A DNA stretch of 64,000 bases from Camelus dromedarius. Lineage: Eukaryota. The position numbers and the translations under genes are program-made. The notes under the pieces were generated by a model. The model had not been told where the DNA came from. It made no database searches and saw nothing but the letters and a program-made list of their open reading frames with translations. Of the stretch, positions 1 through 64,000 are shown in pieces. The stretch covers positions 73,284,001 to 73,348,000 of the forward strand of contig NC_087440.1 in assembly GCF_036321535.1 (NCBI RefSeq), in the 5' to 3' direction. Every line of letters begins with the position of its first letter. The stretch's first letter is position 1.

Positions 1-103
1 CTTTAAAAATGAGGAAATGGGTACAAGAATAATATTACTAACCTTTTTTTCACTTAAATCCACTCCTCAAACTATGTATGTTCCTATTATTTATCTCGGC
101 TGA

Positions 104-612
104 TGTGAACGAAAAATACCGCAAACCGTATCAGTAAAGAAAGAATGCTGAAACCATCAAGGCATCAGCGGCTGCTGCCAACCCCCAGTGAAGACCAGCC
201 TGCAGCCCAGCCTGCAACCCAGCCTCTGCAGCCACTCACAATGGTGCACCCCGAGGGGACTCAGAATAAGAAAGGACAGGATACTGGCCCTAGACAGCTA
301 GGTGCTTGTCAAAGAAATGAATTCAATGAGCCTGAATGTTTGCTTCCTCCCATACAAAGAAAAGCACTAAATTATTTAAATTGAGATGCCAGGTTTTCTT
401 TAGTTAACAAGTAATCTTTTAATGTTCCAACACCTGGTCTTTGTTGTAAAGCTCCTATATATCCTAGCTCCCCCCTTACCTCTTTGGAGCAGTCCCTCAG
501 AGCAATCTGAGAGGCTGTCATCCTGGGCTCAACAGGGTTCCAGTCCTCAAAAATGTCTGCCAAATACAGCATAACTCTCAACTTTTAGACTGTGCATTTA
601 TTTCAGTTGACA
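104..612 (+). mobile_element. ERV1-class solo LTR
   Basis: Starts TG (TGTGAAC) and ends CA (GTTGACA); 4-bp TSD CTGA at 100-103 and 613-616; TATA-like CCTATATATCC near 452-462; resembles recalled cetartiodactyl ERV1 LTRs. Confidence 0.85.
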
Positions 613-1193
613 CTGATATATGTTTCCATGTTTTTGTGAATTCACATATTTATAAAAACTTAATGTGTGTAAAGCAGTATACATCACTGTGTAAGTATTC
701 TGATTATTTACATAAAACTAAAATAAGACAAGATGAACTAATGAATTAAAAGATTAATTGCTTGTGTTTATATAAGTTTATGAGACATCTTATGTCACTT
801 AATTTCTCATGATCATTGGTGGTTTTCATCTTGAAGAGAATCACAGAGTCAAATGTGGAGATATTGGCACACCTGTGGGTTGAACCCAGGGTTCCATTTT
901 TCCACGTGACAGCTTCTTTCATAGCACACCATAATGCCAGCCAGGAAGTAAAAAGTGAAGTGTTCAGAAAAACTAGGCTTAAGAAGGCACAGAGTTTCTT
1001 TTCAGTGTTGTTAATGAACTCTAAGAGATACAGGAATTAAGGGAGTCACCGCAGTCTTCCTAGGGATGGAAAAGTTTCCATTTATCCTTCCAAGAAGGGT
1101 CCCAAGGGAATACTCAGGAAGGAGCTCCGTGGGGACACGGGGGAAAGGGTGTCTTTGGCTGATCAAATCCCTGGTTTCCAGCTGGTTTCCTAA

Positions 1194-1484
1194 TGCTGAC
1201 AGATAAATTGAGGCGTATTAAAATTTTTAAGAGTTTATTTGCGCAAAAATCAACTTGCATTGGTCTGCATCCAATCTAGTGAATGGAAAGGAGCTTCGAG
1301 GATCTGTACAAAATAACAGGCTAATAAGCAGAAAGGAGCAGGAACAAGGCAGATTTCCTAGGCAAAAAAGCAGGTGGGCTATTGCAAAGTTTCTTTCCTG
1401 TAACTATCAGGCAGATTATCTAACTAGTGCTGATCAGGCAATTCCTGATAGACTGTTTCAAGATGCCGTTTCTGGGAGGTGAAG
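1194..1484 (-). mobile_element. ERV1-like LTR fragment (MER21/MER34/MER39-like end)
   Basis: TGCTGACAGATAAATTGAGGCGTATTAAAATTTTTAAGAGTTTATTTG resembles the reverse-complemented 3' end (AATAAA region) of eutherian ERV1 LTRs; other end not located. Confidence 0.5.
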
Positions 1485-2447
1485 TGTATTAGTTTGTGAA
1501 GGCTGCTGCGACTAAGTACCACAAATTGTGTGGCTTAAACAGCAGAAATATATCGTCCTGGAGGCTAGAAGTCAGAGAGCAAGATAATGGCAGGGCTGGT
1601 TCCCTCTGAGGGCTGTAAAGAAGAATCTGGTCCACGCTGTCTCCTCTTCTGGTTGTTTTTTGGTAATCTTTGGCATTCTTTGGCTGATAGAGACATTACC
1701 TGACTATTACTTTACTCTGACCTCCACCTCGATATTCACGTGGCATTCTCCATGTGTGCATACTGTGTCTCAATTTCCAGTTTTTATAAGGACACCTGTC
1801 ATATTGGATTAGGGTCCAACCTAATGACCTCATTTTAACTCTAATACCTGTAAAAAGACTCTAACTACAAATGAGGTGGGAAGCCCCATCAAAGACAGCA
1901 GGACCCCCAGACAGGGCACTGCCCTCCTGCCAGCACTATTCGGTTCCCTTGCCCAGTGGCATTATTTTGCTTTTTAAACTCTGAAACGGCTTACTTCTAG
2001 GAAAGTGGAACTTACCCCTAAGAGTCTATTGGTTCCCTGAGCTCACTCCTGATTGATCCATTTCTCTCACTCCTGATTGGTCCATTTCTACAAAGCTTGT
2101 TCCTAATTAGTCACCTTTGTTATACCTTATTTACATATAATGTTGCAAAATGTTGCAAAATCTAAACTGGTAGCCTGTAAAAGCCTGTGTAAACCTATAG
2201 ATGGGGTCCAGAGCTTGGAGTGTTAACTCCTCTGGGCCTGCTGGCATAATAAACCCGAGTTCTCCCACCCTCCAAGTGCTGCTTGGTCTCTTGCCCAGAT
2301 CCAGGTTGCTATCACAACTGAGCTATAACACTGACCCTATTTGTGCTGCACTTTGCTGCAACACAAATAGGGTCACATTTGGAGGTACTGGGGCTTAAGA
2401 CTTAAGCATATGAATTTGGTGTGGGGGACACAGTTCAACTTATAACA
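1485..2447 (-). mobile_element. MaLR LTR (MLT1B/C/D-like), split by a younger LTR
   Basis: TGTATTAGTTTG start and GGGGGACACAGTTCAACTTATAACA end are typical MLT1 termini; 5-bp TSD TGAAG at 1480-1484 and 2448-2452; the two halves rejoin as CTACAAA|TAGGGTCACATT. Confidence 0.9.
1872..2363 (+). mobile_element. ERV1-class solo LTR nested in MLT1
   Basis: TG...CA ends; 4-bp TSD CAAA at 1868-1871 and 2364-2367; AATAAA at 2248-2253; tandem 24-mer at 2042-2065/2066-2089 with an inverted CCAAT box in the second copy. Confidence 0.75.
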
Positions 2448-3884
2448 TGAAGTGACAAAAAATATTTCTTACAGATGGTAATTTTAGCTCTGTTCAAAGT
2501 GGGCTGAAGCACAGAGAAATGATGGTGGGAGAACAGACTGTTAACATATTGAAGGATCAGAAGCCCCTCAAATACAATCCAGTCCCTCGAGAAATCCTTA
2601 CCCTCTCTAGACATCTTACTTCTCCTTAAAAAAAGCCCAAAGGAGAACAAAGACTTGGAAAGATATCTATAGATTCCTGGAAGTGAGGTGTGGGAGTTTC
2701 TCATCTGTCCTTGGTTCTTTCATTTTACTCTCAAAGGCAGGTTTTTCATTGTGCAGGGCACACTTATTTTAGAATGCACATTTCATTTAATCACATAGGG
2801 CATGATTTGATCATAAAAATACTTTAACTGTAAACCTGTTAGACAAAAGGATTTATAACTTCCACACTTAGGTAGTGTCTTTCTGGGGGAAAAAAAAAAA
2901 GAGGAGGAAAAGAAAGGGCTGAGGCCCTCAATGTTGATAACATTTGGTCCTGGTCATATGCTGAGTCAAAGACACCACTGATTTCTAAGTTGCCTACCTA
3001 AGTCTCCATACCTTGTCTGCTACCTTATATTTATGCCTTAATAACACATACATAATGCAGCCTGGCTGTTCTGGGGACAGTGGGAAACACAAATTTGTTT
3101 TTTCCTGACTTCTTCACATTTAAAGTCTCTAATTCTTGGTTGAATTAACATAGTACTTTAGCATTTAATTTCCTGGGGGTACCAGATGTTTTATTTTGTG
3201 TGTTTGTTTTATTTGTGTTATAGTTGTTGGGTCATTTAAAATGAGACTCAACGCAGAGGAAAGAACAGTGCATGCCAATAAATATGTAGTTTATATTCAG
3301 AATACATATGCACAGTGAGTGTAAGTCCAAATAAACATACTCCAATGAAGAATTATTCAATGTTGCCTGTTTTCAGCTGGATTTGCACTTATACTATTCA
3401 AGGTGAAGGGAGATTTCAGGGAAAGGGCAGCGAAGAAGACAGAGGAGGAACAGCCTTATGGGGTGTAGGTTCTCAAAGCCTTTAAATGGATAGATTAGCA
3501 AGTTAATAATAGCGGGGGGTGGGGTGGTTACTGTGTTATATTCTTGGGACTCTAATGTGGCATAATTGTCTGTGATGTTGCTCCCACCAGTAAGGGAAGG
3601 ATGAATGGAAGCATACACTGAATTTCCCTCCAGGGCACAGAACTCCTTTTGCTGGGACTGAAGGCTAAAAATGAAAGTCTGTGAGAAGAAATGGCATCAG
3701 GAAAACAGTGGAGGAAAATGTAGGGCAAGGATCGGAAATCCATGAGCAGTGTGTGTGCCTGACCAAGTCTTTTCTATCACTGACTTAATTATATCTTCAT
3801 CTCTCTTCTCTGTCCCTATCTTCTCCCTTGGCCCAAATTAGCTTAGCACTATAAGCCCATACTTAGTTGTGTGGTGAAGACAGT

Positions 3885-4110
3885 CATTCATCAATTCAGT
3901 AACTATTTGCTGAGCAGAACAAAATGGGCAAAATTCCCCATCTTTGTGGAATTTTCTTTTTGGGAGGAGGTTAGTAGGGGATAACAAAATAGATAAGTAA
4001 ATTATATAACTTGTTAGTTCGGGCTAAATTCTACAAAGAGAAATAAAGCAGGGAAAAGGGATAGAGTTGGGAAGGTTACAATTTTATAAAGAATTGTCAG
4101 AGAAGATACT
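3885..4110 (-). mobile_element. L2 LINE 3' fragment
   Basis: CATTCATCAATTCAGTAACTATTTGCTGAGC and GAGAAATAAAGCAGGGAAAAGGGATAG match the reverse L2a 3' end. Confidence 0.7.
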
Positions 4111-5802
4111 GCTTTTCTGATGAACTATAAGGCTGTGATCCTATTACTTTTTAGTGTTTATTCTTTGGCCATTGAAACTTCCAGGAACTTTCCCTGTAAG
4201 TGATATTTAGGTATCAATATCTGGGCCCTGGTGATTAAATTGTGACACATTATGCTCATTTAAAAAAATTATTATAATATACAACCAGGGAGGGCATTTT
4301 ACTTCCAGCCTGGAGAATGTGATGGATCTATAGCAGTCTTATAATTTAAGGCAGTGATCCCAGGACATGTAACCTCAGGACCTCTTCTATGCCTGTGTTT
4401 GAAGTTGTCATAGGTGAAAAGCAAAATGGCAAAAGAAAGCAATATGAAAACATATAAGGAAGCTGTTCAGGACAAGGCGGGTATGATAGTCAACTTCCTT
4501 TTTCTGTATGTTTCCTTCCATCTCTGCCTCTTTTCCTTTGCGCTAGATGTAGTGTTTTGTATGTGTTTCATTTTATTCATTTGGCAAATCACTGTCACAA
4601 CAAATTAGAAAGAATTGGCCATTGCATTGTACAGAAACCTCCTGCGTTTGTTCTGGATAACATCAGGCATCCGGTAAATTTGTAATTTGACGGTTAGTTT
4701 CCATAATACTTGTGATAGTAAAACAGACACAATTCTGTGTGATTCTAAACATTGATCTTCAGATTGTATCCCTAAAGGAAGGGGTGGTGTTCCCCTCCAC
4801 TCCTCAAAAAGGAGATGGAACATTCAGGAGCACTCTCAGCACTGCGCCATCAAGTCACCACTCTTGTCTCCAGCCCCTCTTTGTCAGCTGCATGTGTAAA
4901 AAGAAACAAATTATGGGTCTGTGGTGTTCGCTAGCCTTGAGTAATCAAAGATCCTTCAGTATCTTTGCAAAAACTTTGGATAATACTCCAGCCGCGGTCA
5001 GGGCTTCCTTACCTATTTCCACATTTTTCTCCTCTTGTGTTTCTTTGTTATTTTCCCTTTTAGAGACATTTGCATGTAATCGGACAGTTGGAATTTTAAA
5101 ATTTGCTTTTTTCTTGCTGTTATTCCATACCTGAATTCCCTTTCTCCTCCTTTTTTTTTTTTTTTTTTGTCTTTTTGTTTTCTGACAGGGAAATAAGTTA
5201 GCCAAACCTCAAATGAAAAATAACAACAATAGCAAAATTGATCCAGTTTTTAAAAAATTGTCCTAAAAGAAGCAGTTATTATAGCTATTACTACAAATAC
5301 ATTTATTGTGGAAGAATTAAGGTCCTGTCCATAAAAAAATAAATCACAACAATTTTCAGTATCTTCCTTGAAGATATTTTGGAGAGTCTCTGGGACAGAG
5401 CAAGAACATAGGGTGGGACTCAATTTAATGGCATAACAACATTGTATTAGGGCTGTACACAGGAATTCCTCTTGCCCTAGAACAATTAGTGTTAAGTTCT
5501 CTCTACCTGTTAACATTCTAAGCTGATCCACTGGCTCAATGGCTTCTTTATTCTTCACTGAAAGGACTTGAGAACCTTTGAAAAGTACAGTCCTTGAAAA
5601 CCCCATCAACTAACTTTCGCTTTCTTTGGTGGCTTCTCAGATGTGCTATTCAATACTGAATTTCAGCACTGTTCCAATTCAACACTTTTCCAGTTCAGTG
5701 GGAGAAATAACATTTTAAAAATGACAAAGAAATGAAAGTCACTTCTTTTTTCATGTACAGTCGTTAGCAGTTGGCCCAACCAATGAATTAGCAGTGAAAT
5801 CA

Positions 5803-5842
5803 AATTTGGAAGGATGGATGAGTGGATGGGTGAGTTTGTGAA
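5803..5842. repeat. Degenerate (TGGA)n/(GATA)n tetranucleotide tract
   Basis: GGAAGGATGGATGAGTGGATGGGTGAG...GGATAGATAGATACATAG; coordinates approximate. Confidence 0.45.
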
Positions 5843-7363
5843 GGGATAGATAGATACATAGACGGATTCTACACTAACTACCTTATGATTTCCTTTCTGA
5901 TTTCCAAAGATCTTGACGGGGCCCTTGATTATCATTTATCCAAGATGCACTCTAATTGCTGTAGGGGAAATGGGTTAGTGACGTTCTTGAGTGGCTGATG
6001 TTTCCTGATTTTTTTTTTTTTTTTAAACCACTTAGGACCAATGCAGGATAGTAGGGGAAAAATGTTTCTCTGGCTTTTATGAATGTTTATGAAGCTGGTA
6101 AAAGTCCAAACCATAGCTACCTAGGTGTACTTCTACAAGCCAGTCTGGATAGATAACCAGTCCCAAAGACTCTCTTGAGAAAGTAACTAGGCAGCTTGCG
6201 TCTGCACTCTTGTTTACATGGTATCAGTGGTGTCCTGATCTTCTCCAAAACTTTCTGGATTTTTGCTGCTGGATAGATGGTACTGACCGCAGGTGTTGTT
6301 TCTATTTCTTTCTTTCTTTTTTTTTTTTTAAATCATTGGGCAGGTCATACATCTCCAAGCCTAACTAAAAATTGAGTGGTTTACACTAGATTTAAAAAAA
6401 GTAATACTGTATTGTGGTATCATGGAGAGAATGCAATTCTTGTGGTTTGAAACTATAGAAACAAGTCTCTCTACTAACATAAAATCACTTGTAACCTTGA
6501 ATATGTCAACCAGTCTGATCTAGCTGATAATTAGGCTTAATTCACAGGGTGGTTGTGAGAACCAAGTGAGATAAAACATATGCAAATGCTTTGTTACTCT
6601 CAAGGACTACCAAGCACTTGTATTGTTGTTGCTGGGTTGAAGTGTTCTTTCTGGTGATACTATTCAGTGACTGTATGACTGAGACAATCGTTCCTTGTGT
6701 GCTGTCTCCCCGCCTCCCCTCCCTCCCCTCTTTTTCCAGTGTGGTCAGTATGTGTTGACGGCCCACTATGAGCCTATCTATATGTGGTTTTCTAAGCTGG
6801 AAGTCATGCTGTCTACAATCAACAGATTTCCACCCTCCTCTTCTGGAGATACTCTGGACTATAGAAGTAACTTCAGGGATTCCAAGTATTAATTCTACAG
6901 ATAGATTTCAGGATGCAAAGAGGATACTGACATGCCTTTAACTGTCCCCCATAGGAACCTGCTCCAGATGTGTATCTTAGAGAGAAACTGGCATTTTTTT
7001 CTTACGGACATTGCATCGGATTGTGTAAGAAAATTGCAGGTTAAATCAGCATTTCCTCCTGTTGGGTGTGAATTAGATCAATGCTGAAATGGGAGTCCTA
7101 GTTAATCTATATGATGGGGTTACTAGACCTCTGTGTCTGGTGGCTTAGATCGTTAAAGGAACAGGAAAACTCTTTGCAGTACAGATAGCATTAACTGAAG
7201 CCTTTTACTCTTAGTCCCTTCCCCTTGTAACTATTACCAACCTTTCTTGAAAAGCTAAGCCAGGATATACTGAAGGACTATTTCTGTTCCATTCCTTCAT
7301 ATCTGTACAATTGCTGTTGACACTCTTTGCCTCTTTGGTCCTGTCAAATACCAGTCATTGTCA

Positions 7364-7586
7364 GATAGCGTAAGAAAGTGGTAAGAGAGCATTTCTACAG
7401 CTACTCTGCCGATGTTCAAATTCCAGCCCTGCCACTTCCTTACTGTGTGGCTTTGGGCAAGTTATTTAACCTCTCAGTGCCTCAGCAGCCACTTCATAGG
7501 AGGATTGTTAGGAAGATGAAATGAGCTAATCTCTGTAAAGTGATTAGAAAAGTACCTGGCATACAGTAAGCACTATATAAGTTTTG
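7364..7586 (+). mobile_element. MIR SINE
   Basis: Core CTGTGTGGCTTTGGGCAAGTTATTTAACCTCTCAGTGCCTCAG and 3' GTACCTGGCATACAGTAAGCACT. Confidence 0.85.
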
Positions 7587-9398
7587 TCATATAATGTAAG
7601 ACTTAGTGGATTACTTGCATTGCTCACATTATCTGGTATGTTAGCTTCCATATAGTTGGTATGCAATAAATACTTGATGACTAAATAAATCAGTAAATTA
7701 GAGTGGGACAGAAGACACATGGGTGTATTCCATTTTTCTGCTAAATAGCTACGTGATCTTGCACATCCATTTTAAACTTCTTTGGAACTGTCTTCTCATT
7801 TGCAAAACAGAAATAGTATTTATCCAACATATTTCAAAGGGTAATCAAAATTATTCAAGTGATAATAATATGCTTTCAATGAGTTTAAAATATACATGTG
7901 TGGTATTATAATGTTTATATTTATCAAATGACTGAGTCAGTCTCAGGAGGAGCTATGCTGAATTAGTCCTAAAGTTGGCAGTCATCATGAACACCATGAC
8001 CTAGAAACCGGCAGCCTGTATCAGTTCTTGGGAATATAGAAAAAATGTTTCACGGTCCCCCATCTCAGTCAAGAAAGAGGCTGCTCATTTGCCTACCAGT
8101 CCTCTTGTCTATATTTGGCTATTTCTTGTTATGAAAGAGAACCTTAGCAAACCTCGAGAGTTTTAATCTTCTTTTATCACATCCCTCCACACTGTTAGGC
8201 CATATTCCAAGGACAGAGGTTTGGAGCTGTTTGTTTTTATGCTGATGGATGTCGCAGTCTGTAATCCATGAACCGAAGCAGGGCTCCTCTTCCTTTGCTG
8301 CTGGCATATCTTGTTGTGTTTACGAGTCTGACAGGCAAACATATCTGAGGCATATCTCATATGCTGATCTGTGAGGGAGATAAGCCCCTTGTTTTGCTTG
8401 AGTGGAAACAAAACAAGCAGTTGGCAGACTGCGTTGATTTTGACTTGGGCTGAAACGGCCAGGATGAGATTGAGTCCTCCTTGGGCACGCTCCAGCCTGT
8501 GCCATTTGAGCACTTGACTCAAATTTGCAAAACCGTCGAAGGGAGGGGCAGGTTTCTTCCTGCCTTGACATACCTACTTTTATTTCTTGCTTTCACAAGC
8601 TGCTGCCACTATTTTGTGATGGATTTTATGATAGAGAAACTTGAAAGTCAAATAGTGTCAGAGCTTAAAATCTCTTACTTACTATGCTCTGTGGTCCTTA
8701 TTCACTTTATTTTTTTTTTTTACCCTTTGATTTAGGTTCCCCCACCTACAAATTGCTCCACTTCAATGGACTGCCAGGTTTTTACTGAATTAAATTATTT
8801 TCTGGTTGAAGAGAGACTATATATAAATGTCTACATGGACTGGTAGATGGGGATTGGGGAACTCCAAAGCAGTCAAACCCTGGCTAGAGCTTGTGTTTTG
8901 ATGCACATGTTTTTGCATTTTTTTGCATATTTATAATCATGGTTTAGATATCATAATTTCCCAGTGATTCCATAAGCGTCTTGAGGGCAGTAGGCCATTG
9001 ATAATGATTAAATATTAGTTAGAAGGATATAATTTTTTTTATAGAAGAAGAATATTCAAAAATGCTTCCTACCAGTCTACTGGTTCAGAAGAATGTGGAT
9101 GGGATTCCTTCTCTTCAACCTAAAATTTTGGCTTTGCAGACTATTTTTAGTTTTTCTGATTCCTTGATGATTATTAATTGGTTCCAGTGGTATATGTTTC
9201 AGACCTTTAATTAAACCCTCCTTTCTGTCTAACTCTCGGCGAAAACATGTTTTTCATTTTTCTTCCTGCGATGCTCAAACATAGGTTGATGCCAAATGCG
9301 TGCTGTTTGATTACATTCCACCCAAATTTGCTTGCAGAGAGGACCAAGGCAGTAGTATCTATTTCAGGTAGGTTTTTAAATTTTAAAAAATTTTAAAA

Positions 9399-9429
9399 CT
9401 TCTTGGCTTTTTGGCTAAGATCAAATGTA
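9399..9429 (+). pseudogene. RNU2: 3'-truncated (tailless) U2 snRNA retropseudogene
   Basis: CTTCTTGGCTTTTTGGCTAAGATCAAATGTA versus U2 nt 5-35 CTTCTCGGCCTTTTGGCTAAGATCAAGTGTA: 28/31, all transitions; direct repeat TATTTCAGGTAG at 9360-9371 and 9428-9439. Confidence 0.85.
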
Positions 9430-9876
9430 TTTCAGGTAGTTTTACAAGGAGCCATTCTTGGTCCTCAATGCCTGTGGCCGAGGAGGAGGCAGGAGAGGAA
9501 AATGAAGTAGATGTCCTTCTGGTATTAACTAATTTATGATGGAAATGGAACACAGAAGATCAGATGCCACTGGCCCTTTGCCAGATGGAGCTGTAGTAGT
9601 GTTAGCCGAGACGAGATCAGTGCGTAAGACTTGGTCTGCGGGGCCTTCTTACCTGTACTCCTATGCTAGCCAAGTGCCTCCTGCAGCTTTGTGGTGATAG
9701 ACACCCTCATGGGTTAGTCATGTCTTCTTGGAAGAAGGGCAGCCTCTGGAAGAGAAGTGCTGGCAGTCATGCGATTACCTAATCCATCACTTGACTCCTG
9801 ATTCTCAACTCTTGATTCCTCGTCTTTCATAGGGTTGCTTCTTAGATCATGGTGACTAGTGAGGAGGAAATAGTGT

Positions 9877-10418
9877 TATATTAGTTATCTATGACTGCAA
9901 GACAAATTATTCTAAAACTTACCACCTTCAGATAATATAAATACAGCACAGTTTCTGTGGCTCAGAGATCCATCTGCGGCATAGCTGGGTGACTCTGGCT
10001 CAGCATCCCTCAAAGGCTGTGATCAAGGTATCAGCCAGGGTTTCAGTCTCAGGCTTAACTTGGAAGGAATCTGCATCTAAGCTCATTTCTATGGCTGTTG
10101 GTAGACCTTAAGTCTTTGCAGACTGTTGGCCAAAGTCATCATTCCTTGACACATGATCCTCTCAATAGGACAGCTTACAACATATCTTCTCTCAGAATAA
10201 ATGAGAGAGAGATTGGGTAACCAAGATGGAAACCACTGTGTTTTTTTCTTTTTTCAATCTGATCTTGAAAGTGATCCCGTCACTCTTGCTATATTCTGTC
10301 CATCCCTTAGAAGTGAGTCAACAAGTCCAGTGCACACTGAAGGGGAGGGGGTGACATAAGGGCACAGATACCAAGAGGTGGGGATCATTGGGGACCATGC
10401 TGCAGACTGCCTCCAACA
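9877..10418 (-). mobile_element. MaLR LTR (MLT1F/G-like)
   Basis: TATATTAGTTATCTATGACTGC start, GGGGACCATGCTGCAGACTGCCTCCAACA end; 5-bp TSD AGTGT at 9872-9876 and 10419-10423. Confidence 0.85.
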
Positions 10419-13067
10419 AGTGTAAATAGCGTGAAGTGGGAGTTAGAATGCCTGCATTGCAGGGCTTACTGGGGTGACATGTATCACAGTGCCTGCCACA
10501 GGGTAGAGCCAAAGAAGATTACATCCTATTTCCCAGCACATTGCCTGGTGTATAGTAGGCACTCGAGTAGCTATGTGCCAATAAAATTCTATTTTATTAA
10601 AAATATGAGTCTCTCTGTTACAAAGAGATTCATGCCTGATATTATCTCCTATAGAAAATTTCCTTCCCGTGTTTCACTTCTCCAGTGCCATCAAGGGAAT
10701 GGATTTAAATCTGGAATAATTATTCAAAAAATAAGGAATAACTAAAGCTGGTCTAGAGTGACCTTGCTTGAATTATCTTTTTAACCATAATTAGGAATTT
10801 CTTCTTTAGGTCAGGGGTCTTCCATAGCAGATGATAAAAATTAAATTCCCTCCTGATCTAGAAAACGTTCTCTCTGCTAATCTGATCTCACCTGGAAGTT
10901 CAATAACCAGGAGGCAAAGCACTCTGTATGTATAATCTTAACCACATGGCCTGAAGCACCGGGTAGGCAGTCACACCGTGTCCTTTGTGAATCTGGGAAG
11001 CAATGTTTTTTGACTATTCCTTCTGAATTCTTCTGTAGTTAAATCCTTGATTTCTCTTATGAAGATGAGAAATGATCATCCTTTGTCAATTCTGTTCTTA
11101 AGGGTATTTATTAGGTTTCTGCTTCCACATGGGTAAGTAAGAGAAGCACTTCATATTTCACGTGGTTCCTGACCTTTTGGGGTGATTATTGGGAGAGATA
11201 ACAATGACTCAGGTGTAAAGTTGAAAATTAAACTATAACAGAAATGAAATGCCGTGTAGAACTAGACGTATCAGTTGTAACGCAGATCAGCCCCTTACAT
11301 GATGTGAGACAGATTACACGTAACTACTATGTAAGACATAAAGTGTGGCAATCACACAGACCAGTCTGTGACACAGTGGTGTACTGTGTGGCAGGACTTT
11401 GCTCCATTTGCATTATGCTCAGGTTAAGGGGACAAAACAGCTGTCAGGGAGTTTGCAACCTGTTTGATCAGGGACACCTACATAGAGAGATTTGACTTGA
11501 TTGATAGGCAAGGATGCTTATTTGAGGGAGATAGTCAGAAATGTGTGTCGACTTCTGTAGACACCCCAATAAAGCTTTTAGATAACGAAGCTGGCTTCTT
11601 ATTGGTTGAAATGACAAGATAATGAACCTGTAAGTTTTTTTTTACCTTCTGATGTGCTTTCTTCAGAATGAAACTTGAAATATGCCAGGATGTCTGTTGC
11701 TGCTATTAGACCCTCAGGGTTGAGTTGAACTTCAGAGGTCATTGAGTTCATTCAGCCGTAAAGGTCTTTTTGTTCAACTCATGACCACGTGAAGCATTCC
11801 CGTGATCACAGTAGCTTCCGAGGGAAAATAAAGCACTAGTGTGCTGACCAATGGGAGGGCAGACTCTTGGCAGCTGATCCGTGGGGATAGACTGCTCCCC
11901 TGGAAATGAGTGGCAGAGGCCCATTTCTATTAGAAATACTGCCCAGTGACGTTTCATGATAAAATCCATCCAAGCTTGCTCTGTATAGCTTCCAGAACCC
12001 TAATGCAAAATGATGCCTGAACCATTTTATTATAACTGGTCCATGCATGAGGAGACTAAATAAAATGAAGTTTGTTTCAAGATACACATTTTCTAAACAG
12101 GCAGGAGAGCAAGAGGTGATAAAATGAGGTATTAAGCAGTTCATTGAATGTGTTAACAACTTGGCTGTGATTGTTCGTGCTTGCCCTGCTGTGTAATGTA
12201 CAGTTTTGTCAGATTAAAACCCCCCTTGGATATAATTTTATTTACACCTACACGTATATTTCTAAGAGATGAATGACCGTTTCTGGGAATACTTAACAAG
12301 TAAAGAATTTGCCTTGTTTTTGCGACACTGCTGCAAGTTAAGCAAATGACTTCCTCTCTTTGGGCCTCACTTCCAGTACTTACAAAGGCAAGAGGTTGCA
12401 CTGGATGATCTGTAAGGCCCCTGCTGGCTCTAATATCCTACTAGTCCGTGATTCTTACATAGGGATCCTGGGAGATGATGAAAGAGAGGACCTAACTTCT
12501 TTTCTGTCACCAGCCTCTATGATTCCTGGCACTGTGTGTTTGTCCTTGAGTCAACATTGCTTCTCTTAACAACTGAGCCAGCCTGTATTCCTCTGCTTCT
12601 TAAGGAGGCGACTGTGTTACTGAAGATCAGTTCTCATCCCAGCACTGCTCTGACTCCTGTACTCGGTTTCTTGGTGCCTTTCTTCTGGAGAATGTCTTCA
12701 GCTGTAGAAGGCCCCTTTAGCTGAATTACCAGATGAATGTTACCAATGCAAAGCTAACTGATACAGGCGTATAATAAAATCTTGGGATTTGGGGAAACAA
12801 GTCAATTTGTTTATGAAACCTCAGACTGATTCGAAACCCATTTCATAGTAAAATGTCTACCTTTATAACTATCCTTTTCTCCACTGCAAAATAACAACTT
12901 GAAAGATAATACAAGGATGTTACTGAAATAGTTCCTTTGTGAAGAAAAGGATATTTAGACAAACCAACAGCATATATTATTTGATTTCAAAAATCATTAC
13001 ATTAAACTTAAAACTTCAACCATTTAATGAGATCAAAGGTGTTATGGATAACTTAAACTTTCAAATG

Positions 13068-13307
13068 CAGTTGACCCTTGAACAAAGCAGGAGTTAGGGG
13101 CACCAACACTCCCCACAGTCAAAAATCCACATATAATTTATAGTTGGCCTTTCGTACCTGCTGTTCCTCCCCATGTGTACTTCTGCATTCGCAGATTCAT
13201 CCAGCTGCAAGTTGTATAGTATTATAGCATTTACTATTGGGGGAAAAAAAAAACTATGTGTATGTGGACCATGCAGTTTAAACCTGTGTTCTTCCAAGGT
13301 TCAACTA
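13068..13307. mobile_element. Tigger2-derived non-autonomous DNA transposon
   Basis: TIRs CAGTTGACCCTTGAACAA ... CTTCCAAGGTTCAACTA followed by TA; internal CAAAAATCCACATATAA typical of Tigger2/MER8-type MITEs. Confidence 0.85.
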
Positions 13308-14694
13308 TATATATGTTTTTAAGTCCTATTACAGCTGCTTGTTTTAACATCCTCCACCCTAAAATTTTGCCCAGAGATACTCTGAAAAGAATAATAGGTG
13401 GATTATAATGTTTCTGCCTCTTACTCTTCGGAAGAAGTGTCAGTAGGCAGGCAAAGGGATCAAAAGGTATGTGTAAGAGAGTACGTGTAAGAGAAAAAGG
13501 GCAGTCAGACTGGATCGTCATTCACTGACTCACTGCGACTTGTTAGTATGTTAAGATCGCTATGCCGTTCAATCTGATGAAACTGCCTGGAGGAAAAGTG
13601 GCAACTCTTCCTCATCAGCCCCCACTGGACGCTTCTGGGATGGACCACTGGAGGAATCCAGAAGCCACGTGAGGCTGTGGTCTGGTTTGTATGCAAATCT
13701 GAAACTGGACACTTTAAAACTCCTGGGTTCTGCATGTCCTTGGCTCACTCCCCTCAGAAGCAAGGTCAGTTGTGCTGTCTTGCCTATGATAAACACGAGG
13801 AAGAAGTGGATACCCAAAGGATTTGAAAAGTGGCTTTAAGAAACGCACGAGCTGTAGATAAACTCTTCTGTTTGAACTGCAGTAACCAAGTGGAATACAT
13901 TGTTCTGAGATAGATGGTTTCACAGGTATGCACTTATCTTCAGGCTCATTAATTATGTGCAGCTTTTTATATGTCAAAAAAAGATAGATGGAGCCTCTCT
14001 GAGGAATTTTAATTTGGGAAGAGATCACCAAAATAACAGCAGTGTGCTCGGTGAGGCTAAAGCCCAATCAGTGAGGATCAGTGGCCAAAGGGAAACTGTT
14101 GACATCCATGTTCTAGCAGTTTCTGATTCCCACACCAGTTTTCCTTCAGAGTATGCATGGGGAGGTTTTAGGCCCCTTTTTTGTCTCTTTTTCCAGCTCC
14201 CATTCTTTTAAGACCCCCATATATTTCATGTGGACACCTCTTTTGTCTTCTTTCTTTTCAGATACATCACCATCTTCCTCTGCTTTCTGACAGCAGGTCG
14301 TGGTGGTGACTTTCTCAGGTCCCATATCCAGCAGGAGCTTTAGGTGTGAAAAGGAAGCCTATGACAATTTTCGGATTTCAGTCTCCTGAAACAGAGCCAT
14401 GCTAAGCACCTGCCCTCTCACCCTCTGTGTGCTTTTCTTGGCCTTTGCTTCCCTTCCCTCCAGTGATCCGCCCAGCGATAGCTGGGCCTCCTGATCTAGG
14501 ACCCAAACACAGTTAACTGTCTTTTGGTCAAAAGGATATACTCATCCCATAATCTGGTGGTTTATCTTCTATCCCTCTGTCAGCAACTTTTGTTCTGTTT
14601 TGATTGTCTGTGTTCTGCACACCTCTGCTTCCCTTCCCTGTCTCCTGAGCTGGGGATGAGTCAGCCATTCTTCTAGCCTTTCATGGGTACAAGC

Positions 14695-14872
14695 CTAGTA
14701 CTGTGCTAAGTACTTTGCACTTCTTATCTCTTAACTCTCCAGAGCACTTGGTGAAGTTGGTTCCATTATCATTTCCATTTTGTGGATGGTAAAACTGAGG
14801 CTCAGAGATCCTATAGTGAGCGAGTGTCAATGCCTGTATTAAGACCAAACCTGCTGACTTGTGATCCCAAAT
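14695..14872 (-). mobile_element. MIR SINE
   Basis: CCATTTTGTGGATGGTAAAACTGAGGCTCAGAGA is the reverse MIR core. Confidence 0.8.
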
Positions 14873-14892
14873 GGTTAATATTTAGAATACTT

Positions 14893-15045
14893 CCCTATTC
14901 TGTGCCAGGCACAATACTAGTTAATGGAAATAGAGAAAAAAGATATGTTTCTGTCCAAGCTCTCCATCTAATGAAAGAGACAGATGTATAAAACATAAAT
15001 TACTAGATAGTACAAAAGTGCTTTTACAGAGGTATGACAATGTTC
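14893..15045 (-). mobile_element. L2 3' fragment
   Basis: CTATTCTGTGCCAGGCACAATACTAG...GAGACAGATGTATAAAAC. Confidence 0.6.
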
Positions 15046-15334
15046 GGTGGCAGATAAAATAAGGAAGAAGACATGCATTTTCCTCATTACAAACTGATGC
15101 TATCCTAAAATAGTCCAGGTTGTCATAAAACCAGGCTTTACCTGGTTACTGTCAAACAGTTACTGCTTACTATGGTTTACCATAGTCTGTCCCCATGGGT
15201 TGTTGAGATGGATGGTTTTATAAATAGGAAAAAGGTTTGAAAAGAAATGAGGACAAAACAGTCTTCCACCTCTGCTGATGGATTAAAATAATTCCCTGAA
15301 TTTGGATTTAATGCTCAAGAGGGAATACAAATAA

Positions 15335-15450
15335 ATATATGTATTCACATATATTCATGCATACATATATACACAAATATATATACATATCAATATATGC
15401 ATATAAAATGTATATATAAATATCTATACGTGTATAGATATACACACATA
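15335..15450. repeat. Degenerate (TA)/(CATA) low-complexity tract
   Basis: ATATATGTATTCACATATATTCATGCATACATATATACAC... Confidence 0.7.
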
Positions 15451-17014
15451 CATCCCGCGTTTCAAGAAGCTGTCTTCTGCTAGCTTCTTAAGGCCCATTA
15501 AAATTCAGATGTTTAATAAAATGTATTTGACAGATCACCCCAAATTTTTCATATATACCTCCTCACAGCTAAGTGCTACACTGTGTGAGGCATTGAATTT
15601 ATTCTACCTTAGAAGAGAACTTCAAATGGTTGCAGTAATCAGAGTCATGGTGAAGACATCATAGAAATTAGAACTAGAAAAGTTGTTAAAGATTATCTCT
15701 AGTCTGAGTCTATTTCTACACATGAGCACTAAGGTCAAGAGAACTTAAATGGCTTGAAAAAAGGGCAATAGATGGAACCGTATTTAGAATTGAAAGCTTC
15801 TGCCCTCCAGATGAGTCCTCTTTCTACCTCACTATGCCTTCTGCATCAGGAGGAAATACTGGAAATCTGTCTCATGCAGACTATAATTGGAGAGAAGTTT
15901 AAGCTGAACAAGTAGAATGTAGGCCATACAAAACTTAAAGGAAATTTATACTTGCTTCTTGCAAATTCATTTAAGAATTTGCAGATTCAGCTAAATAGAA
16001 TAATTTCCCAATTTTTTTAGAAGGGCCAAATAAAGGCCAGATACACTTTAGCATGGATTTTGCTGTATATTCACAGCCCCAAATAAATGAGATTTTGTTT
16101 GGGGTTGGGGAGAACCAAGGATTCTTATTCTACTCATTTGCTATTTGCATTCATAACATGGGAAGGCAGGAAGACATTGATGGAACATTTTTTTTTTCTG
16201 CCTCCTTCATTTTTAAATGGACAGTGACATGCTTCACAGCAGCATCTCCAAACAAAAGATGACAAATTCCCATTTATTTCCCATCAGTGGCACTGTGTGA
16301 GATGTTGCACCAAGTCTAACTTGCTGCTCCTAGGGCACAGAGGTTTTATTCCTACAGCAATGTGGAACTCCCATAAAAATAACAATTCCATTGCCAGTCA
16401 CTCTGTCAGGAGTATTGGCAGACTGAAGAAGACTTATCTGATTTCACTAAAGCTATTAGTCTGAAACTCTGATCTGTAAATCTGGCTGGGCACCACACGG
16501 GGGGAAGCAGTGCTGGCCAGAAGCAATGGCTTTTGTGAGTTCTCAAAAACAAAGTTCAGGTAAAAACACTGGATTGAAAATAGAAATTAGAATTGAAGCA
16601 AAAGATGAAGGGAACTTTCACTGTGTTCACTCAGTGTTCCAGGCATTCTGCTAGGCTTACATTATGTACTTAAAGCAGTGAACTGGTTTTATCTCTTTTT
16701 TTCCTTTATCATCAATTGGTGTGTGTGCCCGTGACTACAATATAAACAGTGTTTTGTTCTTATTGCTTTTGTTTTTCCCTATGTGAAAGATGGGAGAATC
16801 TCATTAAGGGATGTTTCTTCAAGGTCCCAGTGGAATATTTTGTGACTGGAAAATTCCTAGAATCTCGAAGGCAAAAATAGTAAAAGTGTAGGAACGTATA
16901 GGAAAAGTCATTACAGTTTATTACGTATAACAGTTTTAAAAATCTCCTTAGAATGGGGCATTACAACGATCAGAGCTAAGTTTCATTTGATTTAAATATC
17001 AAATATAAATTGCA

Positions 17015-17165
17015 TGGGGGAGTTTTGAGGAGTGATAGAAACATTCTTTAGCCTGATTGTGGTGGTGGTTACATGAACCAATACATGTGTTAAAATACAC
17101 AGAACTGTCCACTGAAAGAAAAAAAAATTCTCAATTTTACTGTATGGTGATTTTTAAAATAAAAG
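17015..17165 (+). mobile_element. Old L1M (L1MC/MD/ME-type) 3' end
   Basis: GTGATAGAAACATTCTTTAGCCTGATTGTGGTGGTGGTTACATG...CAATTTTACTGTATG...AAAATAAAA. Confidence 0.75.
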
Positions 17166-19959
17166 TGAAACATTTCAATAAAAGGGTGTCAACTCTAAGC
17201 CAGTGATATGTTACTGGATGTCTAACAAAAAAAGATATTACTTGGTAATGTTGTCAACTGACTATTAAAGCCTAATTAATGACAAAAAAAAGAAGTATCA
17301 TCATTCCTCACACAAGATAAAATTACCGTCTTTACATCTATTTCTTACATTTTTTTTCTTTCATCCCATCTGTGATAACCAATGGCTATTTCATTTTCTA
17401 TGCCTTCATGCTATTTGGAAAATCAGAAAAAAGAAGGCGTTTAAGGATTCGGGGTAATAGGTAAATGTCCCGATTGCATCTTCCTTGGTCAAATGTGGTG
17501 ACTTTGGTTGGCTCTTACCCTTGTCTTCCTCTATGCATCAGTCATCCAGTCTCCTATTGATTTTTTTTTAAACAAAGGTCAAGCACGTGTTTGTAGGTGA
17601 TACCAATTGCTTCAGAGTTTGTCCTGGCTCCTTACTGTCCTGATTTAAACCTCTTGTGGCATTTTATACTGCATGGATAGTGATAAATGTGGTGGAGACT
17701 GACACAGAAATGAACTCAGAAGTAAGTTTATAGCACTGCCGGGGACCATCTGTTAATGTAAATGTTTAAGGTAAAATGCATTAAGGCTTAAGAGCTGACG
17801 AGACATTTTATTTGCATCCTGCCTTTGGGATTATGTCTGGGTTCCTGCCTGGTTTTACCCTTTTATCTGCTGCTATGCATTTGCCGGGATGGAATCCTAA
17901 ACACATTTGAATTGTATTTTCTGAAATAACTGGATTGAACAATAAAAATCAGGAGTTATGTTGGCTTTGGGGGGTGGTTTCAAAGTGTTTAAATTAAACA
18001 CGTTTATATGGCCACTTACCATTTATGATTACTTCCGGTTAAGTGGTTGTTTGATGAAATTTGTTGTCTCCAATGTTGAGATATTAAGCACTATCTTTTA
18101 GGGCTATCAATGTCAACCAAAGTGAAAATAATTTATGAAATGAATGACCTGATATTAAAATCACCCTTAAAGCTATTTGAATTACATTATAATTCTCTAG
18201 TGACCTCCTAATAAAGTAGAGAAGTTTGAATGCACCCATTTTATTTTTAACACTTTGAAGTATATTATCTGAGGAGAAATTCAAGTAACACATCTTTACG
18301 ATTCATAGGAAAATGGTCTTCTTCAAAAGGGAAAATAAAATTCAGCTACTAGATGTAAATCAAAAATACTCATTTTTAGCTTCTACCAGGTAATATAATG
18401 ACTTGGGTTTTAGAGAATGGGTTTTAGGTGCCACAGCCATCCCACCCAAGCACAAGAAAGCATAGAAAAAGAGAGAACAATGAGGTGAACTAGAGGGAGA
18501 GAAGGAGTGAGGTGGAGGCAGAAAAATACTTTGAATACAAAATCATTTAAATAAATGAGTAAGACAGTTTTCAGAATAGGACTTACATTGGAGTTTTCTA
18601 GAAACCACTGAATATGATGAGTTGAAAAATGATTAGAAATTGTGAATGGTTTCCCCCTGGGTGGATAAGACTACCTGTTCAGCTGCAGTGATTCTGATGA
18701 GCTTGCCTCTTAAGCTCGTCCTTTGAGATCAGCAAAAACATCCCATTCTCTCATCTCTCATTTGAGCTGGGGCTGATTGATGCGTAATTAAGATCACTAA
18801 GGAGCCAGAGTAAGAGCTGCAGAGTCTCTACATTTTTCCATGATGATTTTCTCTCTCTTACTCTTTTTTAAAGTCCTTCCTTACGGTTCTTACACTATAA
18901 ATTCTTGATAGCATGATGTTGGGGGCAGGGGTTTGTGCTAGTTTGAGAGGAGACATGATAGGGGGTGTGCACAATTTGGAGCCTGCAAGGAGAAGAGCCA
19001 GAAAAAAGCCAAATGAAATTGCCACCTCTTAGAGGGGATGAAACCCGGCAGGTGACAGAGCCTCTCTCTTTTATTACACAGAGCAGGAAGCTCCCGAGCA
19101 CTCCTGAGGCAAAGTGACCTTCTCCAGGTTACACATCAGGTCAGGGGGTAGAGGCAGGAAGGAAACCCCAGTCTTCCCACTCCCAGTTCCTTTTCCTTTC
19201 CACTAGGACATCATTCCTTTCTCTAACTTGGGCTCTTGCATTCTCTTTGTAATGCTTGAGGAGTGGGTTTTAACCTTCCTTGTGTCTACGCTAGGAACTA
19301 GGTGCCTGGGAGAGTTAAAAGAACAACACTGAGTAACATCCACCCTTGAATCGTTTCTCCCTTTTTAAATTGAGGGTGCATGCTGCAGAGACATAAGTTT
19401 GCATGGGAGACGTGAAACTCCTCTGTGGACCACTTAGCACCTGATCTGATGGATAGTGCAGAACCATCATACGTTCTTGAGTTGTAATATTAGCATTTAA
19501 TGAAAGATAAACAAGTGGAAAGCTTTTCTTTGATTGTCAAGGACCATGGAGGTAATTTATGTTCATTATTTCTTTTGTTTATTTTTTTCTAATAAAAATA
19601 GTAAGAATTTTTTGTCATTTATTTGAAATTTTATTTTATTTATTTGATTTTTTTGTTTTTTTCTCCTTTTTCAGTTTTATTAGGTAGAATTATTGCAGTT
19701 CTTTTAACTGTCAAATTAAAATATTGAAACAAGTTTGGACTCCTGTATGAAAAGTTTAATAGTCTGTCTGTAACTCTACAAAATGTCAGGTATTCTTTAT
19801 GGAGATGAGCAGGTATTTATTGAGCTAAAGGCAGAAGTCTCTTATATTTCTATTAATGCAAAAAGCCTCATGAAAATTTGAATGGGGACTAGGGAGAGAA
19901 ATGGATCTTAGTGATATAAATTGGCTTTAAGCGTTCTGATGAGGAAGAGTTCACATACC

Positions 19960-20180
19960 TTCCCTGAAAAAATTAATACTTTTGTGGGGGAAGTATATAT
20001 TTATAACAACAGCTTGGCAAGTCTTACTTCTGTATGAATGGAGTCCTGTGGGAACACAGAACCACCTGTGCCAGCTACAGGGCAGGGAGGGCTTCACGGT
20101 GGTGTCGACTTTTAAGTAGAGACTTGAAGAATGCAGATTTCCTGGTAGAGAGTAAGGAGGGGGAATGTTCTGGTAAAGAG
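19960..20180 (-). mobile_element. L2 fragment
   Basis: GGCAGGGAGGGCTTCACGGTGGTGTCGACTTTTAAGTAGAGACTTGAAGAATG resembles reverse L2. Confidence 0.55.
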
Positions 20181-22989
20181 TTTAGGGGGAAAACATATAG
20201 CCCCACATGTTTTCACAGGAGGCCTAACCCAATACAGTCCCATTTAATCCAATCAAAAGTAATGGTCAGATCTTCACTACATTCTTTTAAAGAAACATAT
20301 GCATAACTCCTTGAACAAGAAATATCAGGCAACTGGTGCCATTTTAACTAAAAAAACAAAACAACACAAAACAAAAACCAGAAAACAAATAAACCAAAAA
20401 ACACAACTTTTCTTTTTGAGAACTTTCCTGGAAGAGTCCTCTGGACAGAAGATTAGAAGATGCTTTCAGCTGCACTTGGAAGGACATGAGGTGCCAGGTC
20501 ACCTGTGTGTCTGAGAAATAACAGTTACCCATTCTCTCGTTAAAGCAACAGCAGCATTCCAGTCAGTTGGAGGAATCCCAGAATAATTGGATATTGTCCA
20601 GGGCCAACTGCACTCGAAGTGAATCGCTGAATTTCCTTTGGAAAAAGCAAGGTTCTCCTTTGTTTTATGGGGGGAAATGGCATCTGGTAGGTCAGAGAGA
20701 AGAGGATCAGTTAGATCCTTACAAACGTCTGCTGAGGTCTTTGCTGTGTTTCAGATAAATTGCTGTAACTGTCTGAACTTTGAAGTGTCTCAGATGCCAC
20801 TTAATGAGAAAAGATTGCCTGAGCCTCTCTCGCTCTGCTCGCCATCTGACCCTTCTCCCTGAAGATCGACATCTGGTGAGGTGACTGAGCCTAGGTGAAG
20901 TGGGAGCCCTTTCTGACCTCCCACCATACGTGGTAATTGACTATGCTCTGCCTCAGTTAGCAACGTCCTTCCAAAGTCCGTCCGGATGAAGGATGATGAG
21001 AACCAACAAAGGCGTGAACACTTTTAGGATCCTGCCCTTCTCCCTCAAGTTTTAATATATTCATGTGTATGTCTATCATATATTCTTGAATATTTCGTTA
21101 TACTGCAAATAACTATACTCTTTGAAGAAAACAGGTTCCTTGGATTTTCCCTATGACTTGGCCTTAAGTCAGAAAGTTTCTTAATAGTTCTTCAGATGTA
21201 GGACCTGTGGAAAGGAAGGGTTATGTGAGCATATACTCAAAGTTTATATAAGGAAAAGGATACATTAGTCATTTAAATACAAACTTCTTTTTTTTTTCAA
21301 ACTGTATTGGCTTTCAAATTCCTCAATTTCTCTTTGTTGTGTTAGCTCTTTTTGGTATGTCATGGTGAAAATGTGTCTTCTCAGTAAAGGCTGGATATTT
21401 AGACATAAGGCAGCATGAATCATGGTACAGCTGTTTAATTTGAAGAGCTATCTCTTCTAATCTATGCAATTATTGTTCCAGACATGTGGGGTATTTCAGT
21501 GAAACTTAGAAAGCAAGAATATTCTGCACAGTTAAACCTTTTTAATGACCATCATATGTCAACAACCAAACCAAACCAAACCAAAATACTGTGCCTTTAT
21601 GGTTTGAGTATCTCTATCAGGATTTTGGGGGGATGTGATATTGGTGGCAGGTGGGGACAGAAGAATTCAGACCTCTATTTGGATCCTCCCTATCTGTTCT
21701 GCCTCAGAGGGAATCAGCCAATGGAAGCTCAGTTAAGTGGCTGCCATATGCAAAGCCTTGGGGGTGTTGGCGGGGTGGGCACACAATGAAGCAGGTACAC
21801 CTAACCTCAAGGTATTAATAAACTTACAGGAAAACTGTGATCTGAGTGCCCAACAATATAGTAACAATTTAAATACTACATGAGTAAAATGAAAAAATAA
21901 CTGCTTTCAGTTTCCAAGAAAGTTTGTTGACAGCAAACAAGGAAGTTGCCTTGGTAAGAAGATTATTTGCTTTGCGCTTCCATCAATGAGAGGGGATCAA
22001 ATACTCCGAGAGGAGGAACAAAAGCCCTTTGGATGAGGACGGCACCGTGAACACGAGCATGTGAGCACAGTTCCCTAGAGATAAGGAATTTTCTCTCTCT
22101 CCCTTAATTGACAGGTATTTCATACGTGAATGAAAAAGGCCACATGTAGTCAGAGGGCTTGCCTTTTGCTTTCTGCCTCCAGTTTTTCAAGAGACACTAA
22201 ACTCACACCTAGGAATATTTTGACAAGCTTAGAAACCTTTTCAAAAAATAACTCACGTGCATGGCAAGATGTTACTAAAGTCAGATTTTTTTTTCCCATG
22301 GAGATGACGACTGCAGAACTTTCTATTCACATCCTCAGATGTGCAGAGAGCAGCCAAGATCTCTCCTTCCTCTGTACATTCTGGCACCACGTAGGGGACT
22401 TGAAAGGAACAGAGAAGACTCCCTAGAGGGACCTCTTAACTCATTGCACCTCTTGGCCTGTTTCAAGAACACTTATTTGACCTGAACTATGATAGTGACT
22501 TTTCATTTCTAAATTTGAGGCAGAAGTTGAGTGGGAATTTTGAGTTATTTCTGTGTTTCTGAAATAATCATAAAAATCATATCTGAGTACTTCCTTGAGC
22601 CAGGCCTCTGAACTAACACATTTTGGGCTGCTGTGATGAGGAAGCCGCCTGACCTTTGATATCTCAAAGAGTAACTAGTCAAGTTAGCAGTCTTAGGGAG
22701 GACTGGCTACACTATAAGTTCAGAATCACTTTCTCTTTTAAATAACAAGAAATTTTGGCTAAGGGCTTACTCAAGGTTTTACTGATTCTAGATAGGAAAG
22801 AATAATACACATCGCCTTATGCAGAGAACTATTTTTAGACTTCTAACTCATTGCTTCCCTGGTAATGTGGAATAGTGGTTATTAGGGTCTCTGAATATGC
22901 GTCTCTGGATGCCTGGCCTCAAAAGAAGGTCCAGGCATTGGAAGTCCTTGCCTTCCTTTTTAAAGAGGATCGCCCTGGCCACCATGTGC

Positions 22990-23100
22990 GGCAACCCTTC
23001 TATTAGACATGCTCCTTCCCCTGCACGGAATTCTAGTCTTCCAGTTACACTGAAATTCTGGGTTATGTCTTTGTCTTCTCTCTCATCTTTCTCCTTTGTT
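22990..23100 (+). mobile_element. L2 fragment
   Basis: CATGCTCCTTCCCCTGC...CCAGTTACACTGAAATTCTGGGTTATGTCTTTGTCTTCTCTCTC resembles an L2 internal segment. Confidence 0.45.
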
Positions 23101-25004
23101 TTTTATTCCCCTTAGTTGACTTATCAAGTAATCAGAACATCGTACATCTTTGGTCAGCCTTACTCCAGACGTCTTCCCTAATTGTTCCATTCTCCCTGCC
23201 AGCTTCTGGTATCGCCGTGGTCTTGTGTCTGACCCTCCCCTCAGCCCCGGTGTCCCTTTGCTCTGCTCCGCATTGCCTCTTCTTGCCTCTTCCCCCGTTA
23301 TTCAAAGATCTTCATTCCCAGCCCTCCACATCTTGTCCGCGGAGGAAAGTCCAAACTCTTCAGCCTCTTTAGGAGGTAGACTGTGTCCACCAGACTGCAT
23401 GATGCCTGGCGGGGATTTACAGAGAGTGCAGGTTACGGGATCAAGCCTGCAGCACTGCCTAGACGTACATGGTGTTACCAGGAAACAAAGCCTTTTGTAG
23501 AGATTGCTCATTTCCTAGTACTCCAAGGCTAGAATTTTTAGCAGGGACATAAATCCCAGGATTTGATGGTAAAGGATCTGAAAGAAAAAGCAGGAATCCC
23601 AGATCACGCAATCTATGTCATCAAGAACAACGTGCGTGGGGCCCACACGGAGGTTCCTGTCTTACTCAGCTTTGTCACAGATGACTTGTTAGTAGAAACA
23701 GCCTCCCAGCTCAGTAAGGAAAGTGGCCCAAAACAAACAGAATGAACTAAGCACTTGCCCTCCTATTCTCCCACCAAAATTCTGTTTTGATTGGTGTCCT
23801 TTTTGTGTTTGGATGTGCTACATGGTATGAATATATATCTCTTCTTGCCCAGTATATAGTTAGTTGTTATTTAAAAAACTTTGACCATGAAAAATGCTGA
23901 ATAATGTTAAGGACACAGTGCATAAGGCCTTGGATATGAGGATTAAGTTGGCAGTGATGTAATACGTAGTGGAAGCTCCGTCCATATTCCTCCACATTCC
24001 ATGTTCTTTTTAACCTGTAGGTGAAAAGCAGGCAGGAGTAATAATAGCAGCGTTTTGTAACAGAAATGTAAGTTGCATCTGGCTCCCGTTCAGCCTCTGA
24101 TTCCCCGGGAGGTTTTTCACAGCCCCTCCCCTATTCCTGCTTTCCAGCGGATCTGACAGAGGGACAGAAGGATTAAGAAATCAAGTAGCTTATCTTAGAG
24201 GTTCCCCACTGGGCACTTTGTCCCAGGTGTTCCTGCTTGTAGCTTATATAATCAGGAGCGCTCTGTGTGCGGAGGGTATTACTGTAAAGGTGATTGTTTG
24301 AGTCAGTGGGTGATGATGTCAAGGCAATTATATCCAGGGGATGTGTGATCTTAAAGACCAAGTTAGTGCCCCAGGAGACCTGGAGACAGGACTTCTTCCC
24401 ATACCTTTGCAATCGCACATTCTGAAGTGAGGTGGCACCACTTTCCAAACAGGAACAAAAGTGAATGATTGGGGGCGGTGGGGACAGTGTGTTCCTCTAG
24501 GGCTTTAGGGGAAAAAAAATTACTCCCAGTTAATCTTTTCTAATGTATCCCCTTTTGTTATGTTTATATTTTTGTCCAGGGACTTTGTTGACTTAAAATG
24601 AAACTAAATCAAAACTATGAGAATTGAACACGGGTCCCTCTGATAACCTGAAAAAAAGCAACACATAGTTATTTTTAGAAAGAAAAGGAAAGGACCATAA
24701 ATTAGCTGTATTTTTCATTATTTTTTTCTATCTTATGATTATTTATAATAGATAATTGCACATCAAACTTGAGATGAAATTAAAGTTGCAGAAGGCTTAT
24801 GGTTTGTGTCCCAGTTGTGACCACTAATCCTAATATGTAGGGAATCCATTAGAAACTGGACCTCAGTTGAATTAGGACACAGGACCATCCTTGCAGAGCA
24901 GATCAAAGACCCTATTTTATTTTCTCTCCTTTGCTTTTATTTTTAGCTACATGATTAATGCATGCTGTTGAACAGATTTCAAAATACACTGAAGAATATC
25001 AAGA

Positions 25005-25255
25005 AAAAATATAAGTCCCCTCTGACCATCACCAACCCTATTCTTCTCTCAAGTGGGAATCACTGTTGTCATCTACAGATGTCCAGAGCTTTTGCTCTAC
25101 CTGCACAAATAGGAACGTGCATACATGTATGCACACGTGCATCCAACACACACACGCCCTGAAAGATTGTTTAGTCTCCATACGGAGTCATACACTAAAT
25201 ACATATCCTGGATGTCTCCCCCTACTGGTACATGTAGAAATATGTAAGTTCTTTT
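25005..25255 (-). mobile_element. Possible L1ME 3' UTR fragment
   Basis: Degenerate CCCTATTCTTCTC...AATCACTGTT and GGAGTCATACACT motifs; weak. Confidence 0.35.
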
Positions 25256-25654
25256 GAAAGTGAAGGTGCAATAAAATCTGAAGTTTTGCTGGAGCTCCTC
25301 CTAAATACACGCCTTCAGGTTGGAGTGGACAAGATGGGACTGAAATTCACTAGCCAGTTTCTGCCACAGCATGATGGCTCGGTTCTGTGGATAAATGAGC
25401 CCCACGGAAGAGTGAGTGCAGCCGACTCCACGCTGCTTTGTTGTTCCTGAAGACGTCGTGCAGGGACAGACCCTTGAGGCTTCCATCTCCTGAGTTTTAA
25501 AAGAAGACAAGAAACATTTTCCCCAAGGGTCTTGTCCACGTAGATCCCAACCCTGTTATGTTCTGAGGTGTCTGACTGCTTGCACTGGGCTTGCGGGGTC
25601 TGAGGTTTGAACATGATGGTGTGCTTTAGACAACCGGAGTGTGCCAGCTGGCTT

Positions 25655-26275
25655 CACTCGTTCACAAGTCCATTTATCTGTACTCACATTCACAGAGACA
25701 CTGAGCATAGGGCTAGGGATGGTCCATTCATTGCTGAAGGACATTACAGATCAGTGAGGGACATAAACAAGGAAACAGACAATTATGAGGAACCATCAGT
25801 TGTACATTGACCAGTGCAGTGGATAGAACTTCTAGAGGAACTTGATGGGGGGGGGGGGGAGAGGCTTCCTGGACAAGACAGCTAATCTGAGTACTGAGGG
25901 ATGATTAGAACTTAGTTGTGTGAACAGAGCTGTTCAGAAAAGAAGTGTTAGAGGAAGAGGGGGCCACATGACAAAGGTCTGAGAGTGCCTGTCAGGGGCT
26001 TGTGGGTTGGGGCAAGTGACACCAGAGACAGAGAAGCAGGGCAGATCTTTTTGGCCTTAAAAGCCTCCTAAAGGAGTTTGAACCTTGTTCTGAGAGTCAT
26101 GGGCAATGACGACTGAAGATTTTTTAAGAAACATCAAGGTGTGATTCATACGGTTTATAAGATGGAGCACAGATGGAAAGGGGCAGGGAGACCATTAGGA
26201 TGCTGTTGTGGATGCTGGGGTAGGAGTTGATGGTGGCCTTAACTAGGGCAGTGGCCGTGGGACTGGGTAAATGTG
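25655..26275 (-). mobile_element. L2 LINE fragment
   Basis: GAGAGGCTTCCTGGA, AAGGAGTTTGAACCTTGTTCTGAG, GGCAGGGAGACCATTAGGATGCTGTTG and GATGGTGGCCTTAACTAGGGCAGTGGC in L2 order; contains a G13 run at 25847-25859. Confidence 0.75.
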
Positions 26276-27641
26276 CCAAGTTTGGGGAGGCATTTCTTGC
26301 ATCCTGTGAGCAACTCTGTGCAGTTGTGTAAGCACCAGTTGAGTTTGGCGACTCTGAGAAACTGTATAAACCACAGGCAAAGCAGTTAACTCTGACGTTG
26401 CAAAGCCTACTGCATGTCGTGCAGAGGTTAGATAAATATCTGTCTCTGAGGGTATATATATGAGTGCATTCTTTTTTTAATTTTGCGTTGTTTTCAAAAC
26501 ATAATTGCACCTGAGGCTGGCGCGTGCTCACCCTGTATTTTGCACTCAGAGTACAGTGCCTGGTCTATTTTCTCCATGACTGGGCTTTTCTTCAGAACTG
26601 ACGAGTCATATATCATTCTGATTGATTCTTTCCTCTTTTTTCTCCCCCCTCTCAAATAAAGGAGAGGGGTGAGGTAGAGATTGTGGTAAGACAACATCAG
26701 GGCAACTCAGCCCACACACGCATTTATCAGGAGCCCCCCAAGTCTAGCGCAGTTGTCCTTTTCTTGTTCTGTTGCTCAGAGCTGGGATAGAGCAGGAGCA
26801 GGTGGAATGAGGTCAGGCAGCGGGTAAGGGAAGATAGATAAGCAGCCCACGCTTGGAGTGTCTTGGTCTCTGCTGGAGGGAAATGGTAAGAAGGGGGCAT
26901 AGCAGAGATGTGAAATGACCAGCCAGTGTCCTGAGCAGTGGGGAATAGCTAAGCTCTAAATTGCCTTCCAAAGCCAACATTGCTCCCAAAGTCTTGAATT
27001 TGCTTCACCTATGTCTTCTGTTTTAGCTTCCTTTATTCTTAATGCCAGTCACTCCAAAGGCAAAGACTCCAAATCTTAAGCATCCTTTTTTATTAAAAGC
27101 GGAAAGATGCATACTGAAGGGGTGTGTGTGTGAAATGCAGACTGAAGGGGGTATGTGTGTGTGTGTTTAAAAAATCCTTTGTAAGGATAAGTGGATTGCA
27201 GAAAGTGGATAGGATTATATCACAATGAAACACATACCATTTCTTCAGAAGACAGTCCCTCTGTTCTGCAAAATTTGACTCTCTTTTCAGATTTTATACA
27301 ACTCTGAATTCACGGATACAGTTCTAAGGGGATGGATCTTTAGAAAAAACAATCCTTCCAATATATGTGTATTCTTTACCTTTGAAGGAACATACGCTTA
27401 TTAATGTTTTAAGAGAATTCTGAGATTTTTTTTTTAAATGACAGTTAATACCCATTAGAAAGCTGTAGAAACCTACGCCTTAATGATCAGCTTCCTGTTG
27501 GACTACAACAAACCTCTGGCCATCAAATATTGAGGGGAAAAGTACTGGGCAGCAGAGAGGATTGGAGACATCGAGACAGTTAAAAATGAGGCTTTAAAAA
27601 AAAAATTCTGACCTACATATTTTGCTTTAAAAAGATGGTGG

Positions 27642-27644
<3 letters not shown>

Positions 27645-27690
<46 letters not shown>
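27645..27690. repeat. (GT)n microsatellite
   Basis: About 23 uninterrupted GT units. Confidence 0.97.
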
Positions 27691-27693
<3 letters not shown>

Positions 27694-28167
27694 TGTGTAT
27701 GAAATGGGAAGAAATACCAATGCATCAAAATGGACAGGTCATTTTGTTGAATGTAACCAAACTCCTGAGCATTGGGAGATTAGGAGCGGTCATAATTTCC
27801 GGCTGCCGTGCTTTATGCTAATGTGGCCATCCTCTGTCATGTGCTTCTGCTGAGACAGCCACTTCACTCCTACTTAATTTTCCCTCTAATGGTAGTGGTA
27901 GAGGCCTGGGTATCTACAGTCAGCTTTTACCAATTTAACTGGCTGCCACCACAGGCCATTATAAATTATTATTCTTATTTAGCACTTGAATCTACAATTT
28001 ATTTCTTTCCTTCATGCTCTGTAAAATATAGTTTTAGACTTAGGTCTAAGTTAGCTATGATTCTTTGTCCTTATAAATCCATATCTGTCATTAGCTATAA
28101 GCTAAACTTTTGGGATGCTAAACGTCTGTAATTCCCACAAGACAGACTGGTAATTTATCAAAGAGTT

Positions 28168-28260
28168 TCATTCATTTATGCATGCATGTGATATTTACTG
28201 AACACTTGCTTTATACTAGGCAATGTTTCAGGCATTGGAGATAAAACAGTGAACAATATG
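28168..28260 (-). mobile_element. L2 3' end
   Basis: TTCATTTATGCATG...ATATTTACTGAACACTTGC...GGCATTGGAGATAAAACAGTGAACAA. Confidence 0.75.
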
Positions 28261-28869
28261 TGTTAGTGGGGAGAGATATGACCAGGAATGTCTAGAAAAC
28301 ACTAGTCAGATTTGAGGAAAAATGCTTCTCAGTGTGGATAGTCTCAACAGTTTTTCCTCCTCAGTTATCTTCACAGCTCCATGGGAAATTTCTGCAAAGT
28401 CATATTTTCATTATTTTTGGTCTTCTCTCTGGGCTTCCAAAGAATTATTTTTGCCTTTAGTGGGGTTGATATATTAGTACTTCCTAATATCCTAGGGAAA
28501 ATATTTCCTGTTTCTTACCAATGATTATTTTGGACTGTGGAAATGATCACTGGAAACCTATATGTGAAAATTTTGTTGTAAGAATTCATATGCATCTGGA
28601 CAAGCAAAGGGTTCTACCTGTTCTGGATTCTACATTCTAGCGATTTTTCACATTTTCTTACCACCTCTCCCAGTTGCACTATTCCCAGTTGGCTGACTGA
28701 TTTTCCCTTTCTCTGTTTCTTAAGTTCTCCCTCCCTCTCCCCCTCTCTCCCTCTGGCAACTCTGTGCTTCAATGTGCCGGCAGGAAAGAGCAATCGTAAA
28801 CTGTGTCATAGTTTAGCATACAGGGAATGATTTTCCTTTTATCCTCTTGGGTTCCACTGCTAATAATGA

Positions 28870-28935
28870 TGTGACTTCAGATACTTGTTAACTCCTCTGA
28901 GCAGCACTTCCTTACCTGTAGAATTATGTAATACT
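28870..28935 (+). mobile_element. MIR core fragment
   Basis: GTGACTTCAGATACTTGTTAACTCCTCTGAGC...CCTTACCTGTAGAAT. Confidence 0.5.
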
Positions 28936-31179
28936 TCCTGTAAGGACTGAGATACTATGTGAAAAAAAAAAAAAAATACCAGCACCATAGCATCCTCCTT
29001 GCCCATCCTTGGTTCTCACCAGTCTTCTCTGTGGCTCAGTGCCTGGCTCCCTCCTGCCTGCTCCAGACCCCTGATGCGGTCTTTCCACTGCTCCCGCCTA
29101 CATCCTCCCCCTCCAGTAGATGTCCCTGCCCCTTTCTTGCTTGAGCCTATTACTCGGTGTTCTGTTTGGCTTCCCAGACCTGGTGTATCTAAATCCTCTC
29201 CAGGTAAATTTTGATCTCTTATATTGATCCCGTTCTGCTAGGGAGAAATCCGGTTTGATGGGAAGTCAGTGTGCTTCTGATACACAGTGATGAGAAGTTC
29301 AGCCTTCGAGCAGCCTTTAGATGTTCAGCCAAGGTGGGTCCCTGGTCAAAATGACCTTTTCCACCTTTTGCTGTGGTGCTTGGAATTTCTTCAGTATCAA
29401 CTTGGTTCTTTAAAGGTTTCTAGTTTTCTAGATTTTTCTTCTCAACATCAGATCCTCCTGGTTAGCACCAGAAATCATCATCCGTTGGTGCCTAAGATGG
29501 TCTAAATCAAGATCAACATCTTGCCAAAATGGAGCCTAGCCTGAGGTTGGCGTGCAAAGGAAACAAGAGAAGAGAAAGCATTAGGAGCAAATTTATTCTT
29601 GGAGCACAATTTTATCACGTTTGCTGTAACCCTAGGAGTTTTGCTGCTGGTAATATCTAAAAAAGCCCTGGTTCTATGTAGTTTAGTAAAAGGAGGAGAA
29701 ATAGTCACTTCCTGCCTCCTTACCAAAGATAGGCACGCTGACCAAATACCTTGGTGTGCATCGTGAAGCATCATTAGGTGAAAATTAGGGAGTGAATTTA
29801 CCTGGAGCTTCAGGAAAGGGTTTCTGACTCTGTAGGCTGAATCAGTGACTCTAGAAGGAAGCAGGAAAAGCATCACTGAATGAGTAATTTATGGCTGAAG
29901 TGAGTGAACCAGTACTCACTTCCTGACTAGAATTTGTGGCTCTGGTACATCTGTCCTTCCTCTTATTTTTATCTGTGTCCTTATTTTCCACATTGCATTC
30001 AAGAGCTGTGCCGGGAACGAATAACCTCCGTATCATTTATTTCACTATATCCCTCATCACTTTAGAAGGGGAAGTGTATATCTATTTTTCATGTGAATGC
30101 AGTGTCTTCCTGCTCCTCGGTGCAATAAATACCGTGGTGCTGAGACATAGGAGTCTCCCAGCCCGTGCTCCGTGTCAGAGATGCTGTACAGCATCCCAGG
30201 CTGGCTGCAAAGCCCGCCCTAAAAAATCAAATAGAGCAGACGCATGCGCGTTCTCAACAGGGGCTTGGCAAGTTGTTTGAGGTTATTTTACTCTCCTATC
30301 ATTGCCTCTCAGAAAGGGATCCCTCTGCAGTTGCTTGTTAATGCCTCATACTTTTGGGGAACTCTTCTGAACCACTATCTGAAACCCCCATTGCAGAGTA
30401 AAGTGGAATAATAAGCCCTCGGCCAAGTCGCCTGGGAAGAGGACGACCCACGATGCTCACTTTACATGCAATTTAATGTGCTTTACTGTTGCCGCATTAA
30501 TGCATCCCGGCCATCCTGCTCCGAGTGCGCCCTGTCTTATTTGATCTCAGATTTACCATGCAAGAACAATCTCAGTGAAGCTGATTTGTTTACTGAAAAC
30601 ATATCCGCCACCACCACCATTTTAAACTTCTACCCCAAACCCCTAGAAAGTACGTGCATTATTGTATATGCTTTAAAAAACGGTTTACTTTGCAGTTCCC
30701 TTTTGTTTGCAGCCTCCTTGCAATTTTGTCTCAAATTAGTAGATATATGCGTCATCTCTTGGCAATAAGGTGAGTATTTTTTTTCCTCACTGGGTAGTTC
30801 CCTAGGGAAGAAGCTCGTGGCGTCGCTCTGGCTCTCTGGGTGTGCTGCCTGTCTTCCCACACGTTCGCACCCCACCAACCTTTTCCTGCAATGTTGCCGA
30901 GTCTGGCTAATTTCGTCTGGCCTTTCTCTCATTTAAGTTACTTTTTTTTAACTCACATTAAGGATGTCTGGTGCTTAATGCTCACAAAGCTGTTGGGTTT
31001 AGGAGCTCTGAGAAATGCTCCCTATTGAGATTTCCGGATGCCACAGTGGGACCTTGGATAGAAAGCACATCAGCATCCTTTCGGCAGCAAGCAGTTGGGA
31101 GTCCTGACCACTTGTAAGGTGTGATGACTGTTGCCGCTCCAAATATCTTCACAATTTAGCATTCAGAGTCTGAAAGGGA

Positions 31180-31320
31180 AAACAGACTTTTCTCATGCAT
31201 CTCAGTTTTTATCAGAGAGGAAAACTTTTCCCCAAGTTCCACCCAGCCCCCAGCAGAGTCTCCCTAATGTCTGATTGGTCACAGCTGGGCCTATGGTGGT
31301 GCCTAATTCCTGAGCCAAAT
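31180..31320 (-). mobile_element. Old MaLR LTR fragment (MLT1J/K/L-like)
   Basis: ATCAGAGAGGAAAACTTTTCCCCAAG...CAGCAGAGTCTCCC...CTGATTGGTCACAGCTGGGCC. Confidence 0.45.
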
Positions 31321-34006
31321 CCAAATTCAGTTAGTTAGCAGGTAGAGGAGACAGATGTGGAGGAGGCAACCACATGACAGTGTTTGCCACAGGAGGACTT
31401 GTGAATGGGTTTCTTGGTATTTTGTTTGCCATTGGCAAGGGTCTAAGCAGAGTTTTCTATCTCATTTGAGATATTTTCAAGTACTAAGTTATTTGTTGGA
31501 ATTTGTTAGATTTCATCCTGGATCCCAATTCTTTGAATGCAGAGGGAAAGGCACGAGAGAATGTAGGGGTTCTGGGGGGAAGCATAAGCAAAGGGGTGTC
31601 CAAAAAGAGTCCCCTCTACGTAGAGTGGCAATATAATTTATAATTTAAATCAGAACAGTTTTGGGAGTCAAAGCGGGTACCATGAATAATTCTACCAGGT
31701 CAACAGGTATAAATCATCCTAGGCAAACTACAATGTATGTTCAAGCCAGGAGTATATGAGAGAGCCTGTTTTTTAAATGTTAGGGAAAAGCTAAGGTTCA
31801 TTTTTTAAAGTCTTCTGAGGTAGAGAAAATGCCACATTTATTTAAAATCATAGGATATTCCAAATATATATGCAAACTTTATGTTCACTTTTGTTTAAAT
31901 CCTAAATCTTATGAGATTTTAGAAAGTAAAATTATTATAAAAGGTACAATTACTTTCTTTGCCCCTCAGAACTTGTAGATCTTCTAGGATGAATTTGAGG
32001 AAGAAAATAGCATATATAAAATCAAAATGTTTTATATTGGTTTCTGTTTGCTGGAAAGCTATAAATGTTTATCTTTCATTGTATCCCATGTCAGTGCCAA
32101 GTGTTTCTCTAATGTCTTTTAACCTGCCAAGGCATAGATCTCACTGATATTTTTGATCTTGACTGCTGATGGAAGCCTGAAAAACAGCTTTGTGCAAGGG
32201 AATAACCAAAACGGAGGAAGAATAATCTCTTATAGACAAATGTGTTCAAGCATGAATGAAACACGTGAGTGATCTTGCTAAGGGAAGGGAAGAAACAGTG
32301 GCTTTGCCCTCTAAGAAGACGTTCCAGGGTGCCTTCTTTCCCGTATGTAGTTTAGTTTTGCATTTTGCTCCTGTGCACACAGAATGTTCTCTGTCCATCA
32401 GTCACAATAAAGGAGAGCCTTTTCATCGAAACAGGCCACTGAACCTGTTTCAAGGGACTGCAGCCGACGGTCTGTGTATCTGAAAGAGTGAGAGGTGCAC
32501 GAAGAAACCTCACTGTTCATCTGGGGAAGGTACTTTCAAAATTGAACGTTGATATTGAGAAAGTGAGAGCAGTTTTTCTGATAGCCCCAAATCATCCCTC
32601 TCTTCCACTCTGTTTCAGCTAAATACGAATGTAAAACTTTTATGAATAGTAAAGAGACTTGTACTTCCCTACGTTTGCAATCTTTAGTCTTTCTTTCAGG
32701 CTTCTTAAGAATAGAATCTAGTTTCTTGCTTTCCCTTATTGATCCAACGTGCCCTTTATTAAATAATGTAAGAAATTGTGATTAGCATTGAGATGTTGCT
32801 TAGATTTCTCGTTTATGTGATTAGGTCTTGGATCTTAGAGATGAGTAGTTTAAAATTAGCAGCTTTTTATCAAGAATATAACAGAAACCTCATATTTCTG
32901 GGGAAAAAAATAAAACTTCTGTTGCTTTGGAAAGGGACTGTTTCTTGGTCTGCAAAGCTGCTCATCTGTGGGTTACACTCAGTCTGGGCTACCAGAAAGA
33001 ACAGGTCACCCCATGGGCCTTGATGACAGTATTGTTATTTAGATGGAAAACAAGGCATGAAACACCCTGTCAGAGGACTCAGCACCCAAAATGGGGACAA
33101 GAAACCCCTCACCTTTGGGTGTAATCGAAGGTCACTGTGTTAAATCTTGTCACGTTCCAGTATCTGGGCTTGTAACCTACAGGTTGTGTGCTGCTTCCAG
33201 GGGAGCTTTCTGTTTGGTCCAAAACTGCAGAGAACGAGGTGGATCTGGTGGATTCACGTGAAGTTTGAAACATCAGCTCTGCTGCTAAAATACCCCAGCA
33301 GCCCATGATTAACAATCTCTCTGATCTTTACATTTGTTTCCTAAGGGGTGGGTAGGAAAGTAGGTACAGAGCACACTTACTGCTCAGGTAGAAGATAACA
33401 GATGGCCACTCGCTAAAATCCAGATACCGGGAGAGCTGGTGTTTCCTCTGTCTTACTCTTGACATACGGCCAACAGCCCAGTCAGCAGCCAGCTAGCATA
33501 GCGGGCGAGAGACTCAGAGGCGGCGTTTCCAGTGGCCTCACTCCCTGTAGTGAGTACCACGCATCGTACTTGTGGAGTGAGATAGATTGAAGTTTAGCTG
33601 CACCCTTTATATATAAGAGTGACTACTTGACTACTTCTCTTTATTTCTCCAGTCCGACTTTAAATCATCCCAGAGTTCCCCACCTTCTGGACTGGCAGGA
33701 AGTTCAAAGACTTGCTTTTCTTATAACAGGTTATCCATGATTCTCTAGCTAGTGACGACAGAAGAGCTCAAGGAAGAGATTAGTTGCTGTTTGGCAGTGG
33801 GGTCATCTTTATTTTAATTCTTTTGCCTTTGGATGCTTTTGGCTGTGCTCTCTGTCTCAGACACCATCATTCCACCTGTGTGCAGTGATGCCTGATCAGT
33901 GGTAGTGTTCCCACTGACCTCTAGCCAGCTTCTAGTAAACATCTATTCTGAGTGTTTCACAGAAGCAGAGTGCTGGTCTCTTACTTTGATCCCAGTCTTG
34001 GGTCTG

Positions 34007-34263
34007 GGTCATACTGGAAGAGGGTGGGTCCCTAATCCAATATGGCTGGTGTCCTTATAGGAAGAGGAGAAGGGACACAGAGGCAGACAGACACAGGAAA
34101 GAGAGAGTGCCATGAGAAGACACACCAGGAAAAACACCGTGTGACCATTGAGGCAGAGATTGGATTGTTATGTCTACAAACCAAGGATTGCCAGCAACAC
34201 CAGGAGCTGGGAGAGAGGCAGGGGACAGACTGCCCTAGAGCTTTCAGAGAGAACATGGCCCTG
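34007..34263 (+). mobile_element. MaLR LTR fragment (MLT1B/C-like)
   Basis: GGTCATACTGG...CCTAATCCAATATGGCTGGTGTCCTTATAGGAAGAGGA and GAGGCAGAGATTGG...CCAAGGATTGCCAGCAACACCAGGAGCTGGGAGAGAGGCA. Confidence 0.85.
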
Positions 34264-34329
34264 GTGCAGATCCCTATGTTCCTGTGCACATACGCACCAG
34301 CACGCTCACAATACACGTGCATACCTTTA

Positions 34330-34640
34330 ACCTACTCGGTTCCAACTCATCCCACAAATGCTCAGCTGAAACATCTTTCTTATCAGGGAAACATCTTTTT
34401 ATCCATGACCTCACACTGAAACAGGCTTCCTTTCTCTTTTGTGCCATAACACTCATTGAGTTGTGTTGAGTAATTTATATTTTAATGTTTTATTCCCTGT
34501 TAGAATGGGACTTCCATGTCAGCAGCAACTCTACATGTTTCTCTAGCCTCTAAGCACAGTACCTAGTGTGAGTGGGCAATACAGTTTATAGACCACGGGC
34601 ATACATCAGTGAATGGACGGATGGATGGGTGGATAAATGA
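34330..34640 (+). mobile_element. L2 3' end
   Basis: TAGAATGGGACTTCCATG...GCACAGTACCTAG ending in a TGGA/TGAA-like tail. Confidence 0.6.
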
Positions 34641-36297
34641 GGCTATGAGTGTAAATGACATGTGTAGGTGAACATGTAGGGAAAATAGGCAGGACTCACA
34701 GTCCTCTCCCCACTCCACAGTGAACTTGCAACCTATGTAACTCCCTTCTCTAATAAGAATTACTGCTTTGGTGAACTTTGAAGTCTTTTCTTTCAAACGT
34801 CTTGACCTCTAAATAGATGCACTTTTCCATTTATGTTCTGGGTCCCGTTGTATGGAAAATACAAGAGGAAAACTAAGCAGTCCTTTCTGTTAGTGTCTGA
34901 ACTATCTCATTCGTTGACACCAGTGTTGGAGTTACCAGCTTCTCATTAAGACTTCTCATTAGATGGTATTTTCCCTTTTTTCTGTTGGCATAGAGCTCAG
35001 AACATTTAATTTATTATCACTTTCCTGTTTATCACTTAAAGGAAATTCACCTTCTCTCTAGTTATCACATCCACATTTTTCTAGTTGTTGTAAAATCTTT
35101 AATCTTACGATACGGCTTTATTTTTTCTGAGGTAAACCTTCAGCGGTTGCTTCATCCAGCATTTCAAAGCCGTGTTTTAGTGAAATGAGGGATCCTTTCA
35201 TTAAGATACCATTTTTCCAGCACTCATTCTTTGCATGGGACACCTCAGCAGTTCTCATGGTGTTTCATGGCTAGCTCCAGTTGCTCACTGAGACCAAAAT
35301 AGTGCTTTAATTCTTGTTTAAGTAATACTGTTTTGCCTGTGACCATAGGGTCCTTTTGCTTCATCCCAGGCAGCCACTTCTCAGTTATGTGCTTTTAATT
35401 GTAAGGAAAACTGGCTGAAATGAGCGGCATGATCTTGGCACAGATGTACCACCACCACCACCGCAAAAAAAAAAAAAAATTATCCGCAGTCTGATCCGTA
35501 GCATCACTTTCACTTATGAACATCATTTTAAGTCTTACGCACAAATATTATCTGTACAGACCATCTCCAGGCAAAGAAGGAACTTGTTCCATCACAGATG
35601 GGCTGACAACCTTTCCATAAAAACATCCTACAGGGAGGATTTTCTAAAAATGTTCTATATTTCTATTTTCTAAAAAGAGAATAGGATTTTTCAAAGACTT
35701 TCTGTAATTGTTCTCTTTATTTTGCATGTGATATCTATTAAAGAAAGTGCATGGAAGCAGCATGCATCGCTGAAGTGAGAACGGCCTTCAGAAAAGTCTC
35801 CCAGTGCACATCAGTGCATTTCTCTTGCTGGGGCCGCGGAACAGTCATCCGTTCCATTATCCTGGCTTCTCTGAATTCCACGCAATTGCTAAAGTTGTTT
35901 GAGAACGGACTTCTTTAGTTTCCATCCTCTTTCCCAAGTTTTCCCATGCCTCTCACACTACCAGATTCTTACCCAGGCACAAGCAGAGATGGGCCAACTA
36001 AACATTCTCTCAATGAAGAGAAATTAGAGAGAAAAAGAAGATTGTGAAAGGGCTAAAACTGCTTAAGGAGTTAACAGATAAAGCTGCACCAGAGAAACAA
36101 TGGAGGAACGTAAGTTCCCAATTATAATTGGAACCCGAAGAAATAGCAAAGGCCAGGAGTCAGGTCCACAGTGGGGAGGATGAGGAATTTAAAATAGACG
36201 CTCTCCTCCTGGTGGTAACATGTGTGCTTCTTTCTTTGCTCTAGCTTTTTTCCCTTCCTCTATTACTATTTTTTCCCTGCCTTTCCTCTTTCTAGCC

Positions 36298-36395
36298 TAG
36301 TGGATTTTAAGCCCCCTGAAGACAGGCATAAGTTCTGTCTTGATCACCCCTATATGCCCAATAAATAGCACATAGTAGGTACTAAACACATATGT
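36298..36395 (+). mobile_element. L2 3' end
   Basis: TTTAAGCCCCCTGAAGACAGG...GCACATAGTAGGTACTAAACACATATGT. Confidence 0.7.
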
Positions 36396-37680
36396 AGCAA
36401 CTCTTTGTATAGTTTTTATCATTTTGAATTAGCTTCTCCATTTTCTGACCTCTAACCTCTTTCTTCCCCTTCGATATGGCACCATAGACCTTCTTTTTCT
36501 GTGTCCTCGAGGTAAATTTCAGGTCTGTCATCTCTATATGGGCATCAGAGAATGATATGATGTCATAGTTCATAATCGTCCAACACAATGGCCCTGGGCA
36601 AGTGCGCATAGTGGGGTGAAGAGAAAGGAATTGGGTTAAAACCTAGCTTAGGAGTTGGAGCCTTTTTGGTGAGTATAGATAGTGCCTTGGGAATATTTCT
36701 TCCTTTAAATGGAATGAGGGAGAATAAGCCAGAAGAACTGCTGATATCCAAGCCCAGAGTTTTCAAATGTGTTTTCTCTTCTTTGATTCCCAGAGGACAA
36801 TACCAGATAGGAGGTTTGCATTTTAAGAAAGGAAAAAGTTAAGCATATAAGAAAAAAGCAAAGCATAACCAAAACACATGAGCAAAAAGGAGAAAAATCT
36901 AACTAATAAAAAAGCACATTTTCATTTGATCTTGTCACATGATTTCTTTACCCTCCTTGCCTCGGAGCACATCCAGTCATTTAAACAAAAAAAACTTTAA
37001 CGTATTTAATAGTTTTATAAAATTTCCATTAAACTTGGGAGTGTCATATGGAACTTACCTTAATTGAGCATATACAGTAATTTACCTTAAAGAACAGGTT
37101 TAAAAATAAGAACAGTTGAAAGGCTTATAAAATTCACCGAACAGAATCTCTTTAAGCACAATATCCAGGGGATTCAAGAGAAGGTATATAGACATGAGTC
37201 CTTATCAGTGAATAAAACTGGTTAATGCAGTGTATTTTTATATCTATTCCCAAATAAAAATGGGTCTTAAAGTCTAAGACTTAAATATTTATCTTATGAT
37301 AAAAAACTATAGATGGATAGGTAGATAGGTCGAGACAGAAACAGTTTTTAGTGAGAGAGAGAGATATATGCATACATACGGACATGAGAGCTTCCTATGC
37401 AGGTACAGGAAATGAAATATAAACATACTAACTGATGAGTAAAGAAGGAGAATGCTGAGCCATGTAGCTCATGACTGACTCTGCTACTAGTAGCTTATGT
37501 TAGCCTTCTGACTTGAGTTAACTGGTCTCCTCAGCTAATAGACACTGTAAAGATCATTTAACACAACTATCTTATTTTACTGATGAGGGCATGAAGGGTC
37601 TTAGTGAGCAGAGAGGAGTACGCCCACTTCCTAACGCCCGTGTGAAGGTCATTCCCAAGGCCAGGAAGCCAAGGGAGGGA

Positions 37681-38530
37681 ATTCATTCATCCTTTCAACT
37701 CATATTTGTTCATCTACCAGGGTTTTATTGAGGGGTTTGTTTTGGGACAGGCACTGTGCTAGGAGTGAACAACCAACAAAGTTCCTGACATCAAGGAGCT
37801 TAAATTCTAATGGCAGAGTCTGAAAATATACAAGTATACAGATTTGGAAAAAAAAAATTATGGACTGTTAACAGCAGTAGAGTGGAGACCCGCAGCGTGA
37901 TGTGACAGAGGATAGCTGGCTTGGAGGAAGACTCTGTAAGCGTCGTCTTCTCTAGGGGCGTTGAAAGTGAGCCAGGAAGGCTGAGGCACGGCCAACCTTG
38001 GGATAAGTACACGGGCTTTGAGGGCAGTTAGTGTAAAGTAAGGAGTAAAAGTAAGTAAAGAGTAAGGGGCCAATGGCTGGAGCATGGTGTGCAAGAAGGG
38101 TAAAAACCAAACTGACGGGACAGCTGGCCAGATTCTGCAGAGCATTGAAGGCCGTGGTGAGCAATGAAGATGCAATTCTAAAAGCAAGAGAGAACACTGG
38201 TGTGTTTTAACTGAGAGAATGACATAATCTGATTTATATTTTGAAGGCTGCTTTATGGAAAATGGATTGTAGGAGAGGGCCTGGAGAGAACGAGGGAAGA
38301 TTATTCAGGAAGCTTTTTAAGAGGGGGGGGGTGTGGAGAAGAGTGGATGTGTTGGAAGTATATTTTGGGGGTAGTCATAACAAAATCTGTTGATGGCTCA
38401 TGGATGTGGATGTAGAGGGGAGGATTAATGGCAAGGGAGAAATTGAGAGTGTCTGCTCTTCTTGACTTGACAGGCTGGGTGGGCTACAGTGGTGTTGACT
38501 GAAATGGGGAAGACTAGGGTAAAAACAGAA
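37681..38530 (-). mobile_element. L2 LINE (about 850 bp)
   Basis: ATTCATTCAT tail, GGCACTGTGCTAGG, CAAGGAGCTTAAATTCTAATGG, GACATAATCTGATTTATATTTT, GAAATGGGGAAGACT. Confidence 0.85.
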
Positions 38531-39776
38531 ATAAGTCTCATTAGGCTGGCGGTTATGTTTTATTTGACTTGGATTGTCTAATCCAAATCAAAAAAGATTA
38601 AGTCTCAACCTGGAGCCAAGTGTATTTTATTTTTGTCAGGACTAATATGAATGTGCCAGAGGAAACCATGAAATATGGATAATCTCTTCTCCCTATGCCA
38701 CAAAGAAAACAGTAATTAACTTTCATAGTGGTTGAAGGCCATCTTGGGGCTGGAATGTGGGTTGGTAGTATGTGTGCGTGCGGAAGTGACAGTGGGTGTG
38801 TGTCACTGTATTGTGCGTGTGTGCATGTGTGTGGTGATGTGTATGAGGGCAGAGTGTCACTGTGACCTTATTATAAAAGTGGATGATGCCCTTGGGTTAG
38901 GTGACAATTTGAGGTATTTGATGCTTGATCTTTAGAAAATCCTAATCGTTTTTTTTTTAAACCGTTTTCAAAAACAGTACTTTGTGTGAATATTCATAGA
39001 ATTACAGGCAGACCAATTCTCTTTTGCTTTGAATGAGAATAGTTATGCATTCATCATCAGTAAGTATCTTGGGACCTTCAGGAATATAGCCATCCTTGCT
39101 GGTCTCAGGTTTTGCTACCTGACAGATACAGTGAAGCATTCGATGGATCAGCCAGATAAGTAGGAGATCAAACTTTAAGGTTATGTAACAACTGTGAAGG
39201 GCATCGTTGCTTTTATAATCTGAAACGTTAGGAATATCTGTCTGAAACTTGAAATCAAAACTAGTAAATGGCGATCTTAAACTGTCCACACTCATGATAA
39301 TCACACTGCAACACAATATATATTTTGAATGGTACCAAAAGGGACAAAATTTCCCCTAAAATGAAACAGTTCTTTTCTTCTAGCTTAATACAGCACAATA
39401 ATGCACACATACTCTAAAATCACTTAAAGGAGGGGGTAAACTTTCTATTTTCTGTTTGGGGGAAGAAGGGGTAATTTATGGTGGAGGACAGAGGGAGGAG
39501 AAATGGGAGAATTAAATTCTTTACCTTTCTATGAGAGAACTGGGAGAAAACTTAGAGGGAACTCGTGTGGAGGCATCATTATTAGGGTAAATAAAAATTC
39601 TGAATCTCCAAGTTTTTGAGATTAGTGCAACTGAAGCACCATTATCTCCCCTGCAATCACTCTCAGAAATAAGCTGCTGGCCAGGGTGGGCGATAGGACG
39701 GTTTCTCTTCAGGTAGGACAACTTGTTTCAACGCCCAAAAACAGTATTCCTTTACATAATAGATACTCAGTGAATG

Positions 39777-39821
39777 TTTTTTTTTTTTTTTTTAACATTT
39801 TTTATTGATTTATAATCATTT
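39777..39821 (-). mobile_element. Extremely 5'-truncated L1 (poly-A plus about 28 nt of 3' UTR)
   Basis: T17 then AACATTTTTTATTGATTTATAATCATTT; TSD TCAGTGAAT(G/A)TT at 39767-39778 and 39822-39833, right copy followed by AA (TT/AA endonuclease-type site). Confidence 0.65.
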
Positions 39822-41111
39822 TCAGTGAATATTAACATTGATTTTAATCATCTTTTCCCTGTTGGCTGCCTATTTCCCAGTCACTTTCTGCTGTGTATTC
39901 ACAAGAGTGTGGACTGGCTGGTGGCTTCACCTGAGCCTTGTGGAGTGTCTGTCCACCAACACATTTAAACTGGATTTGGGGTTGCCATGAGATTTGTAGC
40001 TTCCGAAAATGAATGTTATCAGTTTACCCAGAGATGATGACCCATTAACCAAACTTACAGTAACTAGATACTCATGTCTCTTTCTGATGTATCTCTTTAT
40101 GTATGGTCTGTACCCAAATGCTTGAGAGTAATTTTCTTCCATAGCCTAGGGGGAGTAAAGGAAATGTCTTCAGTGGAAGCAGAAAGGTTTAGAAACCAGG
40201 CAAGGAGGAAGTCAGGATCAGAATTTTTGGCAGAACCCTCGTTTTTAATGTCATGTGTGAAAGAACTGACCATTTAAACAGATGATCCACAAGTCTGTGG
40301 GGAACTGGAAACTCCTTGCCCTGTCTGTGCTAAGATCTCACTGGCTTTAGGGCCCTCCTAGGTTTGTTAAGAATTTCTTTCTCTGTCTGTCTGTGAATCT
40401 CTCTCTCTTTCCCATGTATCTTTCAGGGGACCATTTTAGCAATTGTACCCAATATTTTTAATATTAAACCATCTAGCCTCAGGTTCTTATAAGGAGGATT
40501 TAAGAAAATTGTTAGATGTGTTTGAAAAATCAATTGGTCATATATGAGAGTTAACTTGACCTTGAAAATAAGCATTGGCCCATATTCCCAGTGCTTATAA
40601 AAAAAGCACACTAGGCCAAATCTCTATAGCTTTCCATAAAAAATAAGATATGAAAGACTTGAAAATCAGGCAGCATGACTAATAAGATGTATAAAATAAA
40701 AATTTCCTATTCTTCCATTTGGTATTTTATTTATGGGAAGATTCAAATACTGTTTGTTGTGTTTGTAGTAGACAATTATTTGTGTAATGTTACATTATTC
40801 TCATTTATCCAGCTTTGTTGCAACTGGAAAATAAATTCAAGAAAAATAACAGTAAATATGAAAACAGTCATTTTTATGACACAAACAGAGACAAGAAGAA
40901 AGATATTTGAAAGTTCCAAGAGGTTTAAAAGCATTCAAATATGGAACTGCAAAGAGCATGTAGGGGGTAGCTCAGGTGAACGAACGGTGTGGGCCAACTT
41001 TCACCTAGGATTGCCTTCCATACCCTCTGGATCCATTCTTGTACTATCTAAAATGATGTTCAGTAATAATGGTGCCTTCAGAATGAACTGAACTGTCTTC
41101 TGCCAGCCAAA

Positions 41112-41277
41112 ATATAAGTTCCATGAGGGCACCGATGTCATTTTTGATTCATCATTTACTGATTTGTTCCAGTGTAGTTTTAGCTTTCTTTATCCGTTGA
41201 TTCATTCCAGATACTTAGAATGGTATATAATATCTAGTAGGGACTTCATAAATATTTGCTAAATGGATGAGTGAATA
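41112..41277 (+). mobile_element. L2 3' end
   Basis: TAAGTTCCATGAGGGCA...CATAAATATTTGCTAAATGGATGAGTGAAT. Confidence 0.7.
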
Positions 41278-41299
41278 GGACACTTGTTGTCTTCATGGC

Positions 41300-41476
41300 A
41301 AGTAGGATGGTGGCAGTTTAGTTAATAACATTGCATTAAGGTCAACTTCCTGGTTTTGATCATTGTTCTTTGGTTATATAAGATGTTAACATAAGGGGAA
41401 GATGAATGAAGGGTATCTGGGAACTCTGTACTGTTTTTACAACTCTTCCTTGAATTAGAGATTATCTCAAAAAAAA
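41300..41476 (+). mobile_element. L1MB/MC-type 3' end
   Basis: GGTTATATAAGATGTTAACATAAGGGGAAGATGAATGAAGGGTATCTGGGAACTCTGTACTG...ATTATCTCAAAAAAAA. Confidence 0.8.
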
Positions 41477-43127
41477 TGATGTAGAATTGAGAATGGAAGA
41501 GGAAGAAGAAAAGAGTAAGGATATGGAAGGATGAGAGCCATTAACTCTGGAACAGTGCAAGAAGACAAGTATGGATGAAAGGGCAAGAAATACCTGATGG
41601 GAATGTAAGTAATTTGCCTCTGAAGGGCTAAATAGAATTTGGCTGCCATCTTACTTTTTTCGAGACCATGGGAAAATCCTGAGTTGACTCTCAAATGCTC
41701 ACTGTCCATCGTGGAATGTCATCAGTTGCTGTCTTTCACCTGTGCCACTTTGCCTACCCCTGACGGTTGCTGACGCCAACGGCTCACAGCTCTGAATTCT
41801 AGATACACCCTCCCTGCTTAAAGTTGCATTAACAAGTGCTAAGATATTAGGATTTAAGCGTGTAATTTCTTGTATAATCAGAAGACTTAAAAGAACATTA
41901 GAAAAAAAGGAGAGTTTTGGGGAGTAAAAAATGTGCAGCCATTAGAATGATTTTTGTGAAGGGAACAAATACTTACAAGTTAATCTAACCTCAGTGTTCT
42001 CAACAACCAGTTCCCCATAATGGACTAAGTTGTGTGTGTGAGTGACTAAGTTGTCTACTCAAAACTTTCAAAGCCAGAATCTCCAAGAAGTTACAGTCCC
42101 TTTTAAGCAATATCCACAGAACCTAATATAGTCCACTTCTGAGTAATCATTTAATTCTGGTGTTTGATCATTTTATTTTTAAAAAATACGCTGAGTACAT
42201 AAAAATGACTAAAATATCAACAGATTCTTTCTTCCTACGCATAACCATTAATCTTAAATGTTCTAAGAGAAGATGTTTAAAAAGTAACCCTTTGCGGAAC
42301 TAGTGCTGCTTTCTGAAGCTGTTGGCCCCTCTTCTTCCCAATCTCGACTTTCTTTCTTTTATTTTATCTTACTTGCCACCTTGCAGTTATAAGAATTCCA
42401 GCATGTAGGAGTGGACTGGTGGGAGGAGGCAAGAGGGCTGCATTCTGCCTTGCATTCAGTTGTACATCAGCCTCGGAGCCTGGCTGGCAGCAGTGTTGTG
42501 GACAATGGGTCTTTCAAACAAACAGAACGTTGTCTGTTCCTTCCTTCTGTAATTTTTGGCAGAGTTCTCTGTTATGTGTCTGGATTCTGGAAACTTTGGA
42601 TGAATAAACTAGGACATGGTATTAATATAAAGAATATAAAGAACTGGCATCTTTGTTGACTTATTCAGCAGACTATGTGTACGTTAAAAAAGCCAAATAA
42701 GCACTTTCAGAAGCGTTGTCTGCACGCGTCTGGGATTTTAGAGTTTAAACAATGTAAAATGCAGTTCCTTAGAAAAAGGCCGGGATAGTCTCTGGATGCT
42801 TTAAAGTTTACTTTCTGAATAAGGATATCCCGCTGGCCACAGATGAATACTGTATGAGCAATGCATGTAGCACTGCACATCTGTTAGCATATGGACCAAA
42901 CATACCCCAAAAAACACAGTGACAGAGTTAAAAGTGAGTTTCTTGGGCTGAAATGTCATAGAATTTACAGCCAAACTAGGTGAGCCCCTCTTGGTAATAG
43001 AATGGTGATGATGAAAAAGATTAGGCAAAAGTTAGAATTGAGATGCCAGTTTCCTACCTAGAGAGGCTAGGCATTGCTACAAAAATTCATTTGGTATAAC
43101 TGATAAAATGAGTTGTTCGCAATAGAC

Positions 43128-43335
43128 CAGCGTTTGTCAACCTCAGCACCACTGGCGTTTTGGGTCAAATAATTATTTGCTGTCCTGTGCATTGTAGGAT
43201 GTTTAGCAGAATCCTTGACCTGTGCCTCAGAGATGCCAGTAGCACCCCGCTCCCCCGCTTACAAAAATCAAGACTTTGTCAAATGTCCCCGGACAGATAA
43301 GGGAGGAAAAAAATCATCCTGGATTAGAATGCTTG
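43128..43335 (-). mobile_element. MER20 (hAT-Charlie) DNA transposon
   Basis: CAGCGTTTGTCAACCTCAGCACC...CCTGTGCATTGTAGGATGTTTAGCAG...TGTCAAATGTCCCC. Confidence 0.9.
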
Positions 43336-43912
43336 GCATGGCCCATACTGACCAGAAGGAAGTTCTATACTCTTACAAAAAGATTTACAGTTTGTACCAG
43401 ATCCATGAGGTACATGATGGGACAGTCTAACTTGGAGGGCTTCATTGTTCATTGGACCTTTGAAATGTCTAGTCATGTGAGCAAAGAGTGAGTAAACAGA
43501 GTGGCTAATTGCCCAGCAGAACAACATTCCTCCATCAGTTAATTATCCCCTTTCACCTTTGTATCTCCTGACTAACTCTTCCCTGACTTCCTTCTTCCTT
43601 CCCCTGACCATGGAATTGCCTCCTTTATCCCAGAGCAAATCAAAATGTCTCTTGACAATGCAGAGGTTTAAAATTACTTTATTTTCTCTCCACATCATGA
43701 CTAACTTCTCAGAAAAGTAGTCTTCAGTGCCTGCCTCCACCTCCTCACTGCCTGCTTTCTGGAACACATCCCAATTTGCCTTTTTTTTTTCTTATAACAC
43801 TACTAAAAGTGGTCCCCCAAATGCTACAATTCAATATTCTAATGATCACATTAGCTGAACTTTTCTTGAATTCATCTTTTTTGACTTCCATGCAACTTCT
43901 GATATTCATGAT

Positions 43913-44090
43913 CAATGGTTCTTAAATGTTATTATGTGTCAGAATCACTAGATGTCTTATTAAGACACAGCTGTCTGGGCTCCACACTCAGTAGGCTCTG
44001 GGCCTGAGAATTTGTACCTCTCACGGGTCCCCAGGTGATGTCCAGGTGATGCCCATGCTGCTGGTCTGGGGATCAAAATTCAAAGGCTGG
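43913..44090. mobile_element. MER5A (hAT-Charlie) DNA transposon
   Basis: CAATGGTTCTTAAA...CAGAATCAC...GGCCTGAGAATTTG...CCCCAGGTGATG...GCTGCTGGTCTGGGGA. Confidence 0.85.
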
Positions 44091-44200
44091 TCTTGATTAT
44101 TCTCTCCTTGAGTGCTTCAGTTTGGCTTTCATGATCAGAGCTTCCTGTTGCTGACTCCCATTGACATTTCGGGTCATATTTTCTAGTTCCCTCCATGCCT

Positions 44201-44447
44201 CAGTGGCTTTCAGTGAGGGTGATTTTGCCCCTCTCCCAGAGGAAATTTGGCAATTTCTGGAGATACTTTTGTTTATCAAAAATAACTCGGGGTTGGGGTG
44301 GGACGGCAGAGGGTACAGCTGCAAACAGTATCTAGTGGATGGAGACTAGAGGTGCTGCTGAACATCCTATGGTGCACAGAACAGCTTCCCACAGTGGAGA
44401 AATGATCCAACCCAAAGTGCGAGTGGTGCCAAGACCGAGAACCGTTG
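44201..44447 (+). mobile_element. MER20 (hAT-Charlie) DNA transposon
   Basis: CAGTGGCTTTCAGTGAGGGTGATTTTGCCCC...ATTTGGCAATTTCTGGAGA...GCTGAACATCCTA...GAGAACCGTTG. Confidence 0.9.
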
Positions 44448-45267
44448 CTCCGAGCACGGGCGCACCCCAAGGACACAGCCCTCTCAGCCTCTGTGCCGAG
44501 TGTGCCTCTCGCTTGTCATCCGCATTCTCAGAGCTCCACCTCACGCCTCTCTGGAAATGACTCCCAAAGCTGTATCTCTAAGTCTGGCACTACTCTTGAG
44601 TCCTTGCCTAGTTTTCCAACTGCCTGGTGAATATCAACTGGATGAGCCACCAGTATCTTCAGTTTAATGCACTCAAACCAAACTTGTGCTTATTGTAGGA
44701 GAATTCTTTATTTCCATTATGGTAATCGTCATTTGACAACTCACTGTGGGGGAACTATTTGGCATTATCTCTACCTAATCTTCCCTCCTTCCCTTTAGAA
44801 CCAATCAAGTGCACGTTGTTGATGTATCTCTACCCATTTAGGCATTCATAACATGTATAAATGCTAAAAGATGGTTCTTTTAAGAACAGAGGCATAAAGT
44901 CAGATGTGTTGCTCAGAAACATTATTCTGGCAGAAATGCAAGGAATTCACAAATATTTGGGAAGATCAAAAGAGAAACTCACCATCACATATGAGATTAG
45001 CTAGTGTTTTGATTGGCCAGAGAAAAATATGTCCCATTGTTCCCGGGAAAAGCAAAGGGATCTGCCTCTCTAGAACGCAGTCCAGCACTGCTTGGAGAAA
45101 GTTCTCATCTGACGTGCTGTGCTTCAGACGAAGGATTAGTATGAGGACGTTATCGTCTCAAAAACATGATGAATCTTTTCATTAGATTTGCTTTAGGGGA
45201 GGCCACCATATATTTTATTTCTTGATTGACTGTCATGTATATTGTCCGTGTTTTTAGTCCTATTGGC

Positions 45268-45480
45268 AATACTAATAATAGCCACCCATTTTTGAGCACT
45301 TTCTAAGTACCAGAATAAAATCTTTGCATGCCAGTTTATATATAGTAAGTCTATTTAGTAGATTCTGTTATTGCACCCAGGATGCATTCGTGGAAACTAA
45401 AGGTTAAAGAGGGTAAGGAATAAATTCAAGGTTGCCTACATCATAACTGGTAGAATTAGGATTTGAAGACACACTGCCCA
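45268..45480 (-). mobile_element. MIR SINE
   Basis: AATAATAGCCACCCATTTTTGAGCACTT...GGAAACTAAAGG...CAAGGTTGC...AGGATTTGAA. Confidence 0.65.
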
Positions 45481-46404
45481 GCAACCAAACTGATGCTTCT
45501 CCAGCAGCACAAAATTCAGTTGCTGTGGGACATGGTTCTTGGAACCTCGTCTTGATGAATAACCAGACCCATTCTCCTCAGACTCTGAGACCTGGGTGGA
45601 GAAGGAGAGGCCATACAGCTCCACCCTGGTACCTCCAGGGGGTGGTGGAGGTGGTTCCCCATTAGTGAGAGAAGCAGTGCAGCCGGCTAATGGAGGGAGA
45701 CGCAGAGGAGAGCTTTGTGGGAATTTATTACAGAGACATCTGCAGTTCTCTGTCTCCTGCACACCCTTTCTCTTTCGTAGCTTCCATTTCTAGGCGGTAA
45801 TGGATGCAAAATTACTGCAGCATTTTGTTCTGCCAGGCTGACCCCATTACATGTACCATAGTTGTAAAGCTCTGGCTTAGTTACTGTTTGCATGTTCAAG
45901 ATTCCTATGAGCAGGGACGTATGGGGCTTGGACACAGTTCCAGAGGGGCAGCCTCATTTCACAAACCAGGAAACCTGCCTCATTCTGGAGTGGGTATTGT
46001 TTTAATCACTGATGCTGATGGAATAAACCCTACTGCTGTCTCCCTAATAGATGTTTCTCTGGTGCATAAAGGGTTTTTAAATGAATGTCAGGTCAGAGGT
46101 AGCAGGGAATCATAATTTCAAATGCAATAATTATGAAAGTTTGGGGAGATTTCATTTTCATTCCATCATCCCTTTGTCTTCACATTTTGTTAGGGAACAG
46201 CAAAAGATACACCAGGATGTTTGGGGTATTTGTGATTCCTAGTCTTGATCAAGTTTAGTCTCCCTTCCTCTTTTCTTCTCCATGCCTTTCCAAAGATTTC
46301 TGCAACCCTCATCCCACCACACCTGGTGATAATCCTTACTGGAAAAATGAACAAATTGATTGTGGTCATAATTCATATACCTTTATCCACTGGAGATTCT
46401 GATG

Positions 46405-46520
46405 TTCATCCATTTAGTCAAAATATATTGTGTTTATTCTAGGCAACTTTCTAAGCACTATAGATATATTAGGGAACAAGACATCATGGTAGGCCCTGTT
46501 CTAGAGTTTACATTCTAGAA
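46405..46520 (-). mobile_element. L2 3' fragment
   Basis: TTCATCCATTTAGTCAAAATATATTG...GGAACAAGACA...GAGTTTACATTCTAG. Confidence 0.55.
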
Positions 46521-46562
46521 ACATTTATCAGAAAGTAGCCACATGTGTTTCAAAAAAGTTGT

Positions 46563-47046
46563 CTCTTTTTGTTTAAAAATTTGTTGAGTACATTTTATGT
46601 GTAACATTGTGTAAGTTTAAGATGTATAGTGTGTTACTTTGACACATTTATATATGGAAGTATGATTGCTGATGTAGCAATATTTATCACTTTACATAAT
46701 TAATAGTACAGTATTATTATTTATGTTCATTATGCTGTGCATTAGATCTTCATGGCTTATTTATTATTTGTTACAAACTTGTACCCTTAAACACCATCAC
46801 TCTTGTTTCTCCCTCCACCATCTCTTGGTAACTACCATTTTACTCTTTTTTTCCTGACTTTTAAAAATTCTACATATAAGTGATAGAGATTCTTTACCGT
46901 TCTCTGTCTGATTTATCTTGCTTAGAATAATGTGCTCAAGGCTCACCCATGTTGTCCCAAATGGGAGAATGCCTTCCTTTCTCATGGCTGAATAATGTTC
47001 CATTGTGTATATATGTACCACATCTTTTTTTATTCATTTATTGATG
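46563..47046 (-). mobile_element. L1 3' end (L1MA-like, laurasiatherian type)
   Basis: TAACATTGTGTAAGTTTAAG, CTACATATAAGTGA, CTCATGGCTGAATAATGTTCCATTGTGTATATATGTACCACATC; ORF 46797-47021 (MVHIYTMEHYSAM...) translates the familiar L1 3' region. Confidence 0.9.
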
Positions 47047-47592
47047 TTGCCCTTTCTTATATATGGTATATTATGTTAATTGTACTATATGAAATATAAT
47101 ATATCATGTATTATATATAATATCTCATAAATCGTTTTTCATCTATTCTCTACTTTACCCTACATCTCTCTCCACTATTTCACACATTTCATAAACTACT
47201 TTGATACATACATATTTTGTTGTTATTGCCTGTGATAGTCTACATGGAGGGAAGGGACTAGATGGAAATAAGTTAATCATGGAATGTACAGACTATCTTT
47301 CCTTTTAATGTAAGTGCCAAAATAGGAATGATATTGGTCATCAGAATGTATTTCTATTTCACTACTAAGCTGGTAAAAAAAAAAAGAACTATGGACATGT
47401 GAGCATGGTCTGGGTCCCAGATACTTAAAAAATAATCATTAACTGTTCCTAAAGGATTTTATTATATTTCCTGAAATCCTGGACTGTCTATTTTGAAGTG
47501 TGCTTCCCCCTCCAAAAATAATGTGCAGCAGTAAATTTGTAAGACCATTTTTAAAACTACACAGACAGTTGTGAGGGGCAGAGGTAGCTGGT

Positions 47593-47611
47593 GGGTGGGA
47601 GAGGGGAAGGG
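47593..47611 (+). other. Canonical G-quadruplex motif
   Basis: GGG-T-GGG-AGA-GGGG-AA-GGG. Confidence 0.5.
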
Positions 47612-48229
47612 CTAGTGACAAAAAAAAAAAGAGATGTTTCAAGTCTTGGGCAGCATTTCTGTCTCTTCCAGCATTTGTCAGATTTCAGCTATTAGTCTGT
47701 CAACATCAGACAGACTGAAGGACACACGTCCTCTCAAGGTGAGCCCTTGAGAAAGGGAAATAAGGAAAAAGTCAGTGTTGGCATTGACAGAGAAATGATC
47801 CCACTGGGGCCTGGGCTATGCTTGGAGAGGAAATGATACTAATACCTGGGTGTGTGCTTAGAGGGCCAGAGGTTTCACGTAGTGGAGTAGGGATGTGGAG
47901 GGAGTGACAGCAGTGAATGAAGGAGGCCCTCTGAATTTGCTTGAGTAAAGACGCGAAACCAACTCAAAGACGTAGGACACACGTTTTAGGGAAAGAAGAT
48001 GGGTCTGACTTGCGCTGAGACTCTGGCAGCTCAGCCAAGAAATGGTGAATCCCATCTCAAGGGGGAGAACAAATCATTCTCATGGTGGGAAAAAAAAAAA
48101 GCAATGACCCTTTTCTTAACAAAGCCATGCCCTTCTCTGTGAACTCAATGTCTTTTCTCAGAGAACATAGGTAATTTCATAGCCTTATTTTGCTCATGAA
48201 AATTCCAGCAAAAAGCAAAATTCATCAAA

Positions 48230-48610
48230 TATTTCTGGCTTTCCATGTTCTGGGAACATAGTAAGCTTACACATCCTGAAACTTCCTGTATTGAATAGTG
48301 TCATGTGATCATGTGAGGCCAATAAGCTGTGAAGGGGAGTGACATGTGTCCTTTCCAGGTCAGGCATTAAGTGTTGTATGAGACCCTCTATAGCCCTCTC
48401 TTTCCCCTTTGCCAAGGCTATCAGCAATCTTTAGATGGTGGGCATTCCAATAGCCTGCCCCCGGAGCGAGCACCAGGATGATATGCAGCAAAGCCTCCAG
48501 TCCACCCACAGCAGGCAGAAATAGACCTTTGTTTTACCTTTGTTTTGAACCATTGAGATTTTGGGCTTGTTTGTTATGGCAGCATAACCTAGCCTGTTAT
48601 AATGGATATA
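48230..48610 (+). mobile_element. MaLR LTR (MLT1I/J-like)
   Basis: GTGAAGGGGAGTGACATGTGTCCTTTCCAGG...AGAAATAGACCTTTGTT...GAGATTTTGGGCTTGTTTGTTATGGCAGCATAACCTAGCC. Confidence 0.75.
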
Positions 48611-49959
48611 TTTGGTTACATGTAAGTATCAGATGTTTTATTTTTCTTAATGAATAGAGGTAAGGAGTTTGTGTAATGTTATAAATCTCTTCTCACAACC
48701 CACACTACCACCCCATTATACCCACAGCCCTATTCAGGGGGTACAGTTTCCTCAAAGGCATTTTATTTTAGTCCTAGAAGACTTGAGTGCACTTTAAAAA
48801 ATGCAGTCCTTAGGAATGTGACAGAATGGAAATACTACATTAGTAGATGCCTTAGTATCTGATGGGCTTTTGTGCATGGAGAGGAGCAATCATTACTTTC
48901 TGTATTTTGTTTAATGCTCTGTTTAATTAAATCATGTATCTAAAAATCTAAACTTTTAAAAACTAAACTTTATGATTAATTCCTCTTCTAATTTTAAATA
49001 TTAATTCCACATTTTGTATGGCTGATTTTTCAGAACATTTCAAATACCTTAAAATACACACCTTTTACACTTAAACCTCTACTCAGGCTTAAATCTATAG
49101 CAAACTATGCATTTGATGCATTGTATCATTATTTCTGGACTCATTTTTTGTTTTCTAGGATTATATATTAATACCCAGCTAATATATTAAGTAGTAGTTG
49201 CTTCTCAAAGTATATCAAATCTTAGCTGTTGGTCAGCAGGCTGAGATTATTTTTTTAACCATTAAATTCATTTATTGTTTCAGTATACAACTGCCTTCAG
49301 AAAAGTCTAAATGTTTTTCTTTCATCTTGCTGTCTCTCCCCCAAGTAATATATATTTAAAAGTTGCACTTGGCTACATTATATGAACATGCTCATTATTA
49401 GATATTGTCCTTTATTTAACATTATTTAAAAACGTATACATTTATAAACAACTTTTTCCAAAGTCAAGGATGATCTGGCAGTTTCATCTCCCAAGAGGTA
49501 CTCAGATGAATGAGTCTGAGTAGTTATTTCTCCTTAGCTCATTAGATTAATGTGTCATTCTAGAATGCTCTGGCAAGTCCTTTTCCACTAGCTTACTAAG
49601 CATGAAGTCCAGAGCTGACCAGCCTCATCTGCTAGTGGTAAGCCTCCTTCTTTGTTTTTCAGGACTGTTTGATATATTCCCTGATATAGTTTCCATTACT
49701 TTTAATCACCATTCTCTACTCATTCAGTAGTAACATGCCTACCGATACTTTACAGACAGGCACCTAAGTAAAAGCTACAATAAAACATCCATGCATATAT
49801 AGTTTAGCACGCCTTTTCTTATTGAAATCAGTAACAGTTAAATATATTTTATTATGTTCATACTTCTTTCCTATTACAGTTAACTGTAATATGAATTATA
49901 ATAACTTTTTTGAGTATCACTATGAACTTTCATAGACTTAGCTTGTTTCAGTCAACAAT

Positions 49960-50160
49960 AAACATACTGAGTAATTTTGTTGTTATTCATCTCATTTACT
50001 GTTCAGCGTATCCCCAGCTGGCTAGTAGGATCTTCTTTAAGTGGACCCTTTGTCCTTTCAGCACTTCCTTTGGTATTTTTGTGCATGTACTTCTGTTTTG
50101 GCAACAATAGTAGTTCTAGGCTCATGGAGATTATTTCCTGCCCCAAGATATGAAACAGGA
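49960..50160 (-). mobile_element. Possible L1MD/ME 3' UTR fragment
   Basis: CCCAGCTGGCTAG...GCACTTCCTT...TTCTAGGCTCAT...TTTCCTGCCCC. Confidence 0.4.
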
Positions 50161-51694
50161 GAACTGCAGAGAAATTGCACATGTGAGCGCTGATCGATGG
50201 CCTGAGTGTCCCTGTTCTGAGCACCTTAAGTAATAACAAAGCTGAAAAATATATTTCTTCCTAAGGTTGTAGTTCACACCGATTTTTTCCATGATAAGAG
50301 CATAACTTCTGGTAATTTCTCTCCAACTGGTTTCTGATGCCTGCTTACAGTTTTCATCCAGATGATCAGTACACCATAAATATCAGGGAATGCGCATAAG
50401 AGGGGCTGATAGGAAAATCAAACTCCAGAAAAGCAAGCCGAGTGTGAGACTGTATTCCTACGTAAACACACATGCCCCTGAAGAAAAGCCTGAAAGGGTC
50501 TACTCTAAAATTGATTTATCCTCCTCACTATGCTTTTAAATTTTTTATATTATCCGATTTTTCTTTTTTGAGCATATTTTATTTTTGCAATGAGAATGCA
50601 AAAGTATTATTTTTTTAAGTAATGAAAGGAAAAATTCCAGCAGGAAATAGCTCTATGTATTTTTCATCAAACACACTGAATCTTGTATATACAGCATATT
50701 CATAAAATCTCAAAAATTGGGTACTCTTTGTAACTAGGTGATATTTTGCTTTTTGTGTCCATACTATCCCTTTAGAATGAGGAGGATTGTAGATAATCTT
50801 ATTGTATCATATTTCTGCTTCACTGCATTGCTCTCTGGGGGGAAAATTAACAGCAAAAGACTTGTCACTTGAGTTCTATTCATGACCTCTCTTCTGTGAG
50901 CATTATGGGTGGAATGCAGCAAAGAGGAGATGCAATTCCTGGGGAATATGGGCTCATAGATCTTTCAGAATAATGTTAGAAGAAAAGCTTTCTCATGATT
51001 GCTGTAGCGAGTGATGCTTTTAACTGCTTCAGAGTCATTGTTGTAAGAGCGTTGAATCCAGAAGTGAGGAACAGGGCTATATTCCAAGTGGCTTTTCAAG
51101 ACATCCGAGCGTCTGCTCTCAGGCCTCCATCAGCCATGTGGATGTGTGTATCATAAAAGCGTGGGGTCGTGAACCCATTGGTGTGACATAAATCAAGAAA
51201 GAAACATGCCTCTTTGCTGGTGTAAAGGACAGGTGTGACGGCTCACTTACAAGTGAAGAATCACATTTGAATTATAAGAAGAGCTTTCTGGCTCCACAAG
51301 GACCTTGAAACTTCACTTGAATGGTGACACTTCCAACATTTTCACGTGGTCAGCCGTTTCCTCTATAATTCCATTTACGTCTAAACTTCACCTTCAGCAG
51401 CATTTTCGGTTTCTGTTTCTTTCTTGGCCAATTCTGTCTTTTGATTATCCAATTCTATAAAATGTCACGTGGATGTATCACTGGGAGACAAAGAGGCAGC
51501 ACCCTATGTGTTTTGCTGTCTCCGCATGAGCTGAATAACAGATGCTCACTGACCATTCACTGTCAGACTTGGATAGAACGGATGTGATTGGTCATGGGTC
51601 GTGGTGCACATCGGTAATGTATGCAGTGATTGTGGACTGAACAGCTAGCAGCGAAGTTTACACTTCATGCAAATACGGTTAGTACAGCACAGCA

Positions 51695-52000
51695 CAGGCA
51701 CGCCTCGTTTTGTTGCAGTTGACTCTGTGGTGCTTGGCAGATCCTGTGCTTTTTACAAATTGAAAGTTGGGGGCAATCCTGCATTGTCAGGTGATGTTTA
51801 GCATTTTTTAGCAATAAATTATTTTTTGATCTAAGTATGTACAGTTTCTTTAGGTGAAATGCTATTGCGCACTTAATAGACTATACATAACTTTTACATG
51901 CCCTGGGAAACCAAAAAAAACACACATGACCTATTTTATTGTAATACAGCTTCATGGTGGCAGTCTGGAACTGAACCCGCAATGTCTCCAAACTTTTCTG
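51695..52000. mobile_element. Tigger1-derived internally deleted DNA transposon
   Basis: 5' CAGGCACGCCTCGTTTTGTTGC...TTTTACAAATTGAA; 3' GCTATTGCGCACTTAATAGACTA...GTCTGGAACTGAACCCGCAATGTCTCC. Confidence 0.85.
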
Positions 52001-53036
52001 CAACTGAAAATTAAACTCCTTGGTTGGATACTGAACTTATTAACTAAGTCATGGTAGCTGAAACCTGTACACATCCGTACATACCACAGCCATGCAAAGT
52101 AAGGACTGCCTGTGTGTATGTGTGTATTTAGTATTTTTCACTTTGTATCTTCAGCCCACCATGCCACACACTTAGTGCTGTGTAATTTCTAGGTTAGTGT
52201 GTTCTAAGACAAGTACTATTCATTTTCATCTGTGTTGGCCAGTTTATTCCAAAGTGGCTTTTTGTCCTGCAGTATATTCTGGGTGCTGGTGAAGTTTTGA
52301 CCCATAATAGCTGACAAATAATTGCAGGTGGTCATGCACAGAAGCAAAAAGGAAATTTCACTCTGGTTGTTAACATGAAGATTTCCCAAGGGTTAGGGGT
52401 GCTAGCAGGGGAAACAGAATAATGAGTAGCAGATGGGATTGATGGGAGCTCTCTGACATTTTGAGGATAATCCTTACACATCGCTGCAGCCTGAGGGAAG
52501 CTTGGCCAAAAGAAACTGGCCAGAGGCGTGTTCTCACTTTGGATGACTTGGAGAGAAAGGCAGTCCTATTAATAATGTACAAATATTGGGAGACTTTCCC
52601 CCCACTGGAACTCTGCTGTAATGGTCCCATATAATGCTGATTCAGTTAGCATTCCCGTTTCCAGATACTAAATGGGATAGGTAAGTAAAAGAATTGAGAA
52701 CAGCCATTTGAAGACAGATTTTAATATTCTTTGCAGATTCAACAAGGATAAATATTCTTGTTAAAATAACTAGACCCGGTGTTAGTATAAATATATACAG
52801 TGGAAATAGCATTTTACTTGGAGTACATAGTATTCAAGTTTACCTTATGGTCATGCCAGTTATTAACTACATTTGGTCATTCATTTACCCATTAATTTAT
52901 TTTCTTACAAGTTTTTTTTTTACCATGCGAATATCATGTGTCAGGTACCACACGAGGCTTTATGCCATCAGGGTCAAATCACTTTACTTCCTTATGTTTC
53001 TCACCTGTGGGAGTCTTAGACTTCTGAAATCTACTT

Positions 53037-53038
<2 letters not shown>

Positions 53039-53079
<41 letters not shown>
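53039..53079. repeat. (AC)n microsatellite
   Basis: About 20 AC units. Confidence 0.97.
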
Positions 53080-53081
<2 letters not shown>

Positions 53082-53699
53082 CACACCTGGTTCAAAAGAC
53101 AGCTAGCTCTGTAGTATGAAAACACCTATTTTTCTCCTGTTTTTCATTGAAAGCCGGAGTGAGTATAGCATAATTTCATGGAAGTAATGAAAATATAATT
53201 TTCAGTTCACAACGAAGGAGAGACAGAAGTATTTTTCAATTTATCTTCAGCTCATGTCATCACCCCCCCACCAAAGTACAGAAATAATGAATACAATAAT
53301 TCACCTTTATTAGGATGCTGATTTGAGAGTAGCACCATCATGGGAAATAGCCTCTGGTCTACCCCTCTCCCTTCAGATGGGGCTGTACCTAAATGATTTT
53401 GTAGGGCCGTGTGGATGTGTGGATGTGCGTGTACGTGCCCAGGAAGGAAGAACCCACATCTTTGTCCATTAGTCATCTCAGTGTTTGCTTTCAAGGTGGG
53501 CTCTCCAATTTTCCATTGTTTCCCCTAAGTTGAATCTCTCATGTAGAGTTTAGGGCTGGTCTGTCTGCGAGGAAATAGCTGTATAATAAAAGAGTCATGT
53601 AATAGTGCTATAATTCACCCAGTTATTCATTCCTTCCCTCAATAATAGGACCTAAAATGCATCAGTATATGTGGTTTTCAATTAAATTCGGAGGACAGT

Positions 53700-54015
53700 G
53701 AGTGACTACTGCAGGCAAGCTGCTAGACCGAGACCGTCGAGATGGATAAGAAACTGTCCCCTCTCAAGGAGCTTGAAATCTAGAGAGAGACGGATGTATA
53801 AATACAAAATTGAAAATGTTTGGTGTGATTTCTAATAGAATGTCCTTGGGGCTATAGAAGTGGACAGAAATAGTCGGTTCTGTCTTGGAGGCTGGAGTAT
53901 AAGTCAGGGAAGGTGTTTTCAGTGAAGAGTATGCTTAAAGAGAGTGTATAAAGAATGAATAAACAGAGCAGGTCAGGTAAGCAAAATTGTGGATGGAGAA
54001 GAGGGCATTCCAGCC
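53700..54015 (-). mobile_element. L2 fragment
   Basis: CCCCTCTCAAGGAGCTTGAAATCTAG...GTCAGGGAAGG...GAGGGCATTCCAG. Confidence 0.6.
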
Positions 54016-55029
54016 GGCAAATTCTTCTTTTTTTTTCTTGTTTGAAAGATTTGCTTTTCTCATCCTTAGCACCCTCTGCTCATTCCTCTCTTGGTTTTTA
54101 ACCATTTCTAAATTGTGTCTTAAGAATCTAATCAGTCTAGGGGGACGGCACTATATCCCACCCTCCCTACCCCATGTCACACCACTGTACGAGCAACATA
54201 TGTTTTCTCCTGAAAAAGATAGCATCTGGCTCCCATCAGAAGTCCTGCCTGCAGACTCTGATGTAGGTCTGGGGACTTTGTCATGTTACTTGAAACCAGT
54301 ATTGATTGCTTCAGCTCTAAACACAAGGCCCAAAGGGTCATGCTGGTGAGGAACCAAGGGGAAAAAAAAACAGCTAAATGAAATGAAGAGATACATGTAG
54401 AATCAAAAAAGCCAGGAGTCTTCAGTACCTGCTGTCAGGCATCATCAAATCAAGAAGCTCTCTGCTGGTGAGGTCAGGGAGAGAAGCAAGGGAGGATGGG
54501 CATGCTCGGAGACCATGTGCCACCCTGCATGAGAGCAAGTTGTGGTGCTTAGTATAAATCACGCCGTTTGCTCACAGTCTTCATTATTTATCTTTAATCT
54601 CTGGCAGATGGGAACTGGCTGGGAGCACGCAAGGGTACAGAATACCCTCATGTGTGCTTGCTTGCCAGAGCGATGTACTAGAATTAACCTTTGCCCTTCC
54701 AGTGGGATACCATTAGAGTGACCATTTGTTCTGTCTGAAGGGAAAGTTCCAAGTTTCCCTCTCTTGCTGAAGATTGTCTGCTGCAAAGACATGGGCACTT
54801 TTATGCACTGTGTGATTTATACTTTGTCATTCAGAATTTTCTCATTGTCAAATAAATGATTTCATAAGCTTGTGCAACCACATTCATTAAAAACATGTGT
54901 TGGACTTTTGTTTTCACTATTAACGTAACTCTTCTTTAAATTATCTAACTCAGTGCTTGTGCACTGATTGGATGTCATAGCATTCAAAATGTTCATTAAA
55001 ATAAAATGTTCACTAAAAATAAAAGGGGA

Positions 55030-55562
55030 GTGCAGCCTATATCTGCCCCATCCCACGTAGAAGCCACTAGCCACGTTCCACCTGTGGCTGTTGAGCACTC
55101 GAAATGTGGTCAGTGCAGTGAGGAACTGGATTTCCAATTCAATTTAATTTTAATTAATTTCAATTTAGCTATAAAAATTGATGTTCAGTCATTGGAAAAC
55201 ACTTAAGTATATGTAAGAGCAACTAGGATATGTAAATCTAATGTTCCAATTCTAAATGGTATAAAATTTCTATGCAGAACACATATTTCTAATAAAAATT
55301 TAGTTTCTGAATTGAGATGTGCTGTAAGTATAAAACACACATTAGATTTTGAAGACTTAATATAAAAAGTAGAGTGTAAAATATCTCATTAAATAGTTTT
55401 AAATTTTAATGTCTTGAAATAATATTTTATATATATTGAGTTAAATAAAATATATTATTAAATGAGTTCTTTCTAATTTTTCTTATTATTTTCTTCAAGT
55501 GGCTACTAGAAAATTTAAAATTATGTATTTGCTTTGCATTATATTCCCATCAGATAGCACTG
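55030..55562. mobile_element. Charlie1-derived hAT element (MER3/MER33-type ends)
   Basis: AGCCACTAGCCAC...GTGGCTGTTGAGCACTCGAAATGTGG; AGATGTGCTGTAAGTATAAAACACAC; GTGGCTACTAGAAAATTTAAAATTA...GATAGCACTG. Confidence 0.85.
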
Positions 55563-55669
55563 GCCCAGACAGTTTAGGCCAGATAATTTAAATTGACATT
55601 GGTTTTGTCTGGTCTCCATCATATTAATAATAATCAAATCAAAACAAAACAAGAAACCATCAGTTTCTA

Positions 55670-56105
55670 ATAGTCACAGGTGGCGTTCTCCAGCGGCAAA
55701 CTCTGAGATGGAGTTTAGCATGACACGTGATTTGTAGGAGATTCTTGGGTGTTACCATCTGTGAAAGGGAGGGGACGGAAGTAGGATTATGCAGAGGGAA
55801 GAGCCGAGCTGTGAGGGAAACCCAGCATAGCCTCATCCAGCCCCACAAGGAGCTCTGGATCTGAAATGGCCTTTTCAATTGTCCTGAGTTGGGCCTGGAT
55901 GGCCAGGCCTTTATACCCTTGCATCGGTATGTCACTGATGTGGATCATCCTGGGAAGAGCATGATCTTCAAGTGCTTTTGGCATCTGAGGCTAAACCTGA
56001 AGGGGCTGGCAGCTGAAGGCTCTCTGGAAGCAGCACCCTCAGCAGTCTGGACGTCACGTCTTTAGTTGCAGGGGGATCTGGGCAGCACATCACAGTGTCC
56101 ATCAT
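55670..56105 (-). mobile_element. ERVL LTR (LTR16-like)
   Basis: CAAACTCTGAGATGGAGTTTAGCATG...GGAGCTCTGGA...GGCCTTTATACCC. Confidence 0.7.
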
Positions 56106-56538
56106 ATTAACATTTTTCACTAAAAATGTCACATTAAAAATCTTGATCATTGCCTTTTTTTCCCTCCAAATCGGATGCGTTGGCTAACACCGAGTCAGAG
56201 CTGGCGCCAAGTCTGTCTTCTCAGGCCGAGGTCTGGCTTGTGTGTTTCTCACTGGTCCCCTCTCTCCCTCTTGACTCGTCTCTGGCTTAGCGCCTGTTTC
56301 ACTACCTGCCTGACCTGTCCAGATGTTGTGTAGGTTTGTAAGCCCAGACGCCGCTGATTTAAGCCCAACTGTGATTGGAGATCACTTTTAATGCCCTCTG
56401 TGGGTTGCAGACAACATTGGCTAGACTTCACTCTTTTGCATGAAAGTTTACAAGAAAAGGAACTTTTGTATTTGCCTAACTCTCATTGCTTCTTGTTAGT
56501 TATCTCCTTGAAGCCAGGGATACATATATCTCTGTCCT

Positions 56539-56562
56539 TATATATATATATATATATATATA
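56539..56562. repeat. (TA)12 microsatellite
   Basis: Direct reading. Confidence 0.95.
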
Positions 56563-57954
56563 AAATTTCCTTAAAGCCTTGTCCAAAAATTGCTTTATAT
56601 TAGAGGCTTACCAAATAAGTCCTCTGCCGAAAGGATAAATGTGTGTGACAACCATATCTTTATCCTCAGTGAATGCTTGTGCATCATCATAACCATGACA
56701 TCCACTCCGCCCTGACCTTTCAGCAATAAAGAAATGAAAAATGGAAGCCTTCATTAACCTTTTGTTGGAAACTTGGGTATAAAATTCAGAGTGGTGTTGC
56801 ATGTTTTTTGATGTTAAAAATATTTAATGAATTGAGTGTGAGTGTTACCTGTGGTAGATTTGAAGAGAGTATCTGATGGAATAGAGGGGAGCGCATACTG
56901 TCAGCAAACAGTTAGCAAACAGAAAGGGTCAGCTGTGTATTTGCATGGAGAGAAATTAGGGAAAATGTCAGAAGGATTAAGACTTTTTTTTTTAACTATA
57001 GTCTTCTTGCCTGTTTCCCTAATTCTTGACACGGTTGTGTAATTTTATGCAATATGATTCTCAATTAGGAAACTTGAAAGAAGACAAAAAAATGAAAAGA
57101 GTGTGTCTTCTAAATATATCCTTCGTTCTTCAGGCAGCAATTTAATTTCTGTAAAAAGGAAGAACAAAGCCTTACCAGTGTTCTGGAACGAGACTCGCTG
57201 GGTCCGTCCATGGGGCTCTTTTTAGAGACGGACCGGCAGGGCAGATGCGGGGTTGCATAATGCAGTCCTCCTCATTCCCACAGAGGAATCGCAGCTGCTC
57301 TGAGGCTTCAGAGAAGCAGCAGTAACTTGATTTCTGTGTTGCTTGTGTCCAGAAATTCCAGTCGCTTTATCATTTCCCCCCATTTTCAAATTATCTTTTT
57401 GAGGGAGATGAAAAGGAGTCATCTCATCATCTCCATTTTGGAGATGATTAAACTGAGTTTCCATGAGGTTTGTTGTCTTGCCTCAGGTTCTCCATTAGCA
57501 GAAATGAGAACGAGATCTTGCTTTTCCTCTTTCTCAGAATCATCCTCTATTCTGGCTTCTCTTTGACTGCCAATAAAATAGCAAATAGTTTTTGTATGTG
57601 AGAAATTAGTTTATTTCACTGGCATTTACTGAATCCCTGACTTGCACTACTGACCAAGGTTAGAAATGGCCTGAAAAAGTTTCCTTCAGAATGCCTGGTG
57701 GGTATTTTCTGCCGCTCAGGCTAAAACACCACTGCTAATTTTCACTTCATCTTGCATTTGTGTATGTAATTGAGGTACAATAGAAATGAATGTGGGAGGT
57801 ACATGTTATAGAAAGAGACACATCTTGGGGAAAATGTTTCAGCTCTGGGAGAGTTTAGAACAGATTTGTCCTAGATCATGGTTATCCGGAGATTTATTTA
57901 TTTATATGTGGCATGATGTATGTGTAGCCCTATGAAGATCAAACCACCTGGGAA

Positions 57955-58140
57955 AAAGAGACGTGAGTTTTGGTCTCGCTTCCAATACTTATTGACTTCG
58001 GCAAAGTCACAAAACCCCTCCTTCCCATGGTTTCTTCATATTTATATATATGTGAGAATATGAGAATAATTATTACTTGGATAAATCCTATTGATTTCCC
58101 CCAGGGAGACTTGGAAGATAAAATAAAGGCATAGGTATTA
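57955..58140 (+). mobile_element. Decayed MIR
   Basis: GACTTCGGCAAAGTCAC...GGTTTCTTCAT...GAAGATAAAATAA. Confidence 0.45.
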
Positions 58141-58469
58141 AGGAAGGTGGCACATTATAAATGAAAAGTAGTATTATGATCTCTGTCCTCTAGGGACTTG
58201 CTAAAACAATTCCCTAAGGTAACTTTCAAGCTGACTTTGATGTGAATGTCCAGATCTCTGAATTATTGGAGTAACATGGAGGACTAAGAAAGATTTTTAG
58301 CAAGCCACAGTATTCCCCCTCCTCCTATGAAAAAGAAACACTTTTTTTTTTAAATACCAAAAAGACAATTGGCAATTCTGCATTTAAATTAAGTCAAATA
58401 ATTGGCTGGTAAATTCAAGGAGCAAAGATCTAAATAAACATCATTTATCATTTATATATCATCACTAGC

Positions 58470-58630
58470 TATCATTTGCAGAGTTACTTCAATGGTACAG
58501 GTGACCTACATAAATTATTTCATTTAATTTCTATGAGGTAGGATGAGGAAACAGGTTCAGAGAAGTCAGGTCAATTCCCCAAGATCACACAGCTCATTGT
58601 TGACTGAGCCTTGATATGAAATCTGAGCTG
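58470..58630 (-). mobile_element. MIR SINE
   Basis: GATGAGGAAACAGGTTCAGAGAAGTCAGGTCAATTCCCCAAGATCACACAGCT. Confidence 0.75.
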
Positions 58631-59523
58631 TATTCAAAGTTAGAGCTAATTCCTCTCTGCAATACTATCCTGCCTCTCTGTGATTGTCCAGCCCGACCGT
58701 TTCTTCTACTGCTTCTTCTCCCTCTCCTCCTCCTCCTTCTCCGCTCTTTTCCATTAGTATCTCGTTGTCTTTGCCTTTTTTTCCCTCCAAGGGTACATTC
58801 ACCGACTCCTGTCTAGAGCCGAATTTGTAGCCACAAGGCAGGATAGAAGTCTTTGTTTCCAAGCCAATGGGCTGAGTTTCCAGAGGCGTTAATTCTAGGG
58901 TTTAGTGCTTTCCCATATAAAATCACTGAAGGATGGTGTCTGAGGTTATTTCATTGGCCTCTGTGATAGGCCCTGAAGTGTAATTTATTCCACAGTCCCT
59001 GGACACACATGTTCATACTGTCTGGAACAGGCTGTGCTTGCCTTTCCCAGAAACCTTCACCCAAACAGGACCAGACGTAGATCAAGGTCTGCCAGCCCAC
59101 ACCCACCACAGAGGTCTGTCCTCTGCAGACCATGTTGCTGCTAAGCTAGAAATAATCCGTGGTGTCTCACATCCCCCCCCCCTGTTTTTTTTCATTCTCT
59201 TTAATGACCAACTCTATCAGCACTCAAAATGAATAAGTGATAGGGTTTGTTCTTCTTCCAGACTCTTCAGCTTCCCATGGTAATTTGCATGTTCGAGGGG
59301 GAAATCCATTAGGAGAAGCTAAATTGATTAAAAGATAATAGAATTTGGAGAACAGGACTCAGTGAATCACAAATAAATGTATTACTTTCACAGTTGTTGC
59401 AGTAGCTCAGTCCAGGCTTAGTCCTTTCACCACAGGGCCAAGGTGCTTGGAGCATCACGGAGTGCTTGATAAGAGCAGATGAAAGGAGAAAATGATCTCC
59501 ATAGATAGAAAGTTTAGATTTAA

Positions 59524-59838
59524 TAGTCATCCCTCCATATTTGCAGGGGATTGGTNNNNNNNNNNNNNNNNNNNNNNNNNNNNNNNNNNNNNNNNNNNNN
59601 NNNNNNNNNNNNNNNNNNNNNNNNNNNNNNNNNNNNNNNNNNNNNNNNNNNNNNNNNNNNNNNNNNNNNNNNNNNNNNNNNNNNNNNNNNNNNNNNNNNN
59701 NNNNNNNNNNNNNNNNNNNNNNNNNNNNNNNNNNNNNNNNNNNNNNNNNNNNNNNNNNNNNNNTTTAAAAAAAAAATTTTCAATTCCTAGTTGTTTGAAT
59801 CTGTGGATGCGGAACCCACAGATATGGAGGGCTGATAG
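59524..59838. mobile_element. MER2 (Tigger family) element spanning the assembly gap
   Basis: Left end TAGTCATCCCTCCATATTTGCAGGGGATTGGT; right end GGATGCGGAACCCACAGATATGGAGGGCTGATAG followed by TA. Confidence 0.85.
59556..59763. other. Assembly gap (208 N)
   Basis: Run of N. Confidence 1.
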
Positions 59839-59889
59839 TACTAAGTTCGCCAGGGAGTGCCAGTGCTTCACTGATAATATTAGAAAATA

Positions 59890-59968
59890 AATTTATTTCC
59901 AGCCTTATCGAGGTATAATTGGCAAAATTCTAAGATATTACAGTATACAATGTGATGATTTGATAAAG
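59890..59968 (-). mobile_element. Short L1 3'-end fragment
   Basis: CCAGCCTTATCGAGGTATAATTGGCAAAATT...GTATACAATGTGATGATTTGATA. Confidence 0.6.
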
Positions 59969-60593
59969 GAATTCTTAAGGGCATAAAGGCAAAAATTAAC
60001 ACTGTAAAACATAAAACAACTAAAACAGCAATAGAGTCTTGCTCCCCAAGCTTAGTCACTAATACCATTGAGAAATGCCAGGAATTGGGATGTAGAAAAG
60101 ATCTCAGAGATCACAGGAGCCATCCAGGGACCACAGAAGAATTCTGGTGCTGGAAAACGTTGGCAAGGCTCTATTCTCATCACTACTCCTTAATCTGCAT
60201 TTACTCCTTAGAGCCCATGTAGGGACCACGTGGGTGGAAAATATTCTCCCAAACCAGCAAGAAGTAAGTCTCTTTTGTTCTGTATGTCACGAATTCCGCA
60301 TGCTGTCTGGTTGGAGAGGAAGGTCTGACCCTGAAGTTCTCACGCATTTGCTACTGTTTCAATAGGTTGATCTTCAGTGAGGTCCCGGCTTGTCTCCATC
60401 TGTTATTTCTGGAGTATTTTGGCCTTCATCTGGAGGAAGGTGACAGGAAAGCATTCTGTTCCTGCAGAAAATTTGCTTGTCATCAGAGTAACTGTGTACT
60501 GTCGAAACAGCCACTGCCTACATACATCGCTCTGCCTCTTGAAAGCTAGCATTTTGGTGTGAATCAGTTATGAAAAGTGAGGAACACCACCCC

Positions 60594-60609
60594 TGCACAC
60601 ACACATGCG

Positions 60610-60658
<49 letters not shown>
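60594..60658. repeat. Compound (CA)n-(GC)6-(AC)n microsatellite
   Basis: 65 nt of strict pyrimidine/purine alternation; (GC)6 at 60607-60618. Confidence 0.95.
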
Positions 60659-60660
<2 letters not shown>

Positions 60661-60809
60661 CACCTGAGAACCGGAGACATAACACAAATGTCTAGAATTG
60701 TGGACGCGCATGCAGAGCACTTCAAATGATATTAAAATTCAGCCACTTGTGAAGAGTGAGTCATAGCAGAAATTTAGGGTTGTGTAAACTGGTTCTAATC
60801 AAATAATTC

Positions 60810-60990
60810 AGGTTTCTGTGGTGCTTTACAGCTTTACAGTAGTGATTTCATATTTATTTTCTCCTGTCCTTCTACAGAGACCTTGTAAGATATTTACTCA
60901 TTACCCATTTCTTACACAAAGAAAACCAGGCTGAGTGGTTTTCCCAGGGTATTATAGCCTAGGAAATGACAGAACTATTAAATTCACATT
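60810..60990 (-). mobile_element. Decayed MIR
   Basis: GTGCTTTACAGCTTTACA...CCCATTTCTTACACAAAGAAAACCAGGCTGAG...CCCAGGGT. Confidence 0.55.
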
Positions 60991-61868
60991 CTAAATTATA
61001 TTTTTCTCTTGTTTTCTTTATTTTGAGATAAATAGTTTTCCTCTGATACCGGGGTATAAGCCAGGATAAGAAATACCTGAAGTCCCTCAAAAGATTATTT
61101 CAAAAAGGGACCATGAAAATTTTTTCCTTTAGAGGTTCACTTTGGCATTTTATTGCACTTGGAGAAGGCCAGTCTGTCTCCATGGTACCCCTTGTGCCAG
61201 GAAAACTTCCCCAGGATCACTGTGTAGAAAGCAGTGAGGTAGCATTTCTCAAAAGCAAAGTGCGTTGCTAAGCAGTTAACCATCTAGAAAATATTAATAA
61301 GTAATTATTTTAATGATATTCTTTTAAATTAAAAAATGTCTGAATAAAACATAGGAATAGGAATAAAGCTTGGACCTACTGCATTGTTTTCTAAGTGTTA
61401 CATGCTGGAATGTACCAGGGTCATTGAAAATAAGGTGCTGTGAAGTAGAGTGATTCTTGAAAGATTGAGTATGGCAGACATGTGAGACTTTGTAAGCTAA
61501 ATCATAAGGCCATTGCCTAATTGGGATATATAGGACCAAGACCCTATCAAAGAGTTGTAAATTATCAAAGTGTTGTGCAGAAAATGAATGACTGAATATA
61601 TTCTTAAAATCACTAGGAAGTTAAGGAGGCAGAAGGTAATGATAACATTAGAACTTTTCTGAAACATTGGGGCAAAAGCAGTTTTAGATACAGGATCACG
61701 ATCTGAAAACAGAACTGATATTCCAAAAGAGCAACTCAAAGTCAAAACACTACGTATTTTTTTCCCTTTGGAAAATAGTATACAGAAGTCAGTGAGAAGG
61801 AGCAAAGCCATTGTGCTGCCCCCAGAACAGAAGAAATAAGACAAGCCATCCAGGGAATGAATTTCCAT

Positions 61869-61893
61869 GGGAGAGGGCAAGGGATCGTGAGGG
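61869..61893 (+). other. Canonical G-quadruplex motif
   Basis: GGG-AGA-GGG-CAA-GGG-ATCGTGA-GGG. Confidence 0.4.
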
Positions 61894-62176
61894 ATGACTT
61901 AGTGGAAAATGTGCAGGTAAAGACCCGTTCTCCTCAAAGTTCTTTCTAACCCTACAATCCCATATTTCTTTCTCACTCTCGGGGATGATGGCTTTGCCAG
62001 TGCTGCCTGCACTGTGCCTTTGAAATGAGAAATGACAATTAAAATGAGAACATTCAAGTATTTTAAGATAACTGTCCAATAGCCTTTGCTTGTGGATCTC
62101 GTTTGAGTGGTGAATGTGTGCCCACTGATCTCCATGCATGGGGCCATCTAATGACTTTCATCTGGCCATTTTGGAA

Positions 62177-62279
62177 AGAGTTACAGCGGGAGTCCTCTGT
62201 AGAATGTCCTCTAATGAGGGGAGAACAGTTGTAGCCACTAGGGACATTCTTGATGTTGGATCACTCCCACTGTAACTCT
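62177..62279. other. Long imperfect inverted repeat (two-stem hairpin) of unknown origin
   Basis: Outer arms 62177-62193 and 62263-62279 (16/17 pairs); inner arms 62201-62213 and 62239-62250 (12 bp with a 1-nt bulge). Confidence 0.85.
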
Positions 62280-63353
62280 CTTGCCGCAGAACAGCAAGAG
62301 TTCCCTTGGTCCGCAAGTCAACCAAGATCTGGGTATCTAGGCCTAACTGCATGCATCCTGTCATTTGACATGACTTATGTATTCTGTTGTAAGAAAAGGA
62401 ATGGAGTCCTGATAAATAATATATCCGTATTCCAGGCATCGGTTTTATAGATTTCACTTGAATCAATTAAATTTGTAAGTAAAATTATATTCTCATGTCA
62501 TGTTGACTATAAAAAATAAGGTGACAGTATTATACCTGTTCTGTAACCTCACATCAAATGAATATCTAGAAAATCTCTCATGCGACCAGTGGGTCATTTA
62601 AGTTTCTTGTTAGCTATATGTATTCTACCTCTATTTCAGAATGTAGCGAATATCATGTTATTTTTAAGACTTCTAAACTGATGATTAAATTTCAAATAAT
62701 TTCCATGCCAAATGTCCTAAAATTTTTTGATGAAAATCTGATTAGCTTTGAAAATCAAAATTTTTTTAAAAAAATCAACATTACCATGATTTCAAGTCCT
62801 AATCTGCATTTAAGTCCACCTTTAAAATTAAATACTGTCAGGATTGTACACTCAGAGGCTTTCTTGGAAAAATAGCTTATACAAATGCCATGTGCAGATA
62901 CTTATAATTGGCAATATAAACACAGGAAGTGATGTGGAAAAATAACTTCTTTTGTTCATATTTGTAAGCTTTATTTGTTTCCATCTTTAAATAGACAGTA
63001 AAACTGTTTATCATTCAAACCAAATCCATTTGTTCCATTGTCTATTAGTTTCTATCTCCTCACACTTGGATTGGAGGCAGGGAAAACAGGCCTTGAAAAC
63101 GCCACGGGAAAATAATTCTTGCGCAGACTCTGTCTAACAGAATTAAGAAATTAATGAGAGATGCTTGGTTTGGACATATGGTGCTTACGTGAACTGGAAA
63201 ACTTTGATTTGAGCTGGTTCAAGTTTTAATACACCATCCATACACACATATATTTGGACAGATATATGAGATTTGAGAGATTTGGAAAACTTGGTCCTTT
63301 CCTTGCCTTTTGTGAGCAAGTGGTGATCTATGCTGTTTGCCTCTGTGCCCAGC

Positions 63354-63431
63354 TAGAATGTCTTCTAACAAAGTGAGAACGGTTGTAGCCACTAGGGACA
63401 TTCTTGATGTTGGATCACTCCCACTGTAACT
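63354..63431. repeat. 78-nt direct repeat of 62200-62277
   Basis: 72/78 identical; last 50 nt (63382-63431 versus 62228-62277) identical; offset 1154 bp. Confidence 0.95.
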
Positions 63432-64000
63432 TCTGAGGATAAGTGGATAGTAATTCTCTTTAGCCGTAAGGGTGCCATAGTGCAGCTGTTCCTATCACAT
63501 CTGTGCGTGTGTGCTTCTCTGTGTGTGTGTTTCTGAGTGTATGTGTGTACGAAGTTAAATGATCTTTAGTATGGGTTGGTCGCCAAAACCATAGTGTGAG
63601 CACAAGTCTTCTATGTAAAGAAAACTGCACCAGAAGAAGGAGCCACATCTATAGAAGATACACAGAAATACAAGAAAAGTCGACGTCTGACCCTTTCTCT
63701 CCTTTCACTCTACCTCGGACAGCTAGTTTCACTAAATAAAACCATGTTATTATCACTACCATTTCTAGAGGTCCTTAACTTGTCCCCAGTGTTTAGCATT
63801 TCTGCAGGTGTGTTCTCACATGTCCTGAATGAAAATGCAAACACAGAAACAGAAACACACACACAGATTGATACATTTCATATAGTAAGTATATATATAT
63901 TCTATTTTATGCACATACTTAAAATATAAACATCTTAAGCTAAGAGAAACATTAAGTAATGGAAGAAAACTAGCAAATTGTGCAAGATACAGCAAATTTA

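Follow-up and report, generated by a model that had tools for sequence, protein, structure and literature searches.

The element that occurs twice in the window is a duplicated sequence and not a duplicated hairpin, and a robust hairpin exists at copy 1 only. The window is the whole stretch of DNA that was analysed, 64,000 nucleotides long (NC_087440.1:73284001-73348000), in an assembly of 2.3 Gb and 171 contigs. Copy 1 owes its stronger fold mainly to an outer arm that copy 2 does not have. Neither copy bears any mark of a small-RNA gene, and errors in DNA copying most likely produced the arrangement as an ordinary side effect. As a particular course of events, we give about even chances to a functionless product, in which a palindrome made by template switching was later partially copied in direct orientation within a giant intron.

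Extent and copy number of the direct repeat

The repeat and its left edge comprise the following features.

62200-62277, plus strand: direct-repeat copy 1, 78 nt (self-comparison and genome BLAST)
63354-63431, plus strand: direct-repeat copy 2, its last 50 nt exactly as in copy 1 (BLAST)
62194-62199, plus strand: CCTCTG, left edge of the homology at copy 1 (alignment of the copies)
63340-63353, plus strand: CCTCTG with an 8-nt indel (TGCCCAGC or GCCCAGCT), left edge of the homology at copy 2 (alignment)

Alignment of the copies confirmed the duplication described in an earlier note on this DNA, which had reported 78 nt with six differences in the first 28 nt followed by 50 identical nt. The copies agree at 72 of 78 positions and lie in direct orientation at an offset of 1154 bp. 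Mismatches were found at repeat positions 10, 16, 17, 19, 21 and 28, and five of these six are transitions. The divergence is thus 21% in the first 28 nt, with no mismatch in the final 50 nt. A shared left edge had also been reported, and CCTCTG indeed precedes both copies, with the 8-nt indel in copy 2. Including this edge, the direct homology extends over ~85 nt. The flanks beyond were said to be unrelated and are so: even at a blastn word size of 7 they revealed no similarity outside these ~85 nt.

The repeat was then compared with the whole genome. Against 2.3 Gb the copy-to-copy match has an E value of 1.7e-23, far above chance. BLAST at E<=10 placed the repeat in exactly these two places, as did six-frame protein and sequence-profile searches, and the next-best profile match after the two copies had an E value of ~0.8. 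The many dispersed copies that the earlier note had named as evidence against its reading are therefore not present, and with just two genomic copies a repeat family, an interspersed repeat or a MITE was rejected. The 1071-bp spacer that separates the two copies occurs once in the genome. A tandem duplication of the full 1154-bp period that later decayed was likewise rejected as the simple explanation, since the flanks retain no residual similarity and the spacer has no second copy. Two copies only, unrelated flanks and a single-copy spacer together argue for the copying of a short piece rather than for a decayed 1.15-kb tandem or a repeat family. A local self-BLAST of 284 kb of the region (window 60413-60448 masked) gave no other short local duplicates of this kind.

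An assembly artefact had been raised as a concern. Six DNA runs from three studies contain 0.99 of the sampled words from 61900-63700. The occurrence of these words in independent DNA runs demonstrates that the duplication is real.

The differences between the copies are unevenly distributed. With a uniform spread, all six would be confined to the first 28 nt with a probability of 0.0015, and 0 of 50 against 6 of 28 is the one feature that a purely neutral account explains poorly. An identical 50-mer beside 21% divergence could reflect constraint or gene conversion. More broadly, the pattern may stem from constraint acting on the 50-mer, from conversion over a short tract, from error-prone synthesis beside a junction or from one multi-nucleotide event. 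A template for the variant cluster or for the 8-nt indel was sought on both strands of 60600-66000, and no match of at least 9 nt was found. The 50-nt identity next to diverged sequence, in a single-copy and repeat-free setting, would also suit a duplicated cis-regulatory DNA element, such as an enhancer module, that selection on the DNA itself has maintained. However, nothing singles out such an element here, and we regard it as very unlikely.

The palindrome at copy 1 and its folding

Copy 1 sits within a strong palindrome of ~110 nt (62172-62285). The arms that are relevant for folding are listed below.

62172-62193, plus strand: outer 5' arm of the copy-1 palindrome; inverted repeat of 17 nt, 94% complementary, or ~22 nt with one AG slippage
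62263-62285, plus strand: outer 3' arm of the palindrome at copy 1; the direct repeat includes its first 15 nt
62201-62250, plus strand: inner inverted repeat of copy 1, arms 62201-62221 and 62235-62250, loop of ~13-17 nt (from folds)
63417-63431, plus strand: duplicate of the outer 3' arm, located where copy 2 ends; second possible partner of 62172-62193
63319-63330, plus strand: earlier-proposed upstream partner arm of copy 2; paired in the minimum-energy fold, which is not above chance

The outer inverted repeat that had been assigned to copy 1 was verified. Segments 62177-62193 and 62263-62279 are complementary at 16 of 17 positions, and if one AG slippage is allowed, ~20 of 22 positions match the reverse complement of 62263-62285. 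The outer 5' arm exists at copy 1 only. The outer 3' arm extends ~8 nt past the right end of the direct homology. The two positions at which the palindrome is imperfect form G-U pairs on the minus strand and A-C mismatches on the plus strand. Four of the six differences between the copies lie in the inner 5' arm, at sites that are palindromic in copy 1 and not in copy 2.

Folding energies were compared with those of shuffled sequence and are given as z-scores.

Copy 1 (62170-62286), plus strand: -43.7 kcal/mol, z -3.5
Copy 1 (62170-62286), minus strand: -51.3 kcal/mol, z -6.8
Copy 2 with the proposed upstream partner, plus strand: -30.1 kcal/mol, z +0.93
Copy 2 with the proposed upstream partner, minus strand: -28.0 kcal/mol, z +0.02
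Shared inner hairpin, copy 1, plus strand: -14.5 kcal/mol, z -0.4
Shared inner hairpin, copy 2, plus strand: -12.7 kcal/mol, z -0.9
Shared inner hairpin, copy 1, minus strand: -18.6 kcal/mol, z -3.6
Shared inner hairpin, copy 2, minus strand: -12.3 kcal/mol, z -1.45

The inner inverted repeat of copy 1 is significant on the minus strand only. In the complete copy-1 stem, an asymmetric internal loop of 7x12 nt divides an outer stem of 17 bp from an inner stem of 9-16 bp. For copy 2, the earlier note had proposed that 63319-63330 pairs with 63411-63425. This pairing is present in the minimum-energy fold, but its z-scores of +0.93 (plus) and +0.02 (minus) give it no standing above chance. To call copy 2 a hairpin was thus too generous, as it folds no better than its shuffles on either strand.

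From the conserved arm and the diverged loop side, two clustered paralogous small-RNA hairpins had been deduced as the main inference. We found this unsupported, since copy 1 alone folds significantly and Rfam gave no match. Some features do agree with two miRNA-like hairpins that share a conserved mature arm. The identical 50-nt block spans a 3' arm, and homology restricted to ~80 nt is also typical of old tandem miRNA copies. In the inner stem, the change from C to T preserves pairing on the plus strand as G-U, exactly the wobble that had been claimed. Two homologous units of ~80 nt, ~1 kb apart in what is probably an intron and with one arm highly conserved, also resemble known clusters of paralogous miRNA hairpins. 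In contrast to such clusters, the second unit is unfolded, the arms are not co-conserved, the internal loop is large and there is no Rfam family.

The fold statistics largely refute clustered hairpins. Copy 2 equals its shuffles on both strands, and the inner hairpin that the copies share falls short of significance on the plus strand. The proposed partner arm of copy 2 would leave an internal loop of 26x8 nt. The 5' arms are not co-conserved between the paralogues, with the outer one missing from copy 2. In a pri-miRNA cluster, each hairpin would be expected to have a stem of ~35 bp, interrupted by no more than small bulges and closed by an apical loop of 10 nt or more, which is not what the two copies show. 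At copy 1 the overall stem length is roughly right, but the 7x12-nt loop breaks the stem and falls where a miRNA duplex would sit. Rfam 15 at the gathering threshold yielded 0 matches in the whole window and, at E<=10 over 61900-63700, nothing that overlaps either copy. The profile search of the genome revealed no third family member. Based on the inner hairpin, the 5' arms and the internal loop, we consider a small-RNA cluster extremely improbable.

A snoRNA reading was rejected. A C/D or H/ACA snoRNA would be expected to show box motifs with a terminal stem or to match a family model. The only Rfam matches are below threshold and lie in the AT-rich spacer, none over the copies. These C/D-box snoRNA-like matches (62632-62756) score 17-22 bits against gathering thresholds of 55-70, with E values of 3.7-8, and were judged to be chance.

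A different possibility is that the copy-1 hairpin by itself is a functional structured RNA in pre-mRNA and copy 2 a non-functional partial copy. Candidate roles would be those of an intronic miRNA that is young, restricted to the lineage and derived from a template switch, of a target for ADAR editing, or of a stem that regulates splicing locally. The significant fold on both strands favours this, as does a position that appears intronic and transcribed. The A-C mismatch on the plus strand lies mid-way in the 17-bp helix, and ADARs favour an A-C mismatch within a helix. The arm of ~38-42 nt is also near the 35-bp preference of pri-miRNAs (PMC10710096). However, the asymmetric 7x12-nt loop occupies the position of the miRNA duplex, no Rfam match was found, the pairing is better on the probable antisense strand and template-switch hairpins are mostly without product (PMC10710096). 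We therefore hold a functional copy-1 hairpin to be unlikely. If copy 1 did yield a lineage-specific miRNA, the locus would gain importance.

Genomic setting and probable origin

The strand composition around the repeat was analysed in sampled blocks of 8-10 kb over 480 kb. On the plus strand 30 of 30 blocks are richer in T than in A and 27 of 30 are richer in G than in C, and the summed skew of ~0.07 shows no trend. The skewed span covers NC_087440.1:73084001-73558000, that is, the window and the sampled flanks. An excess of T and G is the composition of the non-template strand in mammalian introns (PMC2927911). Since the uniform skew matches this composition, a very large plus-strand transcription unit probably surrounds the repeat. 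Replication can add to strand skew and could produce part of the asymmetry (PMC2817419). Neither the window nor the next 20 kb downstream contained a CpG island or an evident coding exon, and the sampled flank blocks contained no clear CpG island. One block of 400 nt at the window-equivalent position 69701-70100 (73353701-73354100) is the only one in 84 kb with a GC content of 0.54 and a CpG observed/expected ratio of 0.55, and is at best a weak CpG island. Within the window, 208 consecutive N at 59556-59763 represent an assembly gap or masked sequence.

RNA-seq libraries of 0.7-1.0 Gb labelled as reproductive system contain 76-85% of the words of 61900-63700, with the spacer included. This is beyond any DNA carry-over and indicates that the region is transcribed, and largely unspliced, in those samples. 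Among the runs labelled "reproductive system metagenome" (two studies, 0.4-1.0 Gb each), coverage of 61900-63700 reached up to 85%. Intronic-looking words in metatranscriptomes suggest that these libraries carry abundant host pre-mRNA of the locus.

We propose that the following events took place in single-copy DNA deep within this very large, probably plus-strand transcription unit. A short DNA palindrome would have arisen at 62172-62285, most simply via template switching during replication. A piece of ~85 nt would later have been copied once, in direct orientation, to a site 1154 bp downstream. The copied piece would be the interior of the palindrome and most of its 3' arm, without the outer 5' arm. 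In this scheme neither copy would serve as a small-RNA gene in its own right or count as a demonstrated exon. A side effect would be that nascent plus-strand RNA contains a strong stem-loop at copy 1, whose 5' arm has a distant second partner at the end of copy 2. We infer the mutational mechanism, the order of events and the sense strand from these features, and the lack of function from the absence of evidence for one.

Several observations argue for this origin. The G-U pairs on the minus strand, the A-C mismatches on the plus strand and the better minus-strand fold favour a palindrome formed at the DNA level over a structure selected in the sense RNA. The 3' arm continues ~8 nt past the homology and the left end of the homology adjoins the 5' arm, which makes copy 2 a partial copy of the palindrome. 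With regard to the order of events, a CG in the 5' arm corresponds to CA in the 3' arm of both copies. Loss of CpG is the commonest mammalian substitution, so the palindrome is probably older than the direct copy, as judged from this single site. The arms carry one transition and one slippage, and the palindrome event is therefore not recent.

Near-perfect inverted copies of adjacent sequence are the mark of template-switch palindromes, and the arms of copy 1 have this form. Template switching makes thousands of intronic hairpins, mostly without a product (PMC10710096, PMC8794818). The palindrome shares with such hairpins (Monttinen & Loytynoja, PNAS 2022, PMC8794818; Monttinen et al., PNAS 2023, PMC10710096) near-perfect arms that are tens of nucleotides apart in transcribed, probably intronic DNA, and here too the structure reads better as a DNA event than as a stem selected in RNA. 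It differs in that part of the palindrome was apparently copied later in direct orientation. Template switching, or two pieces of one palindromic element, had been offered earlier as alternatives, and these fit better than the small-RNA cluster they were set beside. If this ordinary origin holds, the locus is a clean example of how a short replication-linked rearrangement makes a strong intronic hairpin. Its partial copying would give one arm two alternative partners, and in this respect it would only illustrate published models.

Two possible partners for one arm and the exon-like units

The duplex energies of the outer 5' arm (62172-62193) were calculated for all windows in 60600-66000. The local partner (-28.9 kcal/mol) and the partner in copy 2 (-24.8 kcal/mol) are the strongest in this region, and the other windows have a median of -9.8. 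The earlier suggestion that the copies could cross-pair holds in this form, in which the single outer 5' arm fits the 3' end of either copy. One sequence is thus complementary to two downstream duplicated segments, as in docking/selector arrangements with at least two selectors. Duplication of one arm of a stem-loop has been described as a source of competing docking/selector structures (Ivanov & Pervouchine 2018, PMC6071210), and the layout found here matches this published model of partial stem-loop duplication by analogy. As in the model (PMC6071210) and in ATE1 exons 7a/7b (PMC7797038), arm a is single and a' is duplicated together with an exon-sized unit, and both a' and a'' can pair with a. 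In contrast to both, our searches gave no sign that the units are exons. The selectors here coincide in part with the putative donor and do not lie in the intron, and the duplicated piece measures no more than ~85 nt and shows no remnant of a longer tandem duplication.

An exon-like unit can be delimited in each copy, of which the first is given here.

62203-62271, plus strand: exon-like unit of copy 1, 69 nt, tag/A...ACT/gtaact, with one open frame (translation)

Both copies read tag/A...ACT/gtaact, are 69 nt long (a multiple of 3) and have one open plus-strand frame. Homology begins at the pyrimidine run and tag in both copies and ends exactly after gtaact. In the open plus frame the copies differ by three synonymous and two replacement changes. 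Duplicated exons would show homology confined to the unit plus its splice signals, equal lengths and a common open frame, as seen here. The antisense frame is equally open and has the same third codon positions, and the codon pattern therefore does not discriminate. That AG and GT bracket the homology, that one frame stays open in each copy and that such duplicates are rare in 284 kb all count against a neutral copy.

Based on these features, the units may be unannotated tandem alternative exons of 69 nt on the plus strand, which is the likely sense strand, with 62172-62193 docking to either exon end and donor as a switch between competing structures. The one arm with two strong partners fits this, and the layout is the one predicted in PMC6071210. 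Exon-sized homology bracketed by AG and GT and two units of equal length with the same open frame are also found in tandem exon duplications and mutually exclusive exons (Acta Naturae 2022, PMC9013439; NAR 2021, PMC8373072). The present case differs from these by its apparently weak splice sites, by the lack of protein support in our searches and by 50 nt without synonymous change.

The splice sites were scored by consensus from general knowledge and not by MaxEnt. The donor ACT/GTAACT lacks the G at -1 and the G at +5. The upstream pyrimidine fraction is 0.50 at copy 1, where the acceptor tract lies inside the stem, and 0.72 at copy 2, where the 8-nt indel makes an extra, competing AG 4 nt upstream of tag. 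By this scoring, the donor, the copy-1 acceptor with 50% pyrimidines within a stem and the competing AG at copy 2 tend to speak against tandem exons.

No protein evidence was found for the exon-like unit of copy 1. The 23-residue peptide is absent from 1.84 billion representative proteins, and the six-frame search gave no paralogous exon elsewhere in the genome. The sole protein match, obtained with the 48-aa plus frame against the same 1.84 billion, was a bacterial repeat protein aligned in seven weak stretches and was rejected as spurious. Pfam gave nothing for the plus-strand peptides or the minus-strand ORFs, and no homologues were found for the minus-strand ORF of 102 aa. Exact look-up of seven local ORFs in the collection searched found none of them, a codon-degenerate 41-nt pattern had 0 matches in metagenome contigs and pieces of the sequence had 0 matches in full-text literature. 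The presence of the exon in a protein was therefore not observed.

The RNA data are also at odds with tandem exons, as the libraries contain the spacer as well as the units. No RNA run under another organism label contains the sampled words, in a search of the runs for 109 nt by 7 sampled words, which is too coarse to separate spliced from unspliced RNA. An old duplication, with introns that had decayed past recognition, would furthermore require zero change at all synonymous sites over 14 codons. Together with the uninformative codon pattern, this leaves a reading that the AG/GT bracketing and the open frame suggest and that the apparently poor splice sites and the missing peptide have weakened. 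We consider tandem alternative exons quite unlikely. If the two 69-nt units did serve as alternative exons, they would be a young vertebrate case of exon choice by competing structures. A working docking/selector switch, in which 62172-62193 would mask the donor of either 69-nt exon in a giant gene expressed in reproductive tissue, appears more doubtful still and has only a slight chance of being correct. If true, it would be the Ivanov-Pervouchine mechanism caught early in evolution, in a mammal-sized genome.

Two simple-sequence features were also noted in the window. A purine-rich low-complexity simple repeat at 58597-58901 translates to R/G/E/K runs on one strand and to L/P/S on the other. 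An imperfect (TG)n tract (63518-63547) and a (CA)n-rich tract (63838-63867), 290 nt apart, form an inverted pair of 30 nt at 83%, which is simple-sequence complementarity and not a specific structure.
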